This document shows positions 1 to 64,000 of a stretch of DNA of 64,000 bases, piece by piece. The stretch is from assembly GCA_023249635.1 (NCBI GenBank), contig JAHFCH010000003.1, positions 36,617-100,616 of the forward strand, in the 5' to 3' direction. The notes under the pieces were generated by a model that had not been told where the DNA came from, ran no database searches, and saw only the letters and a program-made list of their open reading frames with translations. Source of the stretch: Fibrobacterota bacterium. GTDB lineage: Bacteria > Fibrobacterota > Fibrobacteria > UBA11236. Each line of letters starts with the position of its first letter. Position 1 is the first letter of the stretch. The translations under genes and the position numbers were made by a program.

Positions 1-147
1 CTCCGCCTGTTCCCGCGAAAGCAGGATGCGGTAGCATTGGTTGAGGATGCGGGCGGAATAGGTTTCGTAAATCCAATGCAATCCCTCCAACCGACCCTCG
101 CGGAGCAGTTCCAGGCTTTTACCTTCGCTTCCGATCCAAAGCCTCAT
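1..147 (-). CDS. 5'-partial CDS, N-terminal ~49 aa of a putative ECF-type RNA polymerase sigma factor; the rest lies left of the window
   Basis: Reverse-strand ATG at 145..147 gives MRLWIGSEGKSLELLREGRLEGLHWIYETYSARILNQCYRILLSREQAE. The LL..G...A....Y..Y...I...........AE pattern resembles sigma-70 region 2 of ECF sigmas. Absent from the ORF track because under 60 aa lie in the window. Confidence 0.3.
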   Translation of the reverse strand, partial: MRLWIGSEGKSLELLREGRLEGLHWIYETYSARILNQCYRILLSREQAE

Positions 148-427
148 GGGGCCCCGGGACCGGAAGACGTCGAGTGGGTGTGCAGCGTCAAGTTCCCAAC
201 ATACTTATGCCTATTAGATTGTTCGCCCCGGCACCCGGTTCCACGTCGGGACCCGACCCAGGCCCCGTTATCGGAAAAAAGCATCTTTAGGGTTTTTTCC
301 GGGAGCCGATTTCCCGCACGAGACGGATTTCGATACGCTTCCGCTGGCCAATCCGCGGTTTTGGCCGGGGGCAAGGCGTTATCGACAGAATCAAACCCAT
401 TGCGGAGAGGGGACCGTCCGGTTAGAA

Positions 428-2179
428 TTGGGACTCGGGGAATCTTTCCCGGGTTTGGAGGCTTCCATGGGGGAACGGACCTTAACCGCGGCGCGCAAAT
501 CGGCGCTGGCCGTCTCGGCGACCGCCGCCCTGGCCGGGGATGCGGCTTTTTCCAAATACGCCAATCACGCTTTGCCCAAGCGGGCGGCCGTGGCCGCCGG
601 GCTCGAAGCCTATACGGGAACCTGGGACAAGCGCCACGCCGGCCATCTCCTGCGGCGCGCCCTCTTCGGTTTCACCGCGGCGGATTTGGACAAAGCGGTT
701 TCCCTTTCAGCCGCGGCCTGCGTGGACGCTTTGCTGGACGCGCCCGAAGTGGTCCCGGGCCTTCCATTATCGACGGATGCCAATGATCCGACGCCCATCG
801 GAACGTCGTGGACGGTTTCGGCCTACGATGGCAATTACAACGGCACGCGGCAACGCTCGCTCCAGAATTGGTGGATGGCGCTGCTCTCGGGCCAGGGTTT
901 CTCGGCGCGCGAGAAGATGAACGTCTTTTGGCATAATCATCTGGCCACCGAACTGGACGTGGTGGGGGACGCGCGTTACGCCTGGGTCCATCACCTGCTG
1001 CTTCGCAAAAATGCGCTCGGGAATTTCAAGAGCCTGATCATCGCCATCACCACCGACGCGGCCATGCTCAACTACCTGAACGGCGACAGCAATACCAACA
1101 CCAACCCCAACGAGAATTACGGCCGCGAACTGCAGGAACTGTTCACCATCGGCAAGGGCGTCGAGGTGGCGGCGGGCAATTACACCAACTACACCGAAGA
1201 GGACGTAAAGGCTACGGCCCGCGTGCTCACGGGCTGGCGCGACGTGCGCGAAGGCTCCACCTCGGAGTTCCTGGCCAACAAGCATGACGTCAAGGACAAG
1301 CTCTTTTCGGCGGCCTACGGGAACCAGACGATTACCGGCCGCAGCGGCGCCGATGCGGGAACCCTCGAGCTCAAGGATCTGGTGGACATGATCTTCGCCC
1401 AGGCGGAGACCGCCAAATACCTGTGCCGCAAGCTGTACCGCTTCTTCGTCTACTACGACATCGATGCCAGCGTGGAGGCCAACATCATCGCGCCCCTCGC
1501 GGACCAATTACAGAAGGGCGGTTTCGAGGTCAAGCCTGTGCTGGCCACGCTGTTCAAGAGCGCCCATTTCCAGGACACGCTCAATCAGGGCTGCCATATC
1601 AAGCCGCCCCTGGATCTCGTGATCGGCAGCCTGCGCCAACTAGGCATCGCCTTGCCTGATGGCGCCGATCCCCTGAAGCAGTATTCCCTGATGGCCGCCC
1701 TGGTGGGTGAAGCCGGCCGCATGCAACAGGAGATCGGCAATCCGCCCAACGTAGCGGGTTGGCCCGCGTACTACCAGTTGCCGGTGTTCTACGAAGTCTG
1801 GATCAACTCCGATACCCTGCCGCGCCGCATCCAATTCACCGACAAGCTGGCTTCGGCCAAGGGATACGGGTATTACACCGACAAGTCCTTCCTGGCCGCC
1901 GATGCGTTGGCCTTGGCCAAGGCCACCTCCAAACCCGGCACGGCCGAAACCATCGTGGCGGAATGGAGCGCGCTCCTCTTCCCCATCACCCTGACCGACG
2001 TGCAGTTGAAGTACCTGAAAGACGTACTGCTCAACGGGCTGCCGGATTACGAATGGGGCGTGGAGTGGGACGATTACGTGGCGGCCCCAACCGATGCGAC
2101 CAAGATCAAGCCGGTTGAGACGCGCCTGCGCGCCTTGCTAACAGCCATGCTGCAGTTGGCGGAGTATCAGCTATGCTGA
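428..2179 (+). CDS. DUF1800 family protein
   Basis: 583-aa ORF with FWHNHLAT / LNYLNG-type motifs typical of DUF1800. Its stop overlaps the start of the DUF1501 partner (ATGCTGA). The true start may be the internal Met at ~467 (MGERTLTAARKSALAVSATAALA). Confidence 0.75.
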   Translation: MGLGESFPGLEASMGERTLTAARKSALAVSATAALAGDAAFSKYANHALPKRAAVAAGLEAYTGTWDKRHAGHLLRRALFGFTAADLDKAVSLSAAACVDALLDAPEVVPGLPLSTDANDPTPIGTSWTVSAYDGNYNGTRQRSLQNWWMALLSGQGFSAREKMNVFWHNHLATELDVVGDARYAWVHHLLLRKNALGNFKSLIIAITTDAAMLNYLNGDSNTNTNPNENYGRELQELFTIGKGVEVAAGNYTNYTEEDVKATARVLTGWRDVREGSTSEFLANKHDVKDKLFSAAYGNQTITGRSGADAGTLELKDLVDMIFAQAETAKYLCRKLYRFFVYYDIDASVEANIIAPLADQLQKGGFEVKPVLATLFKSAHFQDTLNQGCHIKPPLDLVIGSLRQLGIALPDGADPLKQYSLMAALVGEAGRMQQEIGNPPNVAGWPAYYQLPVFYEVWINSDTLPRRIQFTDKLASAKGYGYYTDKSFLAADALALAKATSKPGTAETIVAEWSALLFPITLTDVQLKYLKDVLLNGLPDYEWGVEWDDYVAAPTDATKIKPVETRLRALLTAMLQLAEYQLC

Positions 2180-3750
2180 AGGGGAACGGTATGGACAGAC
2201 GCGATTTCCTCAAGCTCACATCGGCCGCGGTCCCATTGGCCGCCGCCGGCCCGGTCGCCCGCGCCTATGCCTCGCCGCTGGCATCGCTCGCCGCCATGGC
2301 GCCGCCTTCGGATCGGGTGCTGGTGGTGATCCGTCTCGATGGCGGCAACGACGGCCTGAACACCGTACTGCCGCTTGATCAGTACGCAAATCTGGCCAAG
2401 GCCCGCGCCAACATCCTCATTCCCGAGGCCAAGGCGGTCAAGCTGAACGCGGCGACGGGCCTGCACCCCTCGCTGGCGGGATTCGGCAAGATGTTCGCCG
2501 ATGGCCGTCTGCGCATCATCCAGGCGGTCGGCTATCCCAACCATAACCAGAGCCACTTCCGCTCCACGGACATCTGGTTCTCGGGCTCGGAATACAATCA
2601 GATCCTTTCCACGGGATGGCTCGGTCGCTACCTGGAGACGGTCTACCCCAATTACCCGGACGGCTATCCCAGCAAGGATTTCCCCGATCCCCCCGCGGTG
2701 CAGGTCGGATCCTCCCTGTATACCTTGCTGCAAGGCGCCGAGGTGCCCATGGGCATGGCCGTGGCCAGCGCCACCTCCATCTATTCCCTGGTGCCCGCCG
2801 GCACCGATATCGCGCCCAAGACCCCCGCGGGCCATGAACTCGAGTTCATCCGCCAGATGGCCACGGAGACCCAGAAATACGGTGAGTCCTTGAAGGCGGC
2901 GGTGGCGGCGGCGACCAATAAATCGACCCTGTATCCGGCCACGGGCAACAAGCTCTCGGATCAGCTCAAGGGCGTGGCCCGGCTGATCGCCGGAGGATTG
3001 CAGACCAAGGTCTACGTGGTTTCGTTGCGCGGCTTCGATACCCACGCCAACCAGGTGCTCGCGGCCGATGTGACCACGGGCGGCCATGCCAACCTGCTGA
3101 CGCAACTGAACGACGCCATCGTGGCCTTCCAGGACGATCTCAAACTGCTGGGCCTGGAGAACCGGGTGTTGGGCATGACCATGTCCGAGTTCGGGCGCCG
3201 CATCCTTTCCAACGCCTCCCTGGGCACCGATCACGGCACCTCGGCGCCGCTGTTCGTATGGGGAGCGGGGGTATCGGGCGGGTTACTGGGGGTCAATCCC
3301 ACCATTCCCGCCGCCGTCACGGTCAAGGACAATATCCCCATGCAGTACGACTACCGTTCCATCTACGCGACGTTGTTGCGGGATTGGCTGGGAGTGGGCG
3401 CGGCGGACCTGGCCAAGGTGATGCTGAAGGATTTCCCTTTCCTGCCCTTGGTGGGCACGCCCATCGTGCCCCGCGGCGAAGCGGCGGCCGGGGAAGGCCT
3501 GGAGCCGAATTTCCCGAATCCGTTCCGGGGCGCCACCACTTTGCGTTACCGCGTGCCGTCGGGAGAGCGGGTGCGCCTGCGCATTTTCGATACGCGCGGC
3601 GGGCTGGTGCGGGTGGTGGTGGACGGGTTCCACGCGCCGGGCAGCTACGCGCGTACGCTCGAGGCGGGGCGCATGGCGCCGGGAACCTATATCTGCCGCT
3701 TGGAAGTCGGGGAGCGTAGCTTCCAGCGACCGTTGGAAGTGATGCGTTGA
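2173..3750 (+). CDS. DUF1501 family (sulfatase-fold) protein with Tat signal and a C-terminal T9SS sorting domain
   Basis: N-terminal MDRRDFLKLTSAAVPLAAAG is a twin-arginine motif. VLVVIRLDGGNDGLNT is the DUF1501 core. The C-terminus EPNFPNPFRGATTLRYRVPSGERVRLRIFDTRGGLVRVV...GTYICRLEVG matches the Por/T9SS type-A CTD (NYPNPF...IYD..G). Confidence 0.8.
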   Translation: MLKGNGMDRRDFLKLTSAAVPLAAAGPVARAYASPLASLAAMAPPSDRVLVVIRLDGGNDGLNTVLPLDQYANLAKARANILIPEAKAVKLNAATGLHPSLAGFGKMFADGRLRIIQAVGYPNHNQSHFRSTDIWFSGSEYNQILSTGWLGRYLETVYPNYPDGYPSKDFPDPPAVQVGSSLYTLLQGAEVPMGMAVASATSIYSLVPAGTDIAPKTPAGHELEFIRQMATETQKYGESLKAAVAAATNKSTLYPATGNKLSDQLKGVARLIAGGLQTKVYVVSLRGFDTHANQVLAADVTTGGHANLLTQLNDAIVAFQDDLKLLGLENRVLGMTMSEFGRRILSNASLGTDHGTSAPLFVWGAGVSGGLLGVNPTIPAAVTVKDNIPMQYDYRSIYATLLRDWLGVGAADLAKVMLKDFPFLPLVGTPIVPRGEAAAGEGLEPNFPNPFRGATTLRYRVPSGERVRLRIFDTRGGLVRVVVDGFHAPGSYARTLEAGRMAPGTYICRLEVGERSFQRPLEVMR

Positions 3751-3763
3751 AGCCGGCCCGGGC

Positions 3764-4465
3764 CTAGCCGGCCGGGGCCGTGGTCTTGCTGACCCCGAGC
3801 CCGCGCGCCGCTGCCGTATGGCGCACGACGCGGTTGATGATGACGGCCGCCACCACGGTTGTGAGAATGGCCGTCGCCAATATCAGCCAGGTCCAAATCG
3901 AGATCTTCGAGGAATCCTCCAAAAAGCCTTTGCTGACATGCCCCACGTACAGGTAGAAGAAGATGTCCGGCGTCATGGCCAGGAAGGAGCTGAGCAGGTA
4001 TTTCCGGAAATCCATCTTGGGGATGGTGAAGAGGTAGTTGAGCAACGAGAACGGGAGTAAGGGGTTAAGGCGGATGAGGAAGACCAGAATGGGTCCGTGT
4101 TTGGAGACGGCTTCCAGGATGGATTCGAAGCGGGGATGCCCCACGCGCAATTCCTCGACCCGCTGGCGCCACAGCTTTTTCCCTACCGCGTAGGTGACCG
4201 CGATGGAAATGAGACCGGAAGCGGCGGCCAAAGCGTACCCCATCCAAAATCCGTATAGGGTACCCGCCATGAGGATGAGGCCGGAAATGGGGATGAAGAA
4301 GACCGCCGCCGCGACGAATACGGCGATGTAAGGAATGATGGCCAGCGGCCCCAGGGAACGGAACCATTCCACGGCGTCCTGGAGATGATCCTTCACGGGG
4401 TAATAGAAATTGAAAGCGATGGCTCCGATGACGAGCAAGGCTATCAGCAGGACTTTCGATTTCAT
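3764..4465 (-). CDS. TVP38/TMEM64 (DedA/SNARE-associated) family membrane protein
   Basis: Multi-TM protein MKSKVLLIALLVIGAIAF... with FIPISGLILMAG..FW and LIRLNPLLPFSLLNY motifs. Start taken at internal Met (MKSKVLL), not the ORF-track start at 4510. Confidence 0.7.
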   Translation of the reverse strand: MKSKVLLIALLVIGAIAFNFYYPVKDHLQDAVEWFRSLGPLAIIPYIAVFVAAAVFFIPISGLILMAGTLYGFWMGYALAAASGLISIAVTYAVGKKLWRQRVEELRVGHPRFESILEAVSKHGPILVFLIRLNPLLPFSLLNYLFTIPKMDFRKYLLSSFLAMTPDIFFYLYVGHVSKGFLEDSSKISIWTWLILATAILTTVVAAVIINRVVRHTAAARGLGVSKTTAPAG

Positions 4466-4630
4466 GATGCCTAAGATTCCGCCCCGCCCCCTGGATGGAT
4501 GTACGTTCATCCCATCCCGGCGGATTCCCCAATCTAATAAAAGCCTGGGAACCGGTTGGATTCGGGAGAGTTACGGGGAGGAAAGCGCCCGAATCCAGGG
4601 CCCTTGGCCCATCTTTGCTAAACTATCCCC

Positions 4631-5434
4631 ATGGACCTCCATCTCGTGCAAATGGCCATCGCCCATGGCAAACCGGAGCTGAACCGCGCCAAGGTTTCCG
4701 CGCTTACCGCGGCCCTCAAGCCCGGTAAACCCGCCCTGCTGGTCCTGCCGGAGCTGTTCAGTACGGGTTACCTGGAGGTTTCCTCCCCTGCGTCCATGCC
4801 GCCCGGCCTGGCCGAGGCCGATCGCCAATTCCTCTCCGGGCTTGCAGAACGCACGGGCGCTTGGGTGGCGGGTTCCACCGTGGAAACCGGCCCTGCCGGA
4901 GCCGACGGCAACTTGGGCTACCGCAATACCAGCCTGCTCTTCGGCCCGGATGGAAGCGAGCAAGCCGCATACCGCAAGGTGCACCCGTTCAGTTACGGGG
5001 GAGAAGATCGCCTGTTCGAACGGGGCCGCGAGATCGTGACCTTCACTATCGAGGGATGGGTGGTACAGCCGTCCATCTGCTACGATCTGCGCTTCCCGGA
5101 ATTGTACCGGGCGGGCAGTTCCCGCGGCGTGCATCTGATCCTGGTGCAGGCCAATTGGCCCGAGGCGCGCCATCTGCATTGGGAAACCCTGTTGCGGGCC
5201 CGCGCCATCGAGAATCAGGCCTACGTCGCCGGCGTCAACTGCGTCGGCACCCAGGGGGAGCTCCGCTTTGCCGGGGGCTCGGTGATCTTTTCGCCTAAAG
5301 GAGAAATCGTAGCCCAGGGGGATGCATCGGAATGCCTCGTGCGCGGCAAGATCGATCTCGAGACCTGTAAGCAATGGCGTAAGCATTTCCCGGCTTTGCG
5401 CGATCGGCTGCCGGGCGAGTTCTACGCTTCGTGA
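4631..5434 (+). CDS. carbon-nitrogen hydrolase family protein (nitrilase/omega-amidase-like)
   Basis: Catalytic triad context present: LLVLPELF (Glu), RKVHPF (Lys), SICYDLRFPE (Cys). 267 aa. Confidence 0.85.
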   Translation: MDLHLVQMAIAHGKPELNRAKVSALTAALKPGKPALLVLPELFSTGYLEVSSPASMPPGLAEADRQFLSGLAERTGAWVAGSTVETGPAGADGNLGYRNTSLLFGPDGSEQAAYRKVHPFSYGGEDRLFERGREIVTFTIEGWVVQPSICYDLRFPELYRAGSSRGVHLILVQANWPEARHLHWETLLRARAIENQAYVAGVNCVGTQGELRFAGGSVIFSPKGEIVAQGDASECLVRGKIDLETCKQWRKHFPALRDRLPGEFYAS

Positions 5435-5490
5435 TCCTTCCTCCGTAAAGTTCCACCCGTGAAACCCGCCACGTAATTACTTACTATTTC

Positions 5491-5955
5491 GTGCGCATGA
5501 AGATCGCCACGGAAGTCGCCCTGCAAGCCTCCCCTGACAAGATCTGGAATACCCTCACCGACTTCGCAGCCTATCCCGAATGGAATCGTTTCCTGAAGGC
5601 CGTGCGCGGCCAGGCCGCCCCGGATGCGGCGTTGGAAATGGACTTGCAATATTACGGCAAGTCGGTGGAGAAAAAGTCCGGCATCGTTACCGGATACATC
5701 CCGCCCAAGTATTTCAGCTGGATCTGGAACCACAAGTTCGGCGCCTGGTTCCTTTCCTGCGAGCACGTTTTCCGCATCAAGCAGCGCGAGGACGGGAAAG
5801 TCCTCTTCTACCAGGAAGTGTATTACACCGGCCTGGGGCTCCGTTTCCGCCGCCGGGACGTGGAGCATATGGTCAAGCTGTCCATCGACAAGCTGAATGA
5901 CGACCTGATACATCGATTATCCGAGGACGGGTCGGGCGTAAAAAAGACAGATTGA
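5491..5955 (+). CDS. SRPBCC (START/Bet v1/polyketide cyclase-like) family protein
   Basis: 154 aa. N-terminal EVALQASPDKIWNTLTDFAAYPEWNRFL is the typical SRPBCC opening helix-strand signature. Confidence 0.6.
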   Translation: MRMKIATEVALQASPDKIWNTLTDFAAYPEWNRFLKAVRGQAAPDAALEMDLQYYGKSVEKKSGIVTGYIPPKYFSWIWNHKFGAWFLSCEHVFRIKQREDGKVLFYQEVYYTGLGLRFRRRDVEHMVKLSIDKLNDDLIHRLSEDGSGVKKTD

Positions 5956-5979
5956 ATGGGATTCTACGTGGGGTGGAAT

Positions 5980-6390
5980 ATGCATGATTCGATCAAGACG
6001 GTATTGGTGGTGGAGGACGAGGACGCGGTGCGCGGCCTGTTGCGGACTTTGCTGCGGCTGGCCGGCTATTCCGTGCTTACCTGCAGCGATGGCGCGGAAG
6101 CCTTGGACTTGATGGCCGCGCGCGGCGGGGTCGTCCATCTGCTCATCACCGATATCAACCTGGGACCGGACATGGACGGCATCGAATTGGCCGAAGCCTT
6201 GCGGGCCGCGCAGACCGGCATGAAGGTGCTCTACATTTCCGGCCACGAGGAGCCGGATCGGCTCGCGCCTTCCCTGGCCTCGGGCTCCGCGCGCTTCCTG
6301 ATGAAGCCTTTCACTCCGGGCGCTTTCAGAGAGAGTACTTCCGCCCTGCTTGCCGAAGAAGCGCTCATTTCCCTGGGCTCGGCTTCTTGA
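5980..6390 (+). CDS. single-domain response regulator (CheY-like receiver)
   Basis: TVLVVEDEDAVRGLLRTLLRLAGY...LLITDINLGPDMDGIELAEALR...KVLYISGH...KPF is a canonical receiver domain. Start taken at internal Met (MHDSIK). Confidence 0.7.
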   Translation: MHDSIKTVLVVEDEDAVRGLLRTLLRLAGYSVLTCSDGAEALDLMAARGGVVHLLITDINLGPDMDGIELAEALRAAQTGMKVLYISGHEEPDRLAPSLASGSARFLMKPFTPGAFRESTSALLAEEALISLGSAS

Positions 6391-7087
6391 TTTTTACGCC
6401 GGCCTTCTTTCCGCCCGCCTGCTTTCCCCCCACTTTGGAAGACGCGGGTTTCTCTTTCATCGCGCCGTATTCCCACAGGTATTCCGGCGCGCCTTCCAGC
6501 TTCGCGGCATAACGCGCCATCACGAAGAAATAATCGCTCAAGCGATTCACGTATTTGATGACGCGGGGATCCACGCTTTCCTCCCGGGCCAAGCGCAGGA
6601 TTTCCCGCTCGGCGCGGCGGCATACCGCGCGGCATTGGTGCAGGGCGGCATTGGCCTCGGTGCCGCCCGGAAGCACGAAAGAATTCAGCGAGGGGAGGGA
6701 GGCTTGCATGGCGTCCATGGCCTTCTCCAGATCGGCGGAATCGGCATCGGAGATTTCCGGCATACCGGGATAGGCTTTTCCCGCCGGCGTCGCCAGGATG
6801 CTACCCGCATCGAAAAGGCGGTTCTGGGCCAGGCGTAGGCCCGCTTCCAGGGCGGCCCAAGCCGGGGCCGGGGCCTGGCCCTTGCGCTTGCCCTTCGCAT
6901 TCGGCTTGGCCTTGCCCGCCTTGGGCGCAATGACCGTGCGGGCCGAGCCCACCAGGCAGATCAGTTCGTCCACGGTACCGTAGCTTTCCAGTTTCCGGCA
7001 ATCCTTGTCCACGCGGGCGCCGCCGACCAAGGAGGTTTTTCCGCCGTCGCCGCCGCGGGTATAGACTCGGGTGATATGGATGGCCAT
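6365..7087 (-). CDS. PduO-type ATP:cob(I)alamin adenosyltransferase with lysine-rich insertion and C-terminal tail
   Basis: MAIHITRVYTRGGDGGKTSL is the PduO/MMAB-type signature, followed by RVIKYVNRLSDYFFVMARY. There is an inserted KAGKAKPNAKGKRKGQAPAPA segment and a C-terminal KVGGKQAGGKKAGVKIKKPSPGK tail. The 3' end overlaps the convergent receiver gene. Confidence 0.75.
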   Translation of the reverse strand: MAIHITRVYTRGGDGGKTSLVGGARVDKDCRKLESYGTVDELICLVGSARTVIAPKAGKAKPNAKGKRKGQAPAPAWAALEAGLRLAQNRLFDAGSILATPAGKAYPGMPEISDADSADLEKAMDAMQASLPSLNSFVLPGGTEANAALHQCRAVCRRAEREILRLAREESVDPRVIKYVNRLSDYFFVMARYAAKLEGAPEYLWEYGAMKEKPASSKVGGKQAGGKKAGVKIKKPSPGK

Positions 7088-7315
7088 GGGAACCTCCGGG
7101 GCGGGCGCCTGCATGGCGCGCGCGCTTTCGGCGGAGAATGTAGTCTATGCGGGCCCGCACGAAAAACCGGTCGGGATGGGACCGGCTGCGCATGATTTGA
7201 CCGCCGGAACTCCGACAGGCCCCTAGCGGAAAGGCCGAACCCGCGCGATTTCGGGCGCGGCGGGCTGGCACGGGGATTGCAATTGTATTGTTCCTCACCC
7301 CAGCGCGGAGATCGC

Positions 7316-8014
7316 ATGTCCTTTTCCCTGAGCCGAACTCCAGCGCTAATCCTGGGCGCTCTGCTTTTCGTATCCGCACTACCCCTGGCGGCCGCACCCG
7401 GTCTGGTCGCGGACAAGGATACGGTCATCGGCATCGAACTCCCGCATTGGGAGGACAAGACCCCCTGGGTGCCGGCCAACTACGTGCGGGTACGCAACGT
7501 TTCCAACCACCCGATCACCTTCGATTCACTGCGGAGCCTTGCCGACACCATTACCTATCGCGGATCGCGAACCGGGACGCCCCTCGATCTGGCTTTCGCG
7601 GTGCGCACCTATGCGGGCGGAATGCAAACGCGGGACTTCGTCCTGCGTTTCCGGCCCCCGATCCTATTCAGCTTGGCTGCGGGCGACTCGGCGGATATCG
7701 GCCTCTTCGAAATCGGCCGCTTCGGATTTCTGGTGAAGACATCGGCCGCGGAACGACGCTACGTTCCCGGAGCCGCCATCGTGCAACCCTTGGTGTTCAA
7801 ATGCGGTTCCGATTCGCTGGTAATTACCCTCAAGGCCACGGTCATGGAGGCATCCTACGGGAGCGGCATCGTGGCGCCGCAGGTCCGCGGAGCCTGGTCT
7901 ACCTCGGGAGTAACGGGATGGCGGGCGGATGGCAGGATGGCGCCGCGAGGGCGCCGCGAAGCCGGGATGGCGATTACGGAGCGGGAACCAGGGTCATTTT
8001 CCCGGAGGCCGTGA
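7316..8014 (+). CDS. hypothetical secreted protein
   Basis: Signal peptide MSFSLSRTPALILGALLFVSALPLAAAPG; no recognisable domain. The C-terminal ~13 codons overlap the convergent gene, so the true stop is uncertain. Confidence 0.4.
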   Translation: MSFSLSRTPALILGALLFVSALPLAAAPGLVADKDTVIGIELPHWEDKTPWVPANYVRVRNVSNHPITFDSLRSLADTITYRGSRTGTPLDLAFAVRTYAGGMQTRDFVLRFRPPILFSLAAGDSADIGLFEIGRFGFLVKTSAAERRYVPGAAIVQPLVFKCGSDSLVITLKATVMEASYGSGIVAPQVRGAWSTSGVTGWRADGRMAPRGRREAGMAITEREPGSFSRRP

Positions 8015-8867
8015 AATAGGCGGCCTCGCTTCCGGGAGGCAGACCTTCGCGGGTGAAGCGGACGCCGGACGCCGCGCCCGGCGACGGCGCCAGGAATAGC
8101 CCTGCACGCGGTTGCGCTGCCGATGCCTTCCCGCGGGCGGCGGGATGGATAACCGGCGTGACCGTCAAATCCATCACCTGCCAATTGCGCCATTGTACGT
8201 GGGCGCCTTCGATCTGCAGGCCCATGCGGCCTTTGATCATGGCTAGGTCGCCGCCCGACTTGAGCTTGGAAATGCGTAGCACCACCTTGCCGTTCACCTT
8301 CGCTTCCAGGCTGTCGCCGTTCACGTAAATCTCCCAGGCGTTCCATTCGCCCACTTTCTCCTGGGTCTCCTTGGTCACGAAATGGGTGCGGCCGCATCCG
8401 TATTGGCCCACCCCCGCGAGCGCCCCGCCGGTGGGGGAATAATTGAGTCCGCTGCCGGTGGTGTTGAACTTGCAATCCGTGGTCCAGATGCTGCCCACGT
8501 CCCCTTCCAGCATTTGCAGCTCGGGGCCCGAGGGCCAGTCGCCGCAGCTATGCTTGGTCAGATCGATGTTGTGGAGATAACCGCAATTGCCATGGCCGAT
8601 ATTCTTCCATTCCACGCGGGCGCGGTAATGCGTGTAGTCCTTGTCGGTGTACAGGTAGCCGCTGCCGCCCGTAACATCGATGACCTTGTCGGCGGCGACT
8701 ACCGTAACCGTGCCGTTACCGTGCTTCTTGAGGCCGGTTAGGTCGGTACCGTTGAAAACATCGGTCCAGGCGCCTTCCTGGGCCGTGGCCGGTAATGCGA
8801 ATGCGGAAACGAGCGCGGAAACCAGTGCGTAACGGAGAAAACCTTTTGGAACAGGACGGGAACGCAT
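7974..8867 (-). CDS. DUF1080 (3-keto-disaccharide hydrolase / LamG-like jelly-roll) family secreted protein
   Basis: Signal peptide MRSRPVPKGFLRYALVSALVSAFALPATAQ. GLQIEGAHVQWRNWQV is the DUF1080 C-terminal signature. Confidence 0.7.
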   Translation of the reverse strand: MRSRPVPKGFLRYALVSALVSAFALPATAQEGAWTDVFNGTDLTGLKKHGNGTVTVVAADKVIDVTGGSGYLYTDKDYTHYRARVEWKNIGHGNCGYLHNIDLTKHSCGDWPSGPELQMLEGDVGSIWTTDCKFNTTGSGLNYSPTGGALAGVGQYGCGRTHFVTKETQEKVGEWNAWEIYVNGDSLEAKVNGKVVLRISKLKSGGDLAMIKGRMGLQIEGAHVQWRNWQVMDLTVTPVIHPAARGKASAAQPRAGLFLAPSPGAASGVRFTREGLPPGSEAAYFTASGKMTLVPAP

Positions 8868-9200
8868 GCGGATACTCCTTTATCCCCCTTATGCATGGAA
8901 CGCCTAGATAATAACCGCCGTGGCCGTTTCTGCAAACCGGTTTTTCGGGGCCCGCAGGTCCGGCCGGACCCCGCACGCCGCCCGGGCCGTTTCCAGATTC
9001 CGTTCTCACCCTGAAAACCCGGGTGGCGAAATTCGCGCGTAGGGACGGTGTTTTGCGAAGCTTGGAACCGCGTTTTCTGGAAACGGCGGGCGCCGGCCCG
9101 GGACGCGGCATTAGGTTACCCCAGCGATTCCCGCCGCCAGGTGCATCGCATACGGCGGGATGCGGGCGGACCGAACGGACAAGAAGCCACCGAAGGAACC

Positions 9201-10028
9201 ATGATCGACGTTTACCAGTATCTGGATTACCGGAAGCTGCTCAAGGACCTTTACCAGGAACGGAAGACGGCCAACGCCAATTTCTCCTACCGGTACATCA
9301 GCCTCAAGACGGGCATCCGTTCCTCGGGCTATTTCGCCAACATCCTCTCCGGCAAGAGCAACATTTCGCTTAAGCTCGTGCTCAAGCTGTCGCAACTGTT
9401 CGGGCTCAAGCGCCCGGAAGCCGAGTATTTCGAATTGCTGGTGCTCTTCAACCAGTCCAAGACCCACGACGAGAAGAACCACCTTTTCGACCGCATCCTC
9501 AAGCTCAAGAAATCGAAGATCAAGACCCTGCTGCCCGAGTACCATGAGTACTTCGGCAACTGGTATTACGTGGTCATCCGCGAGCTGCTGGATTTCCATG
9601 CCTTCAGCGGGGATTACGACGAGCTGGCGCGGCGCCTGTCGCCGCCCATCACGCCCAAGGAAGCCGAACGCGCCATCACCGTGCTCGAGAACCTGGGATT
9701 GATCCAGAAGAACCCGAAAGGCGTTTACGAACGCCTGGATGCGCTGGTGACTACCGGCGAAGAGGTGCAATCCACCGCCATCGTCAACTTCCAGAAGCAG
9801 ACCTTGGATCTGGCCAAGCGCTCCTTCGATCTGGTGCCTAAGGAAGCCCGGGACATTTCCACGCTTACCGTGAGCATCTCCAGCAAGAATCTGCAACGCA
9901 TCCGCGAACGCATCCGCAACGTACGCCGCGAGATCCTGGAACTGGCCAAGGCCGATCCCTTTACGGATACGGTGTACCAGCTCGAGTTCCTGGCCTTCCC
10001 CGTGACCCAGCCCAAAGAAGGGCTATAA
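9201..10028 (+). CDS. TIGR02147-like protein (family first defined from Fibrobacter succinogenes paralogs)
   Basis: Start MIDVYQYLDYRKLLKDLYQERKTANANFSYRYISLKTGIRSSGYFANILSGKSNIS...EAEYFELLVLFNQSKTHDEK matches my memory of the TIGR02147 N-terminus (M..Y.DYR.FLKD.Y..RK....FS.R.FS.K.G..S.....V..GKRN.S). Start taken at internal Met, not the GTG at 9048. Confidence 0.6.
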   Translation: MIDVYQYLDYRKLLKDLYQERKTANANFSYRYISLKTGIRSSGYFANILSGKSNISLKLVLKLSQLFGLKRPEAEYFELLVLFNQSKTHDEKNHLFDRILKLKKSKIKTLLPEYHEYFGNWYYVVIRELLDFHAFSGDYDELARRLSPPITPKEAERAITVLENLGLIQKNPKGVYERLDALVTTGEEVQSTAIVNFQKQTLDLAKRSFDLVPKEARDISTLTVSISSKNLQRIRERIRNVRREILELAKADPFTDTVYQLEFLAFPVTQPKEGL

Positions 10029-10172
10029 GCATATGCCCGGCGGAACGACGCCGACGTAGCCTTGGGGTTACCCCGACGCTATCCGGCGGGGATGCCGGTT
10101 ATCACCGGTTTTCAGACGGAAAACGCTTTCTTCTTCCCCCGCCGCCGCCCGCATCAGTGCCCGGGGTACCTT

Positions 10173-11402
10173 ATGCCCATGTTGGAACGCACGGCAGGGG
10201 GGCTGGCGTCCGCGTTGGCAGTCGCCGTGATGCTCTGTGGGGCTACGGAAACGGTGCAAGCGGGCGTGCTCATCAAGGGCAGGGTACTGGAGCGGGCCAA
10301 TCTCGATCCCGTTCCCGGCGCGTCGGTTTCCCTCAAGTCCCTGGGGCTTTCGGCGCTCACGGATGCCAAGGGCGTCTTCAATCTCGTTTCGGGCGTGTCC
10401 GCCGTCCGGGAGTCCCCGCCTCTCGGGGAACACCCCACACCTTCCGGGCGGCGGGCTTCAGTGCATATCCGGCTCTATCCGGCGGGATCCCGCGGGATCG
10501 CGGGATCCCATGACGCCTCCGGGCGCGCATGGCCGGCGACAGCAGGTCCGGCTGCCGCCGGAGGGCTTTCCAAAGCCGCCGCCCCAGGTAGCGTTGAAGT
10601 TACCTGCGCGGGCCTGCTCGCGAAGCAGGTAGAGGCCGGCAAGGATACCCTCGATCTGGGGGATATCATCCTGGATTATCCAGCGCGTAAATTCGACCTG
10701 GGCGTGAAGCCCATCTACGGCGCCATCCCCCTCTTCGACGGGACCCGCGCCAAAATGGATGGGGGATGGGAACATTGGATGGGCACGTATCGCAAAACCA
10801 ACGGTTTAAGCCCCACGCCCCTGGTATGGAAATTCGTAGCGGATCCCGTGGATAGCGGTATGACCATGCAGACCTGTTGCCGCGCGCAATGGGGCGACGA
10901 AGATCTGGTGACCAAGCGGAAGTTCCGGGACTTCCAACTGCACGTGGAATTCAACCTGATCGCTCCGCGGGCGGGAACCACCGACCCGGCCAACAGCGGC
11001 GTGTACCTGCAAAGCCTGTACGAGATCCAGATCAAGGACGATTACGGCCTCGCAACATTGGGCAACCACGATATGGCCGGCATCCTCAACGAAGTCGCCG
11101 CGCCCGTGAATCTGGCGCGACCCAAGGGGCAATGGCAATCCTACGATATCACCTTCCGCGCGGCCCGTTTCCAGACCGGCGCCCGCAGCGAAAAGGCCCG
11201 ACTGACCTTGTACTGGAACGGCAAGCTGGTACACCGGGATAAGGAAACCGCCAACGAGCACAATACCGGCGTCAGCAGCGATTCCCTGACTGACGTTCCC
11301 CATGGCCTCAAGCTCCAAAGCGAAGGCCACGACGTCCGCTTCCGCAACGTGTGGATCAAGGAATTGGTCCTGACCCAACCCTCCACCGACCTGGGATTCT
11401 GA
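10173..11402 (+). CDS. secreted two-domain protein: carboxypeptidase-regulatory-like (CarbopepD_reg) domain plus DUF1080 domain
   Basis: Signal peptide MPMLERTAGGLASALAVAVMLCGA. VLIKGRVLERANLDPVPGASVSLKSLGLSALTDAKGVFNL is the CarbopepD_reg-like beta-sandwich. GLKLQSEGHDVRFRNVWIKEL is the DUF1080 signature. Paralog of 12827..14305. Confidence 0.7.
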   Translation: MPMLERTAGGLASALAVAVMLCGATETVQAGVLIKGRVLERANLDPVPGASVSLKSLGLSALTDAKGVFNLVSGVSAVRESPPLGEHPTPSGRRASVHIRLYPAGSRGIAGSHDASGRAWPATAGPAAAGGLSKAAAPGSVEVTCAGLLAKQVEAGKDTLDLGDIILDYPARKFDLGVKPIYGAIPLFDGTRAKMDGGWEHWMGTYRKTNGLSPTPLVWKFVADPVDSGMTMQTCCRAQWGDEDLVTKRKFRDFQLHVEFNLIAPRAGTTDPANSGVYLQSLYEIQIKDDYGLATLGNHDMAGILNEVAAPVNLARPKGQWQSYDITFRAARFQTGARSEKARLTLYWNGKLVHRDKETANEHNTGVSSDSLTDVPHGLKLQSEGHDVRFRNVWIKELVLTQPSTDLGF

Positions 11403-11442
11403 CCGATTTAGGGGGTTTCACCGCCCGCGCCAAAGGGGTACA

Positions 11443-12816
11443 ATGGGCCCGATGGCAATGACGCAGCCCGACATCGGCGCGCGGGTCAAGGCCCAGTACG
11501 AAGCCTTCCCGTATCCGCATTACCCCCTATGGATCCCGCTGGGATCGCAGGAAGCCTACGCCTCCAATTCCCTGTTCGCCGCCCGCCTGTCCGATCAGGG
11601 CGGAGGCAGTCCCGCCATACGGCGCGGAGTGGCTCCGCGGGTACTGCTGGCAGGGTGCGGCGACGTGTTCCCCTACATGGCGACTTTTTGGGAACCGCGG
11701 GCCCATCGGCTTACGGCCCTGGATCTTTCCGCCCGCAGCCTGCGGCGCGCCCGGCTGCGCTGCCTGCCGCGCCTGCGGGGAATCGAGTGGCGCCAGGGTA
11801 ACCTGGAAGATACGGAGGCGGATTTATCCGGCGATTGGTCGCATATCGACTGCTACGGCGTGCTGCACCATCTGGCCGACCCGGGTCGGGTACTGCGCCG
11901 TTTCGGAGCCCTGCTTGCGAGCGGGGGCACCGCGCGCATCATGGTCTACAATAGCGGGGCCCGCGCGTGGATCCGCCACCTGCAAAAGGCTTTCGGGCTT
12001 TTGGGGCTTACCGCTTTCGATCGCGGGGAGCGGGAAGCCGCCCGCGGTTTGCTGGATGCCTTGGCGGCCTTATCTCCCGGCCTGGCCGCCCGCTTCGCTC
12101 ACATGCCCGGGGACTCCTTCGCCAATCCAGCCCGCTTCGTGGATACCTTCCTGCACGCGCGGGAAGCCCGCCTGGGCGCATCCTACTGGCAGGGGGCCAT
12201 CGCGGCCGCGGGTTTGCGGGTGACGGGGCTGTTCGATCGCTACGGAGAGTTGGACGATCTGCCCAACCCCCTGCTGCGACCGCCTGCCCTGGCCGATTTG
12301 GAAGCGCGCATCTCTGACAGGCGCTTCGAGAATAATCTGGAACTGTACTTGGCCAAGCCGGGAACCGCCGGGGATGCGGGACCCGGGGCCATGCGCGCGT
12401 TACCCTCCCCGCAGGCCTGGAGGCCACCGCCCCGGGTCTGGTCGGGATTTCCGGAAATCGACGCGCTCACCCGCGGCCAACGGCGCCGCGTCTGGGCGCA
12501 TGGCATCGCCCGACTTTCCGGTTTGCCCGCCGCGCCGGCCGATGCCTGGGCGGGTATAATGCCGCCGCGCGCGTTGCAAAGGTTGGCGCGCCTGGGAGCG
12601 CTGTTCCCGGATGATTTCCGCAGCGCGGAGTTGCGGGCCTTGCTCATCGACCCGATGGAAGACTTCATGGAACCACCGGAAACCGTTGCCCCGGGAGCGG
12701 TGCGGCAGGATCGCGGCCTACGCGCGCGGGTAGAAGCCCTGCTCCGGGAACGCGGGCGCGATGGGAAGCTGCTGGAAGCGGTTATGCGCCGCCTGGACGC
12801 GGCGCAGCGGCCTTAG
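11443..12816 (+). CDS. class I SAM-dependent methyltransferase with a ~250-aa C-terminal extension of unknown function
   Basis: RVLLAGCGDV (motif I, GxGxG-like), LTALDLSARSL, and WSHIDCYGVLHHLADP (motif II/III region) fit the Rossmann methyltransferase fold. The C-terminal half has no recognisable domain. Confidence 0.6.
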   Translation: MGPMAMTQPDIGARVKAQYEAFPYPHYPLWIPLGSQEAYASNSLFAARLSDQGGGSPAIRRGVAPRVLLAGCGDVFPYMATFWEPRAHRLTALDLSARSLRRARLRCLPRLRGIEWRQGNLEDTEADLSGDWSHIDCYGVLHHLADPGRVLRRFGALLASGGTARIMVYNSGARAWIRHLQKAFGLLGLTAFDRGEREAARGLLDALAALSPGLAARFAHMPGDSFANPARFVDTFLHAREARLGASYWQGAIAAAGLRVTGLFDRYGELDDLPNPLLRPPALADLEARISDRRFENNLELYLAKPGTAGDAGPGAMRALPSPQAWRPPPRVWSGFPEIDALTRGQRRRVWAHGIARLSGLPAAPADAWAGIMPPRALQRLARLGALFPDDFRSAELRALLIDPMEDFMEPPETVAPGAVRQDRGLRARVEALLRERGRDGKLLEAVMRRLDAAQRP

Positions 12817-12826
12817 GCCCGTCCCA

Positions 12827-14305
12827 TCAGTAGCCGAGATTGGTTTCCGCCGTGGCCAGGTTCAGGTCCTTGGCCCAGATGTTCCGGTAACGAACGTCCG
12901 AGCCTTCGCTCTGGAGCTTGAGGCCGAACAAGGTGGGGCCCAGGGGTTCGCCGCTATGCTGGTCGGCCCCGATGCCCGTAGCGGAACCATGCGCCTGACG
13001 GTTCTTATGCACCTGCACCCCGTTCCACCATACCGAGATGAAGGCATCCTCGAGCTTCTTCCCGGCATTGTCGTAACGGGCCGACCGGAACGTGATATCG
13101 TAGGCCTGCCATTTGCCGTTGGGACGGTTCACGTTGGCGGTAGGCGCGTAATCGTCCACGATGCCGCCCAGATCATGGTTGCCGGGCAAGGTATTCTTGT
13201 CCTGGGAAAAGGCGCGCACCTGGATCTCGTAGCGGCTTTGCAGGTATACGCCGCTATTGTAATAGCCGGGCTTGCGCGGCGACTCGTCGATGGCGTCTCC
13301 GGCATTGGCGTTCTCGTTGGCGTCATATTCGCCCATGCCCATGAACTCGACGTGCAACTGCGCGTCGCCATGCGTCCTTATGGCCTGGATATCGTCGTAG
13401 CCCCATAGCTGGCTGCAGCAGGATTGCAGAGTGACCCGGTTGGTATCGGCCGGGAACTCAGGATCCTTGGCGATCTTGAATTGGTCCCGCGCCGCCGTGT
13501 ACTTCGCCAGTTCGGCGCCCGTTACCGCCGGGATCCAGTCCTTCCAATTCGCTTTCAGTTCGGCCTGCGCCGCGGCCTTGCCTTTGCCGCCGTCGAAAAG
13601 CACGTAGGCGCCGTAGATGGCCGGCGCGCCCACGTCCAGCTTGCGCGCCGGATAGTCGAGCACGATATCGCCCAGATCGGCATCGTCGGCGGCGAAGGCG
13701 ACGGTCTTCTTGAGCAACTTATCGCAGGTAACATCTACGTTACCTGACGCGGCCTTGGCCAGGGCGGCGACGGGGAGCGCCCGGGAACCTTGATCAGGAG
13801 CGCCGGAAGCGGTAGACCAATGCAGGCCCTCCGGCCCGCGCAGGCTGAGGATGCGCATCACCCAGGATGCCCCGCCGGTGGTGATGCGCGCGAAGCCCGA
13901 GAAATCCGTTCCCTTGGGAGGCAACACATCCATCCGGTTGACTCCCGCTTCGGCGGTCGCGTAAAGGCGATCGGAAACGGCTTGCCCGGACAGGCCGAAC
14001 AATTCCACCCGCACGCTTTGTCCCGGCGCGGCCGCTTCCACCCATAAGGCGCCATCGCGAAAGCGGGGCGCGGAAAGGGCGATCGGCACTCCTGAAAGGG
14101 CGGTAGCGGTTCCCGAGAGGGTGAACCGTCCCGCGGTGTCGGTAGTGGCCTTAAGGCTGCCTCCGGCGACTTGCACCAGGGCCCCGGGCACGGGCTTCAT
14201 GCCGGCCTTCTCCAATACGCGGCCCTTGAGGTTGTAAGTCTGTGAGTTCCCGAGGCCGAGGCCAAGACCAAAGAGGATCAATAGAGCGATACGAAGATGT
14301 GACAT
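12827..14305 (-). CDS. secreted CarbopepD_reg-like plus DUF1080 two-domain protein (paralog of 10173..11402)
   Basis: Signal MSHLRIALLILFGLGLGLGNS. LKGRVLEKAGMKPVPGALVQVAGGSLKATTDTAGRFTL and GLKLQSEGSDVRYRNIWAKDL match the domain order and near-identical C-terminus (TNLGY vs TDLGF) of the upstream paralog. Confidence 0.7.
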   Translation of the reverse strand: MSHLRIALLILFGLGLGLGNSQTYNLKGRVLEKAGMKPVPGALVQVAGGSLKATTDTAGRFTLSGTATALSGVPIALSAPRFRDGALWVEAAAPGQSVRVELFGLSGQAVSDRLYATAEAGVNRMDVLPPKGTDFSGFARITTGGASWVMRILSLRGPEGLHWSTASGAPDQGSRALPVAALAKAASGNVDVTCDKLLKKTVAFAADDADLGDIVLDYPARKLDVGAPAIYGAYVLFDGGKGKAAAQAELKANWKDWIPAVTGAELAKYTAARDQFKIAKDPEFPADTNRVTLQSCCSQLWGYDDIQAIRTHGDAQLHVEFMGMGEYDANENANAGDAIDESPRKPGYYNSGVYLQSRYEIQVRAFSQDKNTLPGNHDLGGIVDDYAPTANVNRPNGKWQAYDITFRSARYDNAGKKLEDAFISVWWNGVQVHKNRQAHGSATGIGADQHSGEPLGPTLFGLKLQSEGSDVRYRNIWAKDLNLATAETNLGY

Positions 14306-14320
14306 GCGGGAAAAGGTATC

Positions 14321-15214
14321 CTACCGGCCGGATACCAGAGCGGGTTTTCCCGCGCCGGGCGCGGCTTCCGCTTTCCATCCGAAAGCGGATTTCCCCGGCC
14401 ACCATCTGCCGGAGGCGAGCCAGCCCCCACAGGTAGGCTTGGCCGCCCGGGAGCCCTGTAACGGCAGGGCCTGCAGGGCGACCGAGGGCGGACCCGTACG
14501 GGTATAGATGCGCACGTAATCGACCTCGTACACGCCCGGCCAGGGTGTAGTGGCATCGGGAATTCCGATCCAACTGTCCCCGCCCACCATCAGCTCCAGG
14601 GCCCAGCACATCTCCATGCGCAATTGCGGCGCCACCGTCTTGTCGCGCAGCTTGACCACCCCGTCCACGTAGAAGATCAACTCGTCCGCGTTCCATTCCG
14701 TACCCAAGGTATGCCATTCGGTGGCCAGGTTGGTTCCGGTCCAGGCGCCGCCGGGCGCGGCGCTCGCGGTATGCAGGTACCAATAAGGATGGTTGGGCTC
14801 CTCGCCCCGGGTCTCGATGATGTCCAGCCAAGGCGGATAGCCCCCGCCCGCCTTGATGCCGGTCAGCTTGGCGGAGAAGCCCTTGCCGTTGGGAACCTTG
14901 ATGCGCGCTTCCATGTAGCCGTACATTTGGTGGAACTTGTTTTTGTTGTTGATGGCGGCGCCGGCGTAAGTCTTCCCCTGGCCCGCGCGTTTCTCCCCCA
15001 CCAGCTTCAAGCTGCCGTCGGAGAGGCGCACGTTGGCGGGATCGGGCCAACTGCCGGGGCCGGTCGCCTCGAGGGCGTAGCCGTTGTTCCACTTAGACGC
15101 GTCCAGGGTGGCGCCTTCGAACTCGTCCTGGAAGGTGAGCTTCCAGGCTGAATGGGCAGGGGGATCGGCCAGCAGCGGGGAGGCGGCGCAGGCGAGGGCG
15201 AGGAAACGTCTCAT
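14321..15214 (-). CDS. glycoside hydrolase family 16-like secreted protein (laminarinase fold; catalytic nucleophile possibly missing)
   Basis: Signal peptide. LTFQDEFEGATLDASKWN and GYMEARIKVP fit GH16. The expected GEIDIME block reads PPWLDIIE, where Trp appears to replace the first Glu. WPGVYEVDYVRIY is the typical C-terminal strand. Confidence 0.65.
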   Translation of the reverse strand: MRRFLALACAASPLLADPPAHSAWKLTFQDEFEGATLDASKWNNGYALEATGPGSWPDPANVRLSDGSLKLVGEKRAGQGKTYAGAAINNKNKFHQMYGYMEARIKVPNGKGFSAKLTGIKAGGGYPPWLDIIETRGEEPNHPYWYLHTASAAPGGAWTGTNLATEWHTLGTEWNADELIFYVDGVVKLRDKTVAPQLRMEMCWALELMVGGDSWIGIPDATTPWPGVYEVDYVRIYTRTGPPSVALQALPLQGSRAAKPTCGGWLASGRWWPGKSAFGWKAEAAPGAGKPALVSGR

Positions 15215-15230
15215 GCGGGTTACCTTGGGT

Positions 15231-17834
15231 TCAGGGGATCCAGGGCAGCGACGCGGAGGCCTTCCCCACCCCGTCCGCCGCGATTACCTGGTACATGCCC
15301 GCGGGAAGCGTGGCTCCCGCGGCGTCTCTTCCGTTCCAAACGATCTCATGCCCGCCCGGAGCGGACCCACCGCGCGCGGGGCGACTGCGTGCGGACCATA
15401 CCAAGCGGCCCCGGGAATCCAGCATGCGCACCAGGGCCTGCGGTCCCAAGCCTTCCAGGGCGATGCGCAGGGATCCGCCGATGCGCTGCAAGCGCAAGCG
15501 GCCCGCCGGTTCCGTAAGCGCCCGTCGCGCGATGCCGACCTTATGGATTTCGCCGTCATCCAATTGCTGCAGGAAGGCGACCAGTTGCGCCTTCTGCGAC
15601 GCGTTCAGTTGCGAAGTCTTGCCATGCTTGTCCCCGGCATTGGCGGCGCCGATCACGTCCATCAAGGTGGCGGCGCTTCCGTCATGCAGGTATGGCGGGG
15701 TATCCCAGATGCCTTTCAGGGTCGGCGTATCGAATCCCTGCAGGGTATCCTTGAGCCGATGGCCCGCCGACGGCTTGAGCGTGCCGACGTCGTGTACCAG
15801 GAATCCCTGGGGCGTAATGTGATCGGTGGAGGGCAACCCCGCCGCCGAGGGCATGGTGGCGGGGATGGGAAGGCGGCTATCGGTATACAGGGGCGGAATA
15901 TGACAGCGGGCGCATCCGGTTTCGGCACTGTTGAAGATGAGCTCGCCGGCCGCAGCCTCGGCGGTATAGGAGCCGTCGGCGCTCTTGTATGGGCTGGGAT
16001 TGACCTGGACCAGGCCTGCCACGTAGGCCGCGAGGGCGTCCAGGGAGGGCGAGACTCCCGCTTTGCGGTCGCCCAGGGTCTGGCTGCGCGTGCCCGCGTT
16101 GAAATCGGCGTCCGTCATGAAGCCCTTGCCTCCGAACGGCCCGCGCATGTCGTTCTCGAAATCCTGGATCTCGTCGAAGTTGGCGCTCCAATGCACCGGT
16201 CCGTGCGCCATGCCTCCGCGGCCGTTGAGCACCGTGGTACGGCGCAGGCCTTCGCCCCGATCGCTGAAATCCCAGACCCGTCCGTCGCTGCCGCCGTCCA
16301 AGTGGCATACCGCGCAGCTGATGTAGCCATTGAAACTCATCTGGGAATCGGCCGCGTTGTAGAAGATGCGTTTGCCTTGCAGCGCCTGGGGCGTCAGGGG
16401 CTCGAAGGCCGAGGTGGGGATGCTCCCCAGCGGACGCGATTGCACCGAGTCCTGGGCGATGGCGTCGCGATCATTGTACGGCGAAACGTCCCAGAGGGAA
16501 ACCGAGCGGCCCAGAAAGGCGTGCACGTAAAGGGTCTTGCTGCGGTTGTCCAAAGCCAGGCCGATAGGCGCGAGCCCCACCGCCTTGTTGCGCTCCAGCA
16601 CCGCGCCATGGTTGTAGGGATCGCGGGTCTGCCCCGAATTGGATCCTTCCAGGGACGAGAAGATCAGATCGCCCATGGCGTTGTACACCGAAGCCGAGGC
16701 CATGGAAGCATTGTCGAAATCGTTGCGCTCCCCGGGCAGGTCCACGTTATTCACGAGATCGAGGTACGCCAGGCCCGTGCGCGCGGTATTCTCCGCGATC
16801 AGATCGACCCCGCTCAGGTAACGGCCGCGTTGGGTATTATCCTTCACCGCCGAAATCAAAGCGCGGGTGCCGTCCGGTGAAATCACGATGGAGGCCAGGT
16901 AATTGAATACGCCTCCGCCCCCGGTCTCGGTATCGGGCGTGGTATCGTAGGCCAGGTTGAAGGTGCGGACCTTCGCGAAAGCGGCCGCATCGACCTCCCA
17001 GACCTCGGCGTGATCCGCCGGGGACATGAAGCGCGTGACCAGGATGCGCGCCCCGTCGCCGCTCACCGCCAGGGCCCGGGGCGCGGGTCCCAACGCGATC
17101 TGCCCCAGTATCGTGCGGGTTACGGGATCGATTCTCGCCAGTTTTCCCGATCCTTCCAGGGAAACGTAGGCCATGGTGCCCGCGGGATTGAATACGATGC
17201 CGTTGGGACGCGAACCGTAGCCCATCGCCAAGGTCGCGAGTACATGCCCATCCGCCGCGGCATGCACGGTGACGGTTCCCGAGCCCCGGTTGGCCGTCCA
17301 GATGCTGCCGTCCGGCGCCCGCGCCAGGGTGAACGGGGCGACACCGCTGGAGACCTCGAAAAGCAAGGTCTTGGCCCTGGCGTCGAGCGCGGCAATGGTG
17401 CCGTGATCGGGATTGGTGCACCATAGCCTGCCGGCCGCCGTATCCAATACGATGGTGGATGAATGGGTCGGGGCTATGGCGGTGGGACGGGTATGCACCG
17501 TGATGGGCAGGAAGGCGTTCACGAATTCGCCTTCGGCGTTCTTGACGTAGATGCTGGCCCGGTAATGCCCCGGCTGCCCATAGGCGTAGGCCGCGGAGGA
17601 TGCCTGGACGTAGGCGGTGGCGGCGCTGCTGTCCCCGAAGCGCCACCGGTAGGTGAGCGCCGGGCTTGCGGTGTCGTGCGCAGTAACGGTGAAACGAATG
17701 GTATCGCCCACGAAAGCATCGCTGGGAGAAGCCTCGGGTCCCGCGGTAATGACGGGGGCCGTCCAGGCCGGTACGGCGAGGAACAGGGCGGCCCAAAGAC
17801 GGAATAAAAGGCGCAAACGCATGGGACTCGGCAC
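15231..17834 (-). CDS. large secreted multidomain protein: PKD domain, beta-propeller (YVTN/NHL-like), di-heme cytochrome c peroxidase-like domain, T9SS C-terminal sorting domain
   Basis: Signal peptide MRLRLLFRLWAALFLAVPAWTA. PKD-like segment FVGDTIRFTVTAHDT...YRWRFGDSS. Repeated GSIWTANRGSGTVTV-type propeller blades. Two CxxCH heme motifs (CAVCHLDGGSDGRVWDF and CARCHIPPLYTD) ~125 aa apart, as in the CCP/MauG family. C-terminus VRMLDSRGRLV...WNGRDAAGATLPAGMYQVIA is a T9SS CTD. Confidence 0.7.
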   Translation of the reverse strand: MPSPMRLRLLFRLWAALFLAVPAWTAPVITAGPEASPSDAFVGDTIRFTVTAHDTASPALTYRWRFGDSSAATAYVQASSAAYAYGQPGHYRASIYVKNAEGEFVNAFLPITVHTRPTAIAPTHSSTIVLDTAAGRLWCTNPDHGTIAALDARAKTLLFEVSSGVAPFTLARAPDGSIWTANRGSGTVTVHAAADGHVLATLAMGYGSRPNGIVFNPAGTMAYVSLEGSGKLARIDPVTRTILGQIALGPAPRALAVSGDGARILVTRFMSPADHAEVWEVDAAAFAKVRTFNLAYDTTPDTETGGGGVFNYLASIVISPDGTRALISAVKDNTQRGRYLSGVDLIAENTARTGLAYLDLVNNVDLPGERNDFDNASMASASVYNAMGDLIFSSLEGSNSGQTRDPYNHGAVLERNKAVGLAPIGLALDNRSKTLYVHAFLGRSVSLWDVSPYNDRDAIAQDSVQSRPLGSIPTSAFEPLTPQALQGKRIFYNAADSQMSFNGYISCAVCHLDGGSDGRVWDFSDRGEGLRRTTVLNGRGGMAHGPVHWSANFDEIQDFENDMRGPFGGKGFMTDADFNAGTRSQTLGDRKAGVSPSLDALAAYVAGLVQVNPSPYKSADGSYTAEAAAGELIFNSAETGCARCHIPPLYTDSRLPIPATMPSAAGLPSTDHITPQGFLVHDVGTLKPSAGHRLKDTLQGFDTPTLKGIWDTPPYLHDGSAATLMDVIGAANAGDKHGKTSQLNASQKAQLVAFLQQLDDGEIHKVGIARRALTEPAGRLRLQRIGGSLRIALEGLGPQALVRMLDSRGRLVWSARSRPARGGSAPGGHEIVWNGRDAAGATLPAGMYQVIAADGVGKASASLPWIP

Positions 17835-17841
17835 CGCCGGA

Positions 17842-19620
17842 TCAACGGCCTTTCAAGAAAACGGCGCAGGACAAATCCGCCGATCCCGAAACCATTCGGG
17901 CGCGGTATATGCCCCGACCCAATCCTCCGGTCCGGCCCGCGTCCAGGGACCAACCCTGGGTGATGGCATCGGTATCGACGTCGATGCGCAGCCGCTCGCG
18001 GCCCGCCATGTCCGAGATCATCAAGCGGCCGACGCGGCCAATACCGGTGGGCGTACCCTGGAGGCGGAAGCTCAGACCGCCGCCGGGCGACGCATCCCCG
18101 GAAAGCCGGGCCTTGGCGCGCCAGGGACGGGGCGCGTTCACTCCCACAGAATTCACGTAGGCCCCGCCGTCCACCGTAGCCCCGGTCGCGAAGCGAAATC
18201 CGAATTCGCCGGCAATCGGGTTTCCTGTCCAATCCTTCACGCCTCCTGCGCGCACCACCACTTCATAGGTGGTATTGGCCTGTAGCGGTTGGTCGGGGGT
18301 GAAATTGACCACGCCCATGGTATGCCCGTACACGCCGCTGATGGGAGTCACGGATCCCTTGGCGTGTATGCTGATGTTCTCGGAGGTGAGGGTGCGGTTG
18401 TCGAGCTCTTCATCGAAGGCGATTCCGATGCGGGCGGTGGTGGCCAGGCGGGGTTCGCCGTTGGCGGGGTTTATGAACAATACCGAAGGCGCGATGCTGT
18501 CCGGGCGGGACTGGTGCACGAACAGGTTCGACTCATTGGCGGTGCCGTTGGTGCCGTCGCGCCCGGCGTCGCCGACCCAGAGCATATTGCCCATGGGGTA
18601 GCAATAGCGCGACGTATGCTTGTCCGGCATGATGGCGTGCAAGACCGTCTTGCGGGCCTTGATGTCGTACTTCACGAATTCGCCGTTGTTGATCTTGCCC
18701 CCGAACATGAAGCCGTTCTGGAAGCTCGCGTAGTCACCCATGCCGGCCACCACCTCGCGCCATTCCATGTTGATGGCTGTGGGATCACTGATGTCGAAGA
18801 AGCCGACCTCGCCCATGTTCTGCGGGCCGCTGGTCACCAGGTACTTGCCGTACATTTGCGAGGTGTACATGCTGGGTCCGGTCTTGACCGCGTCCAATAG
18901 CTTGGGGTTTTCCGGATCCTGCAGATCCCATGTCGAGACGCCGGCGAATTGATCGCCGCTGGTCACCACCAATATGTTGCCGATCACCTGGGTGCTGCCG
19001 GTGGTGAAGCCCAGGGTGCCCTGCACGCCCACCTGCTTGACGATATTTCCGCGCCCGGGGTTGGAATAATCCACGATGTACATGGGCGAACTGCGCGCGC
19101 TGGCATCGTCGTAACTGCGGGTGCTGTAAAAATACGGCCATTGGAAAGCCGGCCAAACCGATCCGTAGAAACCCGCGTTGGTACCCACCACCTTGGGATT
19201 GGCCGGGTCCTTGAGATCGAGCAAGGTGCCGCCGTCCATGATCATGGTGCCGGCGGTGGGGGTGGTATGATCGTCGCCCTGGCCGCTGAAGGTGAAGGTC
19301 TTGACCGTCTTGGGCGCGCGCGGATCGGCGATGTCCATGACGTCGATGCGGTTGCAGCGGTTGTTGAAGATGACCAGGTAGCCCTGGAACATCATGCCTT
19401 TGGGGACGCGCTCGGTGAGGCCTTGGAAGCGGCATACGCGCTTGCCGATTTCGTTTTCCGGGAAGGTTATCCTGGGGATGCCGCCGCCGAGTTGTTGGGC
19501 CTGGGCCCGCCCGGCCAAGGTTGCCGCCGCGGCCAGCATCGCCAGGGTGGCCGCGATATCTTTGATTGAACGCATTCGTCTTCTCCAGAGGAGCCCGGGC
19601 GACGCCCTGCTCCGCCCCAC
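17842..19620 (-). CDS. secreted LVIVD-repeat beta-propeller protein with Ig-like domain and T9SS C-terminal sorting domain
   Basis: Signal peptide AATLAMLAAAATLAGRAQA. Repeated YLVTSG / LVVTSGDQ motifs (LVIVD repeat). Ig-like segment PSVLFINPANGEPRLATTARIGIAFDEELD...TYEVVV. C-terminal LMISDMAGRERLRIDV...GIYRARMVSG matches a T9SS CTD. Confidence 0.6.
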   Translation of the reverse strand: MGRSRASPGLLWRRRMRSIKDIAATLAMLAAAATLAGRAQAQQLGGGIPRITFPENEIGKRVCRFQGLTERVPKGMMFQGYLVIFNNRCNRIDVMDIADPRAPKTVKTFTFSGQGDDHTTPTAGTMIMDGGTLLDLKDPANPKVVGTNAGFYGSVWPAFQWPYFYSTRSYDDASARSSPMYIVDYSNPGRGNIVKQVGVQGTLGFTTGSTQVIGNILVVTSGDQFAGVSTWDLQDPENPKLLDAVKTGPSMYTSQMYGKYLVTSGPQNMGEVGFFDISDPTAINMEWREVVAGMGDYASFQNGFMFGGKINNGEFVKYDIKARKTVLHAIMPDKHTSRYCYPMGNMLWVGDAGRDGTNGTANESNLFVHQSRPDSIAPSVLFINPANGEPRLATTARIGIAFDEELDNRTLTSENISIHAKGSVTPISGVYGHTMGVVNFTPDQPLQANTTYEVVVRAGGVKDWTGNPIAGEFGFRFATGATVDGGAYVNSVGVNAPRPWRAKARLSGDASPGGGLSFRLQGTPTGIGRVGRLMISDMAGRERLRIDVDTDAITQGWSLDAGRTGGLGRGIYRARMVSGSADLSCAVFLKGR

Positions 19621-19811
19621 CGAACCTGTTCTATACTACCGCGTGCCCGGCCCCGGGAGCATGGGTTAAGCTGAGGCCGGGGGCTTTCCGCTTTCGCCGG
19701 AAAACCGGACCGATGACCGAATTCCGCCTGGAAACGCGGGAGCCAGTCAAAAAAATCTCAAGCGGTTCCGCGGGGGACCCAAAGCCCGAAAACGGCGATG
19801 TAGCGGAGAGG

Positions 19812-20777
19812 TTACGGGGAGGGAAAGGTCGGAACGAAAGGTATCGCCGCCCGCGCCCGGCCCGCCGCATCGCGGGTGGCAAGGCCGATGGGGAACGCGG
19901 CATTCCGTCGGGAGGGAAGCAGCATGCCGATCAGGGAAGGAGGGGAGACAGCCAACCGGGATCCCTCCGCGCCCGCCAAGCGGAACTCGTCGAAATAGAC
20001 CACGCGGCGATCGACATCGGAATCTACGCCATTGTAGGTGGCCGTTTTCCAAGGCCATTTGTAAAGGCCGATATCGATGGCGGGCAGTTGCCCGTTGGGA
20101 TACCCCAAGCGGATACCGTGCAGATCGACGAGCTTCCGCGACGTCCCCAGCGAGTCCGTCTTCCAGACCTCCAATATGCCTCCCGCATCGGAAGGCGCGA
20201 GCTTCACATGGAACACCCAATCGACCCAACGCCCCGGCTCCTGCGGCCCGACGGGAAGATCGACGGTGCTCACGTCGGCATTGGAAGCCGGGTCGATGGC
20301 GGACCAGCGGTATTCCACCCCCAGCTTGCCGGCCTCGCAATACAGGCCCAGAATCGGCGAGGCGTCCGGATCGTTGTGGAGTTGGAAGATGAGTTCAGGC
20401 AACGGATCCACCTTCCAGGCATCCGGTCCGGTGCGCGGGAAGAAGGTACTGAAGCCGATCCAACGCTCATCGCTGCCGGTAAGGAAGCCGTCGGTTTTCC
20501 GGAACATGGCCCGATGGAATAATCCGCCTTGGGAACGGTCCATGATGAAGCGTGCGGAAGAGGCCCCCACGCGGGACTCTTGCGTAGCCAGCTCCCCGAT
20601 GCGGATGCCCCCGCCATCGATAGTATGGGTATACCAGGCCCAGGTGGCGTGGTCGGTTTCGAAATCGGAATGGAAGACGGATTGGGCGGGGACGGCGGAC
20701 GCGTATGTGAGAACCAGCGTCCAAGCGGTAATCCGGGCAAGAGGCGCGGAGTCGCGCGGTTTCGGCCAACTTGGCAT
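19812..20777 (-). CDS. secreted concanavalin-like jelly-roll protein, possibly PL7/alginate-lyase-2-like polysaccharide lyase
   Basis: Signal peptide MPSWPKPRDSAPLARITAWTLVLTYASAVPAQS (start taken at this Met, not the ORF-track start). IFQLHND and IGLYKWPW resemble the QIH and YFKAGVY blocks of alginate lyase 2. Weak call. Confidence 0.35.
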   Translation of the reverse strand: MPSWPKPRDSAPLARITAWTLVLTYASAVPAQSVFHSDFETDHATWAWYTHTIDGGGIRIGELATQESRVGASSARFIMDRSQGGLFHRAMFRKTDGFLTGSDERWIGFSTFFPRTGPDAWKVDPLPELIFQLHNDPDASPILGLYCEAGKLGVEYRWSAIDPASNADVSTVDLPVGPQEPGRWVDWVFHVKLAPSDAGGILEVWKTDSLGTSRKLVDLHGIRLGYPNGQLPAIDIGLYKWPWKTATYNGVDSDVDRRVVYFDEFRLAGAEGSRLAVSPPSLIGMLLPSRRNAAFPIGLATRDAAGRARAAIPFVPTFPSP

Positions 20778-20880
20778 TCCCCGAATGTACCGCGGTCCAT
20801 CTGCCTCCAAACGAGGAATCCGCCGGCGGCACCGTTTCCGCTTTTTCTCCAAATCCGGCCGTGCGTTCGTGCCGGGGGCC

Positions 20881-21723
20881 TCAATCCAGTAGCAGCAGCG
20901 GATCTTCCTTCCAGTCGGAAAGCTTGTGGTCTTTGTCGTTGAGCTTGGGGCCAAAGAACCTTTGGATGCTGCCCGTATCCGACGCGAAGGCATTGAGCGC
21001 CAACTTGTCGAAGATCGCCTTATCCGGGATCAGCCAGCCGTTCTCGAGTATCCCCGCATTTTTCAATCCCGCTTGGGCGACCGGAGCCGAGCCGCGGTTG
21101 CGCACGTAGACGTACACCTGGAAGCTGCCGGCGTTGGCGAAGAATTTCAGGGGCAAGCGTGCCTCATCCGCCCGATAGACCACATGCAAGGGATGCAGCA
21201 CCTTTTCCACCCCGCTCATTCCCTTCACCTTGATCGCCAGGAAACACGCCTTCGGTTTCAGGTAGTACCGCAGCCCAGCGACAGGGACTTCGGCATATCC
21301 GTTCTTTGCGAGCCATTGGTTTATTTCCGCGCCGGCATGGACATCCGTGATCTCGATGGGGATGATTTCATAATTCCCGACATGGACCGTGTCATGCACG
21401 ATGAACCGATCCGCCGACAAGCTCGCGATGCCCCGACTCTTCATTACCGGTTCGGTGGCGCGGAAAAGGGTTTCGAACATTTCGTCCTTCTCCTGGAAAT
21501 ATTTCGACGGCACCGAGGGCAAAGGGGTGACCCAGGCGAATTCCTTGGGAAGCGGCAAAGTCGATTGGACCTGTTGGTTCATGACCATGTGGATGTCCTG
21601 GCCGGATTTGAAGAAGAGGTATTCCTGGACCTTGCTGCCCAATTTCCCGGGATAGTCGCGGGGCGGATGCAGGCATGCGGCGCCGAGCGAGAAAGCGGAA
21701 GCGATGATAAGCGAAAACCCCAT
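20881..21723 (-). CDS. hypothetical secreted protein
   Basis: Signal peptide MGFSLIIASAFSLGAAC. 280 aa with no motif I can name. Tightly packed in the minus-strand run. Confidence 0.45.
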   Translation of the reverse strand: MGFSLIIASAFSLGAACLHPPRDYPGKLGSKVQEYLFFKSGQDIHMVMNQQVQSTLPLPKEFAWVTPLPSVPSKYFQEKDEMFETLFRATEPVMKSRGIASLSADRFIVHDTVHVGNYEIIPIEITDVHAGAEINQWLAKNGYAEVPVAGLRYYLKPKACFLAIKVKGMSGVEKVLHPLHVVYRADEARLPLKFFANAGSFQVYVYVRNRGSAPVAQAGLKNAGILENGWLIPDKAIFDKLALNAFASDTGSIQRFFGPKLNDKDHKLSDWKEDPLLLLD

Positions 21724-21735
21724 GGTGCGCATGCT

Positions 21736-23028
21736 TTACAACCCTTTCCGGAATCCGGCTAAACGCTCCACCGCCAGGGCCAAGGTCTCTTCCTTCTTGC
21801 AAAAGCAGAACCGCAGCTTATGGGCATGCGCGCCCATGCCCTTTGGCCCGCCTTTCGCCTTGTAGAACGAACTGCCCGGCACGGCCGCCACCTTGGTTTC
21901 CGCGACCAGGTAACGCGCGAGTTCCGTGTCGTCGCGGAACCGGCCCCGGCTTCCCTTGATTACGTCCGCTACGTCGGCCATCACGTAGTAGGCCCCGCGC
22001 GGCACATGGCAGCGGAAGCCCGCCGCCTCCAGCCCCGACACGATGAAATCGCGGCGCGTGCGGTAATGCTCCGCCAGATCCCGATAGAACTCCGGCCCCA
22101 ATCCCAGGGCCCCGCGCACGGCCTCCTGCAACGGCGTGGCCGCGCACACAGTCATGAAGTCGTGCACCTTGCGCAGCCCGTCAGTGATGGATTCATGGGC
22201 CACCGCCCAGCCTACGCGCCAGCCCGTGATTCCGTAGGTCTTGGAGGCGCTGCCGATCGTCACGGTGCGATCCTCCAAGCCGGCGATCGAGGCCGGGCTC
22301 ACGTGTACGGCCCCATCATAGAGGATATGCTCGTAGATCTCGTCCGAGAAAACCCGCGTGTTCCACTTTTGGCACAGCTTGGCGATCAGGACAAGTTCGT
22401 CCCGGGTGAAAACCTTGCCGGTGGGATTATGCGGCGTGCAGATCACGATGGCGGCTGTCTTGGGGCCGAATGCGCGCGCCAACTCCCGCTCATCGATGGA
22501 CCAATCCGGCTCGCGTAATGTCACGTAAACCGGCTTGGCCCCGCTGAGGTAGGCATCCGGATGGTAGTTCTCGTAGAACGGCTGGAAGAGGATGACTTCT
22601 TTGCCGGGATCGAGGGACGACATGAAAGCGCAAATCATGGCCTCGGTGGCGCCGCAGGTCACGGTAACGTTTTTGTCCGCATCCGCCTTGATCCCATTGT
22701 ACTCGCCAACCTTCTTGGCGATGGCTTGCCGTAATGCCGGCATGCCCCAGGTGACCGAGTATTGGTTGTAGTCCGCGTCCACGGCGGCGCGGGCAAGATC
22801 CTTAAGGACCGGGTCGCAGGGGAAATCGGGAAAGCCTTGGGCCAGGTTGACGGCGCCATGCAGATGGGCCATGCGCGTCTGCTCGCGGATGACCGACTCG
22901 GTGAAATCCCTCAGGCGCAAGGCCGGGACCATGGCGGCGAGTGCCGGGGCGGCTTTCGCCGACCGCTGGGATTTGGATTTGGAACTAGGCTTGGGCTTGG
23001 GCTTGGTCTTAGGCTTGGGCATCGGCAA
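21736..23028 (-). CDS. PLP-dependent aminotransferase class I/II (kynurenine/methionine aminotransferase-like) with Lys/Pro-rich N-terminal extension
   Basis: VNLAQGFPDFP, CTPHNPTGKVF and SASKTYGITGWRVGW (PLP lysine) are present. The N-terminus MPMPKPKTKPKPKPSSKSKSQRSAKAAPA is histone-H1-like; the true start could be the internal MVPALRL (~22932). Confidence 0.85.
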   Translation of the reverse strand: MPMPKPKTKPKPKPSSKSKSQRSAKAAPALAAMVPALRLRDFTESVIREQTRMAHLHGAVNLAQGFPDFPCDPVLKDLARAAVDADYNQYSVTWGMPALRQAIAKKVGEYNGIKADADKNVTVTCGATEAMICAFMSSLDPGKEVILFQPFYENYHPDAYLSGAKPVYVTLREPDWSIDERELARAFGPKTAAIVICTPHNPTGKVFTRDELVLIAKLCQKWNTRVFSDEIYEHILYDGAVHVSPASIAGLEDRTVTIGSASKTYGITGWRVGWAVAHESITDGLRKVHDFMTVCAATPLQEAVRGALGLGPEFYRDLAEHYRTRRDFIVSGLEAAGFRCHVPRGAYYVMADVADVIKGSRGRFRDDTELARYLVAETKVAAVPGSSFYKAKGGPKGMGAHAHKLRFCFCKKEETLALAVERLAGFRKGL

Positions 23029-23031
23029 AAG

Positions 23032-23721
23032 CTAATTCGCCGAAGGCCCTCCCCGGAGGCGTTCGAACCACAGGCAGAACGCCAGGCGGATCTGCGCCGA
23101 ATCGACCTGAGGCAAAGCGCGGGCATATTCCCACAGACCCAGCTTTATGAACTCGCCTTCCTCCGCCTTGCCGGTCTCCCCGCCTTCCAAGGCATGGTAG
23201 CGATCGCCCGGCAGCTCGAGGGTGCATCCGAAGAAATGGATGGCTTCGTCGTCGAGGCCCGGAGATGTGTAGAGGGGCTTGTCGCAGAGGGGGAAGAGCA
23301 GACCCGGCGCCACTTCCAGTCCGGTCTCCTCGGCAAGTTCCTTGACCGCGACTCCGAGGGGATCGTCCACGTCCTCGTCGAGCATGCCGGCGGGAAATTC
23401 CAGGGTATCGCCGCCATGGCCGATGCGGCGCTGCCGTAGCATCAGAAAGCGGCGCTCACCGGTATCCCCATTGACCACCTCGGTGACGATGACCACGGCA
23501 TGGCCGCGCAGCAAGGCGTACTTGGGCAGGGGGCGACCCTGGGGATCATCCACCCGGGTTTTGAGCAGGGCGAAGAGCAGGGAGCCGTCGCCTTTGGGAA
23601 GATCTGCGAGAACCTCGACGCTTTTCAGGCGGCAGCCATTGGCCGCGAGGTCCTTTTTCCAAGCCCGGTACTTGGGGGTCTTGAGCAATCGCTCCGATTC
23701 GCCGGGGAGGGATTCCGCCAT
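23032..23721 (-). CDS. NUDIX hydrolase
   Basis: Nudix box GHGGDTLEFPAGMLDEDVDDPLGVAVKELAEETGL (GX5EX7REUXEEXGU). Start ATG overlaps the upstream stop (ATGA). Confidence 0.8.
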   Translation of the reverse strand: MAESLPGESERLLKTPKYRAWKKDLAANGCRLKSVEVLADLPKGDGSLLFALLKTRVDDPQGRPLPKYALLRGHAVVIVTEVVNGDTGERRFLMLRQRRIGHGGDTLEFPAGMLDEDVDDPLGVAVKELAEETGLEVAPGLLFPLCDKPLYTSPGLDDEAIHFFGCTLELPGDRYHALEGGETGKAEEGEFIKLGLWEYARALPQVDSAQIRLAFCLWFERLRGGPSAN

Positions 23722-24218
23722 CAGCCGCCCGCGTGGTACTCCAGGCCCAACCCGACGCGGATGAGCATCTGGCCGTTGGGGCCGGCGAAGAAGGCGGGGA
23801 TGAAGGCGCCGTAGAAATCCAGGGAAGGCGTGGCTTTGAAGACCGCCATAACGTCGCCGCCGATGTCCACGTAGTTTTCGACGATCTTCGAGTAGCCGAT
23901 ATGCGGCCCAATGCGCAACCAGAAAGCCTGGTCGATCTTGGGCTTGTAATACGCACCCACATAGCCGCCGAATTCGTTGGCATTCGGGAAATTCTCGGTC
24001 TTTTTACGGAATCGCGAATAATTCCCATGAAGCCCCAGATCCCATCCGTCCGTGGCGGCCGCGATAAGGCCGAGCTCTCCGCCGATCCCGGCTTTGTAAT
24101 TCTCGTCGTAGATGGAGGCGCGCAGGCCCAGGTCCAGATTGAGAGGCGCGGGGAAAGCGGCCAACGGAGCCAGGCACAAGCAAGTGATGGAGGCCGCAAG
24201 GCGTCGGGGGTTCATCAT
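23721..24218 (-). CDS. small putative outer-membrane beta-barrel protein
   Basis: Only the C-terminal 165 aa of track ORF 23721..24866 look real. Signal peptide MMNPRRLAASITCLCLAPLAAFPAP is followed by alternating hydrophobic beta-strand pattern (GAYYKPKIDQAFWLRIGPHIGY...LIRVGLGLEYHAGG). Stop overlaps the NUDIX start. Confidence 0.45.
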   Translation of the reverse strand: MMNPRRLAASITCLCLAPLAAFPAPLNLDLGLRASIYDENYKAGIGGELGLIAAATDGWDLGLHGNYSRFRKKTENFPNANEFGGYVGAYYKPKIDQAFWLRIGPHIGYSKIVENYVDIGGDVMAVFKATPSLDFYGAFIPAFFAGPNGQMLIRVGLGLEYHAGG

Positions 24219-24399
24219 GTCAATCTCCTTAGGGGTCCAGGCTGCGCGGGGCATAAGCATACGCCGCGCAAGAAACCCAATATACCCCCTCCGGGAACTC
24301 CGCACAGCCCGCCCCCGGATGCGTAATCGCGACTGGGATTCCCGGACGGCCTCCCAAAACCGGCCACGAGCACCCTTGCCAGGGCCGCAGGGACGGCTT

Positions 24400-25299
24400 T
24401 CACTCCGGACCGGCCCAGTCCCGGGGCTTAAGGAAATACTCCGTGAGCCGGGCCTCGGGGCTTCCGGGCGCCGGCGTGAAGCCATAGGTCCACTTGGCCA
24501 GGGGCGGCATGGACATGAGGATGGATTCGGTGCGGCCCCCCGATTGCAGGCCGAAGAGCGTGCCGCGATCCCACAGCAAGTTGAATTCGACGTAGCGGGC
24601 GCGCCGGTACAGCTGGAAATCGCGCTGCGCCTCGGTAACGGGCGTGTTACGGCCGGCCAGGAAGGGGCGGTACAGGTCCGGAAAGGCGAGACCCAAGGCC
24701 TCCACCGTGGCGAAATCCTTTTCCCGATCCCCGCGCAAGTGATCGAAGAACAAGCCCCCCACCCCGCGCGGCTCGGCACGGTGCTTGAGGAAGAAGTATT
24801 CGTCGCAGGCTTTTTTCCATTCCGCATAATCCCGCCCCTGGCTCGCGCACAGGTCGCGCAAGGCACGATGGAAACCGATCACTTGCGACTCGACGGGATA
24901 ATAGGGAGTCAGGTCGACCCCGCCCCCGAACCACCAGGCTTCGCCGGCCTCGAAGTAGCGGATGTTCATGTGGATCGTGGGAACATGCGGGTTACGGGGG
25001 TGCATCACCAGGCTGACGCCGGTGGCGTAGAAGGGCGTGCCCGGCGGGATCTTGAATTGCGTCGCCGCCGAGGGGGGAAGCGAATTCCCCGTGATGGCGG
25101 AGAATCCCACTCCGCCTTTTTCCAGCCAAGGGCCGTCATCCCAGGTGCGCGTGATGCCGCCGCCGGATCCGGTAGCGTAGTTCCAGGCATCCTCGCGGTA
25201 GGGTCCGTCCTCGCCGGAGAGGAACGCGCAGATGGCGTCCTGTACCCCCCGAAACGCGGCGGTGACGCTGTCCTTGTCCATGCCCCGGGCCTGCGTCAT
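24400..25299 (-). CDS. hemF: oxygen-dependent coproporphyrinogen III oxidase
   Basis: Near-collinear with HemF signatures: HMNIRYFE, WWFGGGVDLTPYYP, GVGGLFFD, NFQLYRRARYVEFNLLWDRGTLFGLQSGGRTESILMSMPPL. Confidence 0.9.
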   Translation of the reverse strand: MTQARGMDKDSVTAAFRGVQDAICAFLSGEDGPYREDAWNYATGSGGGITRTWDDGPWLEKGGVGFSAITGNSLPPSAATQFKIPPGTPFYATGVSLVMHPRNPHVPTIHMNIRYFEAGEAWWFGGGVDLTPYYPVESQVIGFHRALRDLCASQGRDYAEWKKACDEYFFLKHRAEPRGVGGLFFDHLRGDREKDFATVEALGLAFPDLYRPFLAGRNTPVTEAQRDFQLYRRARYVEFNLLWDRGTLFGLQSGGRTESILMSMPPLAKWTYGFTPAPGSPEARLTEYFLKPRDWAGPE

Positions 25300-25357
25300 A
25301 CGGAAGCCAAGGTAGGAATTTTTCTATTTTCCAGGCCGAGGCAGAAAAGGCGGACGC

Positions 25358-26236
25358 ATGGGCGGATTTCTCTATTGGTGGCAGCATATCCCCGCGCATA
25401 TGGATCCCGTGCTCATCAACCTGGGGCCCCTCCGCATCCAGTGGTACGGCCTCATGTATATCGTAGCCTTCACGGCCACGTATTTCCTGGCGCGCGCCCG
25501 CTGCCACCGGGAAGATCGTTTCCGGGTCTACGATGACGAGTTCCTCAAGAACATTTTGACTTACGCCTTCATTGGCGTCCTGGCCGGCGGACGGCTGGGC
25601 TACGTGCTCTTCTACAACCTGCATTACTACGCCCTGCATCCCTTCGAAGTCATCCTCCCTTTCGGCTTCCACGGCGGATTCCATTTTACGGGCATCTCGG
25701 GCATGTCTTACCATGGCGGGGTCACCGGCGCCATCGTCGGCAGCTACCTGTTCAGCAAGCGCTACAAAGCCGATTTCTGGAACCTGAGCGATCTCTTCGC
25801 CCCCGTCATCCCCCTTGGCTACACCTTCGGCCGTCTAGGCAATTTCATCAACGGCGAGCTCTGGGGCCGCATCACGGATCATCCCATTGGTATGTACTTC
25901 CCGCTTTCCCCGGATCCCACCCTGCTCCGCCATCCCTCGCAACTATATGAAGCCTTCTTCGAAGGGATTTTCCTCTTCGTGGTCTTCCTGGTCCTGCGCC
26001 GTATGCGCCTCCCCAAGGGCTCCATGCTCCCTGGGTATATCTTCGGGTACGGGTTCGTCCGCTTCTTCATCGAATTCTTCCGGGAACCGGACAAGCACCT
26101 GGGATTCGTGCTGCTGGGCCGTTTCTCCCGGGGCCAAGAGCTCTGCGCCTTCATGATGGCCTTCGCCATCGGCCTGTTCCTATGGTTGGCATTGCGCAAA
26201 CCCGTAGCGGAACCGGCCCAAGCAAGCGTCCCATAA
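25358..26236 (+). CDS. lgt: prolipoprotein diacylglyceryl transferase
   Basis: Lgt signature GRLGNFINGELWGR, plus IQWYGLMY and YHGG. Polytopic membrane protein. Confidence 0.9.
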   Translation: MGGFLYWWQHIPAHMDPVLINLGPLRIQWYGLMYIVAFTATYFLARARCHREDRFRVYDDEFLKNILTYAFIGVLAGGRLGYVLFYNLHYYALHPFEVILPFGFHGGFHFTGISGMSYHGGVTGAIVGSYLFSKRYKADFWNLSDLFAPVIPLGYTFGRLGNFINGELWGRITDHPIGMYFPLSPDPTLLRHPSQLYEAFFEGIFLFVVFLVLRRMRLPKGSMLPGYIFGYGFVRFFIEFFREPDKHLGFVLLGRFSRGQELCAFMMAFAIGLFLWLALRKPVAEPAQASVP

Positions 26237-26283
26237 CCGCGCCGGCATCTCCGCCGGTCCGCAAGACCGGAAGGATATCCTCC

Positions 26284-27243
26284 ATGCCAGACCTCGCCGC
26301 CACGCCGCGAAATCACCCCGCCTCCGCCCGCCTGGCCCTCCTGCTCACCGGCTTGGCGCTATGCACTATCGGCTGCACGGGTCCGCGCTCCATGCTCAAT
26401 TCCCCGGAGGTGACCGCCAAGGGGCACTGGCGCGCCGGGGGTAACATGGATGTCAACCTCCCCACCCAGACCGCGGACGCTCTTGAGGACGGGATCAACC
26501 ATGGGATCAACATGCTGGTAGGCAGGCTCGACGGCAAGGACACCGCTTCCATCGCCGCCGATAGCCTGAACCCGTTGACCCGGGCCCTGGTAGCCTATTC
26601 CCTGGATCCCATCGGTCCGCAAACCGGCGTGTTCATACGCTACGGATTCCTTTCCCGCTGGGACGCGGGCTACCGCCTGGCGGGGGCCGCCCATACCTTC
26701 GACGTGCGCTATCAATTCCTGGGACCGGTGGCGGCGGGGCCGCGCGATGCATCCGCGAATGATTCACCTTCGGAATGGCAAGGCAGCGCGGGCATCCAAT
26801 ACAGCCAGCAAAGCTATGACCTGCCCTCGGTGGTGGGGCTGGACAAGCTTCAGGAACTCCTGCAATTCGAGTTCAAGCGCAAGGATATCATGGTTCCCGT
26901 GGCCTTCGGCAAACCCTGGGGGAAACAGGGACGTTACGGGGGATTCGGTATCGGGGGCATGTACAACCTGAGCTTGATTTCCTATGGCGCCGGCAACAAG
27001 AAGCTGCTGGAAAGGCTGCCCGACGGGACCACCCGGGCCTTCAAGCGGGTGGAAGGCGAGAAGAAGATTTCCTCTTACGGGGGATTCGCGAATCTTCGCT
27101 TGGGGTACAAGTACGTCTACTTGCTCGGATCAGCGAACGTGTATTATCAGAACTACGGGAAGTACGAGCTGTTCGGGGGCCAGACCACGGAACTCAAGGG
27201 CTGGACTTTCATCCCGGCGCTGGGGCTGGAATTCAGGATCTGA
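26284..27243 (+). CDS. hypothetical lipoprotein (possible outer-membrane protein)
   Basis: Lipobox LLLTGLALCTIGCTG after internal Met MPDLAATPRNHP (start at 26284, not the track's 26182). C-terminal beta-rich region ending GWTFIPALGLEFRI. Confidence 0.5.
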   Translation: MPDLAATPRNHPASARLALLLTGLALCTIGCTGPRSMLNSPEVTAKGHWRAGGNMDVNLPTQTADALEDGINHGINMLVGRLDGKDTASIAADSLNPLTRALVAYSLDPIGPQTGVFIRYGFLSRWDAGYRLAGAAHTFDVRYQFLGPVAAGPRDASANDSPSEWQGSAGIQYSQQSYDLPSVVGLDKLQELLQFEFKRKDIMVPVAFGKPWGKQGRYGGFGIGGMYNLSLISYGAGNKKLLERLPDGTTRAFKRVEGEKKISSYGGFANLRLGYKYVYLLGSANVYYQNYGKYELFGGQTTELKGWTFIPALGLEFRI

Positions 27244-27330
27244 TCGGAGCCATTTTTCCTCAGTGGCTTTCCCGGTTCGGTATCCACCAGATGGACGGAC
27301 TCGCCGCTCGCGCGGGGATGACCAACGCGC

Positions 27331-27879
27331 TTAGCCGGACGTTTCCGCAATCGAATGGGACGGTTCAGGCGCAAGCTTGGTGTACTCGGCGCGTACCACA
27401 ACGGTACCGGCGATCAGATCATGGATTGCACGCCGCTTCTCGTTCATGAACATGGTCAGGATTTCCAGGAGCAGCCAGGCTTCCCTTCGGAAAGAAACCA
27501 GCGGAGCGATGACGGCGGTAACGTAGCGGGGAGAGTATCCCCAATCATTCCGCAAGTGCATGTACCAACCCACGCCGACCAGCCACAAGGCGACCATTCC
27601 GATCTCACGTTTGCAGGATTGCAACAGGCTGATTGGGCCTTCCGTGGCATAGTCCACCACATCCAGGCCCAGGATCCTTTTGCCGGGAGTGCCCGCAAAG
27701 CGCCAGGTAAGCACGATGACGTAAAGTAGCTGCAGAATGCCAGCGGCGTAGATCTTGCCATCGGGAAAAGTTTCCGGTAGGTATTCCAGCGGGACCGCCA
27801 GCACGGACAGGCAAGCGGCATCGATCCAGGCGGCGAAGAATCGGCGCCAACCCGTGCGGTATTTTTCCATGTATTCCAT
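27331..27879 (-). CDS. RDD family membrane protein
   Basis: C-terminal 182 aa of track ORF 27331..28491, starting MEYMEKYRTGWRRFFAAWIDAACLSVLAV (RDD signature: W/RR.F.A..ID), then 3 TM segments. Start overlaps the upstream stop (TAATG). Confidence 0.65.
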   Translation of the reverse strand: MEYMEKYRTGWRRFFAAWIDAACLSVLAVPLEYLPETFPDGKIYAAGILQLLYVIVLTWRFAGTPGKRILGLDVVDYATEGPISLLQSCKREIGMVALWLVGVGWYMHLRNDWGYSPRYVTAVIAPLVSFRREAWLLLEILTMFMNEKRRAIHDLIAGTVVVRAEYTKLAPEPSHSIAETSG

Positions 27880-28424
27880 TACACGCCCTTCTTTTCCCGT
27901 ACGGGGCCATGAAACGGCTCCCGCTCCATCTGGTTGAAGCTCCGTGCCGTTCCCCAAGCGAACAACTTCTCGAACAGCGGGAGCGCCCAATGCCCGCGCA
28001 CCTTCTCCAGGAAGAAATCCTCGTGGGTCTTCTCCACCCGTGCCATTTCGCGGATGCACTCCAGTTCTTCCGACATGCCTTGTTCCGCCGCCAGCCGCTC
28101 CAGCACCACGTACTCTTCCGCATTGCCGCTTTCGAGGCGGCCCGCGAAATACATGGGCAGGAACCATCCGATCAAATGGCACGAAAGGGAGATTGCTTTT
28201 CCGATGCATGCGAATTTGAATTCCAGGAAAGGCGATGGCCGCTCTCCCAAGGCCGAGAGCATGCGGCCGAGGTGTTCGCGGTGGGCCCATTCCTCGTATT
28301 CGATGCGGCGCAGGTCGCGCTTCTCCCCGGCATCGCGGACGGATGCGGCGTGGCCTTGATAGGCGAAGGCCGCGGCGCGTTCCGCCGAATAGGCGAGCCG
28401 CAAAAGGCTGATCAACGGGGTCAT
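27879..28424 (-). CDS. ferritin-like (di-iron carboxylate) domain protein
   Basis: Start at internal Met MTPLISLL. EX2H motifs EYEEWAH and EMARVEKTHE, flanked by helices (AYSAERAAAFAYQGHA, NAEEYVVLERLAAEQG), typical of the ferritin/rubrerythrin/COQ7-like four-helix bundle. Confidence 0.55.
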   Translation of the reverse strand: MTPLISLLRLAYSAERAAAFAYQGHAASVRDAGEKRDLRRIEYEEWAHREHLGRMLSALGERPSPFLEFKFACIGKAISLSCHLIGWFLPMYFAGRLESGNAEEYVVLERLAAEQGMSEELECIREMARVEKTHEDFFLEKVRGHWALPLFEKLFAWGTARSFNQMEREPFHGPVREKKGV

Positions 28425-28565
28425 GAAAACTTTCTCCAAGGCGCATCCGAAAAGGTAACAATGACGGACCCGGCCCGGCCTGGCACCGCAAAAACCATCA
28501 ATCATTAAGCGATACCAACTTTACATTGAAAACCGGGTCGGGGAAAAATAGTTTTCGGGCGGACG

Positions 28566-30491
28566 TTGGCCTCCGTATCGGACGTTATGCAGGGGAATTC
28601 AAAAAGCGTATGCGAGCGCGCCTGGGGGGCCTTTTATGGCGCATGCCTGGCCGCCTCGCTCTGCCTCACCGCCTGCGCCCCCACCCATCCGCCCCGGCCT
28701 CCCGAAGGCTTCTCCTCCTATGGTCCCGGCGAGGGCCGCGACCCCGTCGACCTGCTGGCCGACTCGGTGTGGTGGGAAGCGAATACCCGGCGCGACGTAA
28801 ATTCATTGGAACAGCGCCAGGTCTCCTGGTACCGGGTCAACCATCGCAATCCCCCCCTGGCCGAGACTGTGGAGATTTTCGAGGATGAAACCACGGAAAA
28901 GGATCTACGCATCCGCGTGGACGCCTTCGCTCCGGACGGCAGCCGCTGGTCCGCCGACCCCATCCGATTCACCCGGGCCCGGGCGCGCATCGATGGGTAC
29001 TTCACCAGCAACCAATTCCGCCACGCCGCGCGTATTCCCGGCTATCGCGAGGGCATGCTCATCCGCGTGGAAGCGCATCGCACCATCGTGCGACCGGAGT
29101 TCCGCGGGGGAGAGCCCTTACGCGGAGCCTTCGCCTGCCGCACGCGCTTCGCATCGTTCCGGGCCCCGGAGGGCACCGCCTATTCCGCCGGCGTAGTGAA
29201 TCCCGAAGGCCTGCCGCTGCGCATGGAAGGCGATTCGGGTCCGGGATGGCGGGAAATCCGCGTCACCGCGGACGGCCTGGCCCCCATGCCCGCCTTGGGT
29301 CAGCCGGCCCCGGAGGGCGGGTATTCCGCTTTACGCTTCTCCGTGCCCCCGCAAGGCCCGCGCTCCTGGGACTGGAGCCGTCTAGGGGATCATTACCTGG
29401 GCATGATCGGGAAGGATGCCGAGGGCGACGCGCAGGTGCGCAAGGCCGCGTCCGGACTCACCGGCGGGGACCCCGAGTCCCTGGCCCGCTCCGCCTTCCG
29501 CCTGGTGCAGTCACGGGTACGCTACCTGGCCGACGAAGAACGCATGAACGCCTATGTACCGCGCGCCCCTGGCCGCGTGCTCGCCAACGGCTACGGGGAT
29601 TGCAAGGAAATGGCCAACCTGATGCGCGCCTTGCTGGCGGCCCGCGGCGTGGCGGCGGATCTGGCGCTGTCCCAACCGGCCGATGCCGCACCGCTTTCCA
29701 ACGCCTACCCCTCACTGGCCGATTTCAACCACATGGTACTCTCGCTCGCGCAGCCGGACGGTTCCCGGCTCTGGTTCGATCCCACCGTAGGCGCCGCCGG
29801 TCCGCCGGAATCCTACCTGCCCCTGCTCGCCCGGGAAACCTTGTTGCTTAGGCCCGGGGGCTCCGCCCCGGATTCCGTGCGGCCCGCTCCCGGCTACCGT
29901 AACCGGGCCGTTACCGTATCGCGGCTGGGACCGGAACGCGGGGGCCATTGGATCCTGCGGGGCGAGATCGGGCTCAAGGGCAAGGCCGCTTTCGATCTCA
30001 ACCAGGAACTGCGCTTCCGCCACCCGGGTCCCGCCGAGGCGCGCGCCGCGGTGCGGGCCTTCCTGGCGCGCAGCTTCGGCATCCAGGCTTCGGAATGGGA
30101 ATGGTCCTCGCCGTCACCCGATAGCGCGCGCATCGCCTACGCCATGCCCGCCGATGCCATGCTGGTGACCCTGGCCACCGGGGGCATCAAACTGGATGCG
30201 CCAACGCTGATGGGGCTGGGATCGGGGCTACGCGATGCGGGTCCGGAAGCGGGACGCAGCTTGCCCGCTTTCGAGCAGGAGGATTTATGGATCCTGCCGC
30301 CGGGCTACCGCCAATGGGAGACGCGCGGGTTCGCCCGCGAAGGAGCCACGGGCGAATGGCAATCTTCCGACGGCGGGGCGCGGCGCGCATTCCGTTGCAC
30401 GGCCCGAACCTGGAAGGCCGGAGATCAGGCCGGCCTGGACGGCTTCCTCGACGCTTTGACCGGCTTCACCCTGGCCTCGGTGTGGCAGTGA
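28566..30491 (+). CDS. DUF3857 domain plus transglutaminase-like cysteine protease domain lipoprotein
   Basis: Lipobox CLAASLCLTACAP. Transglutaminase core GYGDCKEMANLMRALLAARGVAADLAL (Cys), FNHMVLSL (His), WFDPT (Asp). The N-terminal ~250 aa resemble DUF3857. True start may be the Met at ~28587. Confidence 0.7.
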   Translation: MASVSDVMQGNSKSVCERAWGAFYGACLAASLCLTACAPTHPPRPPEGFSSYGPGEGRDPVDLLADSVWWEANTRRDVNSLEQRQVSWYRVNHRNPPLAETVEIFEDETTEKDLRIRVDAFAPDGSRWSADPIRFTRARARIDGYFTSNQFRHAARIPGYREGMLIRVEAHRTIVRPEFRGGEPLRGAFACRTRFASFRAPEGTAYSAGVVNPEGLPLRMEGDSGPGWREIRVTADGLAPMPALGQPAPEGGYSALRFSVPPQGPRSWDWSRLGDHYLGMIGKDAEGDAQVRKAASGLTGGDPESLARSAFRLVQSRVRYLADEERMNAYVPRAPGRVLANGYGDCKEMANLMRALLAARGVAADLALSQPADAAPLSNAYPSLADFNHMVLSLAQPDGSRLWFDPTVGAAGPPESYLPLLARETLLLRPGGSAPDSVRPAPGYRNRAVTVSRLGPERGGHWILRGEIGLKGKAAFDLNQELRFRHPGPAEARAAVRAFLARSFGIQASEWEWSSPSPDSARIAYAMPADAMLVTLATGGIKLDAPTLMGLGSGLRDAGPEAGRSLPAFEQEDLWILPPGYRQWETRGFAREGATGEWQSSDGGARRAFRCTARTWKAGDQAGLDGFLDALTGFTLASVWQ

Positions 30492-30492
30492 A

Positions 30493-32430
30493 ATGAAGCT
30501 TCCCCGCTCAGTCCTGCCGCTCGCCGGCGTGCTGCTCTCCCTGTTGCTGGCCGGCTGCGCGGCCCTGCGACCCGCGGGCGCGCCCTGGTATCGCGAAGTG
30601 GCATTCGCGCCTCCCGAGCTGGAAGCCGATTGGGCCCGCTATCACTGGTACGTCGCCGACGTGAAATACGATTTCCGCACCCGGGACGCGGACGAAGACG
30701 GCTACCATGGCCCGCTCTCGTACGCGGATATCTATCTGGTGGTCAAGGCCCTCACCGAAGAAGGCTCCCAAATCGGCACGCTCAACATCCCCTATTGGAA
30801 CCAGAACATCCATTCCATGGATGTGGTACTGCTCGATTCGGCGGGGGCCAAGGTGCCCGTGGATCAAGCCGCCGTGCTCGCCACCTACCGCGAGAAGGGC
30901 GCCGTGGTGCTCCCGCGCGTGACCCGCGGCAGCGTGGTGGCCTTGCATATCCGCCAGGGACCGTTCATGGTACTCGACTATTGGGAATACCCGATGCAGG
31001 GGCTGGTACCCACCTTTAACAGCCGCTTCCGCTTCGCCTACCCAAAACGCCTGCGTTACTCCTGGCGCGGCTATAATGGCCTGGCCGATCCCATTGCGGA
31101 CACCAGCCGTAACGGCTTGGTTACCCTGACCTGGCAGGCGGGGCGCATTCCGCCTCTCGACGATGTACCCTTCCTCGATCCCGCCGGGGCCCGTCCGCGG
31201 CTGGCCATCACCAGCGCCAACGGCGCGCTGGGACAGGGCTTTCCGGATTGGAAGACGGTGGCCGATTTCCGCTCCAAGGAACACTTCGCGGCCAGCGGTC
31301 CCGCCCATGCGGCCAAGGCGCGGGCCTTGGCCCAGGAGCTGACCGCGGGCGCGGCCGGCGATAGCGCCAAGGCCGATATCCTGCTTACCTGGGTGCAGGA
31401 CAATGTGGGCTGGGATCCCGAAGCCAAGCCCTCCCGGGAACCCGATGAGGTGGCCGAACTTCGGCAAGGCGACCTGTGGCAATTGTCGGCGCTCCTGCGC
31501 GAGATGTTCGAAGCGGCAGGGCTGGAAAGCGAAATCATCCTTACCCGCGGCCGGGACCAGGGCGGTTTCGATCCCTATATGGTCACGCCCAATGCGGCCT
31601 GGGAACCGGTGGTATCGGTGCGCGTGGACGGCCGGGAGTGGGCGGCCATGCCCCATGCGCGGTCTTACGGCCTGGGCGACTATCCCGCCACCCTGTACGG
31701 ACTCCATGGGCTTTCCCTGCGCAGCCGCGGCTGCCGTCTGCTCCCCGCCCCGCGTTACCCCGCCGCCGTGGTGCGCATCGATCAGGAACCCCAGCTCACC
31801 CAGCAGCGCGAGCGCCCCGTCTCCGTGACGCTGGACGGCCCCTGGGCCGGCATGGCCCGCACCGACTGGTACGATGGGCATTGGCCCGACCTGGCGGCCT
31901 TCTGCCGCTCCTTCCTTACCGATCTCGGATTCTCGGCCCCCATCCTCACCTGCTCGGAGCGCGATATGCAGGCGCGCAATCGTCCGTTGGTGCTCGACCT
32001 GACGGTAGAGGGCGGCGGCGCCTTCGCGGAACGCGGAGGCGTACGGCAGGCCGCCTACGCCAATCTCTTCTCGCGACCGGCGTGGTTCTACGACAGCGCC
32101 CGGAGCGACGCCTATTATTTCCCCTTTGCCCAGGTGCGGCGCGAAACCGCCGTATTCCACCCCGCGGCCGGTTCCCGCTTGGAACTGGAAACGCATTGCT
32201 CGGAATCCCGGGACGCGCTTCCGCGCGTGACCTGTCTTCGTCAAGATGGCGTGGATAGCGTAGCATTCACGCGGGAGACGCGCTTCCCCGCGGGCCGCGT
32301 GGAGGCGCAAGAGTTGCGCGATCGGCAGCGGGCTTTGGCGGATCTGGACGGGCTGAGGGATGTGCGCGCGACGCTGAAGCCGGTGCCGCCGTCGCGTCCG
32401 GGCGGTCTGGTTACCCGGCTGCCGGAATAA
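30493..32430 (+). CDS. DUF3857/DUF3858-like lipoprotein (partner of the transglutaminase-like protein)
   Basis: Lipobox LSLLLAGCAAL. 645 aa. Starts 1 nt after the upstream stop (TGAAATG). Same pairing architecture as Bacteroidota DUF3857/transglutaminase gene pairs. Confidence 0.55.
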   Translation: MKLPRSVLPLAGVLLSLLLAGCAALRPAGAPWYREVAFAPPELEADWARYHWYVADVKYDFRTRDADEDGYHGPLSYADIYLVVKALTEEGSQIGTLNIPYWNQNIHSMDVVLLDSAGAKVPVDQAAVLATYREKGAVVLPRVTRGSVVALHIRQGPFMVLDYWEYPMQGLVPTFNSRFRFAYPKRLRYSWRGYNGLADPIADTSRNGLVTLTWQAGRIPPLDDVPFLDPAGARPRLAITSANGALGQGFPDWKTVADFRSKEHFAASGPAHAAKARALAQELTAGAAGDSAKADILLTWVQDNVGWDPEAKPSREPDEVAELRQGDLWQLSALLREMFEAAGLESEIILTRGRDQGGFDPYMVTPNAAWEPVVSVRVDGREWAAMPHARSYGLGDYPATLYGLHGLSLRSRGCRLLPAPRYPAAVVRIDQEPQLTQQRERPVSVTLDGPWAGMARTDWYDGHWPDLAAFCRSFLTDLGFSAPILTCSERDMQARNRPLVLDLTVEGGGAFAERGGVRQAAYANLFSRPAWFYDSARSDAYYFPFAQVRRETAVFHPAAGSRLELETHCSESRDALPRVTCLRQDGVDSVAFTRETRFPAGRVEAQELRDRQRALADLDGLRDVRATLKPVPPSRPGGLVTRLPE

Positions 32431-33544
32431 CGACTGCCGCGGCTTGCGGCGCCCGATTCCGCTTCAAGGCACGGTTGCCCAACTGGCCGCATGCCGCCAT
32501 TGCATCCTTCCCCTTGGTCCCCCGGACGCGGCAGTACTGTCCCGCCTCCATCAGCCAATGGAAGAAATCCGCCGTATCGGTCTTGTCGGGCCGGGCGAAG
32601 GGCGAGTCGAGGCGGGGGTTGTACGGGATCAGGTTCACGCAGGCCTTGAGGCCCTTCAGGTATTCCGCTACCTCCAGCGCATGCGCGCGGGTATCGTTTA
32701 CGCCCTTTATCAGCACGTACTCCATGAACAGGAAATCGCCGCGCCGGGCCAGCGGAAAATCCAGCAGGGCGGCCTTGAGTTCGGCCAGCGGCCATTGCCG
32801 GTTGATGGGCATGATGCGCGAACGCACTTCGTCGTTGGGAGCGTTGAGGCTCACCGCCAGGCGAAGGCGGGAGAAGCCTTCGGGGGGCGGCTGGGCGGCC
32901 AGGGCCGCCAAACGACGGATGCCGTCCACATGCCCGACGGTGGAAATGGTTATCGAGGATTGCCCGATGTTGAGACCACGTTGATCGGAAAGGATGCGCA
33001 CCGCCTGCAGCACGTTGTCCAGGTTGTCCATCGGTTCGCCCATGCCCATGAACACCACGTTCTCGATGGGCTCCTTGAGCACATGCCGGGCCACCATCAC
33101 CTGGGCGACGATTTCCCCCGCATCCAGGCTGCGCAGGTAGCCCATCTGGGCCGTCTCGCAGAAGGTGCAGCCCATCTTGCAGCCCACCTGGGAAGAGACG
33201 CACAGGGACTTGTATTGGCGCATGGGGATAATGACGGATTCGCATTCGTAGCCGTCCCGCAGCTTGAGCAGGAACTTGTACGTCTCGCCATCGCCGGAGC
33301 GACCGGAGATTTCCGGCAGGCTATAGGCGAAGGCATCGCGGACCTTGGCGGCCAGAGAGGGGTTGGCGGCGAATTCCGGGAGCGGACCGGGATCGTCGGC
33401 GCCGCGCCGGTAGAGGGATCGGAAGAGGGCGCCCGCGTGGTATTCCCCTTTGCCGAAGCGGCGCGCGAACTCGGCGGTCAGGCCGGCGTAGTCGTAGCGG
33501 AGGATATCGTCGGGGCCGGTAAGGGCCGCGGGGGCGGAAGACAT
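32411..33544 (-). CDS. rlmN: 23S rRNA (adenine2503-C2)-methyltransferase, radical SAM (RlmN/Cfr family)
   Basis: Radical-SAM cluster motif CVSSQVGCKMGCTFCETAQMG (CxxxCxxC), plus FMGMGEPMDN and the conserved GIRRLA...NAPND blocks of RlmN. Confidence 0.85.
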   Translation of the reverse strand: MSSAPAALTGPDDILRYDYAGLTAEFARRFGKGEYHAGALFRSLYRRGADDPGPLPEFAANPSLAAKVRDAFAYSLPEISGRSGDGETYKFLLKLRDGYECESVIIPMRQYKSLCVSSQVGCKMGCTFCETAQMGYLRSLDAGEIVAQVMVARHVLKEPIENVVFMGMGEPMDNLDNVLQAVRILSDQRGLNIGQSSITISTVGHVDGIRRLAALAAQPPPEGFSRLRLAVSLNAPNDEVRSRIMPINRQWPLAELKAALLDFPLARRGDFLFMEYVLIKGVNDTRAHALEVAEYLKGLKACVNLIPYNPRLDSPFARPDKTDTADFFHWLMEAGQYCRVRGTKGKDAMAACGQLGNRALKRNRAPQAAAVVIPAAG

Positions 33545-33605
33545 CTTCCTGATCTACCTAAATCCGCCGCGCCTTCCGAATGCGCCCGGTTGGGGATTTT
33601 GGGGG

Positions 33606-34313
33606 TCAGGCATCCAGGGTAAACGGCGTGAAGCGGGTCTTGCGATCGTAGAAGTCTTCGCTCTCGGCCCGCTTGAGAAAGCCAACCACCCGGTAGGTCA
33701 CCGGCGTCATCACCACTTCCCACCCGGTCTTGAGGAAGTACTGCATCACCGTCACCTTTAATACGTCCCCGGTGGCCCAGATGCCGGCGAAGGCGATGAA
33801 GTAGAACAGGGACGAGTCCACGGCTTCGCCGACCAAGGTCGAGCCGATGGTGCGCACCCATAGCCATTTTCCTTCGGTGCGGATCTTGAGCTTGGCCAGC
33901 ACGAAACTGTTGGCGAAGCTGCCGGACCAGAAGGCGATCATGGAACCCGCCGCGATTCGCCAGGCATTGCCGAAAACGCCTTCCAACTGACCCTGGTACG
34001 ACTTCATCCAATCGCTCTGCGCGGCGGGCAGATGTACCACCACCCAGGCCATGAGGGATGCGAAGGCCAAGGCGCCGAAGCCCGCCCATACCACGCGGCG
34101 GTCCCGCGCGTAGCCGTACACCTCGGTGAGGATATCCCCAAAGATATACGAGATAGGGAAGAATAGGACCCCGGCCCCGAAGGTCACGGTTCCCAGAATG
34201 GGAAAGGTCACGGTTGCCTGCTTGGCCGCGCCGATGAAATTGGAGCAAAGGAGCACGGTCACGAAGGCGGCCATCACCAGGTCGTAGTATTTGTAGGTAC
34301 GGTGTTTATCCAT
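33606..34313 (-). CDS. yhhQ: queuosine precursor transporter (YhhQ / VUT family, DUF165)
   Basis: YDLVMAAFVTVLLCSNFIGAAK...FPISYIFGDILTEVYGY...VWAGFGA are characteristic of YhhQ/VUT. 6 TM. Confidence 0.75.
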   Translation of the reverse strand: MDKHRTYKYYDLVMAAFVTVLLCSNFIGAAKQATVTFPILGTVTFGAGVLFFPISYIFGDILTEVYGYARDRRVVWAGFGALAFASLMAWVVVHLPAAQSDWMKSYQGQLEGVFGNAWRIAAGSMIAFWSGSFANSFVLAKLKIRTEGKWLWVRTIGSTLVGEAVDSSLFYFIAFAGIWATGDVLKVTVMQYFLKTGWEVVMTPVTYRVVGFLKRAESEDFYDRKTRFTPFTLDA

Positions 34314-34341
34314 GGACTCTCTCTGTGGTCGTTGCTTCGTT

Positions 34342-34430
34342 AGGTTTAAGGTTAAAGGTTTAAGGTAGGTAGGTCTCGTAGGCCCGGTCGGGTCGCCCCC
34401 TTAAACCTTAGACCTTAGACCTTAAACCTT
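34342..34430. repeat. intergenic long imperfect hairpin whose two arms are tandem 7-nt repeats (AGGTTTA-like / CCTTARA x4)
   Basis: Left arm aggtttaaggttaaaggtttaaggtaggtagg (34342..34373). Right arm ccttaaaccttagaccttagaccttaaacctt (34399..34430). Outer 10 bp pair perfectly. GC-rich loop tctcgtaggcccggtcgggtcgccc. Lies between the rnhA stop and the yhhQ start. AT-rich in a high-GC genome. Confidence 0.6.
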
Positions 34431-34439
34431 TCTTCGTTT

Positions 34440-34904
34440 TCACCCATACCCCTCATCCACCGCCAGCTCCGCTCCCGCCGCCGCCGCATTCGCGAGTTCG
34501 TCGCAGCGTTCGTTCTCGGGGACTCCCGAATGGCCTTTGACCCAGGCGAAGCGCACGTCGTGGCGCGAGCACAGGTCCAGCAGGCGTTCCCATAGATCGG
34601 GATTCATGGCCATCTGCTTATCGGGTTTGCGCCAGCCGTTGCGTTTCCACTTCTGGGCCCAGCCCTTCTCCACGGCGTCGACCACGTATTTGGAATCGGA
34701 GTGGAGCAGCACGCGGCTGCGGGCCTTAAGGGCTTCCAGGCCGGCGATGGCGCCCATCAACTCCATGCGGTTGTTGGTGGTGCGCTTGTAGCCGGCGCTC
34801 AGTTCCTTGCGGTTGTCCTTGTACAGGAGCACGGTGCCGTAGCCGCCGGGGCCGGGATTGCCGAGGCAGGCGCCGTCGGCATAGATCGTGATGAGTTCAT
34901 CCAC
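34440..34904 (-). CDS. rnhA: ribonuclease HI
   Basis: [44 protein letters not shown]...NERCDELA match the RNase H catalytic DEDD context. Confidence 0.9.
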
Positions 34905-34931
34905 CCCTGAAAAGCTAGAAAATCAGGCCCC

Positions 34932-35639
34932 TCAACCCCACTTCACGCGCGCGATGCCGGGGCAGGCGGTGAGGTTCTCGACCACTTGGCGTGAAAGCGA
35001 TATGACGTCGTTGCGGCGCATCTTCACGTCGCAATGCAAGGTGCGGCAGTTGCCCGCCACATCGTAGTCGAGGGCGATGCGCTGTATGCGCACGCCGGCG
35101 TCTTCCAGCTTCTTGCGGATCTCATCATCGCTGATTCCGTTCAGTCCCAGCACCACGGTCACGGTGCAGTAATAGTCCTTCTTGACATGCGCCTCCATAT
35201 GCGGCATCGCATAGAGCGCGAAGGTGGCGATGCCTGTGCCGATAACGCCGATGGCGATATGCCCGCTGCCGAAGGCGAGTCCGAGGATGGTGATGAACCA
35301 CAGCACCGCCGCCGTGGTCACGCCGCGCACCAAGGTGCCCTGGCGTATGATGGCTCCCGCACCCAGGAAGCCGATGCCCGTAAGGATGCCGGCCGCCAGG
35401 CGGGCCCGGTCGGGACGCATCATTCCGGCGGCCTGGTTGAAGCTTTCGCGGTAGAAATCCTCGGAGAGGATCATGGCCAGGCACGAAGCCACGCACGCCA
35501 AGATGGTGGTTTTGAGCCCCGCGGCCCGTCCATGGCTTTCCCGCTCCAGCCCTAAGACCAAACCGGCCGCCATCGCAAAACCTATCCGAATCAACACATC
35601 TTTGAGGTCCAAAGCCGTAACGGGATTCAAAATCGCCAT
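34932..35639 (-). CDS. MgtC/SapB family membrane protein
   Basis: IRIGFAMAAGLVLGLERE...GLKT signature of MgtC, with the C-terminal ACT-like soluble domain. Start at internal Met MAILNP (35639), not the track's 35798. Confidence 0.8.
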   Translation of the reverse strand: MAILNPVTALDLKDVLIRIGFAMAAGLVLGLERESHGRAAGLKTTILACVASCLAMILSEDFYRESFNQAAGMMRPDRARLAAGILTGIGFLGAGAIIRQGTLVRGVTTAAVLWFITILGLAFGSGHIAIGVIGTGIATFALYAMPHMEAHVKKDYYCTVTVVLGLNGISDDEIRKKLEDAGVRIQRIALDYDVAGNCRTLHCDVKMRRNDVISLSRQVVENLTACPGIARVKWG

Positions 35640-35736
35640 CCTTTCCTCAGGTAACCTTGATTTTAAGCCTCCCCGCGACGGAAAACAACCACCCGAGGTC
35701 CCGGTTCCGGATAAAAAAATCTGAAAAATAGTTGCA

Positions 35737-36330
35737 TTGGGACTTGCCCCGCAAAAATGGTGTAATGGTAAAATGGTGGCGGAGGAGAAACTCCCCATGA
35801 AGATGCCAGCACATATTTCCCCGTGGTTGAACGATGAAGAACTTGCGGCCTGGGTGCGCGAAGCGCCAACCCAGGATGCCTACAAAAAGAGGCTGGCCAT
35901 CTGGCTGACTCGCCGCGGTCCGTTCCACGCGCATAAGGTTTCCGAACTGTTGCAGGTTTCCAAGCAGGCCGTGTGGCTTTGGATCAAGCAATACAACCAG
36001 GGCGGCCCGGACAGCCTGGACCGCAAGGGCCGGGGCGGCCGCCGCCGGGCCTATCTCTCCCTGGACCAGGAGCGCGCCTTGGTGGAGCGCCTGCAATCCC
36101 AGGTCGCGAAGGGCCAGGCCCGTAAGGCCAAGGAGCTCCTTCCCGAAGTGCTCGAGGCGGTGGGACAGAACGTGTCCGTCGCTTACGTGTACCGCTTGAT
36201 GCAGCGGCATGAACGCCGTCGAGGGCCCTCGGCCGCCAAACCCATGCGTAAGTTGGACGGCGAAACCGAAATGTCCCCCATACCGGTACAGCCCGGTACG
36301 GGCATGCCGGTCCAGAATCCGGTTGCCTGA
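35737..36330 (+). CDS. helix-turn-helix domain protein resembling the N-terminal HTH part of IS630-family transposases (no DDE domain)
   Basis: LLQVSKQAVWLWIKQYNQGGPDSLDRKGRGGRRRAYLSLDQERALVE resembles the winged-HTH of IS630/Tc1 OrfA (VS..TVYRW..RY...G...L.DR.RSGRP..L). No catalytic domain follows. Start ambiguous (M1, M13, M21 or M23). Confidence 0.45.
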   Translation: MGLAPQKWCNGKMVAEEKLPMKMPAHISPWLNDEELAAWVREAPTQDAYKKRLAIWLTRRGPFHAHKVSELLQVSKQAVWLWIKQYNQGGPDSLDRKGRGGRRRAYLSLDQERALVERLQSQVAKGQARKAKELLPEVLEAVGQNVSVAYVYRLMQRHERRRGPSAAKPMRKLDGETEMSPIPVQPGTGMPVQNPVA

Positions 36331-36575
36331 TCCGGAAAAATCCGTTTTCCCCTCTTGATCCACCGTCGTGGGGTTTTACGCCCCGCGATGGCGATCCTTC
36401 CACACCTGTTAACCTGCCGGTAACGGCCATCCGCATGTTTCCCCCGCCCTGGGAGCCCCGCTCCTGTTAGGCTGCGCGCCGCCCGCATTATTTACCCTTG
36501 TTTGCCCCATCTATGTTGGATCGTGTTCAACGTGACGAATCACTTACGAATTGATCACTCCGGATTTCAGGCGCG

Positions 36576-36591
36576 AAACGCATTTGCGTTT
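36576..36591. promoter_or_regulatory. 7-2-7 inverted repeat AAACGCA-TT-TGCGTTT followed by TATATATAT, ~70 bp upstream of the UbiA-family gene
   Basis: Perfect inverted repeat read directly; an AT-rich -10-like tract follows immediately. Candidate operator plus promoter. Confidence 0.3.
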
Positions 36592-36658
36592 ATATATATT
36601 CCCGCAAAGAACACAGGGCGAACGGTCGCGCCCTGCATCGCATTCCGGAGGGAACCTT

Positions 36659-37543
36659 ATGCATTCCATCAAAGCGCACATGCGGGAGTTGAAAGCGCCT
36701 TTCGTCCTCATCTATCTCTCGCTGATGGGCTTCCTGTGCATCTATTCCGTACAGCGTTACCTGCACCTTCGCTTCGAGCCGATGAGCTGCCTCAGCTTCA
36801 TGGGTATCATCTTCGGCGTGTATACCCTCAACCGCTTCACGGATACGGCCGAGGACTTCACCAACGATATCGGCCGCCTGCTCTTTTTCCAACGCAAGCG
36901 CAGCTTCCTCGCCATCGCAATCCTGTCCTTGGCCGCGAGCATGGGCTTCCTGCTGTGGGCCGAAAAGCTGAATTGGATGCATTGCCTGCTGCTCGCAATG
37001 GGTTTCGCCTATTCCTACCGCGTGGTTCCCTGGTTCGATCGGGCCAGCGGTTTCCAGCTCCTGCGCATCAAGGAAATGACCTTCCTCAAGAACCTATCGG
37101 TCTCGTTCCTGTGGGGCGCCGCGGTCTTCGTGGTGCCCATCGCCTATTCCGGGATCGTCGCTTTCGACCATAAGATGGTCTGGCTGCTGGCTTCGGGTCT
37201 CTTCGTCAGCACTTTCAACAACACCCTATTCGACGATATCCTCGACGAAGCCGGTGATCGCGTCGCGGGCATCAAGACCCTGCCCACCACCTGGGGCGTG
37301 CGCCGCTCCGAGTTCATGCTCATGGCCCTGGATCTGGTTTGGCTGGGCGCGGTAGCGGCGCTGTATTCAGCGCGCCACGTCGATGGCGCCCACGCCCTAT
37401 TCCTGGCGTTCTTGGGCATATACCCGTTCTTCTACCTGGTTCCGCATCTCCGCACCAAAACCAATAAGGGTTGGATCGACCTTCTGGCCGAAACCGATTT
37501 GCTGTTTTTCGCGGTGGGAATGCTCTTGCTCAGCTTCCGCTGA
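36659..37543 (+). CDS. UbiA-family prenyltransferase
   Basis: First Asp-rich motif NRFTDTAEDFTND and second FDDILDEAGDRVAGIKTLP, with ~8 TM segments. Start at internal ATG 36659 (MHSIKAHMREL). Confidence 0.75.
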   Translation: MHSIKAHMRELKAPFVLIYLSLMGFLCIYSVQRYLHLRFEPMSCLSFMGIIFGVYTLNRFTDTAEDFTNDIGRLLFFQRKRSFLAIAILSLAASMGFLLWAEKLNWMHCLLLAMGFAYSYRVVPWFDRASGFQLLRIKEMTFLKNLSVSFLWGAAVFVVPIAYSGIVAFDHKMVWLLASGLFVSTFNNTLFDDILDEAGDRVAGIKTLPTTWGVRRSEFMLMALDLVWLGAVAALYSARHVDGAHALFLAFLGIYPFFYLVPHLRTKTNKGWIDLLAETDLLFFAVGMLLLSFR

Positions 37544-37544
37544 G

Positions 37545-39329
37545 TCACCTGGCCAGGTGGTACTGGCGCTCTTTGATGCGGCCGCGGGGGCCGCTCTTCC
37601 GCAACATCCGGTTCAACACGTATTCTTCCGAGAAGATTTCCGGCCGGTTGCCCCGCCCGTGATCCAATACGTAGACGTTGCGCGCATGGTGCGAGACCAG
37701 GCATAGCTGCGGGAACATTGCCAAGCGGGTGAACTTTTCCGCCATGGTGCGTGCGCTGACCAATACCGTGACCAGATCGGGATTGAACTCCGGTCCTTCG
37801 AGATCTTCCACGCTCTGCACGATGCTCGGATTGACGCGGATGTTCTGGAACACGCGGATCAGATCGGGCATATTGTCCATGCCGTCCTTGACCACCACTA
37901 TCGGATGCTTCTGCGTCGCGTCCTCGTCCAGGTTCTGGGCGTATACCGGAAAGGTCATGATGAGCTTGAGGCCATGCTCGCCTTTCTTGGCGAGGTTCTT
38001 GGAGTAGGCGCTGATGCGGCCGCCATGGCTTTCCACGATGGTACGGGTTATCGACATGCCGAGACCCGTGCCGCCGTTGGCTTTTTTCGTGGTATAGAAG
38101 GCCTTGAACAGGCTTTCCAACTGCTCCTTGTCGCAGCCCACGCCGTTGTCTTCCACGCTCGCGAGGATCAGGGTATCGGTCGTGGATACCCGGATGCGGA
38201 TGTTGACGGCGTCGCCGCCCACGGCTTCGAAGCTGTTGTTGAAGATGTTTACGAACACCTGTTCCAGCTTGCCCCAATCCCCATGCATGAACCAATCCCG
38301 TTCGAGGCCGGTAAGCGTAAACGCGGCGCGGCGCGAAGGGTAATGCTTATCAATGGTCCCCTTGATCAGTTCGGCCAGGTTCACCGGATGCTTTTCGCGC
38401 AGCACCTCGGTGCGCGAGAGCTTGAGGATGTCGTCGCTGAAATCGGTGAGTCGCTCCACGGAGGTGACGATGTTCTTCACGATTTCCTTACCCTTATGGG
38501 ATAAGGCCTCGACCTCCTGGAGGATCTGCGCGTTGCCCGCGATCATGAACATGTAGTTCTTGATCTCGTGGTTGATGATGGCGGTCGATTCCCCCAACTG
38601 CTTGAGAGCGGTCACCTGCTCCAAGTCCCGGTAGGCCGTTTCCAGCTTGTCGAAATTCGTCTGGCGCTCGCGCAGGATCATCAGGAAGCGTTCGGCGAAG
38701 ATGAGCGATGCCATGATGCCGAAGGCGAGCACGCCCAACACCGTGAAGCTGGTGAGGATCTGCTTCATCATCCCCATCAGGATGCCGATGTCTGCGAGGC
38801 CGCCTAGGATAAGGATCGCGAAACCGAACAGGTGGAACCGCAGGATGCGTTTCTCCGGCGCAGCGCATTTGTTGATGCGTTTGAGAATCACGTAATGGGC
38901 GGTGAAGATGTAGAAGACCACGTAGGGCAGGAAGGCCAGGTAGTATCCGAGGGTGGTGACGACCTTACCGCCCTCCGCGACAATCATCAGGCTGCTCTGG
39001 AAGGCCGCAGCGAGCAGGGAACTCACCGTGATCAGGAAAGGGATGGTTCGTAGCAGCGGGGAATTGGTGAGGATGCAGAGGTACCACAGGGAGAAGGGAA
39101 TGAAGATGCACGCGATGCCGTGATAGGCCCGCTGCCAGAAGACGTTTTGCGCCAGAGTCGCCGCGTAAGGAATTTGCCAGATATCGATGGCCGTCATCGC
39201 GCAGAGCAGGATTAAGGAAACACCGAAAAAGCGGAAACTTCTGTCGAAGTGGGTGCGGAGGTCAAGCAGAATGAACAGCAGGCCGACTGCGAAAAGAAAA
39301 GAGCAAATCACCTGCAACAGTACGTTCAC
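37545..39329 (-). CDS. sensor histidine kinase with polytopic N-terminal membrane sensor domain
   Basis: ~6 TM N-terminus. HisKA-like H box ESTAIINHEIKNYMFMIAG. HATPase_c DNGVGCDKEQLESLFKAFYTTKKANGGTGLGMSI. Extra ~120-aa C-terminal region. Codon usage looks less GC-rich than its surroundings. Confidence 0.8.
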   Translation of the reverse strand: MNVLLQVICSFLFAVGLLFILLDLRTHFDRSFRFFGVSLILLCAMTAIDIWQIPYAATLAQNVFWQRAYHGIACIFIPFSLWYLCILTNSPLLRTIPFLITVSSLLAAAFQSSLMIVAEGGKVVTTLGYYLAFLPYVVFYIFTAHYVILKRINKCAAPEKRILRFHLFGFAILILGGLADIGILMGMMKQILTSFTVLGVLAFGIMASLIFAERFLMILRERQTNFDKLETAYRDLEQVTALKQLGESTAIINHEIKNYMFMIAGNAQILQEVEALSHKGKEIVKNIVTSVERLTDFSDDILKLSRTEVLREKHPVNLAELIKGTIDKHYPSRRAAFTLTGLERDWFMHGDWGKLEQVFVNIFNNSFEAVGGDAVNIRIRVSTTDTLILASVEDNGVGCDKEQLESLFKAFYTTKKANGGTGLGMSITRTIVESHGGRISAYSKNLAKKGEHGLKLIMTFPVYAQNLDEDATQKHPIVVVKDGMDNMPDLIRVFQNIRVNPSIVQSVEDLEGPEFNPDLVTVLVSARTMAEKFTRLAMFPQLCLVSHHARNVYVLDHGRGNRPEIFSEEYVLNRMLRKSGPRGRIKERQYHLAR

Positions 39330-39353
39330 CGTGGGACCCTAACCTGGAAGAGA

Positions 39354-39430
39354 GGAGGTCGTCTGTTGATAACCTGGGGAATACTACTATGCAAGTTGTT
39401 GATACGTCAAGGGACAAGCTGTTGATAGCT
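39354..39430. promoter_or_regulatory. three perfect TGTTGATA direct repeats (plus one TATTGATA) and a GATAGCTAT element upstream of the histidine kinase gene
   Basis: TGTTGATA at 39354, 39387 and 39410. GATAGCTAT at 39414..39422. Sits 25-90 bp upstream of the kinase start (39329) in an AT-rich tract. Confidence 0.3.
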
Positions 39431-39441
39431 ATTGATAAGCA

Positions 39442-39945
39442 TCAAATAGCACTAGCATCTGTAAGTATCGCCGCTTCTTGTAAGGGCTGCTCAAGCAGAA
39501 CTTTCAGTTTTTCGAAACTGCGTTTCATTTGCCCGCGAAAGGCCCATGCAGAGATGGATTTCAGGAAAATGAAAACGCCGCCAGGAGTGATATCGGCACT
39601 GTATTTCAAACATGTGCCATCGGCCGTGGTTTCGAGCCGGAATTCCTCACGGTAGGCATTGTTGCCCGCTTTGCCTTGATTGCGAAAACCCGCGTCGGGT
39701 TCCAGGGAAATGATTTCGGAATAATCGACAAGGGAATTCCAGAGCAGGAATTTGTGCACGGTTTTGATGCGCGTGCCTTTTTTCCACGGCCCGGCATCCA
39801 ATTGTTGGATGGAGGCGATGCCTTCCTGCCAGCGGGCGAAATTCCGCACGTCGGTAAGGAAGGCGAAGACCTCGGCAGGCGATCGACGGATGGAAACCTC
39901 CAGCCGGATGGCTACGGCGTTCGCGGCTTGTGCTGCTTGTGGCAT
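39442..39945 (-). CDS. SRPBCC (polyketide cyclase/dehydrase-like) family protein
   Basis: VFAFLTDVRNFARWQEGIASIQ opening and overall ~165-aa architecture of Polyketide_cyc2-like proteins. Start uncertain; overlaps the downstream JmjC gene end. Confidence 0.55.
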   Translation of the reverse strand: MPQAAQAANAVAIRLEVSIRRSPAEVFAFLTDVRNFARWQEGIASIQQLDAGPWKKGTRIKTVHKFLLWNSLVDYSEIISLEPDAGFRNQGKAGNNAYREEFRLETTADGTCLKYSADITPGGVFIFLKSISAWAFRGQMKRSFEKLKVLLEQPLQEAAILTDASAI

Positions 39946-40757
39946 GCGCAATTCCCTTTCCGGTAAAGCCCCGCAAGATGCAAAGCGTGTTTGACCGCGC
40001 CGGGCAAACCGCGCAGCAACGTGTCATCAATGCCGAAGCCGAAGCAGCTCACCGAAATGGAAGTTTCCAATCCCAGCACATCGTGCCACCAACCGCGCGG
40101 GGTGAACAACGTGTCGCCTGCCGATACCACGACCTTGGTCCCCATCGCCCTGGAGAAAAGGGGATGGCGGGCCGCATCGGGATTGCGCGCATCCACTTCG
40201 GAAAGGACCGAACCGATATCGTATTTGCGGCCCGGGTAAAGCCAGGCGGATTGCGCCGGCGGATACAGGGTGAATTCCTTGGAGCCATGGAATACGGAGA
40301 AAAGATTATCGGCGATATCGTAGTGCAGGCCGGTATAAGAACCGGCCGGGCCGATCCAGCCCACCGGGAATTTGAGCCGGCCGCGCCAGTACGAGAAATC
40401 CACGTCGGCGCGGAGCTCCGGGAAGGCGGCGAAGAGATCGAAGTAGGCCAGATAAGGCAGGCCCTCGGCGACGGCGACATTCCCTTCCGCCCCACCCCCT
40501 TCGCGAAGATGCCGCATGTACTTCCCCAGATCCCATTCCGAGTACCGAGGGGTTTCCTGCAATACGTTTCCGTATTCGATACGCACGGTCTTATGGGCGC
40601 CGATACGTTCGAAGTAGCCGGGAGTCCATTTGGCCAGGGCCGGCCAGGATTCGAGCAGGCCGGTGAGTATCACGGGTTTGCGGGCCGGAAGGATTTCCGC
40701 CAGAAACCGGCGGCGATCAGGTTTGTGGATGCGGTCGATTTCATCCATTAGGGCCAT
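39912..40757 (-). CDS. JmjC/cupin-like (Cupin_8) 2-oxoglutarate/Fe(II) oxygenase family protein
   Basis: HYDIADNLFSVFHGSKEFTLYPP...WWHDV contains the HxD...H iron-binding cupin motifs of JmjC-domain hydroxylases. Confidence 0.65.
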   Translation of the reverse strand: MALMDEIDRIHKPDRRRFLAEILPARKPVILTGLLESWPALAKWTPGYFERIGAHKTVRIEYGNVLQETPRYSEWDLGKYMRHLREGGGAEGNVAVAEGLPYLAYFDLFAAFPELRADVDFSYWRGRLKFPVGWIGPAGSYTGLHYDIADNLFSVFHGSKEFTLYPPAQSAWLYPGRKYDIGSVLSEVDARNPDAARHPLFSRAMGTKVVVSAGDTLFTPRGWWHDVLGLETSISVSCFGFGIDDTLLRGLPGAVKHALHLAGLYRKGNCACHKQHKPRTP

Positions 40758-40767
40758 GGGTGGAAAA

Positions 40768-40777
40768 GATAGCTATC
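40768..40777. promoter_or_regulatory. perfect 10-bp palindrome GATAGCTATC in the divergent JmjC / LuxR-regulator promoter region
   Basis: Read directly. The same GATAGCTAT core occurs upstream of the histidine kinase at 39414..39422. Confidence 0.35.
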
Positions 40778-40848
40778 ATTTTTTTACCTTTTCCTGATTT
40801 CAGGCCGTCAATCCCTAGGTACTTCCAAGGCAATTCCAAGGTAAACCG

Positions 40849-41499
40849 ATGAGCTCCGAGCACAGGGTTTCAATCGTCATGGTCGAGGACAATCTCGACC
40901 TGGCGCAGACCATCCAAGATTTCCTATCGACCGAGCCCGGTCTGGAAGTCGTACACGTAGCCCACGATACCAAGGGGTTCCAACTGGCCGTGGCCGATCT
41001 GCTCCCCGAAATGGCCCTGATCGATATCAACCTCGATACCCCCAGGGCCGGCCTGGACCTCCTGCTGTGGCTAAGGAAGCTCTATCCCGTGGTCCAACCG
41101 GTCATCATGACCGTGAACCAGGGGGATGTCCTGGAAGCCTACCAGGCAGGCGCCCGCGGTTATGTGCTGAAAACGAGCCTGGAAATCCTCGCGCCTACCC
41201 TGCTCGATGTAAGTCAGGGGAAACTCATCATCCCTCCCCAAGTGGGGGAACTCTACGTAAAACAGGTCGCCGCTTCGGCGGAACTCTGGAAGAAATCCGT
41301 CGAGCTGGAGCGTTTTTCCGATCGGGAAAAGGAGATCCTGCGGCACCTCCGCGCCGGGATGCGGCGGGAGGATATCGGCGACAAGCTGAGCATTTCCTTC
41401 TTCACCGTACGCCGGCATATCCAGAATATGCTGGAAAAAACCGGAGAGCCTACCGTTAAGGCCATCCTGGAAAAATTCGGAGAGGTACTCGGCGGTTAG
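40849..41499 (+). CDS. two-component response regulator, NarL/FixJ (LuxR) family
   Basis: Receiver domain (IVMVEDN, ALIDINLD, PVIMTV). LuxR-type HTH FSDREKEILRHLRAGMRREDIGDKLSISFFTVRRHIQNMLEKTG. Confidence 0.85.
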   Translation: MSSEHRVSIVMVEDNLDLAQTIQDFLSTEPGLEVVHVAHDTKGFQLAVADLLPEMALIDINLDTPRAGLDLLLWLRKLYPVVQPVIMTVNQGDVLEAYQAGARGYVLKTSLEILAPTLLDVSQGKLIIPPQVGELYVKQVAASAELWKKSVELERFSDREKEILRHLRAGMRREDIGDKLSISFFTVRRHIQNMLEKTGEPTVKAILEKFGEVLGG

Positions 41500-41704
41500 G
41501 TCCCTTTCGCGGGTATTTGGCCCTGCGAGGAAATTTGGCCGTCCAGTTAGGGCCGAAAGGGAGGCCGAACGCCTTTCCCTCTCCGAGAACAGAACTTAAT
41601 GCCCCCCAGACGTCCTGGAAACACCATCCTGCGTGGTGCTTTACCCCTCCCTTAAGCCCTCCCCCAAGTTGGATTTTGTCCGGATTTAGTTAACGTATCA
41701 CCCC

Positions 41705-42013
41705 ATGCTGGTCAACGCCGTGACCGTCTACGTTAAGCCGGAGCATATCGCCGATTTCATCGCAGCCTCCATGGAAAACCATGCCGGGTCGCGCCAGGAA
41801 TCCGGCAATTTCCGCTTCGACGTGTTGCAATCATCCGACGATCCTGCCCGCTTCTTGTTGTACGAAGTGTTCGCCTCGCAGGCAGCCGTAGAAGAGCATC
41901 GCAAGACGGCTCACTACCTAGCTTGGAAGACCAAGGTGGAACCCTGGATGGCCAAGCCCCGGGAACCGCGTTGGCATACTATCGTCGCCCCGACGGATCC
42001 CGCTTCATGGTGA
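41705..42013 (+). CDS. antibiotic biosynthesis monooxygenase (ABM)/YgiN-like family protein
   Basis: 102 aa. MLVNAVTVYVKPEHIADFIAA...FRFDVLQS...FLLYEVFASQAAVEEHRKTAHY is the ABM ferredoxin-like fold signature. Confidence 0.7.
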   Translation: MLVNAVTVYVKPEHIADFIAASMENHAGSRQESGNFRFDVLQSSDDPARFLLYEVFASQAAVEEHRKTAHYLAWKTKVEPWMAKPREPRWHTIVAPTDPASW

Positions 42014-43188
42014 TGGCCGCCTTCTCATCCGCTCGCATCCCGCCCGTCTACTTCGGAGCGGGGCGGCTGGCGGAACTTCCCCGCATCGCATCGGCATTTG
42101 GCAAGGAAATCCTGCTCATCACCGGCGCGACTTCGCTCGCGGCCGGGGGCCGCCTGGAACGCGTACTCGCCTCCTTGCGCGAAGCGGGCCTGCGCCCCCA
42201 TCGCATCATCATCGATGCGGAGCCGTCCACGGCCTTCATCGACGAAACCTGCGCCGCCCTGCGCAGCCGCGCGTTCCAGGTGGTGATCGGCATCGGCGGC
42301 GGCAGCGTCATCGACGGCGCCAAGGCCATCTCGGCCATGCTGCCCCATTCCAACAGCGTGCTCGATCATCTGGAAGACGTAGGCCGCAACGTGCCGCATA
42401 GCGGCAAGAAGATCCCCTACGTAGCCGTGCCTACCACTTCGGGCACCGGCGGCGAGATGACCAAGAACGCGGTGCTGAGCATGGTCGGCCCGGAGGGTTA
42501 TAAGAAATCCCTCCGCCACGACAACCTCATCCCCGATGCCGTTATCGTGGATCCGGAGCTGATGACCACCTGTCCTCCGCATATCACGGCCGCCTGCGGC
42601 ATGGATGCCTTCACGCAATTGCTCGAGCCCTATCTTTCGCCCATCGCATCGCCCTTGACCGACGCCCTGGCCTGGAGCGGCCTGCAGCAGGCCCGCGAGA
42701 ACCTGGTTCCGGCCTGCACCGATCGCGGGGCGGATATCGGCATACGCGCCGGCCTGGCCTACGCATCCATGCTTTCGGGAGTGGCCCTGGCCAACGCCGG
42801 ATTGGGCATCGTGCATGGCCTGGCCTCCCCTATCGGCGGGTTCTTTCCCATTCCCCACGGCGTGGTGTGCGGCACCCTGGTGGCCTCGGCCACGGAGGCC
42901 AACATCGCCGCCCTGCGTCGGCGGCGCGAGAATCCCGCCGCCTTGGCCAAGTACGCCAAGGTGGGCGTGCTATTCGGCGGCGCGCCGGAAAACGGCGAAG
43001 CCTGGAATTGCGATTACCTGGTGGAACGCCTGCAGGCGTGGACCGACACCCTGGGGCTGGCGCGCCTTTCCAGCTACGGTATCGGCGCGGGCGATTTCGA
43101 CCGCATCATCGCCAAGACCAGCAACCGCCACAATCCGGTCAACCTCGAGCCCGACGATTTGCGCGCGCTGCTCGCACGGCGCCTGTGA
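42007..43188 (+). CDS. iron-containing (group III) alcohol dehydrogenase family protein
   Basis: GIGGGSVIDGAKAI (NAD(P)-binding GGGS motif), plus the His cluster GLGIVHGLASPIGG...PHGVVCG typical of Fe-ADH. Start ATG 42007 overlaps the ABM stop (ATGGTGA). Confidence 0.85.
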   Translation: MVMAAFSSARIPPVYFGAGRLAELPRIASAFGKEILLITGATSLAAGGRLERVLASLREAGLRPHRIIIDAEPSTAFIDETCAALRSRAFQVVIGIGGGSVIDGAKAISAMLPHSNSVLDHLEDVGRNVPHSGKKIPYVAVPTTSGTGGEMTKNAVLSMVGPEGYKKSLRHDNLIPDAVIVDPELMTTCPPHITAACGMDAFTQLLEPYLSPIASPLTDALAWSGLQQARENLVPACTDRGADIGIRAGLAYASMLSGVALANAGLGIVHGLASPIGGFFPIPHGVVCGTLVASATEANIAALRRRRENPAALAKYAKVGVLFGGAPENGEAWNCDYLVERLQAWTDTLGLARLSSYGIGAGDFDRIIAKTSNRHNPVNLEPDDLRALLARRL

Positions 43189-43955
43189 TCCGCAAACCCC
43201 GCAAACCCGCAAAGCCAGGTAAGGACGCCCGCCGTAACTCCAAGGTTACTCCCCGCAACGCGGGCGATAAAGGCGATCCCGAAAGCAAGGTAAAGGAACG
43301 CCGGTCTTTCGCGCAGAAGCGGCCCAAACCGCAAAAAGGTCCGGTCCGCCCGGAGGTGCCCCCGAGGCTTCGCTATCTGCTTTTCCATAAGCCCTACGCG
43401 GTGCTCAGCCAATTCACCCCCGAAGGCGGCAAGGCCTGCCTCAAGGATTTCATCAACGTACCGGGTATCTACGCGTGCGGCCGCTTGGATTGGGACAGCG
43501 AAGGATTGTTGCTCCTGACCAACGACGGCGATTTCAACCACAGCGTTGCGGCGCCCGGTAGCAAGCTTCCCAAAACCTATTGGGTGCAGGTGGAAGGCAC
43601 GCCCGATGCCGCCGCCCTCGAATCCTTGCGCAAAGGCGTGCTCATCGAAGGCCGCGCCACCCTGCCCGCCCGTGCCGAGCGCTTCCCCGCCGGCGACGCT
43701 CTGCTCCCGCGCAGCGTCCCCATCCGCGAGCGGAAAAACATCCCCGCCCCCTGGTTGCGGCTTACCCTGATCGAAGGCCGCAATCGGCAGGTGCGCAAGA
43801 TGACCGCGGCCGTGGGCCATCCCACCTTACGCCTCATCCGCCACTCCATTGGTCCTTTCACGCTTGAGGGGCTGGAACCGGGACGCTGGCGCGAGCTCAG
43901 CGCAGAGGAAATCCGCTCCAAAATGTCTACCTTTCCCCTCCGTCCCCGAACATGA
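43185..43955 (+). CDS. rluE: rRNA pseudouridine synthase, RluE/RsuA family, with basic N-terminal extension; putative GTG start
   Basis: LFHKPYAVLSQFT, GRLDWDSEGLLLLTNDG (catalytic Asp), TYWVQVEG, GRNRQVRKM. The Lys/Arg-rich N-terminus resembles E. coli RluE. No in-frame ATG lies upstream of the conserved core, so GTG 43185 (overlapping the ADH TGA as GTGA) is proposed. Confidence 0.6.
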   Translation: MIRKPRKPAKPGKDARRNSKVTPRNAGDKGDPESKVKERRSFAQKRPKPQKGPVRPEVPPRLRYLLFHKPYAVLSQFTPEGGKACLKDFINVPGIYACGRLDWDSEGLLLLTNDGDFNHSVAAPGSKLPKTYWVQVEGTPDAAALESLRKGVLIEGRATLPARAERFPAGDALLPRSVPIRERKNIPAPWLRLTLIEGRNRQVRKMTAAVGHPTLRLIRHSIGPFTLEGLEPGRWRELSAEEIRSKMSTFPLRPRT

Positions 43956-43975
43956 TCCTGCCAGGAGGTTCTGCC

Positions 43976-45286
43976 ATGCGGCTCGCCCTGTCCACCCTCT
44001 CCCTGTTGTGGGCCTTGCCCGCTGCCAGCCTCGCCGCCGGCGAAACCGCGCCGGCCCCTTCGGCGGCTGCGCCCGCCCCGGTAGTTGCGCCCGTGCCCGC
44101 TAAAGAAGTCATCGATACCGCCGATGCTCCCGCAGCCGCGGTTCCCGTCGCTGCCGCCCCGGATACGGGTACCGTCGCCAAGACCGACTCCGCCGCGCCC
44201 GCCTCGGCCGCCCAGGAACCCGTGCCCCTGGAGATCCGCAACGCGTACCTGGCTCACCTGGACCTCACCGGTACGGTCCAGCTCAAAGCCTTCTACCACA
44301 ACTTCGCCGCCGAAAAGGATGCGGACAAGCGCCTGAGCTTCCAATTGCGGCGCTTCGAATTCGGCCTGGAAGCGTCCTTCAACACCCACTCGGGCTTCAA
44401 GGGCGTAATGCTTCTGGATGGGGCCAACAAGAACTTCGGCGTGAACGATGCTTATCTGTACTACCGCGTGAACGACCTGGTCGGATTCAAAGGCGGTAAA
44501 ATGCGCCGCCCGTTCTCGCAGGAGTCCCTGCAATCGGCTCGCGGCCTGTATACCATTGAGCGCGGCGAGCTCTACTTCGATTTCCTCGCCAACACCACCG
44601 GCTACGCCTACTACGACCTCGGCGCCCTGGCCTACGGCGGCTTCGAAGAGGACGGCATGAGCCTGGGCTATGAACTCGGCGTCTTCAACGGCAAGCAGAA
44701 CGACGATGCGGCCAAGGATTATTCCGGCCAGCAGGACGAGAAGACGGACAAGGGCTTTAAAGCCAAGGACGTGGTCTTCCGCGTGAACGCTTCGCCGTTC
44801 AAGGCCCTCAAGGTGGAAGGCGCGGTATCGACCAAGGCGGCCGAAAACGTTTCCAACCCGGCGGATTTCGGCTATGCGGTCAACACCGCATATCAGTTGG
44901 GGGCCGATTTCCATTACGATAAGCTGCGCCTGCTGGGCGAAGCCGCCTGGGGAGACAACCATAAGAAGCAGGATTCCAAGATTATCGACGGCAGCGTCCT
45001 CTTCTTCACCTTCTATACGGCGGCGGTCTGGCGCGAAGACTACAGCCGCGGGCGCGCCAGCGAACTGGTGCTGAAGATGGAAGGTCTCGATCCCGATTTC
45101 GAACCCGGTACGGGCGAAGGCGCGCCCAATGACGGCAAGCTTCGCTACACGCTGGGATGCAATTACTTCTTCACGCCCACCATCAGCATCATGGCGGATT
45201 ACGCCGCGCTGCAGCCCATCACCAAGGTGGCGGGCGAGGACAAGCTCACCCACGACTTCGATGTCATGTGGCGGATGAGCTTCTGA
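43976..45286 (+). CDS. putative outer-membrane porin (OprO/OprP-like beta-barrel) with Ala/Pro-rich N-terminal linker
   Basis: Signal peptide MRLALSTLSLLWALPAASLAAG. Ala/Pro-rich linker. ~350-aa beta-rich region with alternating aromatic/hydrophobic residues, ending in terminal Phe (MWRMSF), typical of OM beta-barrels. Confidence 0.5.
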   Translation: MRLALSTLSLLWALPAASLAAGETAPAPSAAAPAPVVAPVPAKEVIDTADAPAAAVPVAAAPDTGTVAKTDSAAPASAAQEPVPLEIRNAYLAHLDLTGTVQLKAFYHNFAAEKDADKRLSFQLRRFEFGLEASFNTHSGFKGVMLLDGANKNFGVNDAYLYYRVNDLVGFKGGKMRRPFSQESLQSARGLYTIERGELYFDFLANTTGYAYYDLGALAYGGFEEDGMSLGYELGVFNGKQNDDAAKDYSGQQDEKTDKGFKAKDVVFRVNASPFKALKVEGAVSTKAAENVSNPADFGYAVNTAYQLGADFHYDKLRLLGEAAWGDNHKKQDSKIIDGSVLFFTFYTAAVWREDYSRGRASELVLKMEGLDPDFEPGTGEGAPNDGKLRYTLGCNYFFTPTISIMADYAALQPITKVAGEDKLTHDFDVMWRMSF

Positions 45287-46121
45287 TCCAGTGGGCGCGC
45301 TTCTCGGCGTAGCCCAGGTAGGACAGTGCCAGCGAAGGCGTAAAGCGGAAGCGGAAATCCGGCGGGACCCGACGGGTCGCCAGCAGTTTCCAGAATGCCC
45401 GGCTCGCGACCACGGGGCGCATCCCCAGCATGCGGCGCGGCGCCAACCCGGCCTCCGCGCACATGCCTTCCAATTCACCCGGTTTGATGAAAAGCGGCAA
45501 TACATGCATATGCCGGGGCGTATTCCGCACGAACCATTCCACACCCTTGATGATGATGAGCCAGGCCAGGGGATTGCGGTTGAAGGTGTGGAAGAAGAAC
45601 AGCCCGCCCGGGCGCAGCACGCGCGCGGCTTCGGCCACCACGCGTCCCGGGGCGCTGACATGCTCCAGGAAATCCAAGGCGCACACCGCATCGAAACATC
45701 CGTCCGGGAAAGGTAACCTGTACGCGTCGGCGGCGAGGTAACCCCGGCCGGGCCCCCCCGGCGCCACCCTCAGGCTGCCCAAGGAAAGGTCGGCCCCCAT
45801 GACGGTATGGCCGCGGTCGGCCAATTCGCGGGAAAGGAATCCCGCCCCGCACCCGATGTCGAGCACGCGGCCGGGACCCCCGTCCCATGCCTCGCGCAAG
45901 CGCTTGGCGATCCAAGGATGCTTGAGTGCGCCCTCGGCGCGCAACAGGGCCACCGGATCGTCGTAGGCTTCGTGCCAACGCGCGCCCAATCCATCGTAGA
46001 AGCCGTTATTGACCAGGGCGCGATCGGAAACGCCGCTGGCGTCGCTACGGACCGAATCGCGGTCCGCGCTTGCCCGGAAAGAGTCGCTCAGTGGCGTGCG
46101 ATGCGCAAGGACGGTTTCCAT
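45264..46121 (-). CDS. class I SAM-dependent methyltransferase (UbiG-like)
   Basis: VLDIGCGAGFLSRELADRGHTVMGADLS (motif I and post-I acidic residue) and GCFDAVCALDFLEHV (motif II). Start at internal Met METVLAHRT (46121). Confidence 0.7.
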   Translation of the reverse strand: METVLAHRTPLSDSFRASADRDSVRSDASGVSDRALVNNGFYDGLGARWHEAYDDPVALLRAEGALKHPWIAKRLREAWDGGPGRVLDIGCGAGFLSRELADRGHTVMGADLSLGSLRVAPGGPGRGYLAADAYRLPFPDGCFDAVCALDFLEHVSAPGRVVAEAARVLRPGGLFFFHTFNRNPLAWLIIIKGVEWFVRNTPRHMHVLPLFIKPGELEGMCAEAGLAPRRMLGMRPVVASRAFWKLLATRRVPPDFRFRFTPSLALSYLGYAEKRAHWIRSSSAT

Positions 46122-46588
46122 GGTCCATTCCAGAAGAGAAGTTGCCAGATCGCGAACACGATGGTGAGCCCCAGCTGCACCGCCAAGAAGCGGCCGAACA
46201 GGGACCGGCCCGTAGCATCGGCGGCGAAGGAGATGCCGGGCCATAGATCAGCGAAGGCCCATGCCCCCACCAAACCCAGTAATACGGGATGCAGCAGGAA
46301 CAGGCAGGCATGCAGCCAACATTCCGCGCCGGAGCAATCGCGGGCGTGCACCCATTCGTCCTTGGTGACGAACGCGCTGGAACCCAACGCGGCGGCGGCA
46401 TACATCATCGCGCCGGAAGCAGTCACGGGCAGGCGCACCGCCAAGCCATAGCACAACAATACGCTCAAGGTATCCAGGGGATGGCCCCAGCGCTCCCATG
46501 CGCCCAGGCCCCGGCGCACGTGCATGGTCTCGTCGGCCAGCATCAGACCAGCGTGCAGGACGAAGGGAATAAGCGCCAACCGCCACAT
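46088..46588 (-). CDS. small integral membrane protein, unknown function (part of the type III PKS operon)
   Basis: C-terminal 166 aa of track ORF 46088..46735, starting MWRLALIPFVLHAGLMLA. ~4 predicted TM helices. Start 3 nt downstream of the PKS stop. Confidence 0.45.
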   Translation of the reverse strand: MWRLALIPFVLHAGLMLADETMHVRRGLGAWERWGHPLDTLSVLLCYGLAVRLPVTASGAMMYAAAALGSSAFVTKDEWVHARDCSGAECWLHACLFLLHPVLLGLVGAWAFADLWPGISFAADATGRSLFGRFLAVQLGLTIVFAIWQLLFWNGPWKPSLRIARH

Positions 46589-46590
46589 GT

Positions 46591-47913
46591 TCAGGCCTTT
46601 CGGAGCATGGTGCCGTAAATGGTCAGTCCCGGCCCAAAGGCCAGGCTGGTGATCAGGGTTCCGGGCTTGACCGAAGCATCGGCCAGCATCCCCGCCCATA
46701 CGTGCGGCAAGGTGGCGGATGACATGTTGCCGCAAGCTTTGAGCACCGCACGGCTGGCGGCCACCTGCGCGGGTTTCAGTTCCAGCATCCCCGCAACCCT
46801 ATCGATGATACGCGGGCCGCCGGGATGGATGGCGAACAACCCGCGCCCCAGGGCTTCCGCGGGATTGGTACCCGTACGTTCGTACAAGCGCTCGATAAAT
46901 TCACCCAAGGCGCCGGCGATCATGTCGGGCACTTCCCGCGCCAACAGGATGCGCATGCCATGATCCCCCAACTGCCAACCGATGGCATCCAGGGTATCGG
47001 GCACGATTTCCTCATGCACCCCGAGGAAGCGCAGACCGGGAGCATCGTCCTCGTTGCGGATGCTATAGCGGATGTGCCCGTCGGCGAAAAGGCTTTGCAC
47101 TACCAGCTGTTCGGGCATGTGTTGGGAGGGGTTCAGATGCAGGGAACAGAACTCGGTATGCACGATATCGACCCGGCCGCCCTTACGGGCTTGCGAGGCG
47201 ACTGCGGGACCGGCACCGCCATCGCGGCGCGCCCAGCCGGGCCCGGCGGAATTACCGGCAGGGGAAACCCTTGGAGATGCCAGGAAGGCGGTAGCCATGC
47301 GCAAGGCGGGCATGGAGGCGTAGCAACCCATGTGGTAGGCGTGGACCACTCCAGTGCGCCCGCGCCAACCCTTTGCGGCCACCAGCTTTTGGGCCGCGCT
47401 GGGCGCGACATAACCCGTGCAGGAAACGTGGATCAACTCATCCGGCGGCTCCTGGTCCTGGGACTCCCAGGAAATGGGGGCACCGTCGGCATCCTGGGCG
47501 CGCCCCGGCCTCGCCTCGGCGGCGACCGCGGCGGCGGCGCTGCCGTTCTCCGCACCGGGATAGAAGGCCGCGAAAGCCCGATCGGCCACCTCCTGAAAGG
47601 CTTGCATGCGCACCCCCATGCCGGCCCCGTTGGCATCCCTCCCCACGTCGAAAATCCGCATGCGTTCCCAATCCTGATGGATGAAATCATCCATGTCGAA
47701 ACCCCGATAGGCCAGGTTCTCGGGATTGCACCCGTAACGGGAAACCAGGCGTTCCATCCGCCCCCGAAAAACGGCCTCATCAAATTCCGGACCGCTAATG
47801 CCCGCCTCGGCATGGGCATGGGCCGAGGCCAGCCAACGCACCGCCGCGTCGTGCGCGCCCAAGTGCTTGGGCCTCAATATGCGGAAGTCCCCAATCAGGC
47901 AATCAACAGACAT
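46591..47913 (-). CDS. type III polyketide synthase (chalcone/stilbene synthase superfamily)
   Basis: Active-site Cys context HMGCYASM, IHPGGPRIID (His region) and C-terminal LAFGPGLT (Asn/GFGPG loop) match type III PKS. Two low-complexity insertions (GAENGSAAAAVAAEARPGRAQDADGAP...; PRVSPAGNSAGPGWARRDGGAGPAVA). Confidence 0.8.
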   Translation of the reverse strand: MSVDCLIGDFRILRPKHLGAHDAAVRWLASAHAHAEAGISGPEFDEAVFRGRMERLVSRYGCNPENLAYRGFDMDDFIHQDWERMRIFDVGRDANGAGMGVRMQAFQEVADRAFAAFYPGAENGSAAAAVAAEARPGRAQDADGAPISWESQDQEPPDELIHVSCTGYVAPSAAQKLVAAKGWRGRTGVVHAYHMGCYASMPALRMATAFLASPRVSPAGNSAGPGWARRDGGAGPAVASQARKGGRVDIVHTEFCSLHLNPSQHMPEQLVVQSLFADGHIRYSIRNEDDAPGLRFLGVHEEIVPDTLDAIGWQLGDHGMRILLAREVPDMIAGALGEFIERLYERTGTNPAEALGRGLFAIHPGGPRIIDRVAGMLELKPAQVAASRAVLKACGNMSSATLPHVWAGMLADASVKPGTLITSLAFGPGLTIYGTMLRKA

Positions 47914-48016
47914 GGCGGTTCCTCCCGGGATTTTCGATCGGGGGGAAGATAAAGAAAAAGCCCGGCGGGACGCCAGGCTTTTATGGGAGAGAATGTCCGC
48001 GGTTGCGGGAGGCTAT

Positions 48017-48979
48017 TCAGCGCGAATAGAAGAACTTGCCCAGTACGCGGTTGCCCGATTGGACGAAGTACACGCCCGTCGGGGCATCAGCGCCCACGGC
48101 GGTCTTGCCGTTCCACTGGTACAGATAGCCCGTCTGGTGCAGACTGGCGACTTTATTGCCCATCATCCCGTAAAGGCTCAACGGCTCGCTACCCGAAACG
48201 TTCGCTCCTGCTTTGATGAGTACCATGCCACCGTTTTGGCTGGCCTGGAACCCGCTCTGGGATGCCTTGGCCGATTTGATGCCGGAAATGGGCGTGGGCA
48301 GCGAATCGTACATCAGTTTGACTAGCTGAACGGTGAAATCCACCTTCTGGGTATCGCTGTTTCCGTAATCCTTCCAGGTATCCAGCAGCACTTTCACAAG
48401 GGCCGCAGAATCGGGATGGCTGGTTAGCTCGGGGTAGAAATGCGTGAAGCTGCCTTTGGAAGCGCCGGTCGTGCTGTAAAGCGTGCGTTTCATGGTGGCA
48501 TTCCCATACCACATGACCAGCATCGGCTTGTCCTTGAACTTACCAATGGCATCGTACAAAGCAACGGTATCGCCGTTCACCTTGGATGCGAATCCGAACC
48601 AGTATTCGTTCCAGCCCGGCTTCTTGAACATGAATTCGCCATCATTGATCTTCAGGAAGTAATCGCTGGTGGGCGCAGAAGTAAAAGCTTTGGCCGCCTT
48701 CTTACGGGTCGCGAAGGTCACTTCCTTCTTTACCCAGGTATCGCAGGTGCCGCTGCCGTTCCAATCGGTAATCATCTTGTATTCGGTGGTATCGTGCAGC
48801 AAGGTCACAGCCCCCATGGGCTTGTCGACCTTGGTGCCGGCCGCCGCATGCATGGTACCCTGCGCGTTACCCGTGAGGATATACTGGGTGCCCTCCTGCA
48901 TGTGGTAGGACTGTTCGCAGACTTTGGCACCTGCCCAAGTCGCCACGCAAAGACCGGTTAGGACGATGATTTTGTTCAT
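48017..48979 (-). CDS. secreted protein of unknown function with T9SS C-terminal sorting domain
   Basis: Signal peptide MNKIIVLTGLCVATWAGA. C-terminus SLYGMMGNKVASLHQ...TGVYFVQSGNRVLGKFFYSR matches the Por/T9SS CTD. Lys-rich; codon usage looks more AT-rich than neighbours. Confidence 0.55.
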   Translation of the reverse strand: MNKIIVLTGLCVATWAGAKVCEQSYHMQEGTQYILTGNAQGTMHAAAGTKVDKPMGAVTLLHDTTEYKMITDWNGSGTCDTWVKKEVTFATRKKAAKAFTSAPTSDYFLKINDGEFMFKKPGWNEYWFGFASKVNGDTVALYDAIGKFKDKPMLVMWYGNATMKRTLYSTTGASKGSFTHFYPELTSHPDSAALVKVLLDTWKDYGNSDTQKVDFTVQLVKLMYDSLPTPISGIKSAKASQSGFQASQNGGMVLIKAGANVSGSEPLSLYGMMGNKVASLHQTGYLYQWNGKTAVGADAPTGVYFVQSGNRVLGKFFYSR

Positions 48980-49159
48980 ATTCGGTACCTTTTAATCTAG
49001 GCGAAAAAACCCAGGCCGCAATCCTATTATCATTAATTTGTAGTTTTTCTGCATGTTTTTGCTCTCTTTGATGCAAGGAGCATCGACTCCGGAAAAAGCG
49101 CGAAACCGTTGGGTTTCCCCTGAATTAGGGACTTTCCGGCGTCTGGCTGGAGCGCCGCG

Positions 49160-50374
49160 TTGAGCAAACCCCGCATCCTCTACATTTCCTCCACTTACAG
49201 CCGTGACGAAAACGACAACCAGAATCCCTGGATGATCGACACCATCCGGCAGCTGAGCCGGGCGGGCTACGCCATCGAAGTGTTGGCCCCGGCCTATAAA
49301 GGGCTGAAAAGCCATACGGTCGGCGGGGTAACCGTCCATCGCTTCCGCTATTTCTTCGCCGGGAGGGAGACCCTTACCCATGATCAAGGGGCCCCGAACA
49401 AGATCCGGGGCAGCCTACTGATCAAGCTCCTGTTCTTCCCCTACCTCTTCTTCGGGACCTTGGCCGCCATGCGCGTCGCGCGTCGGGGCCGCTACGATTT
49501 CATCCACTGCCATTGGCCCTTTCCCCACGGTCTCATGGGCTGGGCCGCCTGCCTGGCGGCGCCCAACCGTCCCCGTCTCATCCTGCATTTCCACGGCGCC
49601 TGCCTTTTGCTCGCGGCCAAGTTCAAGCCCATCGCGCCCTTGCTCCGCTTCTGCGTGCGCCGCGCCCACGGCATCGTCTCCAACTCGCGCTTTACCGCCG
49701 GGATGGTGGAAAAGCTGCTGCCCGCCCTGCCTGTAAAACAATGGATCATCGCGTTCGGATCGCCGCTCTCCGGGGATCCGCTTCCCCCTGCCCGCAATCC
49801 CGTCAAACTCATCCTGACTGTGGGTCGCGTGGTGGAACGCAAAGGCATCGCTTACCTGCTGCGCGCGCTGCCCGCGATTTCCGCGGTCATGGACGCCAAG
49901 GTGGCCATCGTGGGCAAGGGCGATCCCAAGGTGGAAGCCGACCTGCGCGCAGTAACCGAGGAGTTACGCCTGGGGGGCCGCGTCGTGTTCGCGGGCAAGG
50001 TGCCCGAGGCCGATCTCATCCGCTGGTACCAGGACTGCGACGTGTTCTGCCTGCCCGCCATCGTGGATTCCCAGGGCGAGACCGAAGGCCTGGGAGTGGT
50101 GCTTCTCGAAGCCCTCAATTACGCGCGACCGGTGGTGGCTTCCAACGTGGGAGGCATCCCGGACATCGTCCGCCATGGGGAGACGGGTCTGCTGTGCCCG
50201 GAGAAGGATCCGCAGGCCTTGGCCACCGCCATCCTGGAATTGCTGCGCGATCCGGAACGGGCAAACCGCCTGGGACGGCAGGGTCATGCCCTGGTGCGTA
50301 CGGAGTTCTCCTGGGAACATGTGGTGGGGCAATGGGAAGCCTTCTACGCCGAAGCTTCCGGTCCCCCTATTTAA
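49160..50374 (+). CDS. glycosyltransferase family 4 (GT-B, Glycos_transf_1)
   Basis: C-terminal GT4 motifs: FCLPAIVDSQGETEGLGVVLLEALNYARPVVASNVGGIPDIV (EX7E). Apparent TTG start (LSKPR...); no upstream in-frame ATG. Confidence 0.8.
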   Translation: MSKPRILYISSTYSRDENDNQNPWMIDTIRQLSRAGYAIEVLAPAYKGLKSHTVGGVTVHRFRYFFAGRETLTHDQGAPNKIRGSLLIKLLFFPYLFFGTLAAMRVARRGRYDFIHCHWPFPHGLMGWAACLAAPNRPRLILHFHGACLLLAAKFKPIAPLLRFCVRRAHGIVSNSRFTAGMVEKLLPALPVKQWIIAFGSPLSGDPLPPARNPVKLILTVGRVVERKGIAYLLRALPAISAVMDAKVAIVGKGDPKVEADLRAVTEELRLGGRVVFAGKVPEADLIRWYQDCDVFCLPAIVDSQGETEGLGVVLLEALNYARPVVASNVGGIPDIVRHGETGLLCPEKDPQALATAILELLRDPERANRLGRQGHALVRTEFSWEHVVGQWEAFYAEASGPPI

Positions 50375-50909
50375 GGGGATGCAGCCCGTAAGCCATCCGC
50401 ACTTCCCTGGCCTTGGCCCACACCGCCTTGTCCGCCTTGAGAAAGCGCGTGAGCGCCGAAGCCGTGCAGCCCAACGCCGCGGCGGCAGGGGCCGATTGGC
50501 CGCGCCGGCTTTCCAGCGCATACAAGGCCCTGAGGGCGAAACGCGGGAAATCGGCATGGGCGGGATTGGCGGCCGCCCGGAAGGCCGGGCCTTCGGCAAG
50601 CTTGGCGAGATCACCGATATCGGCGGACTCCCCGGTACCTTCCAGGTTACTCCCGGGTTCGATGGCCTCCAGGGCCAGGCTCAAGCGCAGGCGCGCCAAG
50701 GCTTCCCCGACATTGCGGGCCGAGGCCCGCGAATCCACGCATTCGCCCGTGAGGCCAGAGGCCGCATGGCTCAGGCGCACGCCGCTATAGACGCGATTGC
50801 GCTTCTGCCCCCCGGGTCCGGAGCCCTGGAAGCGCGATTGCCTGCATTGCTTGAGCAGGGCGTCGGGATCGAGGGCGAGCCAGGTCCAGGCTGCGGCGGG
50901 GGTGATCAT
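50367..50909 (-). CDS. RF-1 (GGQ) domain peptidyl-tRNA hydrolase family protein (ArfB/PrfH-like), atypical
   Basis: GSGPGGQKRNRVYSGVRLSH...GECVDSRASARNVGEALARLRLSL parallels the release-factor block SGAGGQHVNKTDSAVRLTH...QCQDERSQHKNK...L. 180 aa with no other RF domains. Confidence 0.6.
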   Translation of the reverse strand: MITPAAAWTWLALDPDALLKQCRQSRFQGSGPGGQKRNRVYSGVRLSHAASGLTGECVDSRASARNVGEALARLRLSLALEAIEPGSNLEGTGESADIGDLAKLAEGPAFRAAANPAHADFPRFALRALYALESRRGQSAPAAAALGCTASALTRFLKADKAVWAKAREVRMAYGLHPLK

Positions 50910-50946
50910 GGCGAAGCGAATATAGCAAGGAGCCGGGAACGCGCGC

Positions 50947-52698
50947 TCAGGTCGCGGCGGCGGAATGCGGGTCAGCGACCGTGGGAGGGCCGTCGATCAC
51001 GTCGCGTAATTTGCGGACCAAGGCGGCGGGGCTGAAAGGCTTGCCCAGGAAAGTGGCGCTCTTGTGGATCACCCCGTGACGGATGATGGCATCGTCAGTG
51101 CTTCCGGACATATATCACCTTCAGTCCCGGTTTCCGCGCCAACATCCGTTCGGAGAGTTCACGTCCGCTCATTCCCTTCATCACCACGTCGGTGAGTAGC
51201 AGATCGATAACACCGACGTGGCTTTCCACCGCGGCCATGGCCTCGGCGCCGGAGGCGGCTTCCACCACGTTATAGTCATGGGAAAGCAGGGCCTGCGCGA
51301 TCAGCCGTCGTACCATGTCCTCGTCCTCGACCAGAAGTACGGTTTCCCGCTTGGCCTCCGCGACATGGGCGGGACCGGCGACGGTTTCCGCGTCGCTTTC
51401 CTGTTCACTGGCTGTAGGAGCGGAAGCGGCGGGCAAGGACACCGTGAAGACGGTCCCCTCTCCCTGTCCGCTCGTAACTGATAAGTTACCCCCGGCGCCT
51501 TTCACGATGCCGTAAACGGTCGACAGGCCCAGGCCGGTCCCCTGCCCCGCCGGCTTGGTGGTGAAGAAGGGCTCGAACAGGTGCGACTTGATGTCTTCGT
51601 CCATGCCTATGCCCGTGTCCACGACCGTGAGCCTTACGTAGCGGCCGGGCCGCACCGGGAACAAAGCGCCCGCATGCCCCGGCCCCAAGCGTACATTGGC
51701 GGTACGGATGGTGAGGCTGCCCCCGGTGGGCATGGCGTCCCGGGCGTTGATGGCCAAGTCGAGGAAGCGGCTGGCCGGGACCTGGCGGCGGCTGAAGATG
51801 AGCAATTGCCGGGTCAGCGAAGCGGCCCGTTCGCCTGCGCGGCGATTCTCGTGCACGGTTTCCTGGATCGGATGCCCGTTGCCCAGGGATTTGGAAAGCA
51901 GTTCGGAATAGCCGTTGATGGCGGTGAGCAGGTTGTTGAAATCGTACGCCACCGCGCCGGCCAACCGCCCTACCGCTTCCATCTTCTGGGACTGGCGCAA
52001 TTGCAGCTCGCTTTGCTTCAGGGCGCCTTCGGCGCGCTTGCGATCGGTGGTATCCATCGCTAACCCGATCACGCCGCCTTAGGAAAGGTTGGGCGAGAGC
52101 CAGATCTCGCGAACGCGTTTGCGCGCGCCCATTCCGCTTTCGAATTCGCAATGCACGGTTTCGCCGCGCAGTACGCGCTCCAGGAAGATGGCCGTGTCGG
52201 GCCATTCCGCTTGCGCCTGGACCATGCGGCCCTCCGAGCCGCGCGATTCCAGGATGCGGCCCTGCTTGTCCATGCGGCACCCGACCACGGGCAGGTTCTC
52301 TAAGAGCAGCTCGAGCATATGCCCCTTGGCATCAAGATCAGATCCCGCTGATCCCGCCGCCCCAGCTGCGCCCGGTTCCGGGGTCGCGGATCCGGCCCCG
52401 GGGCAACCAGGTCAAGGCGATGGGCATCCGGCTCGCGTCGTCCGGTGCGGAACTCCACCTTGATTCCCATCCCACCTTCGTCGACCAACGCCTGGGCGAA
52501 GCAAGCCCGCACGCCATTGCGATAATCGGGGTGCAGGCGATCGAGGAAGAGTCCGGGAGCGGGTACCGCCAGGCCCATCAGGCGCAGGGCCGCGGGATTC
52601 GAATACAGGGTGAACCCCTCGGCATCGAGGAGCGCTATGCCATCGGCACTACGCTCCAGCAATTCCTCCGGGGACGGAAAAGCGCGTCCGGAATGCAT
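50947..52698 (-). pseudogene. disrupted hybrid sensor kinase (PAS-PAS-HisKA-HATPase_c-REC)
   Basis: PAS1 in track ORF 52300..52698. Probable frameshift in a C/G run (~52350..52412) into the PAS2 frame (MLELLLENLPVVGCRMDKQGRILE). In-frame TAA at 52079..52081 between ...REIWLSPNLS and [17 protein letters not shown] (PAS to HisKA linker). HisKA/HATPase intact in ORF 51095..52072. The receiver domain shifts frame within an ATATAT tract (51110..51115), so ...LKVIYVRKH* stops while the +1 frame continues MSGSTDDAIIRHGVIHKSATFLGKPFSPAAL..., the canonical receiver C-terminus, to a TGA at 50947. Confidence 0.55.
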
Positions 52699-52762
52699 CG
52701 CCCGGGAATAAAGCTATAGGGGCAAACCCGGGCAAGGAATAGACCTTGCCTGGCGTGTGGGG

Positions 52763-53980
52763 CTATTTGCCCAATTCGCGCACATACGCCATCAAAGGGG
52801 CGAATTCCTCGTCTTTGATGATGCCCTGGAAAGACGGCATCTTGGTCATAGGCTTGAAGGAGGAAGGATTCTTGATCCAGGCCTGCAGGGAGGAATCGGC
52901 GGGGAAATCCCGTTTGGCCAAGGTCAGATCGCCTATCCCCACTCCGGTCTCTGTATGGCAGGCCACGCATCCGTATTTATGGTAGATGGCCTTTCCGTCG
53001 CTCAAGGCCGCGCCGGTCAGGTCCGGGAAATTGCGATCAAGCGGATGCCCGAGAGCCGGTACCGTGCGTAGGTAGGCGTAGATGGCCCGCAACTCGGACT
53101 CGGTAAGCTCGGAGTATTTGACCATGGGATAGCGCAGAATGCGGCCGTCCGGGCGCATACCTCCGTGCAGCGCCTTCACGAAATCGTCCTCGCTCCATTT
53201 ACCGATGCCCGTCTCCGCATCCGGCGTCAGGTTGGCCGTAACGATCATGTTACCCCCGAGGTCCGGCATCAGGTTTCCGCCGCCCATGAACAGGTACGAC
53301 TTCTCGGGTTCGAACTGTTTCATTTTCTTGAAGTCGCCCGAATGGCAGGGCCAGCAATCGAAAGCCTCGACGGCCAGGTATCGGCCCCACTTCACCTTAT
53401 CGGTGGTGTCCGGGGCGGGAATGGGATGATCGGGATAGGGATAGGGTTTGAAGGCCACATGGGACAGGAACTTGGCCAGGAAGGTGGGTTCGGACTCCTT
53501 GTCCGGGGTGGGATCCGCCAAGACCAGGGAATCGTCCGAGCGCAGGAACGCGATGATGGAAAGGATGTCTTCGTCCTGGATGCCGTGCAACTTGATCATC
53601 CACGGCGGGGTATACTTGCCGTCGCGGCGGATGCCGGTGCGCAACATGTAGGCGATTTCGCCGTCGGACCATCCGCCTATGCCCACGTTCTTGTCGTGGG
53701 TCAGGTTTTTGGAATAGGCCACGCCGAATTCCGGCGGCAGATCGGGCAGGCGATGGCCGGTAAGGCGTCCGGTCTTGGTGTCGAGATGGCACTGGCTGCA
53801 CAACAAGTTCGCGATGAGTTTACCGCGTTCCACGCGTTGGGGAGTGATCTCGACCTTGAGATCAGGCGGCTTGGTGGGGTAATGGGGGATGCCGTCGATG
53901 GCGACGAAGGCCGCGAAGCCGCCCGCCGCCAGCAGGATGAGGAGGATCAAACCGCCGAGGATTTTGAAGAACAGCTTCAT
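52763..53980 (-). CDS. membrane-anchored tri-heme c-type cytochrome
   Basis: N-terminal TM anchor MKLFFKILGGLILLILLAAGGFAAFVAI. Three CxxCH heme motifs: CSQCH, CWPCH, CVACH. Confidence 0.75.
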   Translation of the reverse strand: MKLFFKILGGLILLILLAAGGFAAFVAIDGIPHYPTKPPDLKVEITPQRVERGKLIANLLCSQCHLDTKTGRLTGHRLPDLPPEFGVAYSKNLTHDKNVGIGGWSDGEIAYMLRTGIRRDGKYTPPWMIKLHGIQDEDILSIIAFLRSDDSLVLADPTPDKESEPTFLAKFLSHVAFKPYPYPDHPIPAPDTTDKVKWGRYLAVEAFDCWPCHSGDFKKMKQFEPEKSYLFMGGGNLMPDLGGNMIVTANLTPDAETGIGKWSEDDFVKALHGGMRPDGRILRYPMVKYSELTESELRAIYAYLRTVPALGHPLDRNFPDLTGAALSDGKAIYHKYGCVACHTETGVGIGDLTLAKRDFPADSSLQAWIKNPSSFKPMTKMPSFQGIIKDEEFAPLMAYVRELGK

Positions 53981-54057
53981 GCGTCGCGCTCCTTGGGAAG
54001 GGGAACCGGCCCTCGCTGAAGGACCGGTTGCGCCCGATGTCGCCGAAAGTCTAGAAA

Positions 54058-54483
54058 TTATGCGTGCGCGGGCGCAGGGATGGCGCCGATCTGTTGCATC
54101 AGACCCATGAAGTCGGCGTTCACATTGATGGAAACGAGCTTGCCGTCACGATAGGTATCGATGCTGGCGAACTTCATTTCCACGCTCTTGCCGCTGGCAG
54201 GCACTCCCATGAATTCGCCCTTATGGGTACCCCGGAAGGTACCCACCCGGACCACCTTGTCGCCTTCGGCGATCAGGTCTTCCAGATCATGGCGGAACTT
54301 GGGGAAAGCCGCGGCGAACATGGTACAGAAGCCCTTGAACGCCTCCAGGTCCATGGCAGGCTGATTGCCCGCGACCATGTGGAAATCCGGAGCGGCATGT
54401 TCTTCAATCAGGGCGAAGGTGCCTTCGTCAATCTGGGCCAGGCCGCGGCGGGAAAGGGATTTGTTGATTTCTTGCTGGGTCAT
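54058..54483 (-). CDS. SnoaL-like/ester cyclase (NTF2-like fold) family protein
   Basis: 141 aa. Pattern FHMVAGNQPAMDLEAFKGFCTMFAAAFPKFRHDLEDLIAEGDKVVRVGTFRGTHKGEFMG...GKSV is typical of the predicted ester cyclase family. Confidence 0.65.
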   Translation of the reverse strand: MTQQEINKSLSRRGLAQIDEGTFALIEEHAAPDFHMVAGNQPAMDLEAFKGFCTMFAAAFPKFRHDLEDLIAEGDKVVRVGTFRGTHKGEFMGVPASGKSVEMKFASIDTYRDGKLVSINVNADFMGLMQQIGAIPAPAHA

Positions 54484-54594
54484 CGGGGTGTCCTCCTGGG
54501 CCCGGGCATCGGGCCTATGGAAGAAAGATATCGCCCGCGGCAGGGAGCCTCATCGGGCGATCGCCCTATTTTGCGGTAGCGTCCGGGGGGGCGG

Positions 54595-56196
54595 TCAGCG
54601 ATCGAGAAGCCCATGCTCAACCGCATACAGCGCAGCCGCGGCGCGGGTGGAAGCCCCGATCTTGGCGTAGATATGCTGGATATGATGGCCGACGGTCTTG
54701 GCCGAAATGCACAAGGCGTTCCCGGTCTGCTTATTGGAAAGGCCCCGGGCCATCAGGCGCAGGACTTCGATTTCGCGGGCGCTGAGATCGGCCGCGGCTT
54801 TCCCCGGAGCCCGGCCGGGCGCGGGCGCATGGCCGGCGGTCTCCAAGACCGCCTCCACCGCGGTCGCATCCAGCCTGCCCGACTTCGCTTCCCGGCGCAA
54901 TTCCTCCGCGGCCGCCGCAGCCGTCAGGGCCTTACGATGGGGCCGGTCTTCGCGCATGGCCTGGTACGTGTCCGCGGCAGCCAACAGACGCGCCGCCATT
55001 GGCAGGTTGGCTCCGGCAGCCCGCTTATGGTATCCCGAACCGTCCAGCCTTTCATGATGTAAAGCGGCCAACCCGGAAAGTCGCGCCAGCGCGGGCGACC
55101 TCGCCAGTATCCGTTCCGTGAAGTAGGGGTGCATGCGCACCCGTTCCCATTCGCCTTCGTCGAGAGCCCTGGGCTTGCCCCAGATGCCCGCTGAAACCCC
55201 GACCCGGCCGATATCCTGCAGCCAGGCCGCGCGTTTTACGTCCCTCGCTTCGTCCGGCGTAAGTCCCGCGCGCGCCGCCGCTCCCGTGACCAGTGAGGCC
55301 ACGGCGCGGGAATGCCCGAGTACGTAGGGAGATTTGAAATCGGTGAAGTCGGAGATGGCGATCAGGGCCTCATCCAACCGGTCGGCGGCGATGCGCGCCT
55401 TGGTCCCGGGCTCGGCCGCGAGCACGGCATCCCACACCGAAGGCACCGCCAACGGCGCCATCAGGGCCTCGGCATCCTTCAGGAAAAGCGCGGCCAGATC
55501 CGGATCGTACATGCCGCCCGCGCGCCTGCCTACCGCTTCCAGCACCGCGGGTTTGCCCCCGGCGCTGAACAGGGTGGCCGCGTCTTGGGCCAGATGCACG
55601 ACGCGCACTTCAAGGGCGATGGCGTTGCCCTTAAGCTCACTGGGCGTGCCTTTCCCATCCCAACGGCTGTAGATCTGGCGGAACAATAGGGGAAGGCCGG
55701 GATCGATGGCGAGCCGCTCCGCCAGCCGCTCGGCCACTTCGCAATGCGACATGTGGTTCTCGCGCTTCAACGCCTGCCCTCCCGCCATCAACTTGGCGAG
55801 GATGGCGATGCGTTGCGGCAGGGGCTTATCCTTTGCCACCACCGTGAACAAGAACCGCAAGGCTTCCGCGGGATTCTCCAGATCGAGCTCGAAACCCTCA
55901 GCCATGCCCAGATCGCCGCCGAAATCCCGCGCCGCCGCGGCCGAGGTGGAGGTGCATCCGATATGCCGGAGCAAGGCGAGGTAGTACAGGTTGCGGCGAC
56001 GGGCGGGTTCGAGCCCGGCGGCTTCGCCCAGGCGCATGGCCATCAGGCAGGATCGCAGCATCCACTCCATGGGCATCCCCACGCCCAGATCGATTGCGAA
56101 GGAAAGCGAAGCGATCAACTCCGCCATGCGCATGGAATCGTCGCGGGAGGGAGCGGTAGGCGGGACGGCCGGGGCTGCGCTATCGCCCGGGGTCAT
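54595..56196 (-). CDS. transcriptional regulator with tandem HD-type domains (second one HD-GYP-like) and C-terminal LuxR HTH
   Basis: HSRAVASLVTG...AAWLQDIGRV (HD...LHDIGK-like) and HHERLDGSGYHK (HHExxDGxGY-H, an HD-GYP-like variant). The N-terminal domain has a degenerate LLRHIGC. C-terminal LSAREIEVLRLMARGLSNKQTGNALCISAKTVGHHIQHIYAKIG is a LuxR HTH. Start placed at the Met whose ATG overlaps the upstream stop (ATGA); the track's N-terminal 123 aa are low-complexity. Confidence 0.65.
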   Translation of the reverse strand: MTPGDSAAPAVPPTAPSRDDSMRMAELIASLSFAIDLGVGMPMEWMLRSCLMAMRLGEAAGLEPARRRNLYYLALLRHIGCTSTSAAAARDFGGDLGMAEGFELDLENPAEALRFLFTVVAKDKPLPQRIAILAKLMAGGQALKRENHMSHCEVAERLAERLAIDPGLPLLFRQIYSRWDGKGTPSELKGNAIALEVRVVHLAQDAATLFSAGGKPAVLEAVGRRAGGMYDPDLAALFLKDAEALMAPLAVPSVWDAVLAAEPGTKARIAADRLDEALIAISDFTDFKSPYVLGHSRAVASLVTGAAARAGLTPDEARDVKRAAWLQDIGRVGVSAGIWGKPRALDEGEWERVRMHPYFTERILARSPALARLSGLAALHHERLDGSGYHKRAAGANLPMAARLLAAADTYQAMREDRPHRKALTAAAAAEELRREAKSGRLDATAVEAVLETAGHAPAPGRAPGKAAADLSAREIEVLRLMARGLSNKQTGNALCISAKTVGHHIQHIYAKIGASTRAAAALYAVEHGLLDR

Positions 56197-57704
56197 GGGG
56201 CCCGCGGGGTCCGGAAACGCGCTGGCAGCAGGCCGCGCAGTTCGGCGGGCCGGAGCATCCCCGTCACGAAAGGCAGCAGCCAGAAGGCGGCCAGGGGTCC
56301 CAGGCGCATGCTCCACGTAAAGCGTTCGGGTTCCATCTGTACGCCCGTTCCGAAGGCCCAACCGGCCGCCAGCCAGCCGAGCAGTGGGAGCATACGCGGC
56401 CAGCGGATGGCGATGGGGAAGAGTTGCTGGCTTTTGCGGGTGATCAAAACAGCGATCACAAGGTAACATACGATGGCGGTGAGCGTCGCTCCCCACAGGC
56501 CCAGCGCCGGGATGAGCAGGAAATTCCCCGCCAGGGTCACGACCACTCCCGCGCCGTTTATCCACATCAGGTGCCGGGTCTGCTTGGCAAGGTAAAGACC
56601 CAGGGTGAAATTCACGACCCAGGCCTGGGCCAGGTAGGCCAGCAGCACGCCGGGAACGATTTCAAGCCCGGGCCAATAGGCAGGGGCGATGAGAGGACGG
56701 CCGGCGATGGGCAGGGCGACGAGCTTATCGAGGAAGGCCATCAGGGTAACGGCCGCGTAACCTACGGCGGTGAGGAAATAAAACAACACGCGTCCGAACA
56801 GGTCCGCGGCGTCCGCGTCCTTGTGGCGCTGCTGGAAGAAAGGCTGCCAGGCCATGCGGTACATCTGTACCAGCAGCAATCCGAACACGCCCAGCTTCCA
56901 CGCGGCCGAGAAGATGCCCGCCAGTTGCAGCACGTCGTAGCCGCGCCCCGGGTACAAGCGCTCGATGTCTTCGGGCTTGATCATGCGCATGAATACGCGC
57001 CCCGCCATCTCGTTGACGATGCCATAAAGCCCCGCCGGCACCAGGGGCAGGCCGAAGCGGAGCAGCGAGGCGAACACCTCGCGCCGCGGGGCCGAGAACG
57101 CATTGCGGCCCAGCACCGGGATCTGCGCCAGGACGGTAAGCGCGCTGGCGACCAGGTTGGCGAGGAAGACGCCCTCCAGCCCCATGCGCCATTTGAGCAC
57201 GAAGACCAGATTGGCCGCGATGTTCACCGCCACGTTACCCAAGCGCAAGGCCGCGAACCGAGTGGGCCGATGCTCCAACCGCAGATGGGCGAAAGGGACC
57301 ACCGTCAGGGTGTCAAGCACGAGGATGGCGGCGGAATAGTAGAAGAGGGACCGGCTGGCGGCGGGGATGAGGAACAGCTTCGCCAGGGGCCCGGTCACCA
57401 CCAGCAACGGCAGGGAGAACAGCATCGATCCGACGGCCTGCCCCCAGAAAGCGCTCGCGAACAACCGCTTGCGCCCGGCCGTATCGGCATCGTTCGCCAA
57501 CCGGAGGTAGGCCGAGTCGAACCCGAATTGGTAGACGATGTTGAGGAACGCGATCATGGCGAACAGAATGTTCTGGATGCCGAAATCGGAGGGCAGCAGC
57601 ACGTGGGTGTAGAAAGGGACCAGGAGGAAATTGAGGAAGCGGCTGGCGATGGAGGAAACGCCGTAGATCAGGGATTCCTTCGCGAGGGCGCGGATGCGGC
57701 TCAA
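56193..57704 (-). CDS. MOP-superfamily polysaccharide biosynthesis/flippase protein (Wzx-like)
   Basis: 503 aa with ~14 TM segments. N-terminal LAKESLIYGVSSIASRFLNFLLVPFYTHVL is typical of Polysacc_synt (Wzx/MurJ-like) proteins. Confidence 0.7.
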   Translation of the reverse strand: MSRIRALAKESLIYGVSSIASRFLNFLLVPFYTHVLLPSDFGIQNILFAMIAFLNIVYQFGFDSAYLRLANDADTAGRKRLFASAFWGQAVGSMLFSLPLLVVTGPLAKLFLIPAASRSLFYYSAAILVLDTLTVVPFAHLRLEHRPTRFAALRLGNVAVNIAANLVFVLKWRMGLEGVFLANLVASALTVLAQIPVLGRNAFSAPRREVFASLLRFGLPLVPAGLYGIVNEMAGRVFMRMIKPEDIERLYPGRGYDVLQLAGIFSAAWKLGVFGLLLVQMYRMAWQPFFQQRHKDADAADLFGRVLFYFLTAVGYAAVTLMAFLDKLVALPIAGRPLIAPAYWPGLEIVPGVLLAYLAQAWVVNFTLGLYLAKQTRHLMWINGAGVVVTLAGNFLLIPALGLWGATLTAIVCYLVIAVLITRKSQQLFPIAIRWPRMLPLLGWLAAGWAFGTGVQMEPERFTWSMRLGPLAAFWLLPFVTGMLRPAELRGLLPARFRTPRAP

Positions 57705-57759
57705 GAGTCCGCCGTGGTCTGTACTTCGTTCGTCGGGCGTACAGCGCGAAGCGCGCCTA

Positions 57760-57870
57760 GGCGTCGGGCGTCGGGCGTAAAGAAAAGAGTTCTCGGGAAG
57801 GAGTTGTAGTGAATTGCGGCGGCTGCCGCCCTTTTCTTTACGCCCGACGCCCGACGCCCGACGCCCGACG
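57760..57870. repeat. intergenic 28-bp perfect-stem hairpin built from tandem heptamer repeats (GCGTCGG / ACGCCCG x4) with a 43-nt loop
   Basis: 57762..57787 cgtcgggcgtcgggcgtaaagaaaag is the exact reverse complement of 57831..57856. Pairing extends to 28 bp. The right arm continues as (ACGCCCG)4 to 57870. An extra cgtcgggcgta copy lies at ~57731. The loop contains the sub-hairpin ggcggctgccgcc. Located between the phosphoesterase stop and the flippase start. Confidence 0.65.
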
Positions 57871-57893
57871 ATACGCTCATAGATCCGGAAAGC

Positions 57894-58625
57894 TTATCGG
57901 CCTTCCGACAACCTGTTAATCAGGAATTCCGCGAAGCCGCTCTTCTTCATCGCGGCTTGCGTCTTGGAAATGTCGTAGGCCACGCGGATCACTTCCACGG
58001 ACATCTTCTCCGTGTCGCACAAGCACCACGAGGCGAGCGGATTGCGATCGCGGGGCTGGCCCACGCTCCCATCGTTCACCAGGATGCGCTGATTGGGCTC
58101 CAGGGTGTAGATAAGGCTTTCCGAGACCTTGAAGGATTGCTCGCCTTCCATGATCACGATAATGGGCCAATGGGTATGGCCGATGAAGCAGATCTTCTCG
58201 GTGAAAAAGGAAAAGGCGTCCACGGCATCATCGAGGCTGGAGACGTATTTCCAATCGGCCGGGGACCAGGGGCTGGCATGCACGAAGAGCAGCGGCGGTT
58301 CCGAGACCATGTAGGGAAGCTTGGAGAAGAATTCGATGGAGGCCGGGGTGAGTACCTTGCTGGTCCACTCGATGGCCTTCTGGGCGTTGTAATTGTTCCA
58401 ACCCTCGGCGGACTCGCGGCCGATGGCCACGCTGTCATGATTCCCAAGGATGGTGATATCGCTGTTCTCGGCGACGAGTTCTACGCACTCGTTGGGAAAG
58501 GGACCGTACCCGACGATGTCCCCCAGGCATACGCGCTTCTCAACGCCCAAGCGCTTCATCGACTCAAGCACGCGTTGCAGCGCTTCAAGGTTGCCGTGTA
58601 TGTCCGAGTAGATCCCGTACTTCAT
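57894..58625 (-). CDS. metallophosphoesterase (calcineurin-like, YfcE/MJ0936-type)
   Basis: Motifs IYSDIHGN, GDIVGYG, GNHD, GHTH in canonical order. Start at internal Met MKYGIYSDIHGN. Confidence 0.8.
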   Translation of the reverse strand: MKYGIYSDIHGNLEALQRVLESMKRLGVEKRVCLGDIVGYGPFPNECVELVAENSDITILGNHDSVAIGRESAEGWNNYNAQKAIEWTSKVLTPASIEFFSKLPYMVSEPPLLFVHASPWSPADWKYVSSLDDAVDAFSFFTEKICFIGHTHWPIIVIMEGEQSFKVSESLIYTLEPNQRILVNDGSVGQPRDRNPLASWCLCDTEKMSVEVIRVAYDISKTQAAMKKSGFAEFLINRLSEGR

Positions 58626-58692
58626 ACGATCCAATTATATCCAAAATATCCAAAAAGCCGCCGAAGCGGGCGCCTCAACGCCAAAACTAGCA

Positions 58693-61467
58693 TTATTTGG
58701 CCGGGGAAACGTCGGGCTTGAGGGAGAGATCGGTCGACTTGCCGGCCAGCGCCGAGGTCGGATCGTCCCAAGCGGCGCCCGCGGTACGGTCCGGATCCTG
58801 GGCGCAACGGAACCCGACTTTGAAGTTACGGAAGCCCGGCCGATTGTTATAGCGGGCGGTGAGGCTGAGGGATCCCGATTCGCTGTACCAGCTCGCACCG
58901 CGGATAACCTTGGCGGTACCGGCGCCTGGGCCCTTGGGATGGTCCACCTCGACCTGGCTGTAGTCTCCGTACCAGTCCTGCACCCATTCGAACACGTTGC
59001 CGGCCATATCGTATAGACCCCAGCCGTTCGGTTTCTTTGAGCCCACCTTCTGGGTACGATTCTCGGAATTGTCCCGGTACCAAGCGTAATCCTTCGGACT
59101 CTCGACGCCCCAATAGAAGGTGGACGCGCTGCCGGCGCGGGCCGCGTATTCCCATTCCGCTTCGGTAGGCAAACGACCCCCGGTTTCGCGGCAGAAGGCA
59201 TCGGCCTCTTCCCAGGTCACCCGATCCACGGGCAGGCTGTCCTGCAGGCGGTAGGAGGGATTGCGTCCCGTGAACTTCTCGAACTCGGTCTGGGTCACTT
59301 CGTACTTGCCGAGGAAAAGCGGACCCACCTTAACGAGGCGGCCATCGTCGCGGCGGTAGCTGCCTTTGGGAACGAATACCAGCGGATAGTAGGCCGGGAT
59401 GCCCTTGGGAGGTTGCGGCAGCACGGGCTCCAGGCTCTTGGTGGAAAAGGAGCGGACCGGGCCTTCGCTATGATCGAGGCCATCGCTCGCGATCACCTTC
59501 CAGTAGTAGGTGGTACCGGGCTTGAGATCGGAAATGGACAACACCGAATCGATCAGATTGCCGGCCCGTAACACCAGGGGCGGGAATTTGGTGTCCAGAT
59601 ACACGGAGTATTGCACCTTGGCGCCCGCATCGGGATCGCCACCCTTCCAGGAGAGCAACAGGGGCACGGAATCCGGGACCAAAGCGCCGGAATCGGGGAA
59701 AGCCGCGAGCGGCATGAAGGGTGGGCGATTGGCTGCCGGGGAATTGAAGACCACGCCTTCGGGCGGGAAGGGTGCGCCGTAGCCGAACGCGTTGACGCCA
59801 ATGGCGCGGAAGCGGTACTGGCTGCTGGGCTTTAACCCGGCCAAACGGATTTTCGGGACCGGAGCCCGGTCGAGTACGGTCTCCCAGGGTCCTGAGCCCA
59901 GGCGCTGTTGAACGAGGTAATAATCCGAGCGCGGGAAGGTTTGGCATTGCAAGGCCACGCGGTTGCTATCGGACAGTTTCAGGAACAAGGTGCCTTCGCG
60001 CGGGGGCGAGAGCACGGTCTGTTCGCGATTGAACAGGAGGAAATTGCGCAATGAGGAAGGGCCCGTGAAGTTGGTCCGGGTTTCCATGAAGATGTTTGCG
60101 CCCAAGGTCAGTTCCTTGTTGCCGATGCCGTAGACCCGCGTTTCGCCGGTGGCGGCCGTGAAGGCGCGCGAGGAGAGTGTCAAAGCGGAGGATTCCGCGG
60201 CGGGAACCGGAGAGGGGACCAAGGCCAATGCGGCGCCCGATCCGGGGGCGACCCAGCTTTGCCCAGGACCCGCGGAACCGCCGGGACCGCCGGGACCGGT
60301 CATGGACGCCATCCCGGGAGCGGTCACGGCCGGCGCGGATGCGAAGCGGGCGTAAGGTTCGAAGGTGAAGACCGGGCCCTGTACGCCTTCGAGCAGCATT
60401 TCGATGCGGGGCTTCAAGGCGACATTCACTTCGCCGTTGCCCCACAGGTTCTGGAGGGATTTGTTGGCCCAAGTCATCTTGTTCTCGGCCAGCGGCCGCC
60501 ATTGGCCGTCGCGGTAGCCCAGTTCGCCTTTGATGGAATTGCGGATACGGAAATCGGCTTGGGCCGAGAATACGTCCCCGGCATTGCGCGCCTCGATACG
60601 GAGGAAGGGACGGTTCTGCATGCGCAGGAAAAGCCCGGAGCCCAAAGGCAGCAGCATGGGGGATTTGCCGGGCAGTTCTTCCTCGAATTCGAACTCGCCT
60701 TTGCCCGCCACCGTGGCGTTGAGATTGGCCATCACTTCGCAATCGCCGTTCACCTGGAAATTGAAGAGCTCGACCTTGCCGTTGCGCACCTGGATGCGGC
60801 CGGTTACCACAGGCTGGAAAAGCACCTGGGCCGACTTGATACCGATATCCAGACGTCCGAAGGCAGAGGCGGCTTCACCTGTCCCGTCTTCAAGGCGGGT
60901 TGCGAGCAGACCCGTCAAGTCTTGGGATTGATGCAGATCGCCAAGGGCTTGGTTCATATCCAGCCGGGATTTGAAAGAAATATCGCAATCCTGTACGGCA
61001 TCCGGTAAATCCGCTTCTTCGGTCTTCAGCAGCCAGCGCCGTCCCAGAGAGCCGGGTTGCGGTTGCGGATCAACCTCCACCACCTTGCGCAGCAATCCGC
61101 CGAAAGCGGTATCGGCCAATACATTGCCAATCTGCGGTAGCACGCCCGTAGGCAACTCCAGGATCATGCTGCCGGGGGTGGGAGCGTATTCGATGATTTT
61201 GCCCTGCCCGGGCAGGGTGAGGTCGAGGAAGCCCGCGGTAAAGCGCGTGGGCGCAGCCCCCAACTCCTCGACGAAGATGGCGTTCTCGATCTCGTAGCCT
61301 TCCACCCGGATCTTGGAGAGATCCGGCGATTGCACGGAATCGTCGAAGGTGATGACGAGGGTACGCTGGCCCACTGCGGCATTCTCGACCTGGATCTGCC
61401 CCAACGCAAAAGCGCCGGAGCTGAAGCCCGCCGTGAAAAGCACCGCATGCCGTAATCGCGCGTACAT
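58693..61467 (-). CDS. large secreted protein with fibronectin type III domains and a C-terminal FGE-sulfatase (SUMF1/formylglycine-generating-enzyme-like) domain
   Basis: Signal-like N-terminus. FN3 segments (PSSQYRFRAIGVNAFGYGAPFPPEG; LKPGTTYYWKVIASDG). C-terminal FGE-sulfatase domain: GKYEVTQTEFEKFTGRNPS...VDRVTWEEADAFCRETGGRLPTEAEWEYAARAG...GWGLYDMAGNVFEWVQDWY...RGASW...FRCAQD. Confidence 0.7.
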   Translation of the reverse strand: MYARLRHAVLFTAGFSSGAFALGQIQVENAAVGQRTLVITFDDSVQSPDLSKIRVEGYEIENAIFVEELGAAPTRFTAGFLDLTLPGQGKIIEYAPTPGSMILELPTGVLPQIGNVLADTAFGGLLRKVVEVDPQPQPGSLGRRWLLKTEEADLPDAVQDCDISFKSRLDMNQALGDLHQSQDLTGLLATRLEDGTGEAASAFGRLDIGIKSAQVLFQPVVTGRIQVRNGKVELFNFQVNGDCEVMANLNATVAGKGEFEFEEELPGKSPMLLPLGSGLFLRMQNRPFLRIEARNAGDVFSAQADFRIRNSIKGELGYRDGQWRPLAENKMTWANKSLQNLWGNGEVNVALKPRIEMLLEGVQGPVFTFEPYARFASAPAVTAPGMASMTGPGGPGGSAGPGQSWVAPGSGAALALVPSPVPAAESSALTLSSRAFTAATGETRVYGIGNKELTLGANIFMETRTNFTGPSSLRNFLLFNREQTVLSPPREGTLFLKLSDSNRVALQCQTFPRSDYYLVQQRLGSGPWETVLDRAPVPKIRLAGLKPSSQYRFRAIGVNAFGYGAPFPPEGVVFNSPAANRPPFMPLAAFPDSGALVPDSVPLLLSWKGGDPDAGAKVQYSVYLDTKFPPLVLRAGNLIDSVLSISDLKPGTTYYWKVIASDGLDHSEGPVRSFSTKSLEPVLPQPPKGIPAYYPLVFVPKGSYRRDDGRLVKVGPLFLGKYEVTQTEFEKFTGRNPSYRLQDSLPVDRVTWEEADAFCRETGGRLPTEAEWEYAARAGSASTFYWGVESPKDYAWYRDNSENRTQKVGSKKPNGWGLYDMAGNVFEWVQDWYGDYSQVEVDHPKGPGAGTAKVIRGASWYSESGSLSLTARYNNRPGFRNFKVGFRCAQDPDRTAGAAWDDPTSALAGKSTDLSLKPDVSPAK

Positions 61468-61970
61468 CAGCGAACCTTGGTGATGACTTTCTTCAGGGCG
61501 ACCTTACCGTTGATGCGCAGGGTGAGAAACTTGATTCCGTTCACATCAGCATCTTTCATGAGAACGGGACGCAGGGGATAAATGCCTTGCGCCAGGGTCC
61601 CGTCGAGGAGCGTGGCCACTTTCTTACCGTAAAAGTCCATTACCACGAGCTCCACGTAACTCTGGGTGGGCAAAGTCAGCGTCACCTGGACGCCCCCTTT
61701 GCCGAAGTTGCGCACCAACATGTTCAGCTTGAGTGCGTTGTCCTGGACTTTCGGCGCTTCCGTTTTCTGGGAGGTGCCCAAGTCGAGCTTGGTTTCCAGG
61801 TCCCGGGTCTCGCCTTTGGCGTTGGTCAGCTCCGGTACGCGGATCTGGATGGTTTCGGCGCGAAGCGGCTCACGTAGACGCAATATTATTTTCTGTTTAC
61901 CGGCGGACGATTGGGAAAACAGGACCATGAGGGTCGCGAAGACTCCGAGCCACGCGCTTTTATTTTTCAT
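61467..61970 (-). CDS. small secreted protein with T9SS C-terminal sorting domain
   Basis: Signal peptide MKNKSAWLGVFATLMVLFSQSSAG. C-terminus SYVELVVMDFYGKKVATLLDGTLAQGIYPLRP...NGIKFLTLRINGKVALKKVITKVR fits the Por/T9SS CTD pattern. Stop overlaps the downstream start (ATGA). Confidence 0.5.
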   Translation of the reverse strand: MKNKSAWLGVFATLMVLFSQSSAGKQKIILRLREPLRAETIQIRVPELTNAKGETRDLETKLDLGTSQKTEAPKVQDNALKLNMLVRNFGKGGVQVTLTLPTQSYVELVVMDFYGKKVATLLDGTLAQGIYPLRPVLMKDADVNGIKFLTLRINGKVALKKVITKVR

Positions 61971-62393
61971 GTTTTTCCCGATTCGCCGGATAGTCCGTTT
62001 GTAAAAAATACCGGCGATCCACGCTCTGCAATAGACCCCACGACAGGGGGACCAAAAAGTCCCTCTAACTATAGCGTTTTTTGCTTCGTGGCGCCCGCTA
62101 AAATTCCTGTCCTCTCCCCCGAAAATCCCCAGTAATCAGGGTATTTCCACATAGTCTCTTTTCGGGACCAAAGTGAAACCGGGAACCTTCCTTTTTTGCT
62201 TCAATGGCACCTTCATTGCTCTGTCACCCTGGAACCCGGAGTATCGGAAAAAAATGGGACACTACCTGACGTTCTGTCGTATACTGGCTCGGCTAACGAT
62301 TCGTCTGATAAGAATTGTCAAAGTTGAGGTCAAAGTCACTATCTTTCCACCAGTAACTTTTACCGGCCACCATCGCGGTATTGGATCGCGCAT

Positions 62394-63938
62394 ATGAGTA
62401 ACACATCCTGGAGCCAACCAAGGCCCCCCTTCGAAGGCAAGTCCGCCACGCGGCTGAATCCTGCCCCTAAATCGGCCGAGGACCGCGTTATCCGCGAACC
62501 CGGTACGGAAACCCTTCGCGTGCATAGTTCATCGCGGCTGGTTACCCTTAAAAATTACCAGCAGATCCTGACCTCGTTGCAGGTCTGCGCCGACGCGATC
62601 ACCATCGTCCTCAGTTTCCTGGCTGGATATTATCTGTGGTCCGTTGTCGGCCCCATGATCGCCATCGACCTGTACGAACCGGAGTCCATCTACCGGTATT
62701 ATTCCTTCCTGGGCGTCACCCTGGTTACCTCTCTGGTCGGACTGGAAGTCCATGGCCTGTACCAGCCGCAGCGCAGCCTCATGAACGTGCGCGAGTTCGA
62801 GTTGGTGCTCATGACCTGGGGCAAAGCCTGCCTGTTCACCCTGGGCATCATGTTCCTTGCCCATCAGCTCTATTTCAGCCGCGGTATTTTCGTACTCACC
62901 TGGGTATGCATGCTCTGCTTCATGCTGGTGCAACGGTACGGCTTCTTCAAGTTCAACAATTACCTGCGCCGCAAAGGTTTCGTGGAGACCACGGCGCTTA
63001 TCTTCGGCGCCGGAGTGGTGGGCCGCAAGCTGATGGAAAAATTCCGGCAGTCGCCCAAGCTCGGCTACCATGTGGCCGGCTTCATCGATGACAACAGCGC
63101 CCTTTCCGGCAAGGCAGTCCTGGGCGCGCCCGTATTGGGCGATTTCACCAACCTGCGGGATACCATCCGCGCCACGGGCGCGACCAAGCTTTTCATCGCC
63201 CTGCCCCAGGTGCCTTCCAAGGTCGTGGTCGATATCATGAATGTGTGCCGGGAAACCGGCTGCGAGTTCCAGATTGTACCCTCGCTGTACGATATCGTTA
63301 TCCAGCGCGTGAAAATCACCGAGGTGGAAGGCATCCCTCTCATCGGGATGACGGAACCCAAGTATTCCTTCAAGACCGCGGTAACCAAGCGGTGCTTCGA
63401 CATTGTCGCCTCCCTCATTCTGCTGGCGCTGCTGGCGCCGTTGCTGCTGACCCTGGCTTTGATCGTAAAGCTTTCCAGCAAGGGGCCCGTCTTCTTCATA
63501 CAGAAGCGCGTGGGCCAGCACGGCAATCGGTTCCGCTTCTTCAAATTCCGGTCCATGTACGTGGACACCCCGGTCTATGCCGTGACCCCCCAGTCCGGTA
63601 ATGACCCCCGCATCACGCCCATCGGCCGCTTCCTGCGCCGCAGCTCCCTGGACGAATTGCCCCAGCTGTTCAACGTCATCGCCGGAAATATGAGCTTGGT
63701 GGGCCCACGGCCCGAAATGCCGTTCATCGTGAGTCAGTACAACGATCTGCACAAGCAGCGGCTGAACGTGAAGCCCGGCATCACCGGCTTATGGCAGATC
63801 AGTGCCGACCGTAAGATCGCCATCCATGAGAACATGGATTACGACATGTACTACATCAACAACCAAAGCTTCCTGCTCGACCTGGTGATTCTGGCGAAGA
63901 CCATCACCAGCTGCCTGAAAGGCATCGGCGCTTACTAA
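62394..63938 (+). CDS. wbaP: undecaprenyl-phosphate hexose-1-phosphate transferase (WbaP-like polyprenyl glycosylphosphotransferase)
   Basis: N-terminal 4-5 TM segments, a central Rossmann-like domain, and the C-terminal bacterial sugar transferase domain KRCFDIVASLILLALLAPLLL...KGPVFFIQKRVGQHGNRFRFFKFRSMY...SLDELPQLFNVIAGNMSLVGPRP. Confidence 0.85.
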   Translation: MSNTSWSQPRPPFEGKSATRLNPAPKSAEDRVIREPGTETLRVHSSSRLVTLKNYQQILTSLQVCADAITIVLSFLAGYYLWSVVGPMIAIDLYEPESIYRYYSFLGVTLVTSLVGLEVHGLYQPQRSLMNVREFELVLMTWGKACLFTLGIMFLAHQLYFSRGIFVLTWVCMLCFMLVQRYGFFKFNNYLRRKGFVETTALIFGAGVVGRKLMEKFRQSPKLGYHVAGFIDDNSALSGKAVLGAPVLGDFTNLRDTIRATGATKLFIALPQVPSKVVVDIMNVCRETGCEFQIVPSLYDIVIQRVKITEVEGIPLIGMTEPKYSFKTAVTKRCFDIVASLILLALLAPLLLTLALIVKLSSKGPVFFIQKRVGQHGNRFRFFKFRSMYVDTPVYAVTPQSGNDPRITPIGRFLRRSSLDELPQLFNVIAGNMSLVGPRPEMPFIVSQYNDLHKQRLNVKPGITGLWQISADRKIAIHENMDYDMYYINNQSFLLDLVILAKTITSCLKGIGAY

Positions 63939-64000
63939 GGTTTAAAGCCTGAAGCCTCGGCGGCTTCCGGAATCGATAATGGAAAAGGCCCGCTGCCAAG

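Follow-up and report, generated by a model that had tools for sequence, protein, structure and literature searches.

The window, the 64,000-nucleotide stretch of Fibrobacterota DNA that we analyzed, carries three adjoining genes on the minus strand. These encode a 440-amino-acid type III polyketide synthase (PKS; 46591..47913) that is predicted to be an Ars-type alkylresorcinol synthase, MEM, as we call it, a 166-amino-acid integral membrane protein (46088..46588) that has five membrane segments and belongs to an unnamed family, and a 285-amino-acid UbiG/Coq3-like class I SAM-dependent methyltransferase (45264..46121). These are the open reading frames (ORFs) named in the original prediction, and three protein sequences among the contig's public gene calls are identical to theirs. 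The TGA stop codon of the PKS gene (46593..46591) is separated from the MEM ATG at 46588 by 2 nt, rather than the 3 nt first reported, and the MEM ORF does overlap the start of the methyltransferase gene as described, by 34 nt (46088..46121). Upstream of the PKS gene, a Shine-Dalgarno-like GGGAGG (47921..47926, minus strand), read directly from the sequence, lies 7 nt 5' of the ATG, and a terminator-like hairpin on the minus strand (47956..47982), consisting of a 12-pair stem and then a T-run, separates the PKS gene from the next gene upstream (48017..48979). The hairpin is a consensus match only, and because three terminator-like sites were found in the scanned region versus 5.1 expected by chance, the argument for it is one of position and not of count; it is likely to be the 5' boundary of the transcription unit.

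Hundreds of homologues were found for each of the PKS, MEM, and the methyltransferase, and the trio is kept across phyla, which argues that these are real genes and not chance ORFs in GC-rich DNA. Of the 80 loci examined, 75 carry the three colinearly, with order and strand unchanged, and the exceptions fall mostly at contig ends; the median distance from the PKS stop to the MEM start across related loci is 2 nt. MEM also adjoined the PKS, either free or fused, in all four members of the PKS clade that were checked on their own contigs, and two loci reached through MEM homologues (L082 and L083) have the same trio. In the Holophagae, cultured Geothrix included, MEM is fused to the methyltransferase. 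The fusions are annotated publicly as "UbiG," are ~400 to 420 amino acids long, include proteins of the cultured Geothrix fuzhouensis and G. limicola, and retain the invariant residues of MEM described below; the predicted structure of a fusion had a pLDDT of 94.1 and a pTM of 0.76. Given the 2-nt gap, the 34-nt overlap, the upstream hairpin, the recurring order and strand, and the natural MEM-methyltransferase fusions, the three genes appear to form one operon, as had been proposed, and have the tightest coupling that sequence alone can reveal.

The assignment of the PKS to the chalcone synthase superfamily was borne out by its match to Pfam Chal_sti_synt_C (79 bits against a cut-off of 27; E = 4.9e-22). 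The residues Cys197 (MGCY), His363 (IHPGG), and Asn396 (GNMSS) align to the catalytic triad of ArsC and are invariant in 60 aligned sequences (the window PKS, 58 related cassette PKSs, and ArsC), and the GFGPG-type loop, LAFGPGLT, is likewise invariant. Among solved structures, the nearest relative is ArsC of Azotobacter vinelandii (3vs8/3vs9; E = 1e-54, 189 bits), with 40% identity over PKS residues 155 to 439 (290 columns), whereas Streptomyces coelicolor THNS (1u0m) scored 71.5 bits and every solved type III PKS other than ArsC scored at most 76 bits. Clustering with RppA/THNS-type enzymes, which the original prediction had set against a phenolic-lipid product, was thus not seen in comparison with the solved structures.

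The position that distinguishes ArsB (W281) from ArsC (G284) is occupied by Trp313 in the window PKS, whose counterparts in the alignment are G284 of 3vs8 and, in the 3vs9 mutant, W284, and Trp is present there in all 59 cassette PKSs. Trp at this position switches cyclization from pyrone to resorcinol (PMC6274091), and the same marker has served as a predictor of resorcinol formation by the PKSs of polyketide-quinone operons (PMC9927152). The window PKS shares the catalytic triad of ArsB and ArsC and has the ArsB-type Trp favoring resorcinol, but it differs from both in two extra low-complexity inserts (residues 120 to 151 and 216 to 243); these insertions, noticed at the outset, are real and lineage specific, being found in <30% of related PKSs. 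We predict that the enzyme is an Ars-type alkylresorcinol synthase, and together with the conserved trio this supports the core of the original prediction, a phenolic-lipid operon.

The methyltransferase matches Pfam Methyltransf_11 (1.4e-23), and E. coli UbiG is its best solved relative by both sequence and fold, in keeping with the UbiG-like class I enzyme that had been predicted. The UbiG equivalog model TIGR01983 scored 94.9 bits, just under its cut-off of 102.95, and the UbiG-specific segment that follows the SAM-binding core is retained; judged by these comparisons, the enzyme is closely related to UbiG but is not its orthologue. Members of the UbiG/Coq3 family act in ubiquinone biosynthesis on ring hydroxyls freshly made by hydroxylases. 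The Pfam models for ICMT and PEMT matched neither MEM, even at an E value of 10, nor the methyltransferase, so that the reported lack of an ICMT-type enzyme held up.

MEM itself has no relative in Pfam, NCBIfam, or the PDB, consistent with its original description as uncharacterized, but where four helices had been proposed we found five hydrophobic segments and, by structure prediction, five long helices. At least 540 species genomes from six or more phyla encode a relative of it, and on this distribution MEM is the founder of a widespread, unnamed family of membrane proteins. Over 110 sequences with 35 to 70% identity, twelve Asp, Glu, and His residues of MEM are invariant (D19, E20, H23, E32, H36, D39, D77, E78, H81, E89, H93, and H100), and so are R26, K76, and Q149. 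The pattern is a repeated (D)ExxH...ExxxH, with ExxH occurring twice (E20xxH23 and E78xxH81) and ExxxH twice (E32/H36 and E89/H93), on four consecutive helices and at one face of the membrane; the two loops that carry invariant residues are predicted to be cytoplasmic. When the two halves of MEM were compared as profiles, the alignment comprised only the 8-residue DExxHxR motif (P = 0.005), which is too little to establish an internal duplication. From this inventory of motifs and the positions of the helices, MEM probably binds metal, most simply as a di-iron site, and it may represent a novel type of ring hydroxylase. The order in which E20xxH23, E32, E78xxH81, and E89 follow one another along the four helices differs from the classical E...ExxH arrangement, twice repeated, and no sequence or fold similarity was found between MEM and known di-iron proteins (ferritin-like: Coq7, AOX, R2, and rubrerythrin) or other metalloenzymes.

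In known operons, an FAD hydroxylase accompanies the PKS and the methyltransferase, and UbiA may or may not be present (PMC9927152, PMC10896814, PMC7692728). In srsABC (Streptomyces griseus), pkqABC (Mycobacterium smegmatis and Streptomyces), and hidABC (cyanobacteria and Planctomycetota), a resorcinol-forming type III PKS, a methyltransferase, and one tailoring enzyme yield methylated, oxidized alkylresorcinols (PMC9927152, PMC10896814). The cassette described here is like these operons in its logic and compact size, but their third enzyme is a soluble FAD-dependent hydroxylase or oxidoreductase, whereas the cassette has the five-helix MEM, with no detectable relation to flavoproteins. The methyltransferases also differ, the srs, pkq, and bps enzymes being of the ICMT/PEMT type (in srs and pkq an ICMT-type membrane protein) and that of the cassette being UbiG/Coq3-like. 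Neither in the window cassette nor in the conserved neighbors at the 80 related loci did we find an FAD monooxygenase or other flavoprotein, and the cassette has no conserved reductase partner. The ars operon has two PKSs coupled to dedicated type I fatty acid synthases and, to our knowledge, contains neither a methyltransferase nor a MEM-like gene.

A further parallel is with agqABCD of Actinoplanes missouriensis, the alkyl-O-dihydrogeranyl-methoxyhydroquinone cluster, which Awakawa et al. in 2011 are said to have described as a PKS, a monooxygenase, a methyltransferase, and a UbiA-like prenyltransferase, AgqB being the flavoprotein monooxygenase. The alkylresorcinols made by AgqA undergo subsequent prenylation and hydroxylation, agqB to agqD being the non-PKS genes (PMC7692728, PMC10896814). 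Similarly, the cassette is accompanied by flanking UbiA genes at three loci of Myxococcota, and one metagenomic protein is a fusion of MEM to a UbiA prenyltransferase, without a methyltransferase domain. The window, by contrast, has no cassette-linked UbiA gene. The ORF at 36659..37543 that had been called a UbiA prenyltransferase does exist, but its match to the family is weak and below the cut-off, and the suggestion of a functional link to the cassette finds no support: the ORF is ~7.7 kb away on the other strand, with unrelated genes in between, and is dissimilar to the UbiA genes that accompany the cassette elsewhere.

The reading that we favor, with a probability of about one in two, is that the operon makes a methylated phenolic lipid, with MEM acting as a ring hydroxylase and the methyltransferase as an O-methyltransferase. 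The lipid would be built at the cytoplasmic face of the inner membrane. On the strength of its homology, the PKS would very probably take a fatty acyl thioester and three malonyl-CoA and close the tetraketide by aldol condensation to a 5-alkylresorcinol. A metal center of MEM at the membrane-cytoplasm interface, made up of two ExxH motifs, two invariant Glu residues, and extra His residues and most simply a carboxylate/histidine-bridged di-iron site, would then hydroxylate the resorcinol ring to a benzenetriol, the job done elsewhere by the FAD monooxygenases SrsC, PkqC, HidB, and AgqB. The UbiG/Coq3-like methyltransferase, sitting directly on MEM, would by homology O-methylate the ring, probably at the new vicinal hydroxyl. 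The product would be a methoxy-alkylhydroquinone cycling to a methoxy-alkylbenzoquinone, a lipid of the "polyketide quinone" type, to which UbiA would add a further step in some Myxococcota. We assign the hydroxylation to MEM because the known operons have an FAD hydroxylase and none is present here, and MEM looks more like a metal-binding enzyme in the hydroxylase slot of those operons than like a passive replacement for a membrane methyltransferase. The proposed order, MEM and then methyltransferase, would match that of ubiquinone biosynthesis, in which Coq7, a membrane-associated di-iron enzyme with E...ExxH twice (or UbiF), hydroxylates a ring and UbiG/Coq3 methylates the product. The two routes differ in that the ubiquinone ring comes from 4-hydroxybenzoate and that of the cassette would come from a polyketide, and MEM differs from Coq7 in being integral rather than interfacial and in its motif order (ExxH...E...ExxH...E).

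The main rival to the hydroxylase reading, which we consider rather unlikely, is that MEM has no redox role and instead assists the methyltransferase, either by anchoring it to the membrane or by presenting its substrate, perhaps through a bound divalent cation that holds the phenolic head group. Together with the UbiG-like protein, MEM would then make up a two-part integral-membrane O-methyltransferase functionally equivalent to the ICMT-type SrsB and BpsB, whose product would be a simple methyl ether of an alkylresorcinol. MEM and the methyltransferase are indeed the tightest unit of the cassette, being same-strand neighbors in 78 of the 80 loci and fused in >110 protein clusters, and they occur together without an adjacent PKS at three loci (L038, L053, and L070), which fits a partner role too; moreover, an ICMT-type enzyme is absent. 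A hydroxylation need not be assumed a priori, since in many bacteria a PKS and a methyltransferase suffice to make methylated alkylresorcinols or alkylpyrones, and two-enzyme pathways of this kind are known (PMC9827899). However, the twelve invariant acidic and His residues exceed the needs of an anchor, and the fusion of MEM to UbiA implies that MEM also serves a different transferase. Furthermore, UbiG of E. coli needs no partner to bind membranes, and the window methyltransferase retains the equivalent segment.

It is less probable still that MEM is another membrane metalloenzyme acting on the polyketide, such as an alkylresorcylic acid decarboxylase, a hydrolase for release or priming of the acyl chain, or a desaturase or hydroxylase of the alkyl tail. 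An invariant site rich in Asp, Glu, and His would also suit hydrolytic Zn or Mn chemistry, and membrane di-iron enzymes usually act on acyl chains. Resorcylic acids are released by some bacterial type III PKSs (PMC6274091). Against these possibilities, the predicted site is at the cytoplasmic interface, where the aromatic head and not the tail would lie, and the fusions to ring-modifying transferases point to ring chemistry. In addition, MEM had no Pfam match and so no likeness to the fatty acid desaturase/hydroxylase family or to PF04307, which we take to be the family of YdjM-type membrane hydrolases. There is very little likelihood that MEM is not biosynthetic but a bis-His heme-binding, cytochrome b-like electron transfer subunit or a quinol oxidase whose substrate is the finished lipid. 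Equally improbable is a PKS that makes a pyrone, phloroglucinol, or naphthalene-type product from short starters, a reading to which the divergent N-terminal CHS domain (24.7 bits against a Pfam cut-off of 27), a top NCBIfam match to DpgA far below its cut-off (72 versus 425 bits), and a cassette without an acyl-activating gene would lend themselves but which is opposed by the much greater closeness of ArsC than of THNS, PKS11, or the plant enzymes, by the invariant Trp313, and by the membrane association of both PKS partners, which implies a lipidic substrate.

Returning to MEM as a ring hydroxylase, we put forward its most specific form tentatively: MEM would represent a new family of small integral-membrane non-heme dimetal, probably di-iron, aromatic-ring hydroxylases, unrelated to the flavoprotein and Coq7 types, that with a UbiG-type methyltransferase turns alkylresorcinols into methoxy-alkylbenzoquinones. 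An O2-dependent hydroxylase sits awkwardly with the fact that Geothrix includes strict anaerobes. If this proposal is true, it would define a polyketide-quinone pathway across at least six phyla (the Fibrobacterota, environmental Chlamydiota, Acidobacteriota, including cultured Geothrix, Myxococcota, Bdellovibrionota, and Verrucomicrobiota), and the lipid could serve these bacteria as an accessory respiratory or antioxidant quinone.

The three minus-strand genes encoding a type III polyketide synthase (PKS; 440 amino acids, 46591..47913), a 166-amino-acid membrane protein that we refer to as MEM (46088..46588), and a 285-amino-acid UbiG/Coq3-like methyltransferase (MT; 45264..46121) lie exactly where the original prediction placed them, and their protein sequences are identical to those in the public record, a 114-kb contig. 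Only two bases separate the TGA stop codon of the PKS gene from the ATG of MEM, and MEM overlaps the start of MT by 34 nt. On the 5′ side of the PKS gene, a minus-strand hairpin of 12 pairs with a T-run (47982..47956) follows the preceding open reading frame (ORF), and a GGGAGG sequence is found 7 nt before the PKS ATG. Downstream, a plus-strand gene resembling those for phosphate-selective porins (43952..45286; Porin_O_P, 6.9e-10) converges on MT, sharing 23 nt with its 3′ end. Given these tight junctions, the hairpin and GGGAGG upstream, and the convergent gene downstream, PKS-MEM-MT appears, as far as sequence can show, to be a self-contained three-gene operon. A sigma-70 promoter scan, which is uninformative for the host phylum, found no promoter.

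The surroundings of the operon include a 320-amino-acid minus-strand ORF with a hydrophobic N terminus just upstream (48017..48979), which has no Pfam or NCBIfam match. The Porin_O_P gene is syntenic in five Fibrobacteria loci, and the pseudouridine synthase, Fe-alcohol dehydrogenase, and LuxR-type response regulator genes at 40849..43955 each recur in four. A 102-amino-acid plus-strand ORF 3.3 kb from the operon (41705..42013) has a likeness to LsrG and antibiotic-biosynthesis-monooxygenase-type proteins (84 bits against NCBIfam PRK10486, for which the cut-off is 135) and may be small enough for a cofactor-less quinol monooxygenase. The 64-kb window contains no tRNA or tmRNA gene, and none of its sequence matches an Rfam family at the gathering score.

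The nearest relatives of the PKS, at 73 to 76% identity, come from Fibrobacterota metagenome-assembled genomes. The Pfam C-terminal domain of chalcone and stilbene synthases is recognized at 4.9e-22, and the N-terminal domain falls slightly below the Pfam cut-off. Among all solved structures, the alkylpyrone synthase ArsC of Azotobacter vinelandii (3vs8; G284W mutant, 3vs9) is an outlying top match (E = 1e-54; 40% identity across query residues 155 to 439), whereas the other type III PKSs, including Streptomyces coelicolor THNS, Mycobacterium PKS11, and plant enzymes, score at most 76 bits. Cys197, His363, Asn396, and the GFGPG loop are invariant among 58 related PKSs. Trp313 aligns with Gly284 of ArsC, and with the Trp of the 3vs9 mutant, and a Trp occupies this position in every cassette PKS (59/59). 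In the alkylresorcinol synthase ArsB, the W281G change converts an alkylresorcinol-forming enzyme into one that forms alkylpyrones, and ArsC G284W makes the reverse switch (review PMC6274091); in polyketide-quinone operons, the same Trp is taken as a predictor that resorcinols are formed (PMC9927152). The original prediction had held that clustering with RppA/THNS-type enzymes would count against a phenolic-lipid product. Because ArsC is the closest match, far above THNS, and because both Trp313 and the catalytic triad are present, this check leaves the phenolic-lipid reading standing. The two low-complexity inserts reported earlier are also real (residues 120 to 151 and 216 to 243) and are lineage specific.

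With MEM-derived patterns and one genome per species, relatives of MEM were found in at least 540 genomes, a figure that is a lower bound, and the 80 best loci were taken for detail. These include 12 from Fibrobacterota, ~25 from Chlamydiota (all environmental lineages), 8 from Myxococcota, 7 from Acidobacteriota, 4 from Bdellovibrionota, and 2 from Verrucomicrobiota. The order PKS-MEM-MT on one strand is kept in 75/80 loci, with a median of 2 nt from the PKS stop codon to the MEM start codon (10th to 90th percentile, −4 to +15). MT follows MEM in 78/80, the two misses being contig ends; a contig edge accounts for the lack of the PKS gene in two loci, and three others (L038, L053, and L070) genuinely lack it upstream. 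The same trio was present in two further loci reached via MEM homologues (L082 and L083), and when four members of the PKS clade (~45% identity) were located on their own contigs, MEM, free or fused, and MT adjoined in 4/4. Two of the loci lacking the PKS gene, from Blastocatellia/Acidobacteria metagenome-assembled genomes, carry in its place upstream of MEM-MT a conserved ORF of 169 to 171 amino acids (L038:5452-5961 and L070:5456-5971); the two products are 59% identical, have hydrophobic N-terminal segments, and have no Pfam match.

MEM itself matched no model in Pfam or NCBIfam, nor did a scan of 29 family members at a threshold of E = 10 yield a match; a sequence-profile search of the PDB with a 110-sequence alignment gave no match at the same threshold. 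A word-indexed search returned 214 relatives. When 1.84 billion representatives were searched exhaustively with a profile, the matches amounted to 324 clusters (50% identity), all within the family itself; no outlying relatives appeared, nor any sequence linking MEM to a known family. The original prediction described a four-helix protein; instead, the AlphaFold2 model built from 110 sequences (pLDDT 94.2, pTM 0.88) has five long helices, and family-averaged hydropathy gives five hydrophobic segments (5-18, 40-53, 59-74, 94-113, and 131-153). Mean Lys+Arg counts are 4.1 in loop 19-39, 2.1 in loop 75-93, and 2.0 in the C-terminal tail, compared with 0.35, 0.36, and 0.67 on the opposite side, and because these residues are concentrated in this way we infer from the positive-inside rule that both polar loops and the C terminus are cytoplasmic.

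Across 110 sequences 35 to 70% identical to the query, 19 residues of MEM are strictly invariant: D19, E20, H23, R26, W31, E32, G35, H36, P37, D39, K76, D77, E78, H81, E89, H93, F97, H100, and Q149. They spell DE-x2-H...E-x3-H in the region of the first cytoplasmic loop and KDE-x2-H...E-x3-H...H in that of the second, and the motifs are located where four consecutive helices end or begin. A ligand set of two ExxH motifs and two more carboxylates is that of carboxylate-bridged di-iron centers such as those of Coq7, alternative oxidase, and ribonucleotide reductase R2; no sequence or fold similarity of MEM to di-iron proteins of these types was detected. The invariant cluster looks like a metal site, predicted to lie at the face where PKS and MT work. 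When residues 1-56 were compared with 57-113 by hhalign, the 8-residue DExxHxR motif alone aligned (P = 0.005), and we make no claim of an internal duplication.

If MEM makes or presents the acceptor hydroxyl group, fusion of MEM to MT or to a UbiA transferase would be expected. Several MEM-family matches are 385 to 432 amino acids long and consist of MEM followed by a Pfam Methyltransf_11 domain, and more than 110 MEM-MT fusion clusters of ~400 to 420 amino acids cover at least 95% of one fusion query (e.g., P0316, P0389-P0506, L085:8158-9390, and L087:6176-7402). In the cultured Geothrix fuzhouensis (GCA_024609325.1), a single 410-amino-acid ORF follows the PKS gene; its first 160 residues are 33% identical to MEM, with every motif retained, and the remainder is 53% identical to the MT of the window. 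A further PKS match, P0107, lies on a Geothrix limicola contig, to which one of the named fusions probably also belongs. Even fusions with no more than 31 to 41% identity to one another retain all MEM invariants, and one fusion was modeled at pLDDT 94.1 and pTM 0.76. The joining of the MEM C terminus to a cytoplasmic enzyme agrees with the predicted topology. Where public names are given, they are those of UbiG-type ubiquinone methyltransferases (e.g., "bifunctional ... UbiG"), and the 160-residue N-terminal membrane domain is unannotated. Because the fusions are named in this way, the MEM domain is hidden in public annotation, and a ubiquinone step may have been attributed in error to organisms with UbiG-labeled fusions. 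One relative of the fusions, P0460 (561 aa), has added NUDIX domains (PF00293 and PF14815) in precomputed annotation, and may represent either an additional fusion or genes merged by the gene caller.

MEM is also fused to a UbiA prenyltransferase in P0374 (L081:870-2168), which lies directly after a PKS gene, and three Myxococcota loci have homologues of its UbiA part immediately next to the cassette (L037:3928-4716, L043:3869-4465, and L078:2210-2758). This suggests a variant with a prenylated product, like that of the Actinoplanes agq pathway. The original prediction had raised a possible functional relation between the operon and a UbiA gene within the window (36659..37543), a connection that we do not retain. 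The gene in question matches prenyltransferases only weakly and generically, lies between MgtC and histidine-kinase genes, has no similarity to the cassette-linked UbiA genes by tblastn at E ≤ 1e-3, and has no homologue in the related loci at E ≤ 1e-4.

[quoted passage not shown] In compact examples, a type III PKS that forms resorcinols is combined with a methyltransferase and a flavin-dependent hydroxylase or oxidoreductase, in some cases with a UbiA prenyltransferase as well; these operons include srsABC of Streptomyces griseus, pkqABC of mycobacteria and Streptomyces, hidABC of cyanobacteria and Planctomycetota, and agqABCD of Actinoplanes; their products are methoxylated alkyl-hydroquinones or -quinones or hierridin-type phenols (PMC9927152, PMC10896814, PMC7692728). 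Whereas the third enzyme of the srs, pkq, hid, and agq operons is flavin dependent, the present cassette has no flavoprotein and leaves MEM as its sole remaining component. Both accessory enzymes of the known PKS-methyltransferase operons are replaced in this version. No conserved FAD monooxygenase or reductase was found in the operon or among the recurrent neighbors of related loci, which reflect lineage synteny. In ubiquinone synthesis, members of the MT family methylate hydroxyls newly installed by ring hydroxylases. From the missing flavoprotein, the metal-site-like cluster of MEM, the role of the MT family, and the fusions, we propose a route in which PKS would condense an acyl thioester with three malonyl-CoA to a 5-alkylresorcinol, MEM would hydroxylate the ring, probably in a di-iron and O2-dependent reaction, and MT would O-methylate the product to give a methoxy-alkylhydroquinone or -benzoquinone lipid. 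That the operon specifies a phenolic-lipid pathway is highly probable, that MEM is a hydroxylase falls a little short of an even bet, and to the explanation combining the two we assign a probability of roughly 0.5. Two caveats attach to an oxygenase: some Geothrix are strict anaerobes, and the cassette has no conserved reductase.

In the strongest alternative, which we consider unlikely, MEM would assist MT as a membrane partner without redox activity, the pair forming a two-part membrane methyltransferase. The persistence of MEM-MT without an adjacent PKS gene, and the frequency with which the two are fused, would fit such a pair, but the number of invariant charged residues in MEM, its fusion to UbiA, and the membrane affinity that UbiG has of its own speak against it. 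Less likely still, MEM would be another type of metalloenzyme (a decarboxylase, a hydrolase, or a tail desaturase); that it is a haem protein, or that the PKS product is not a lipid, is improbable.

In 26/80 loci, a thiol-peroxidase-like gene (Redoxin, 1.2e-25; e.g., L012:7222-7740, plus strand) directly follows MT on the same strand, giving a four-gene PKS-MEM-MT-Tpx order; these loci are from Chlamydiota, L065 being labeled Verrucomicrobiae, and the adjacency could point to a role in oxidative stress or simply reflect synteny within the lineage. Iron and oxidative-stress genes recur a second time in two Acidobacteriota loci (L086:2846-4631 and L087:2843-4672), where Fe-superoxide dismutase, an encapsulated-ferritin-like protein, and a Linocin_M18 encapsulin are encoded divergently, immediately upstream of the PKS gene. 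Right after the G. fuzhouensis fusion gene lies a gene of the flavodoxin/FMN-reductase family (L085:9505-10107), whose product could serve as a partner reductase or reduce quinones, and in three closely related Rhabdochlamydia loci (L015:7915-8889, L021:7913-8887, and L023:7998-8888) a polyprenyl synthetase gene is present ~0.7 kb downstream of MT on the same strand.

Targeted full-text searches, with most subscription journals outside their scope, retrieved the known srs, pkq, hid, agq, and ars systems but nothing on the MEM family and no description of an Ars-type PKS together with an unnamed five-helix metal-motif protein and a UbiG-like methyltransferase; for type III PKS clusters of chlamydiae, the mentions were limited to antiSMASH hits (PMC9666466, PMC13229535). 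MEM represents a family with no database name, present across at least 540 species' genomes, with an invariant charged core and repeated fusion to the next enzyme of the pathway. That it constitutes a new enzyme class is a realistic, though less than even, prospect, and the presence of the cassette in cultured Geothrix species makes the question directly testable. Should MEM prove to be a hydroxylase, it would add a new class to the membrane metalloenzymes, and the products of the pathway would become candidates for alternative quinones, or for antioxidants of the membrane, in groups with little-studied lipid redox chemistry such as environmental chlamydiae, predatory bacteria, and the iron reducers of the genus Geothrix.

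What the first reader, a model, noticed from the sequence alone, without database searches (positions are those of the whole stretch)
50947..52698. Hybrid PAS-PAS-HisKA-HATPase-REC sensor kinase carrying two unambiguous disruptions and a probable third
Three disruptions appear in one gene. First, an in-frame TAA at 52079..52081 sits exactly between a PAS core (...RVREIWLSPNLS) and the canonical PAS-to-HisKA linker ([24 protein letters not shown]...). Second, the receiver domain is interrupted inside an ATATAT tract (51110..51115). The translated frame stops (...LKVIYVRKH*) while the +1 frame continues with the textbook receiver C-terminus (Y)MSGSTDDAIIRHGVIHKSATFLGKPFSPAALVRKLRDVI. This is consistent with a 2-nt loss in a dinucleotide repeat. 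Third, PAS1 (52300..52698) ends in a 46-aa Arg-rich out-of-frame-looking tail, whereas the adjacent frame encodes a Gly/Ala/Ser/Pro linker leading into PAS2. This implies a shift in a C/G homopolymer region (~52350..52412). Alternatively, PAS1 is a separate overlapping gene. All other genes in the window are intact, so systematic sequencing error is less likely. The gene may be undergoing decay, or the (AT)n tract may act as a phase-variable switch.
Basis: partly seen in the sequence, partly recalled or inferred. Interest (0 to 1): 0.55.

Follow-up and report, generated by a model that had tools for sequence, protein, structure and literature searches.

The report
Dead hybrid sensor kinase gene remnant
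This is the decayed remnant of a PAS-domain hybrid sensor histidine kinase gene in an uncultured soil bacterium related to Fibrobacterota; it carries at least seven disabling changes that recur in independent samples, so it is a real but ordinary pseudogene and neither a sequencing error nor a genetic switch.

Summary
On the minus strand of 50947..52698 there is an in-frame TAA (52079..52081), a frame break in ATATAT (51110..51115) inside the receiver domain, and a frame break between PAS1 and PAS2.

The damage is greater than reported. The intact positional orthologues, in the same gene order in Fibrobacterota MAGs, are 910-960 aa (PAS x4-HisKA-HATPase-REC). Only 1752 nt survive here against about 2850 nt. 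Additional lesions:
- The phospho-acceptor His is replaced by Tyr (51944..51946).
- An in-frame 45-codon deletion lies at the start of the ATPase domain (junction 51754/51755).
- An in-frame deletion of about 250-265 codons removed PAS3 and PAS4. It occurred between two copies of the T(D/E)RKRAE linker motif (52028..52048).
- About 47 codons are missing at the PAS1 C-terminus, and this loss also changes the frame.

DNA or gene calls from four further assemblies from four samples show lesions at this locus: all four carry the piece that ends at the TAA, and two span the whole remnant. This rules out a random sequencing error. The (AT)3 tract occurs at chance frequency, does not vary between samples, and could not restore function. 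Neighbouring genes are intact.

Verdict: a fixed, multiply disrupted pseudogene. Gene decay is supported; phase variation is not. Interest is low.

The parts
50947..52698 (-). Whole pseudogene remnant: 1752 nt, against 2844-2862 nt for the intact orthologues in L002 and L004.
   Evidence: tblastn of 14 intact homologues. Profile of 13 orthologues run against the three reading frames. Conserved gene order.
52414..52698 (-). N-terminal part of PAS1, with the orthologous ATG start at 52698. Matches orthologue profile positions 2-94.
   Evidence: Weak Pfam PAS, PAS_8 and PAS_3 hits.
52364..52413 (-). Lesion 1. These 50 nt cannot be assigned in any frame and replace ~47 profile positions (95-142), which hold the last PAS1 strands (RLEAHV..DG..WLVLNLRE) and the linker. 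The reading frame changes here, consistent with a net deletion of 3n+1 nt.
52082..52363 (-). Linker and PAS2 (profile positions 143 to ~245), 64% identical to P0001.
52079..52081 (-). Lesion 2. In-frame TAA where orthologues have Asp or Asn (GAT, GAC or AAC).
   Evidence: By a crude ORF-picking heuristic, TAA ends about 16 other ORFs in the window, so it is an ordinary stop codon here.
52028..52048 (-). Lesion 3. Junction of an in-frame deletion of ~250-265 codons (PAS3 and PAS4; profile positions 263-510). The upstream half of ACCGATCGCAAGCGCGCCGAA matches the end of PAS2 and the downstream half matches the end of PAS4. The crossover lies in the repeated T(D/E)RKRAE linker motif.
51944..51946 (-). 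Lesion 4. The phospho-acceptor His codon (CAT or CAC in orthologues) is TAC (Tyr): GGVAHDFNNLL has become [11 protein letters not shown].
   Evidence: The His is invariant in all 13 orthologues.
51752..51760 (-). Lesion 5. Junction (between 51755 and 51754) of an in-frame 45-codon deletion: LLDL|NEVV....QMEQLLLNL|ALNARDA has become FLDL|AINARDA. It removes the first part of the ATPase (CA) domain. It lies between short imperfect direct repeats that encode L-L-(D/N)-L.
   Evidence: The Pfam HATPase_c match starts only at model position 13.
51107..51763 (-). Rest of the ATPase domain (G1 DTGIGM, F FEPFFTTK and G2 GTGLGL boxes present) and the first three quarters of the receiver domain (phospho-Asp in LLLTDVVM).
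51110..51115 (-). Lesion 6. Frameshift in ATATAT, most simply a 2-nt deletion. It separates the receiver's conserved Lys (GKPF) from the rest of the domain.
50947..51111 (-). Receiver C-terminus in the shifted frame (MSGSTDDAIIRHGV...GKPFSP...), followed by the stop codon.

Best explanation
The region is a non-functional, multiply disrupted pseudogene. It derives from a ~920-950-aa cytoplasmic hybrid sensor histidine kinase (PAS x4-HisKA-HATPase_c-REC) that is intact in related uncultured Fibrobacterota. In those relatives the kinase gene lies upstream of an RF-1-domain gene and a GT4 glycosyltransferase gene, and in most of them directly downstream of a dihaem cytochrome c gene, next to a polysaccharide-synthesis cluster.

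In this lineage, selection on the sensor was lost and the gene is being eroded by ordinary mutation.

Shown:
- A recombination or slippage deletion between two copies of the repeated PAS-linker motif removed PAS3 and PAS4.
- A 135-nt deletion between short L-L-(D/N)-L repeats removed the start of the ATPase domain.
- A deletion of about 90-95 nt that is not a multiple of three removed the end of PAS1 and changed the frame.
- A nonsense codon arose at the end of PAS2.
- The phosphorylatable His became Tyr.
- A 2-nt loss split the receiver domain.
- The lesions are present in all five assemblies that cover the locus.

Inferred:
- The remnant makes no working kinase.
- The order of the events is unknown.
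- Inactivation is recent compared with the split from the sampled relatives, because the surviving codons show no overall excess of amino-acid change.
For: Lesion map from alignments to intact proteins and from a 13-orthologue profile.

Orthology by gene order. The order runs flippase, cyt c (absent in L002/L003), kinase, RF-1 domain, GT4 on the opposite strand, a ~321-aa ORF, and in L004 and the JGI contig directly after it a chalcone-synthase-like gene. It is seen in L002/L003 (GCA_035275285.1), L004 (GCA_028287465.1) and JGI 3300050046, where the kinase is 921-953 aa.

Closer relatives (cyt c 78-81% identical) have uninterrupted ORFs of at least 653, 410 and 183 aa from the same start. These ORFs run to the contig ends.

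Junction sequences show repeats at both in-frame deletions.

Reproducibility. L001 (ERZ27280176) is identical over the whole remnant and L088 (ERZ27297344) is identical over 52072..53175. An 84-kb contig of ERZ27296333 has the same 79 + 320 + 54-aa fragment pattern, and a Logan SRR14366772 contig, which ends inside the next piece, has the 79-aa piece that ends at the TAA.

The 84-kb strain variant differs by two further amino-acid changes in the remnant. One is Gly to Asp in the invariant TVYGIVK motif. The only two SNPs seen in the intact neighbouring genes are synonymous.

The window sequence differs at 12 of 204 columns that are invariant in the orthologues, including the H-box Gly and His.

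Neighbouring genes have the same lengths as their orthologues.

Multi-lesion decay with 3n deletions at microhomologies matches published descriptions of bacterial pseudogenes (PMC6054270, PMC2916853).
Against: A relative-rate test finds no excess amino-acid substitution in the surviving parts compared with intact orthologues (unique changes 52 vs 50, 54 vs 63 and 24 vs 36). The case therefore rests on the lesions and not on a relaxed-selection signal.

Codon-position GC in the fragments is still gene-like (GC3 0.73-0.84).

The loss of PAS3 and PAS4 may therefore have preceded inactivation.

Expression was not tested.

No very close relative (>90% identity) with an intact copy was found, so the timing cannot be set.
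Confidence: 0.93

Rival explanations
1. Sequencing or assembly artefact: the gene is intact in the organism, and the stop codon and frameshifts are errors in this contig.
For: The source is a metagenome assembly. One lesion sits in a short AT repeat and another lies in a GC-rich run. No reads could be inspected.
Against: Two contigs from other samples are base-for-base identical over the lesions they cover: L001 over all of them, L088 over the TAA and the PAS1-PAS2 break. Two more contigs have gene calls that show lesions: the 84-kb contig has all three pieces (79, 320 and 54 aa), and the Logan contig has the 79-aa piece that ends at the TAA. The contig names (k141_) suggest short-read assemblies, in which indel errors are rare; this is my inference. 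Errors cannot produce a His-to-Tyr change, a 135-nt deletion and a ~750-800-nt in-frame deletion. All the neighbouring genes checked against orthologous loci are full length.
Confidence: 0.02
2. Phase-variable contingency gene: slippage in the (AT)n tract switches the receiver domain, and so the kinase, on and off.
For: The frame break lies exactly in a dinucleotide run and fits the loss of one AT unit.
Against: The tract has only three units. ATATAT occurs 3 times in the window against 3.67 expected by chance. Tandem Repeats Finder reports no repeat here. Both other assemblies that cover the tract carry it at the same length: L001 has the same sequence, and the 84-kb contig is called with the same 320- and 54-aa pieces. 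The orthologues do not encode this motif with an AT repeat; they read CTG TAC ATG or CTA TAC ATG. An 'on' state would still lack the phospho-acceptor His, part of the ATPase domain and PAS integrity, and would still contain a TAA.
Confidence: 0.01
3. The fragments are kept because one or more still do something. Possibilities include a stand-alone PAS or pseudo-kinase/receiver protein with a regulatory or scaffolding role, recoding (read-through plus frameshifting) that yields a shortened two-PAS protein, or transcription through the remnant that is needed for the downstream RF-1-domain gene.
For: The remnant has persisted through at least six events and is fixed in every sample seen. Its codon composition is still gene-like, and there is no overall excess of substitutions. 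The downstream RF-1-domain gene is on the same strand, 37 nt away, and follows the kinase in every orthologous locus. Two-PAS hybrid kinases exist.
Against: No fragment is a complete domain set. PAS1 lacks its last strands and ends in an out-of-frame tail. The 320-aa piece has Tyr in place of the catalytic His, a truncated ATPase domain and a receiver without its conserved Lys. The orthologues have none of the putative recoding sites. A strain variant carries Gly to Asp at an invariant ATPase-domain position, which is what drift would produce. The gene-like composition is equally well explained by recent inactivation.
Confidence: 0.04

Closest known systems
Intact 910-960-aa PAS-rich hybrid histidine kinases of uncultured Fibrobacterota (for example P0007 in GCA_035275285.1 and P0006 in GCA_028287465.1). 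Automatic pipelines label them 'PAS domain S-box protein' or 'CckA'.
   Same: The start codon is orthologous. Surviving segments are 47-73% identical, and the HisKA-ATPase-receiver block is 55-62% identical. The flanking genes are the same (cyt c upstream; RF-1 domain and GT4 downstream).
   Different: The window copy has lost about 38% of its length (PAS3, PAS4, the end of PAS1 and the start of the ATPase domain). It has a stop codon and two frame changes, and Tyr replaces the phospho-acceptor His. The 'CckA' label is an automatic annotation. These organisms are not Alphaproteobacteria, and nothing here tests a CckA-like role.
Bacterial pseudogenes decaying through deletional bias (Kuo & Ochman 2010, PMC2916853; Danneels et al. 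2018, PMC6054270).
   Same: It has several independent disabling mutations and net DNA loss. Deletions lie at short repeats, and two of them are multiples of 3 nt. It is a weakly connected accessory regulatory gene. The remnant sits in a syntenic position among intact neighbours.
   Different: It is found in a metagenome-assembled, presumably free-living soil bacterium and not in a host-restricted genome in general decay. Nothing else in the 64-kb window looks degraded.
Contingency loci that are phase-variable through simple-sequence repeats (own knowledge: Haemophilus, Neisseria and Campylobacter homopolymer or multimer tracts).
   Same: A frameshift lies inside a dinucleotide run.
   Different: The tract has only 3 units, occurs at chance frequency, does not vary between samples, is not conserved in the orthologues, and could not restore function.

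Membership tests
Functional HisKA-type hybrid sensor histidine kinase (PF00512 + PF02518 + PF00072) | Conserved phospho-acceptor His in the H-box | tested here: not met
   [11 protein letters not shown], with TAC at 51944..51946. All 13 orthologues have GGVAHDFNNLL.
Functional HisKA-type hybrid sensor histidine kinase (PF00512 + PF02518 + PF00072) | Complete catalytic ATP-binding domain | tested here: not met
   The N (NARDAM), G1, F and G2 motifs are present. However, 45 residues before and into the N-box helix are deleted, and the Pfam HATPase_c match covers only positions 13-110 of 111.
Functional HisKA-type hybrid sensor histidine kinase (PF00512 + PF02518 + PF00072) | One uninterrupted reading frame from sensor domains to receiver | tested here: not met
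   There is one stop codon (TAA) and two frame changes, leaving four separate ORFs of 132, 79, 325 and 54 aa.
Functional HisKA-type hybrid sensor histidine kinase (PF00512 + PF02518 + PF00072) | Receiver domain with phospho-Asp and conserved Lys on one chain | tested here: not met
   The Asp (LLLTDVVM) and the Lys (GKPF) lie on opposite sides of the frameshift at 51110..51115. Only a conceptual repair gives a full Pfam match.
Orthologue of the Fibrobacterota four-PAS hybrid kinase | Best sequence matches and the same start codon | tested here: met
   The top 14 hits are Fibrobacterota-type proteins at 53-64% identity. Residue 1 of the orthologues aligns to 52698.
Orthologue of the Fibrobacterota four-PAS hybrid kinase | Conserved gene neighbourhood | tested here: met
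   The same upstream and downstream genes appear in L002/L003 (where cyt c is absent), L004, JGI 3300050046, L085 and L086.
Bacterial pseudogene | Disabling mutations relative to intact orthologues, and truncated length | tested here: met
   Six structural lesions plus the His-to-Tyr change. Length is 1752 nt against ~2850 nt, or 61%.
Bacterial pseudogene | Lesions are real, meaning reproducible in independent data | tested here: met
   Identical DNA in L001 (whole remnant) and L088 (52072..53175). The same three-piece gene calls in an 84-kb contig, and the 79-aa piece ending at the TAA in a 1.7-kb Logan contig. Four other samples in all. Raw reads were not available.
Bacterial pseudogene | Relaxed selection on the remaining sequence | tested here: inconclusive
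   No overall rate excess. Differences at invariant columns are 5.9%, against a median of about 1%, but two intact orthologues are as high or higher. Two strain differences are both non-synonymous, but synonymous differences could not be counted.
SSR-mediated phase-variable locus | A repeat tract long enough to slip, and more than chance would give | tested here: not met
   (AT)3 only. 3 matches against 3.67 expected. No Tandem Repeats Finder hit.
SSR-mediated phase-variable locus | Tract length varies between strains or samples, and the ON state gives an intact gene | tested here: not met
   The tract is in the same state in both other assemblies that cover it, L001 and the 84-kb contig. The five other lesions would remain.
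Programmed recoding (stop read-through or frameshifting) | The recoding site is conserved in orthologues | tested here: not met
   Orthologues have a sense codon (GAT, GAC or AAC) and an in-frame CTG/CTA TAC ATG at the two sites.

The most novel reading that the evidence does not exclude
The loss of this sensor kinase may be one half of a regulatory rewiring of the adjacent polysaccharide-synthesis and cytochrome c locus. This lineage alone has acquired an HD-GYP-like/LuxR-HTH regulator and a SnoaL-like gene about 1.4 kb upstream (54058..56196). The kinase remnant may persist because transcription through it still drives the conserved downstream RF-1-domain (ArfB-like) gene. An alternative version of this reading is that a fragment has a residual regulatory role.
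Probability: 0.06. Interest if true: 0.3.

Novelty: new member of a known kind. Interest (0 to 1): 0.12.

Why it matters
Scientifically it matters little: it is one accessory two-component sensor lost in one uncultured soil lineage.

It has some practical value:
- The gene should be annotated as a single pseudogene. The existing pipeline calls three to four small ORFs plus a spurious antisense ORF.
- It is a clean natural example of PAS-domain loss by recombination between the repeated PAS-linker (T-D/E-R-K-R-A-E) motif, which is one way multi-PAS kinases change architecture.
- The lesions are fixed across several soil samples. This shows that the breaks in this MAG gene are real biology and not assembly noise.

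Tried and rejected
1. A two-step frameshift path through the third frame (RGRIRDPG resembles the orthologue's RGIHRDG) at the PAS1-PAS2 junction. Composite sequences scored no better against the orthologue profile (171.4 vs 173.6 bits), so it was rejected. The exact event or events in 52364..52413 remain unresolved.

2. A scan of genome contigs with the kinase core. The generic H-box and receiver peptide patterns hit hundreds of unrelated hybrid kinases (39-48% identity, Acidobacteriota, Nitrospirota and others) and returned no close relative.

3. A relative-rate test for accelerated evolution gave no signal.

4. Attempts to retrieve the source record or the 84-kb contig DNA failed because the files were too large or were not exposed. 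Strain comparison for that contig was therefore limited to protein sequences.

5. A search for an intact paralogue in the window found none. The only other matches are unrelated two-component genes: a histidine kinase at 37545..39329 (-) and a receiver-domain gene at 5956..6390 (+).

6. A promoter and terminator scan of 50300..53000 found nothing above the shuffled expectation.

7. Alternative genetic code. By a crude ORF-picking heuristic, TAA ends about 16 other ORFs in the window, so this was rejected.
Full report
**What is in the sequence**

The minus strand of 50947..52698 holds four consecutive ORFs:
- 132 aa at 52300..52698
- 79 aa at 52079..52318
- 325 aa at 51095..52072
- 54 aa at 50947..51111

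Pfam finds weak PAS signals in the first ORF. The third has HisKA, HATPase_c and the first 76 of 111 positions of a receiver domain. The other two give no hit.

- An in-frame TAA at 52079..52081.
- A frame break within ATATAT at 51110..51115. One frame reads LKVIYVRKH* and the other continues YMSGSTDDAIIRHGV...GKPFSP.
- A change of frame between PAS1 and PAS2.

**Provenance and reproducibility**

An exact-protein look-up of the neighbouring cytochrome c gene returned metagenome contigs from ENA.
- L001 (4579 bp, ERZ27280176, k141_ naming) is 99.96% identical to the window. It differs at two positions, 53897 and 54355, both outside the kinase and both synonymous.
- L088 (1104 bp, ERZ27297344) is identical over 52072..53175. 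That stretch includes the TAA and the PAS1-PAS2 junction.
- An 84-kb contig of ERZ27296333 has gene calls with the same 79 + 320 + 54-aa fragment pattern.
- A 1.7-kb Logan contig of SRR14366772 has the 79-aa piece that ends at the TAA, and then ends inside the next piece.

The 84-kb strain is not a duplicate of the window. Its 320-aa piece differs by Gly to Asp in the invariant TVYGIVK motif, and its 54-aa piece differs by Asp to Asn.

The lesions are therefore seen in four other assemblies and in at least two strain variants.

**What the gene used to be**

A search with the conceptually joined protein found its best matches in proteins of 910-960 aa from Fibrobacterota MAGs and soil metagenomes. 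Identity is 53-64% over the kinase-receiver part, and these proteins carry several PAS domains.

tblastn of these proteins against the window gives a consistent picture. For P0001 (913 aa):
- Residues 1-92 align to 52698..52423.
- Residues 138-250 align to 52339..52007 in another frame, straight across the TAA.
- Residues 497-862 align to 52072..51107, with a 45-46-residue gap.
- Residues 861-900 align to 51114..50995 in the first frame again.

A profile built from 13 intact homologues (924 positions) and run against the three frames gives the map below.

| Profile positions | Window coordinates | Status |
|---|---|---|
| 2-94 | 52695..52414 | present |
| 95-142 | (52413..52364, unassignable) | missing; frame changes |
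| 143-262 | 52363..52028 | present |
| 263-510 | none | missing, in frame |
| 511-612 | 52060..51755 | present |
| 613-655 | none | missing, in frame |
| 656-873 | 51763..51107 | present |
| 872-918 | 51114..50974 | present, in the other frame |

**Orthology**

These proteins are positional orthologues.
- In GCA_035275285.1 (L002/L003), GCA_028287465.1 (L004) and a JGI contig, the 921-953-aa kinase lies between a flippase or cytochrome c gene upstream and an RF-1-domain gene downstream. An oppositely oriented GT4 glycosyltransferase and a ~321-aa ORF follow. This matches the window.
- Relatives whose cytochrome c is 78-81% identical to the window's have uninterrupted ORFs of at least 653, 410 and 183 aa from the orthologous start, each running to the contig end. 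One of these contigs comes from the same sample as the 84-kb contig.
- The window holds no second, intact copy.

**The lesions**

1. *End of PAS1.* About 47 profile positions are missing. They hold the last PAS1 strands (RLEAHV..DG..WLVLNLRE) and the linker. Fifty nucleotides (52364..52413) lie in between and cannot be assigned in any frame. The frame arithmetic requires a net deletion of 3n+1 nt. A path through the third frame was tested and is not supported.
2. *Nonsense codon.* TAA stands where orthologues have GAT, GAC or AAC.
3. *Loss of PAS3 and PAS4.* This is an in-frame loss of ~250-265 codons. The window's ACCGATCGCAAGCGCGCCGAA (52028..52048) matches the end of PAS2 on its 5' side and the end of PAS4 on its 3' side. 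The deletion therefore arose between two near-identical copies of the T(D/E)RKRAE linker motif.
4. *Phospho-acceptor His to Tyr.* CAT/CAC has become TAC at 51944..51946, and the preceding invariant Gly is now Ala.
5. *Deletion in the ATPase domain.* This in-frame 45-codon deletion has its junction between 51755 and 51754: LLDL|N...LLNL|A. It lies between short imperfect repeats and removes the start of the ATPase domain, so the Pfam match begins only at model position 13.
6. *Frameshift in the receiver.* Orthologues read CTG/CTA TAC ATG TCC, and the window reads ATA TAT GTC C. A 2-nt deletion fits best. Conceptual repair restores a complete receiver match, 73 bits over positions 1-110 of 111.

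Only 1752 nt remain, against ~2850 nt in the orthologues.

**Is the rest of the genome decaying?**

It is not, as far as the window shows.
- All the neighbouring genes for which orthologous loci were recovered have lengths comparable to their counterparts in those loci.
- By a crude ORF-picking heuristic, the window is densely filled with long ORFs of gene-like codon composition, and TAA ends about 16 of them.

**Selection signal**

A relative-rate test shows no excess of amino-acid changes in the surviving parts. The window differs at 12 of 204 columns that are invariant among the orthologues (5.9%; median for intact proteins about 1%). Two intact, more divergent orthologues reach 5-12%.

This signal is therefore inconclusive. 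It fits an inactivation that is recent compared with the ~40% protein divergence from the sampled relatives.

**Phase variation**

This reading is rejected.
- ATATAT occurs three times in the window against 3.67 expected.
- Tandem Repeats Finder finds no repeat here.
- The tract has three units in both other assemblies that cover it.
- The orthologues do not have the repeat.
- Restoring the frame would leave five other lesions.

**Comparison with what is known**

The picture matches published descriptions of bacterial pseudogenes: several disabling mutations, net deletion, and 3n deletions at microhomologies (PMC6054270). Persistence of degraded copies has been described mainly for weakly connected, low-expression genes (PMC2916853).

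The 'CckA' label on some orthologues is an automatic annotation and was not tested here.

**Verdict**

The decay interpretation is supported. The phase-switch idea and the separate-PAS-gene idea are not. This is an ordinary pseudogene, real and fixed in the population, and of low interest beyond correct annotation and as a neat example of PAS-domain loss by recombination between linker repeats.

Noticed in passing
window 54058..56196 (-): An HD_5 (HD-GYP-like) + GerE/LuxR-HTH protein (533 aa, 54595..56196) and a SnoaL-like protein (141 aa, 54058..54483) lie between the polysaccharide flippase gene and the cytochrome c gene. In orthologous loci L004, L085, L086 and a JGI contig, the flippase gene is followed directly by cyt c. 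This is therefore a lineage-specific two-gene insertion next to the dead kinase.
   Followed up: partly
window 52420..52719 (+): In three of the four contigs, the public gene calls skip the 132-aa PAS1 ORF and call an antisense 99-aa ORF instead. This is a spurious call caused by the pseudogene.
   Followed up: partly
contig of sample ERZ27296333 (no DNA returned): The sample that holds the 84-kb contig with the dead kinase also holds a 2.6-kb contig of a relative (cyt c 81% identical). That contig has an uninterrupted ORF of at least 410 aa at the kinase position. Intact and dead versions therefore co-occur in one sample, in different lineages.
   Followed up: no
window 53897 and 54355; proteins P0242 and P0245: The two SNPs between the window and L001 are synonymous, in the intact cyt c and SnoaL genes. 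The two differences seen in the kinase remnant of the 84-kb strain are non-synonymous (Gly to Asp in the invariant TVYGIVK motif, and Asp to Asn). The numbers are too small for a test, and synonymous differences in that strain could not be seen.
   Followed up: partly
window 50367..50909 (-): A 180-aa RF-1-domain (ArfB-like peptidyl-tRNA hydrolase) gene follows the kinase on the same strand in every orthologous locus, at 6-121 nt (37 nt in the window). This suggests co-transcription.
   Followed up: no
L002/L003 (GCA_035275285.1): In this relative the cytochrome c gene is missing between the flippase gene and the kinase. A 1200-aa BNR/Big_2 protein is inserted downstream, so the locus is variable in other places too.
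   Followed up: no
window 36592..36599: ATATATAT is the only other (AT) run of three or more units in the 64-kb window. It lies at the start of the ORF 36551..37543 (+).
   Followed up: no

Follow-up and report, generated by a model that had tools for sequence, protein, structure and literature searches.

The element described here, E1, occupies positions 57730-57871 of the window (the whole 64,000-nt stretch of Fibrobacterota DNA that was analysed, from GCA_023249635.1) and lies between two minus-strand genes, a metallophosphoesterase gene upstream and a flippase gene downstream. Its structure begins ~22 nt past the TAA stop codon of the phosphoesterase gene and ends ~25 nt ahead of the TTG start codon of the flippase gene, which agrees with its placement in the first-pass annotation between a minus-strand stop and the next minus-strand start. 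The two genes and the parts of E1 are as follows, with positions counted from the first nucleotide of the window.

57894..58625, minus strand: upstream gene, calcineurin-like metallophosphoesterase, 243 aa; stop codon TAA at 57894-57896
56193..57704, minus strand: downstream gene, flippase of the Polysacc_synt family; start codon TTG at 57704
57840..57870, unstranded: heptamer array on the right side of E1, ACGCCCG repeated perfectly 4.4 times (CGTCGGG in gene sense)
57831..57858, unstranded: right arm of the perfect inverted repeat, the 5' arm in gene sense (minus strand); AU-rich inner part, then heptamer units
57831-57839: AU-rich inner part of the right arm, CTTTTCTTT
57788..57830, unstranded: apical loop, 43 nt, with a small GC hairpin inside (GGCGGCTGCCGCC / ggcggctgccgcc, 57818-57830)
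57760..57787, unstranded: left arm of the perfect inverted repeat; 2.7 GGCGTCG units (57760-57778), then AAAGAAAAG (57779-57787)
57741..57759, unstranded: 19-nt insert splitting the left arm, with its own mini-hairpin GCGCGAAGCGCGC (57744-57756)
57730..57740, unstranded: 'orphan' unit TCGTCGGGCGT, outer stem with 57861-57871 (surplus right-arm units), 100% complementary
57714..57730, minus strand: flank motif AACGAAGTACAGACCAC, directly 3' of the hairpin in gene sense

The repeat search identified a main stem of 28 bp in which 57760-57787 pairs with 57831-57858 at 100% complementarity with 43 nt between the arms, extending by 2 bp the pairing of 57762-57787 with 57831-57856 that the first-pass annotation had described. 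The same annotation had counted four consecutive ACGCCCG units on the right arm, about 2.5 units on the left arm and an orphan copy near 57731, and had seen a small hairpin within the 43-nt loop; all of these are present, with the arrays resolved by Tandem Repeats Finder into 4.4 and 2.7 perfect copies, the orphan at 57730-57740 and the loop hairpin at 57818-57830. The left arm comprises ~4 units in total, 2.7 units and the orphan, interrupted by the 19-nt insert. Because the orphan pairs with the extra units of the right arm, the unequal copy number of the two arms is only apparent. Folded as the minus strand, E1 has four parts, consisting of the outer stem, a side hairpin, the 28-bp main stem, and the apical loop with its small GC hairpin, and alternative pairing registers were also found in the repeat search.

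The predicted RNA fold of E1 has an energy of -102.6 kcal/mol, compared with -59.9 +/- 4.0 kcal/mol in 200 shuffles (z = -10.8, with 0/200 shuffles as good), and both the plus strand and DNA parameters give the same folding picture (z = -11.9 for DNA). By simple arithmetic, the approximate number of perfect 28-bp inverted repeats within 150 nt expected in 64 kb is 1e-10. A chance origin of the hairpin is excluded, as the first-pass annotation had supposed. That annotation had also allowed for an assembly artefact, which we rejected: the phosphoesterase protein occurs on three ENA metagenome contigs, and the two of these whose DNA was compared, L001 and L002, are the same as the window over the whole 221-nt spacer region, with E1 identical base for base in two metagenome assemblies besides that of the window (ERZ27280176 and ERZ27297344). 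A search of the window against Rfam at the gathering threshold gave 0 matches, and in E-value mode it gave sub-threshold generic hairpin matches to eukaryotic miRNA precursor models, at 31-39 bits against thresholds of 86-168.

On the gene-sense strand no U-tract follows the stem, and therefore E1 is not a canonical intrinsic terminator. No intrinsic terminator was found at E1 on the minus (gene) strand; the sole site (57818-57839) belongs to the plus strand and to the loop, where the hairpin GGCGGCTGCCGCC scores as terminator-like because CTTTTCTTT comes next. No promoter-like site was found at E1, and consensus scans for sigma-70 promoters and intrinsic terminators over positions 1-60000 gave no enrichment over shuffles (14 vs 18.2, 17 vs 18.5, 17 vs 18.1). 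A plus-strand ORF of 37 codons opens in the loop (GGAG, then GTG at 57810) and runs through the repeat into the end of the phosphoesterase gene; we found no support for it.

Conservation of the element in related genomes

The clade to which the window belongs consists of uncultured Fibrobacterota/Fibrobacteria MAGs, with phosphoesterase identities of 77-96% among species-representative genomes. The adjacency of the phosphoesterase and flippase genes is kept among these relatives, and the spacer between them is very variable. It measures 0-40 nt and contains no repeat in L004, L005, L008-L013, L015, L018, L187 and L188, being 6 nt in L187, and it measures 110 nt without repeats in L007. On the contig behind P0151 its length is 135 nt. 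In L006 the spacer contains CCCTAAC x4 with a degenerate partner, and in L014 it contains TTTTCCG x4 / CGGAAAA x4 around a 46-nt loop, with variant units exactly mirrored between the arms. Clear homologues of E1 are found at this spacer in L003 and L186. The first-pass annotation had reckoned that a plain short terminator here in related strains would argue against a defined element; most relatives do have a plain short spacer, while heptamer hairpins of three kinds occur at this position in the clade. As most relatives lack E1, the element is dispensable. In the window, the 189-nt spacer replaces near-contact between the genes, and the flippase starts with TTG, compared with ATG or GTG in the listed flippase orthologues.

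The window, L003 and L186 share 93-97% identity at the protein level but are deeply diverged. At four-fold degenerate sites of the phosphoesterase gene, identity among the three is 0.46-0.58, where third-position composition predicts ~0.37 for random sites. Despite this divergence at neighbouring neutral sites, all three have a 5' arm (gene sense) of exactly 31 nt, equal to 4.4 units. Between the window and L003 the 5' arm is identical at 31/31 positions and the 3' arm at 19/19, compared with 13/30 and 21/57 in the outer flanks and 16/29 in the loop centre. L186 differs from both in its arms (26/31 and 16/19 identical), with all differences at unit position 1. Arm identity across the three lineages is thus 84-100% vs ~40% in the flanks. 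Neither the loop centre nor its small hairpin is conserved in L003 and L186. Non-repeat inner segments are kept, with CGTAAAGAAAAGGGCGGC common to the window and L186 and AACTCTTTTCTT common to the window and L003.

The differences in L186 are of a kind that largely preserves pairing. Its unit, [A/G]GTCGGG, replaces CGTCGGG, and the opposite arm reads ACTCCCG/ACCCCCG, giving in the main stem one double change from C-G to A-U, one from C-G to G-C, and one A-C mismatch. The outer stem, GGTCGGGAGT with ACTCCCGACC, has the same mirrored pattern as the main stem. With three sequences only, this covariation is not significant alone, as 126/500 shuffles also reach 2 double changes. L186 also has a 35-nt left-arm interruption at the same point of the arm and an orphan unit, and L003 has no insert. 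The presence of a 3'-arm (gene-sense) interruption and orphan in L186 makes the split architecture older than the divergence of the window's lineage from L186.

Sequence comparison thus indicates that E1 is ancient in one sub-lineage of this uncultured Fibrobacterota clade. Arm length, arm sequence and pairing have been maintained while neighbouring neutral sites became saturated, and the qualitative picture is clear. The fixed arm length and the compensatory change of unit amid synonymous saturation point to a maintained structure, not to slippage noise. E1 is a real, defined and conserved element.

A second element and paired arrays elsewhere

The first-pass annotation had drawn attention to an element of the same design elsewhere in the window; that element too is real, and the likeness holds. 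This second element, E2, and its neighbours are as follows.

34342..34430, unstranded: E2, AGGTTTA/CCTTAAA heptamer arms, 88% complementary; loop 32-38 nt
34440-34904, minus strand: RNase H gene, one neighbour of E2
33606-34313, minus strand: Vut_1 / queuosine precursor transporter gene, the other neighbour of E2

In six relatives (transporter identity 82-91%) the orthologous spacer is 9-72 nt long and has no array, and therefore E2 is specific to the window's lineage. The 3' flanks of the two elements are identical at 14/17 positions, with the E2 match (34325-34341) in the same relative position as AACGAAGTACAGACCAC. The heptamer AACGAAG occurs four times in the window, and three of these occurrences abut E1 or E2 on the gene-sense strand. 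It is found on both sides of E2, which is the sole perfect 7-mer flanking direct repeat among 41 paired arrays tested. The copy on the 5' side of E2 looks like part of a target-site duplication. The 3' flank of E2, AACGAAGCAACGA, resembles the native spacer of L179/L181, AACCGAGCAAGGA, and AACGAAG belongs to the ancestral flank at both elements (compare CCGAAGAA in L003 and AACCGAGCAAGGA in L179/L181). This ancestral origin would account in part for AACGAAG as an apparent signature of a family.

For an unbiased sample of arrays we took the window and the loci fetched by protein similarity, and counted an array as part of an inverted pair when its partner lay within 200 nt.

Period 6: 4 arrays in an inverted pair, 64 in total
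Period 7: 18 arrays in an inverted pair, 37 in total
Period 8: 4 arrays in an inverted pair, 23 in total
Period 9: 0 arrays in an inverted pair, 39 in total
Period 12: 0 arrays in an inverted pair, 35 in total

Inverted pairing is therefore strongly tied to the 7-nt period, involving about half of the heptamer arrays compared with 0-17% at the other periods. The units differ wholly between loci (CGTCGGG, AGGTTTA, GTTAGGG, CGGAAAA and AGTTCAA), and arms are typically 3-5 units long whether the unit is G-rich or not. Instances were found in Fibrobacterota, in Chloroflexota and in Gemmatimonadota-like contigs, with 6- and 8-nt versions in the Planctomycetota loci L044 and L051. The Chloroflexota locus L040 has five paired arrays within 20 kb, and its relative L038 shares with it the unit GGAGATT at an orthologous convergent spacer, with four-fold identities of 0.54-0.76. 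On the 3-kb contig L176, which encodes an esterase closest to proteins of Gemmatimonadetes MAGs, every spacer has a different heptamer hairpin, one of these spacers being divergent. At L038/L040, L147, L137 and L126, paired arrays follow stop codons directly, and the spacers concerned are co-directional and convergent. Automatic classification of gene context from ORF length and GC3 mis-assigned both elements of the window and gives a rough indication only.

Within the window's own clade these elements are sparse, with 2 in 64 kb of the window and ~6 in ~550 kb of clade DNA. Beyond the E1 locus, neither the window nor the ~550 kb of clade DNA has a CGTCGGG array, there was no second copy of the arms or loop of E1 in the window and clade loci, and a BLAST search of ~1.7 Mb of fetched DNA with the loops of E1, E2, L003, L013 and L014 gave no further copy of any of them. 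L083 and L176, from an organism other than that of the window, share their arms and a 30-nt loop and differ in gene context. When metagenomes were scanned for (CGTCGGG)x3, at least 120 contigs matched; among the matches listed, most are single arrays in unrelated GC-rich organisms, and ~13 contigs have an inverted partner. The unit is therefore common, and the scan says little about relatives of E1.

We also compared the two strands of these hairpins. The sense strand folds no better than the antisense strand, and in E2, L014 and L006 the antisense fold is slightly the better of the two. The mismatches that E2 and L186 tolerate are G-U when read in antisense, and overall 16 mismatches are G-U-compatible on the antisense strand vs 8 on the sense strand, a difference that comes from non-independent events and is not significant overall.

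Proposed operon punctuation and competing explanations

The flanking genes abut or lie a few nucleotides apart in many relatives, from which we infer that they form one transcription unit. On the reading that we favour, and for which we see an even chance, E1 would be a long stem-loop that punctuates this operon's transcript and uncouples the flippase from the upstream gene. Co-transcription would place between the two cistrons an interrupted stem of ~40 bp, which would stop 3'-to-5' exonucleases, would offer a long perfect double-stranded RNA of the kind cut by RNase III, and could pause RNA polymerase or attenuate its read-through. The two cistrons would then have separate fates, with expression of the flippase uncoupled from that of the upstream gene. 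The arms were probably built by slippage of the 7-nt unit, and either selection or a correction for which the palindrome itself serves as template may have kept them complementary. As a matter of speculation, the TTG start codon and the 189-nt spacer would fit reduced, uncoupled expression of the flippase in the window's lineage. The paired arrays found past stop codons at L038/L040, L147, L137 and L126 and the precedents in Xanthomonas and hmw1 speak for this reading; the missing U-tract, the lack of a folding advantage on the sense strand, the dispensability of E1, the covariation that is not significant alone and the divergent spacer with such a hairpin in L176 speak against it. If E1 does act as punctuation, such elements would mark, in a simple and recognisable way, where operons are partitioned post-transcriptionally in phyla that have been little studied.

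The main rival, which we consider somewhat unlikely, is that E1 is a self-maintaining by-product of mutation without cellular function, in which 7-nt slippage acted on a seed hairpin, and template switching and mispairing homogenise the arms. Its distribution in the clade is sporadic, as that reading would have it, with many relatives lacking the element and other units at the same spacer in L006 and L014. The absence of strand bias in folding points the same way, and the exactly mirrored variant units of L014 are what templated copying predicts. The link between pairing and period 7 indicates a mutational mechanism, and over-representation of heptamers among the long repeats of prokaryotes has been ascribed to polymerase slippage (cited in PMC4679880). 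However, neutral concerted evolution predicts that the consensus should drift at the neutral rate, and instead the unit, the 31-nt arm and the inner segments are conserved. Copy number should also vary if slippage were frequent, and it is constant.

The strand comparison bears on a further explanation, that E1 acts at the level of DNA, as a palindrome or cruciform, as heptamers bound by a nucleoid-associated, topological or recombination factor, or as a G-quadruplex, with transcription irrelevant. Since folding is not better on the sense strand and there is no reliable G-U strand bias, a role in DNA fits these data equally well; both strands are symmetric, and the hairpin folds strongly as single-stranded DNA. 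The unit sequence is conserved beyond what pairing demands, both among the E1 orthologues and between L038 and L040, and the arm in gene sense, (GGGCGTC)x4, conforms to the G3N4 pattern that has been discussed in terms of quadruplexes for Xanthomonas repeats (PMC4692102). Nevertheless, we regard this explanation as improbable. With units wholly different between loci, no single sequence-specific binder can serve all of them; most units lack G-tracts and still occur in ~4 copies; and at E1 a three-tetrad quadruplex would lose out to the perfect complement that lies 43 nt away.

The presence or absence of arrays at orthologous spacers could also be produced by insertion into the spacer of a mobile element that is non-autonomous and of foldback or MITE type, its long terminal inverted repeats consisting of tandem sub-repeats. 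In favour of this, E2 is flanked by the 7-bp direct repeat AACGAAG, the 3' copy of which lies in sequence like that of the native spacer. In addition, the element in L013 lies between CTATaaGAGAG and CTATccGAGAG, and the arms and 30-nt loop shared by L083 and L176 stand in different gene contexts. However, E1 has no flanking direct repeat that could be a target-site duplication, flanking direct repeats among the 41 elements are barely above a shuffled-partner control, and no transposase is linked to E1, where the Pfam scan covered the neighbouring ORFs. The five loops searched for are single-copy in ~1.7 Mb, CGTCGGG arrays are confined to the E1 locus in the clade DNA, and E1 has stayed at one site in three old lineages. 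We therefore rejected a MITE or foldback identity for E1, and consider insertion of such an element quite improbable.

The terminator-like site in the loop, GGCGGCTGCCGCC followed by CTTTTCTTT, is the only one in the region and lies on the plus strand, where E1 might serve a transcript in antisense, one example being termination of a small RNA that is complementary to the 5' end of the flippase gene. The slightly better antisense folds of E2, L014 and L006 and the G-U mismatches tolerated in E2 and L186 are in keeping with such a role. It is nonetheless very unlikely, as the small loop hairpin is not conserved in L003 and L186, no promoter-like site was found, the strand bias of mismatches is not significant overall, and the U-rich tract is merely the inner stem segment of the palindrome.

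Finally, the first-pass annotation had taken the unequal copy number of the arms as a sign of replication slippage at a contingency-type (phase-variable) locus, where changes in heptamer number would switch or tune the flippase, and although E1 is a simple sequence repeat upstream of a surface-polysaccharide gene, has alternative pairing registers and has a heptamer-repeat precedent in hmw1 of H. influenzae (PMC12721329), this is largely refuted and its likelihood close to negligible: the split left arm holds ~4 units and is also split in L186, repeat number does not differ among three assemblies of the window's own population, with identical E1 sequence, or, as a 31-nt arm, among three lineages with near-saturated synonymous divergence, ~4 units per arm compare with 11 or more in hmw1, and E2 adjoins housekeeping genes. 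The stable copy number and maintained pairing thus argue against a contingency locus. The related suggestion of a link to surface polysaccharides is weakened by the position of E2 between RNase H and queuosine-precursor-transporter genes.

Comparison with known repeat systems

E1 resembles an intrinsic terminator in having a GC-rich stem shortly past a stop codon, but its loop is 43 nt, its stem ~40 bp, and there is no U-tract on the sense strand. An intrinsic terminator proper, with a 3-8-nt loop and a U-tract, was rejected because the minus strand has no such site at E1. Like REP, BIME and REPIN sequences, E1 is an extragenic palindrome placed after a coding region and between co-directional genes, the known sequences also occurring between convergent ones (PMC3733652, PMC3116915). 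Proposed roles for REPs include mRNA stabilisation and termination, and they often form inverted doublets that fold into larger hairpins (PMC3733652, PMC3116915). However, REPs are 20-40-bp units with a GTAG or CGTC tag, present in many near-identical copies, and GTAG REPs are linked to RAYT transposases. In contrast, the available sequence contains a single copy of E1, which has tandem heptamers for arms and a unit different from that of E2. We rejected a REP or REPIN identity, as neither the arms nor the loop have a second copy in the window or the clade loci.

Cyanobacteria reportedly carry short tandemly repeated heptanucleotides (STRR), said to have been described by Mazel et al. in 1990. 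These repeats and the TAACTGA repeats of Beggiatoaceae are, like E1, intergenic tandem heptamers near gene boundaries in phylogenetically scattered lineages, but unlike E1 they mostly form direct arrays, drawn from a few unit families spread through the genome, and not inverted pairs. Among 170 sets of TAACTGA repeats there is one inverted case (PMC4679880). In many bacterial genomes no long simple repeats are more over-represented than those of seven nucleotides. MacGregor reviews the over-representation of heptamers and the tie to polymerase slippage that has been proposed for it (PMC4679880).

It is tempting, if rather unlikely to prove right, to see E1 as one case of a cross-phylum class defined by structure, that of intergenic palindromes with about four 7-nt units per arm, a locus-specific unit and lasting complementarity. 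If this is one class, it would imply a general, uncharacterised cis-function, such as 'punctuation' of transcripts by RNase III or exonucleases, or alternatively a mechanism, as yet unknown, by which repeats arise and are corrected in steps of 7 nt. The latter would also account for the dominance of heptamers among the long simple repeats of prokaryotes.

Another parallel is found in the 5' UTR of H. influenzae hmw1, where an ATCTTTC heptamer repeat contributes to a long RNA hairpin that is cleaved by RNase III (PMC12721329) and is needed for expression and for change in repeat number (PMC12721329, 2025). There, the integrity of the hairpin, and not the repeat sequence alone, sets expression. 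In both cases a heptamer repeat makes up an arm of a long hairpin in RNA, with a gene for a surface structure directly downstream, the fold of E1 being a prediction. The hmw1 hairpin has one repeat arm with a G-rich non-repeat partner, 11 or more units and a hypervariable copy number, whereas E1 has an array of ~4 units in each arm, and its copy number is fixed.

The closest structural parallel is the GGGAATC arrays of Xanthomonas, in which four units are preferred and which lie between aligned ORFs, <=50 bp away from the stop codon, and are mostly transcribed (PMC4692102). Each genome has 70-75 convergent inverted pairs with stem-loop potential (PMC4692102, Rehm et al. 2015), the single or paired type is usually preserved between species (PMC4692102), and the authors interpreted the arrays in terms of G-quadruplexes (PMC4692102). 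With arms that are inverted heptamer arrays of ~4 units, E1 has the structure that defines these pairs. Both consist of tandem 7-nt units, about four per array, in a convergent pair with a G3-tract arm on the sense strand, and the placement of E1 ~22 nt after a stop codon and between co-oriented ORFs is also alike. Xanthomonas, however, has a single unit family (GGGNATC consensus) genome-wide, with ~185 arrays, whereas the window's lineage has locus-specific, sparse units, and the loops here are long (32-61 nt) and structured. A quadruplex explanation of the 'four units' cannot apply to those units here that are not G-rich, and the preference for about four units thus holds for units incapable of forming quadruplexes.

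Inverted pairing of such arrays has been noted only in passing, for Xanthomonas. E1 is an inverted pair of heptanucleotide arrays, of a known and poorly understood kind, and its phylum and unit are new. A single locus of this sort would not surprise a specialist in bacterial repeats; it is the tie to 7 nt, the rule of about four units, independent of G-quadruplexes, and the compensatory change that make the class worth a systematic census.

A flank motif shared by the two hairpins

The motif AACGAAG occurs only four times in the 64-kb window, and three of these four copies directly adjoin the window's two heptamer-repeat hairpins on the gene-sense strand: E1, in the spacer between the phosphoesterase and flippase genes, and E2, which lies between the RNase H gene and the Vut_1/queuosine precursor transporter gene. 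The flanks that bear the motif are:

34325-34341, minus strand, hairpin flank with AACGAAG (E2)
34432-34438, minus strand, hairpin flank with AACGAAG (E2)
57714-57730, minus strand, hairpin flank with AACGAAG (E1)

The sequence AACGAAGnAnnGACCAC agrees at 14 of 17 positions with the 3' flanks of E1 and E2, and in both hairpins this 3' flank motif is found 9-11 nt upstream of the downstream start codon. Another copy of AACGAAG is contained in the loop of the element in the clade relative L006, and the version of the flank motif in a second relative, L003, is AACCGAAG.

Terminator-like sites and other features of the window

Several further features were identified in and around E1 and elsewhere in the window:

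22969-23020, hexamer repeats GGATTT and GGCTTG with a period of 6/24
47956-47982, minus strand, best canonical terminator-like site of the window, AAAAGCCTGGCG-TCC-CGCCGGGCTTTT with a T-rich tail
57818-57839, plus strand (opposite to the genes), terminator-like site inside the E1 loop, GGCGGCTGCCGCC then CTTTTCTTT
58659-58680, minus strand, terminator-like hairpin with a GCTTTTTGGA tail, in the spacer between the FGE-sulfatase-domain and phosphoesterase genes
58693-61467, FGE-sulfatase-domain gene

If the hairpin at 58659-58680 is functional, the phosphoesterase gene would head its own transcription unit. The stem at 47956-47982 is 12 bp long, and the site is bidirectional in design. In this genome, sites that fit the terminator or sigma-70 promoter consensus are overall no more frequent than in shuffled sequences. 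A 37-codon plus-strand open reading frame, with a Shine-Dalgarno-like GGAAGGAG and a GTG at 57810, extends across the E1 repeat arm. The hexamer repeats are probably inside a coding region and unrelated to the hairpins.

Repeat arrays in related loci

The E1-orthologous spacer of L006 harbors two units similar to that of E2 (10758-10771, GGGTTTAAGGTTTC); upstream of them lies a partly complementary sequence, GGAACCTT, and beside them the CCCTAAC hairpin of L006. The AGGTTTA-type unit is therefore present at two different clade loci. Different repeat types follow the phosphoesterase gene in L017, with units of ~21 nt, and in L022, with three 14-nt units (GTCCATTTTTTAAA). In the Fibrobacteria MAG locus L012 (1470-1568), 14 perfect GTAAGTA units form an array without a partner.

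Heptamer and octamer hairpins outside the clade

An octamer array, CGCAAAGG / CCTTTGCG, is common to hairpins from a Chloroflexota MAG (L040:3552-3611) and a Planctomycetota MAG (L051:11182-11282). In the Gemmatimonadota-like JGI metagenome contig L176 (1-2999, GC 0.69), each spacer between genes, a convergent and a divergent one included, holds a heptamer-array hairpin, for a total of five within 3 kb, with the units GAGAGAG/GAGAGGA, CGTCGGG, CAGCTAT (6 and 9 copies), and GGTTGTC (two sites). Its CGTCGGG hairpin (L176:1263-1345) and that at L083:85-177 have identical arms in two different gene contexts, and their 30-nt loops, CGCAACTGCCGAC[G/C]CTCGAACGCCTTCTCG, are nearly identical. They represent one heptamer hairpin in dispersed copies. 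The 3' arms of both contain a variant unit at the point matching the insert in E1.
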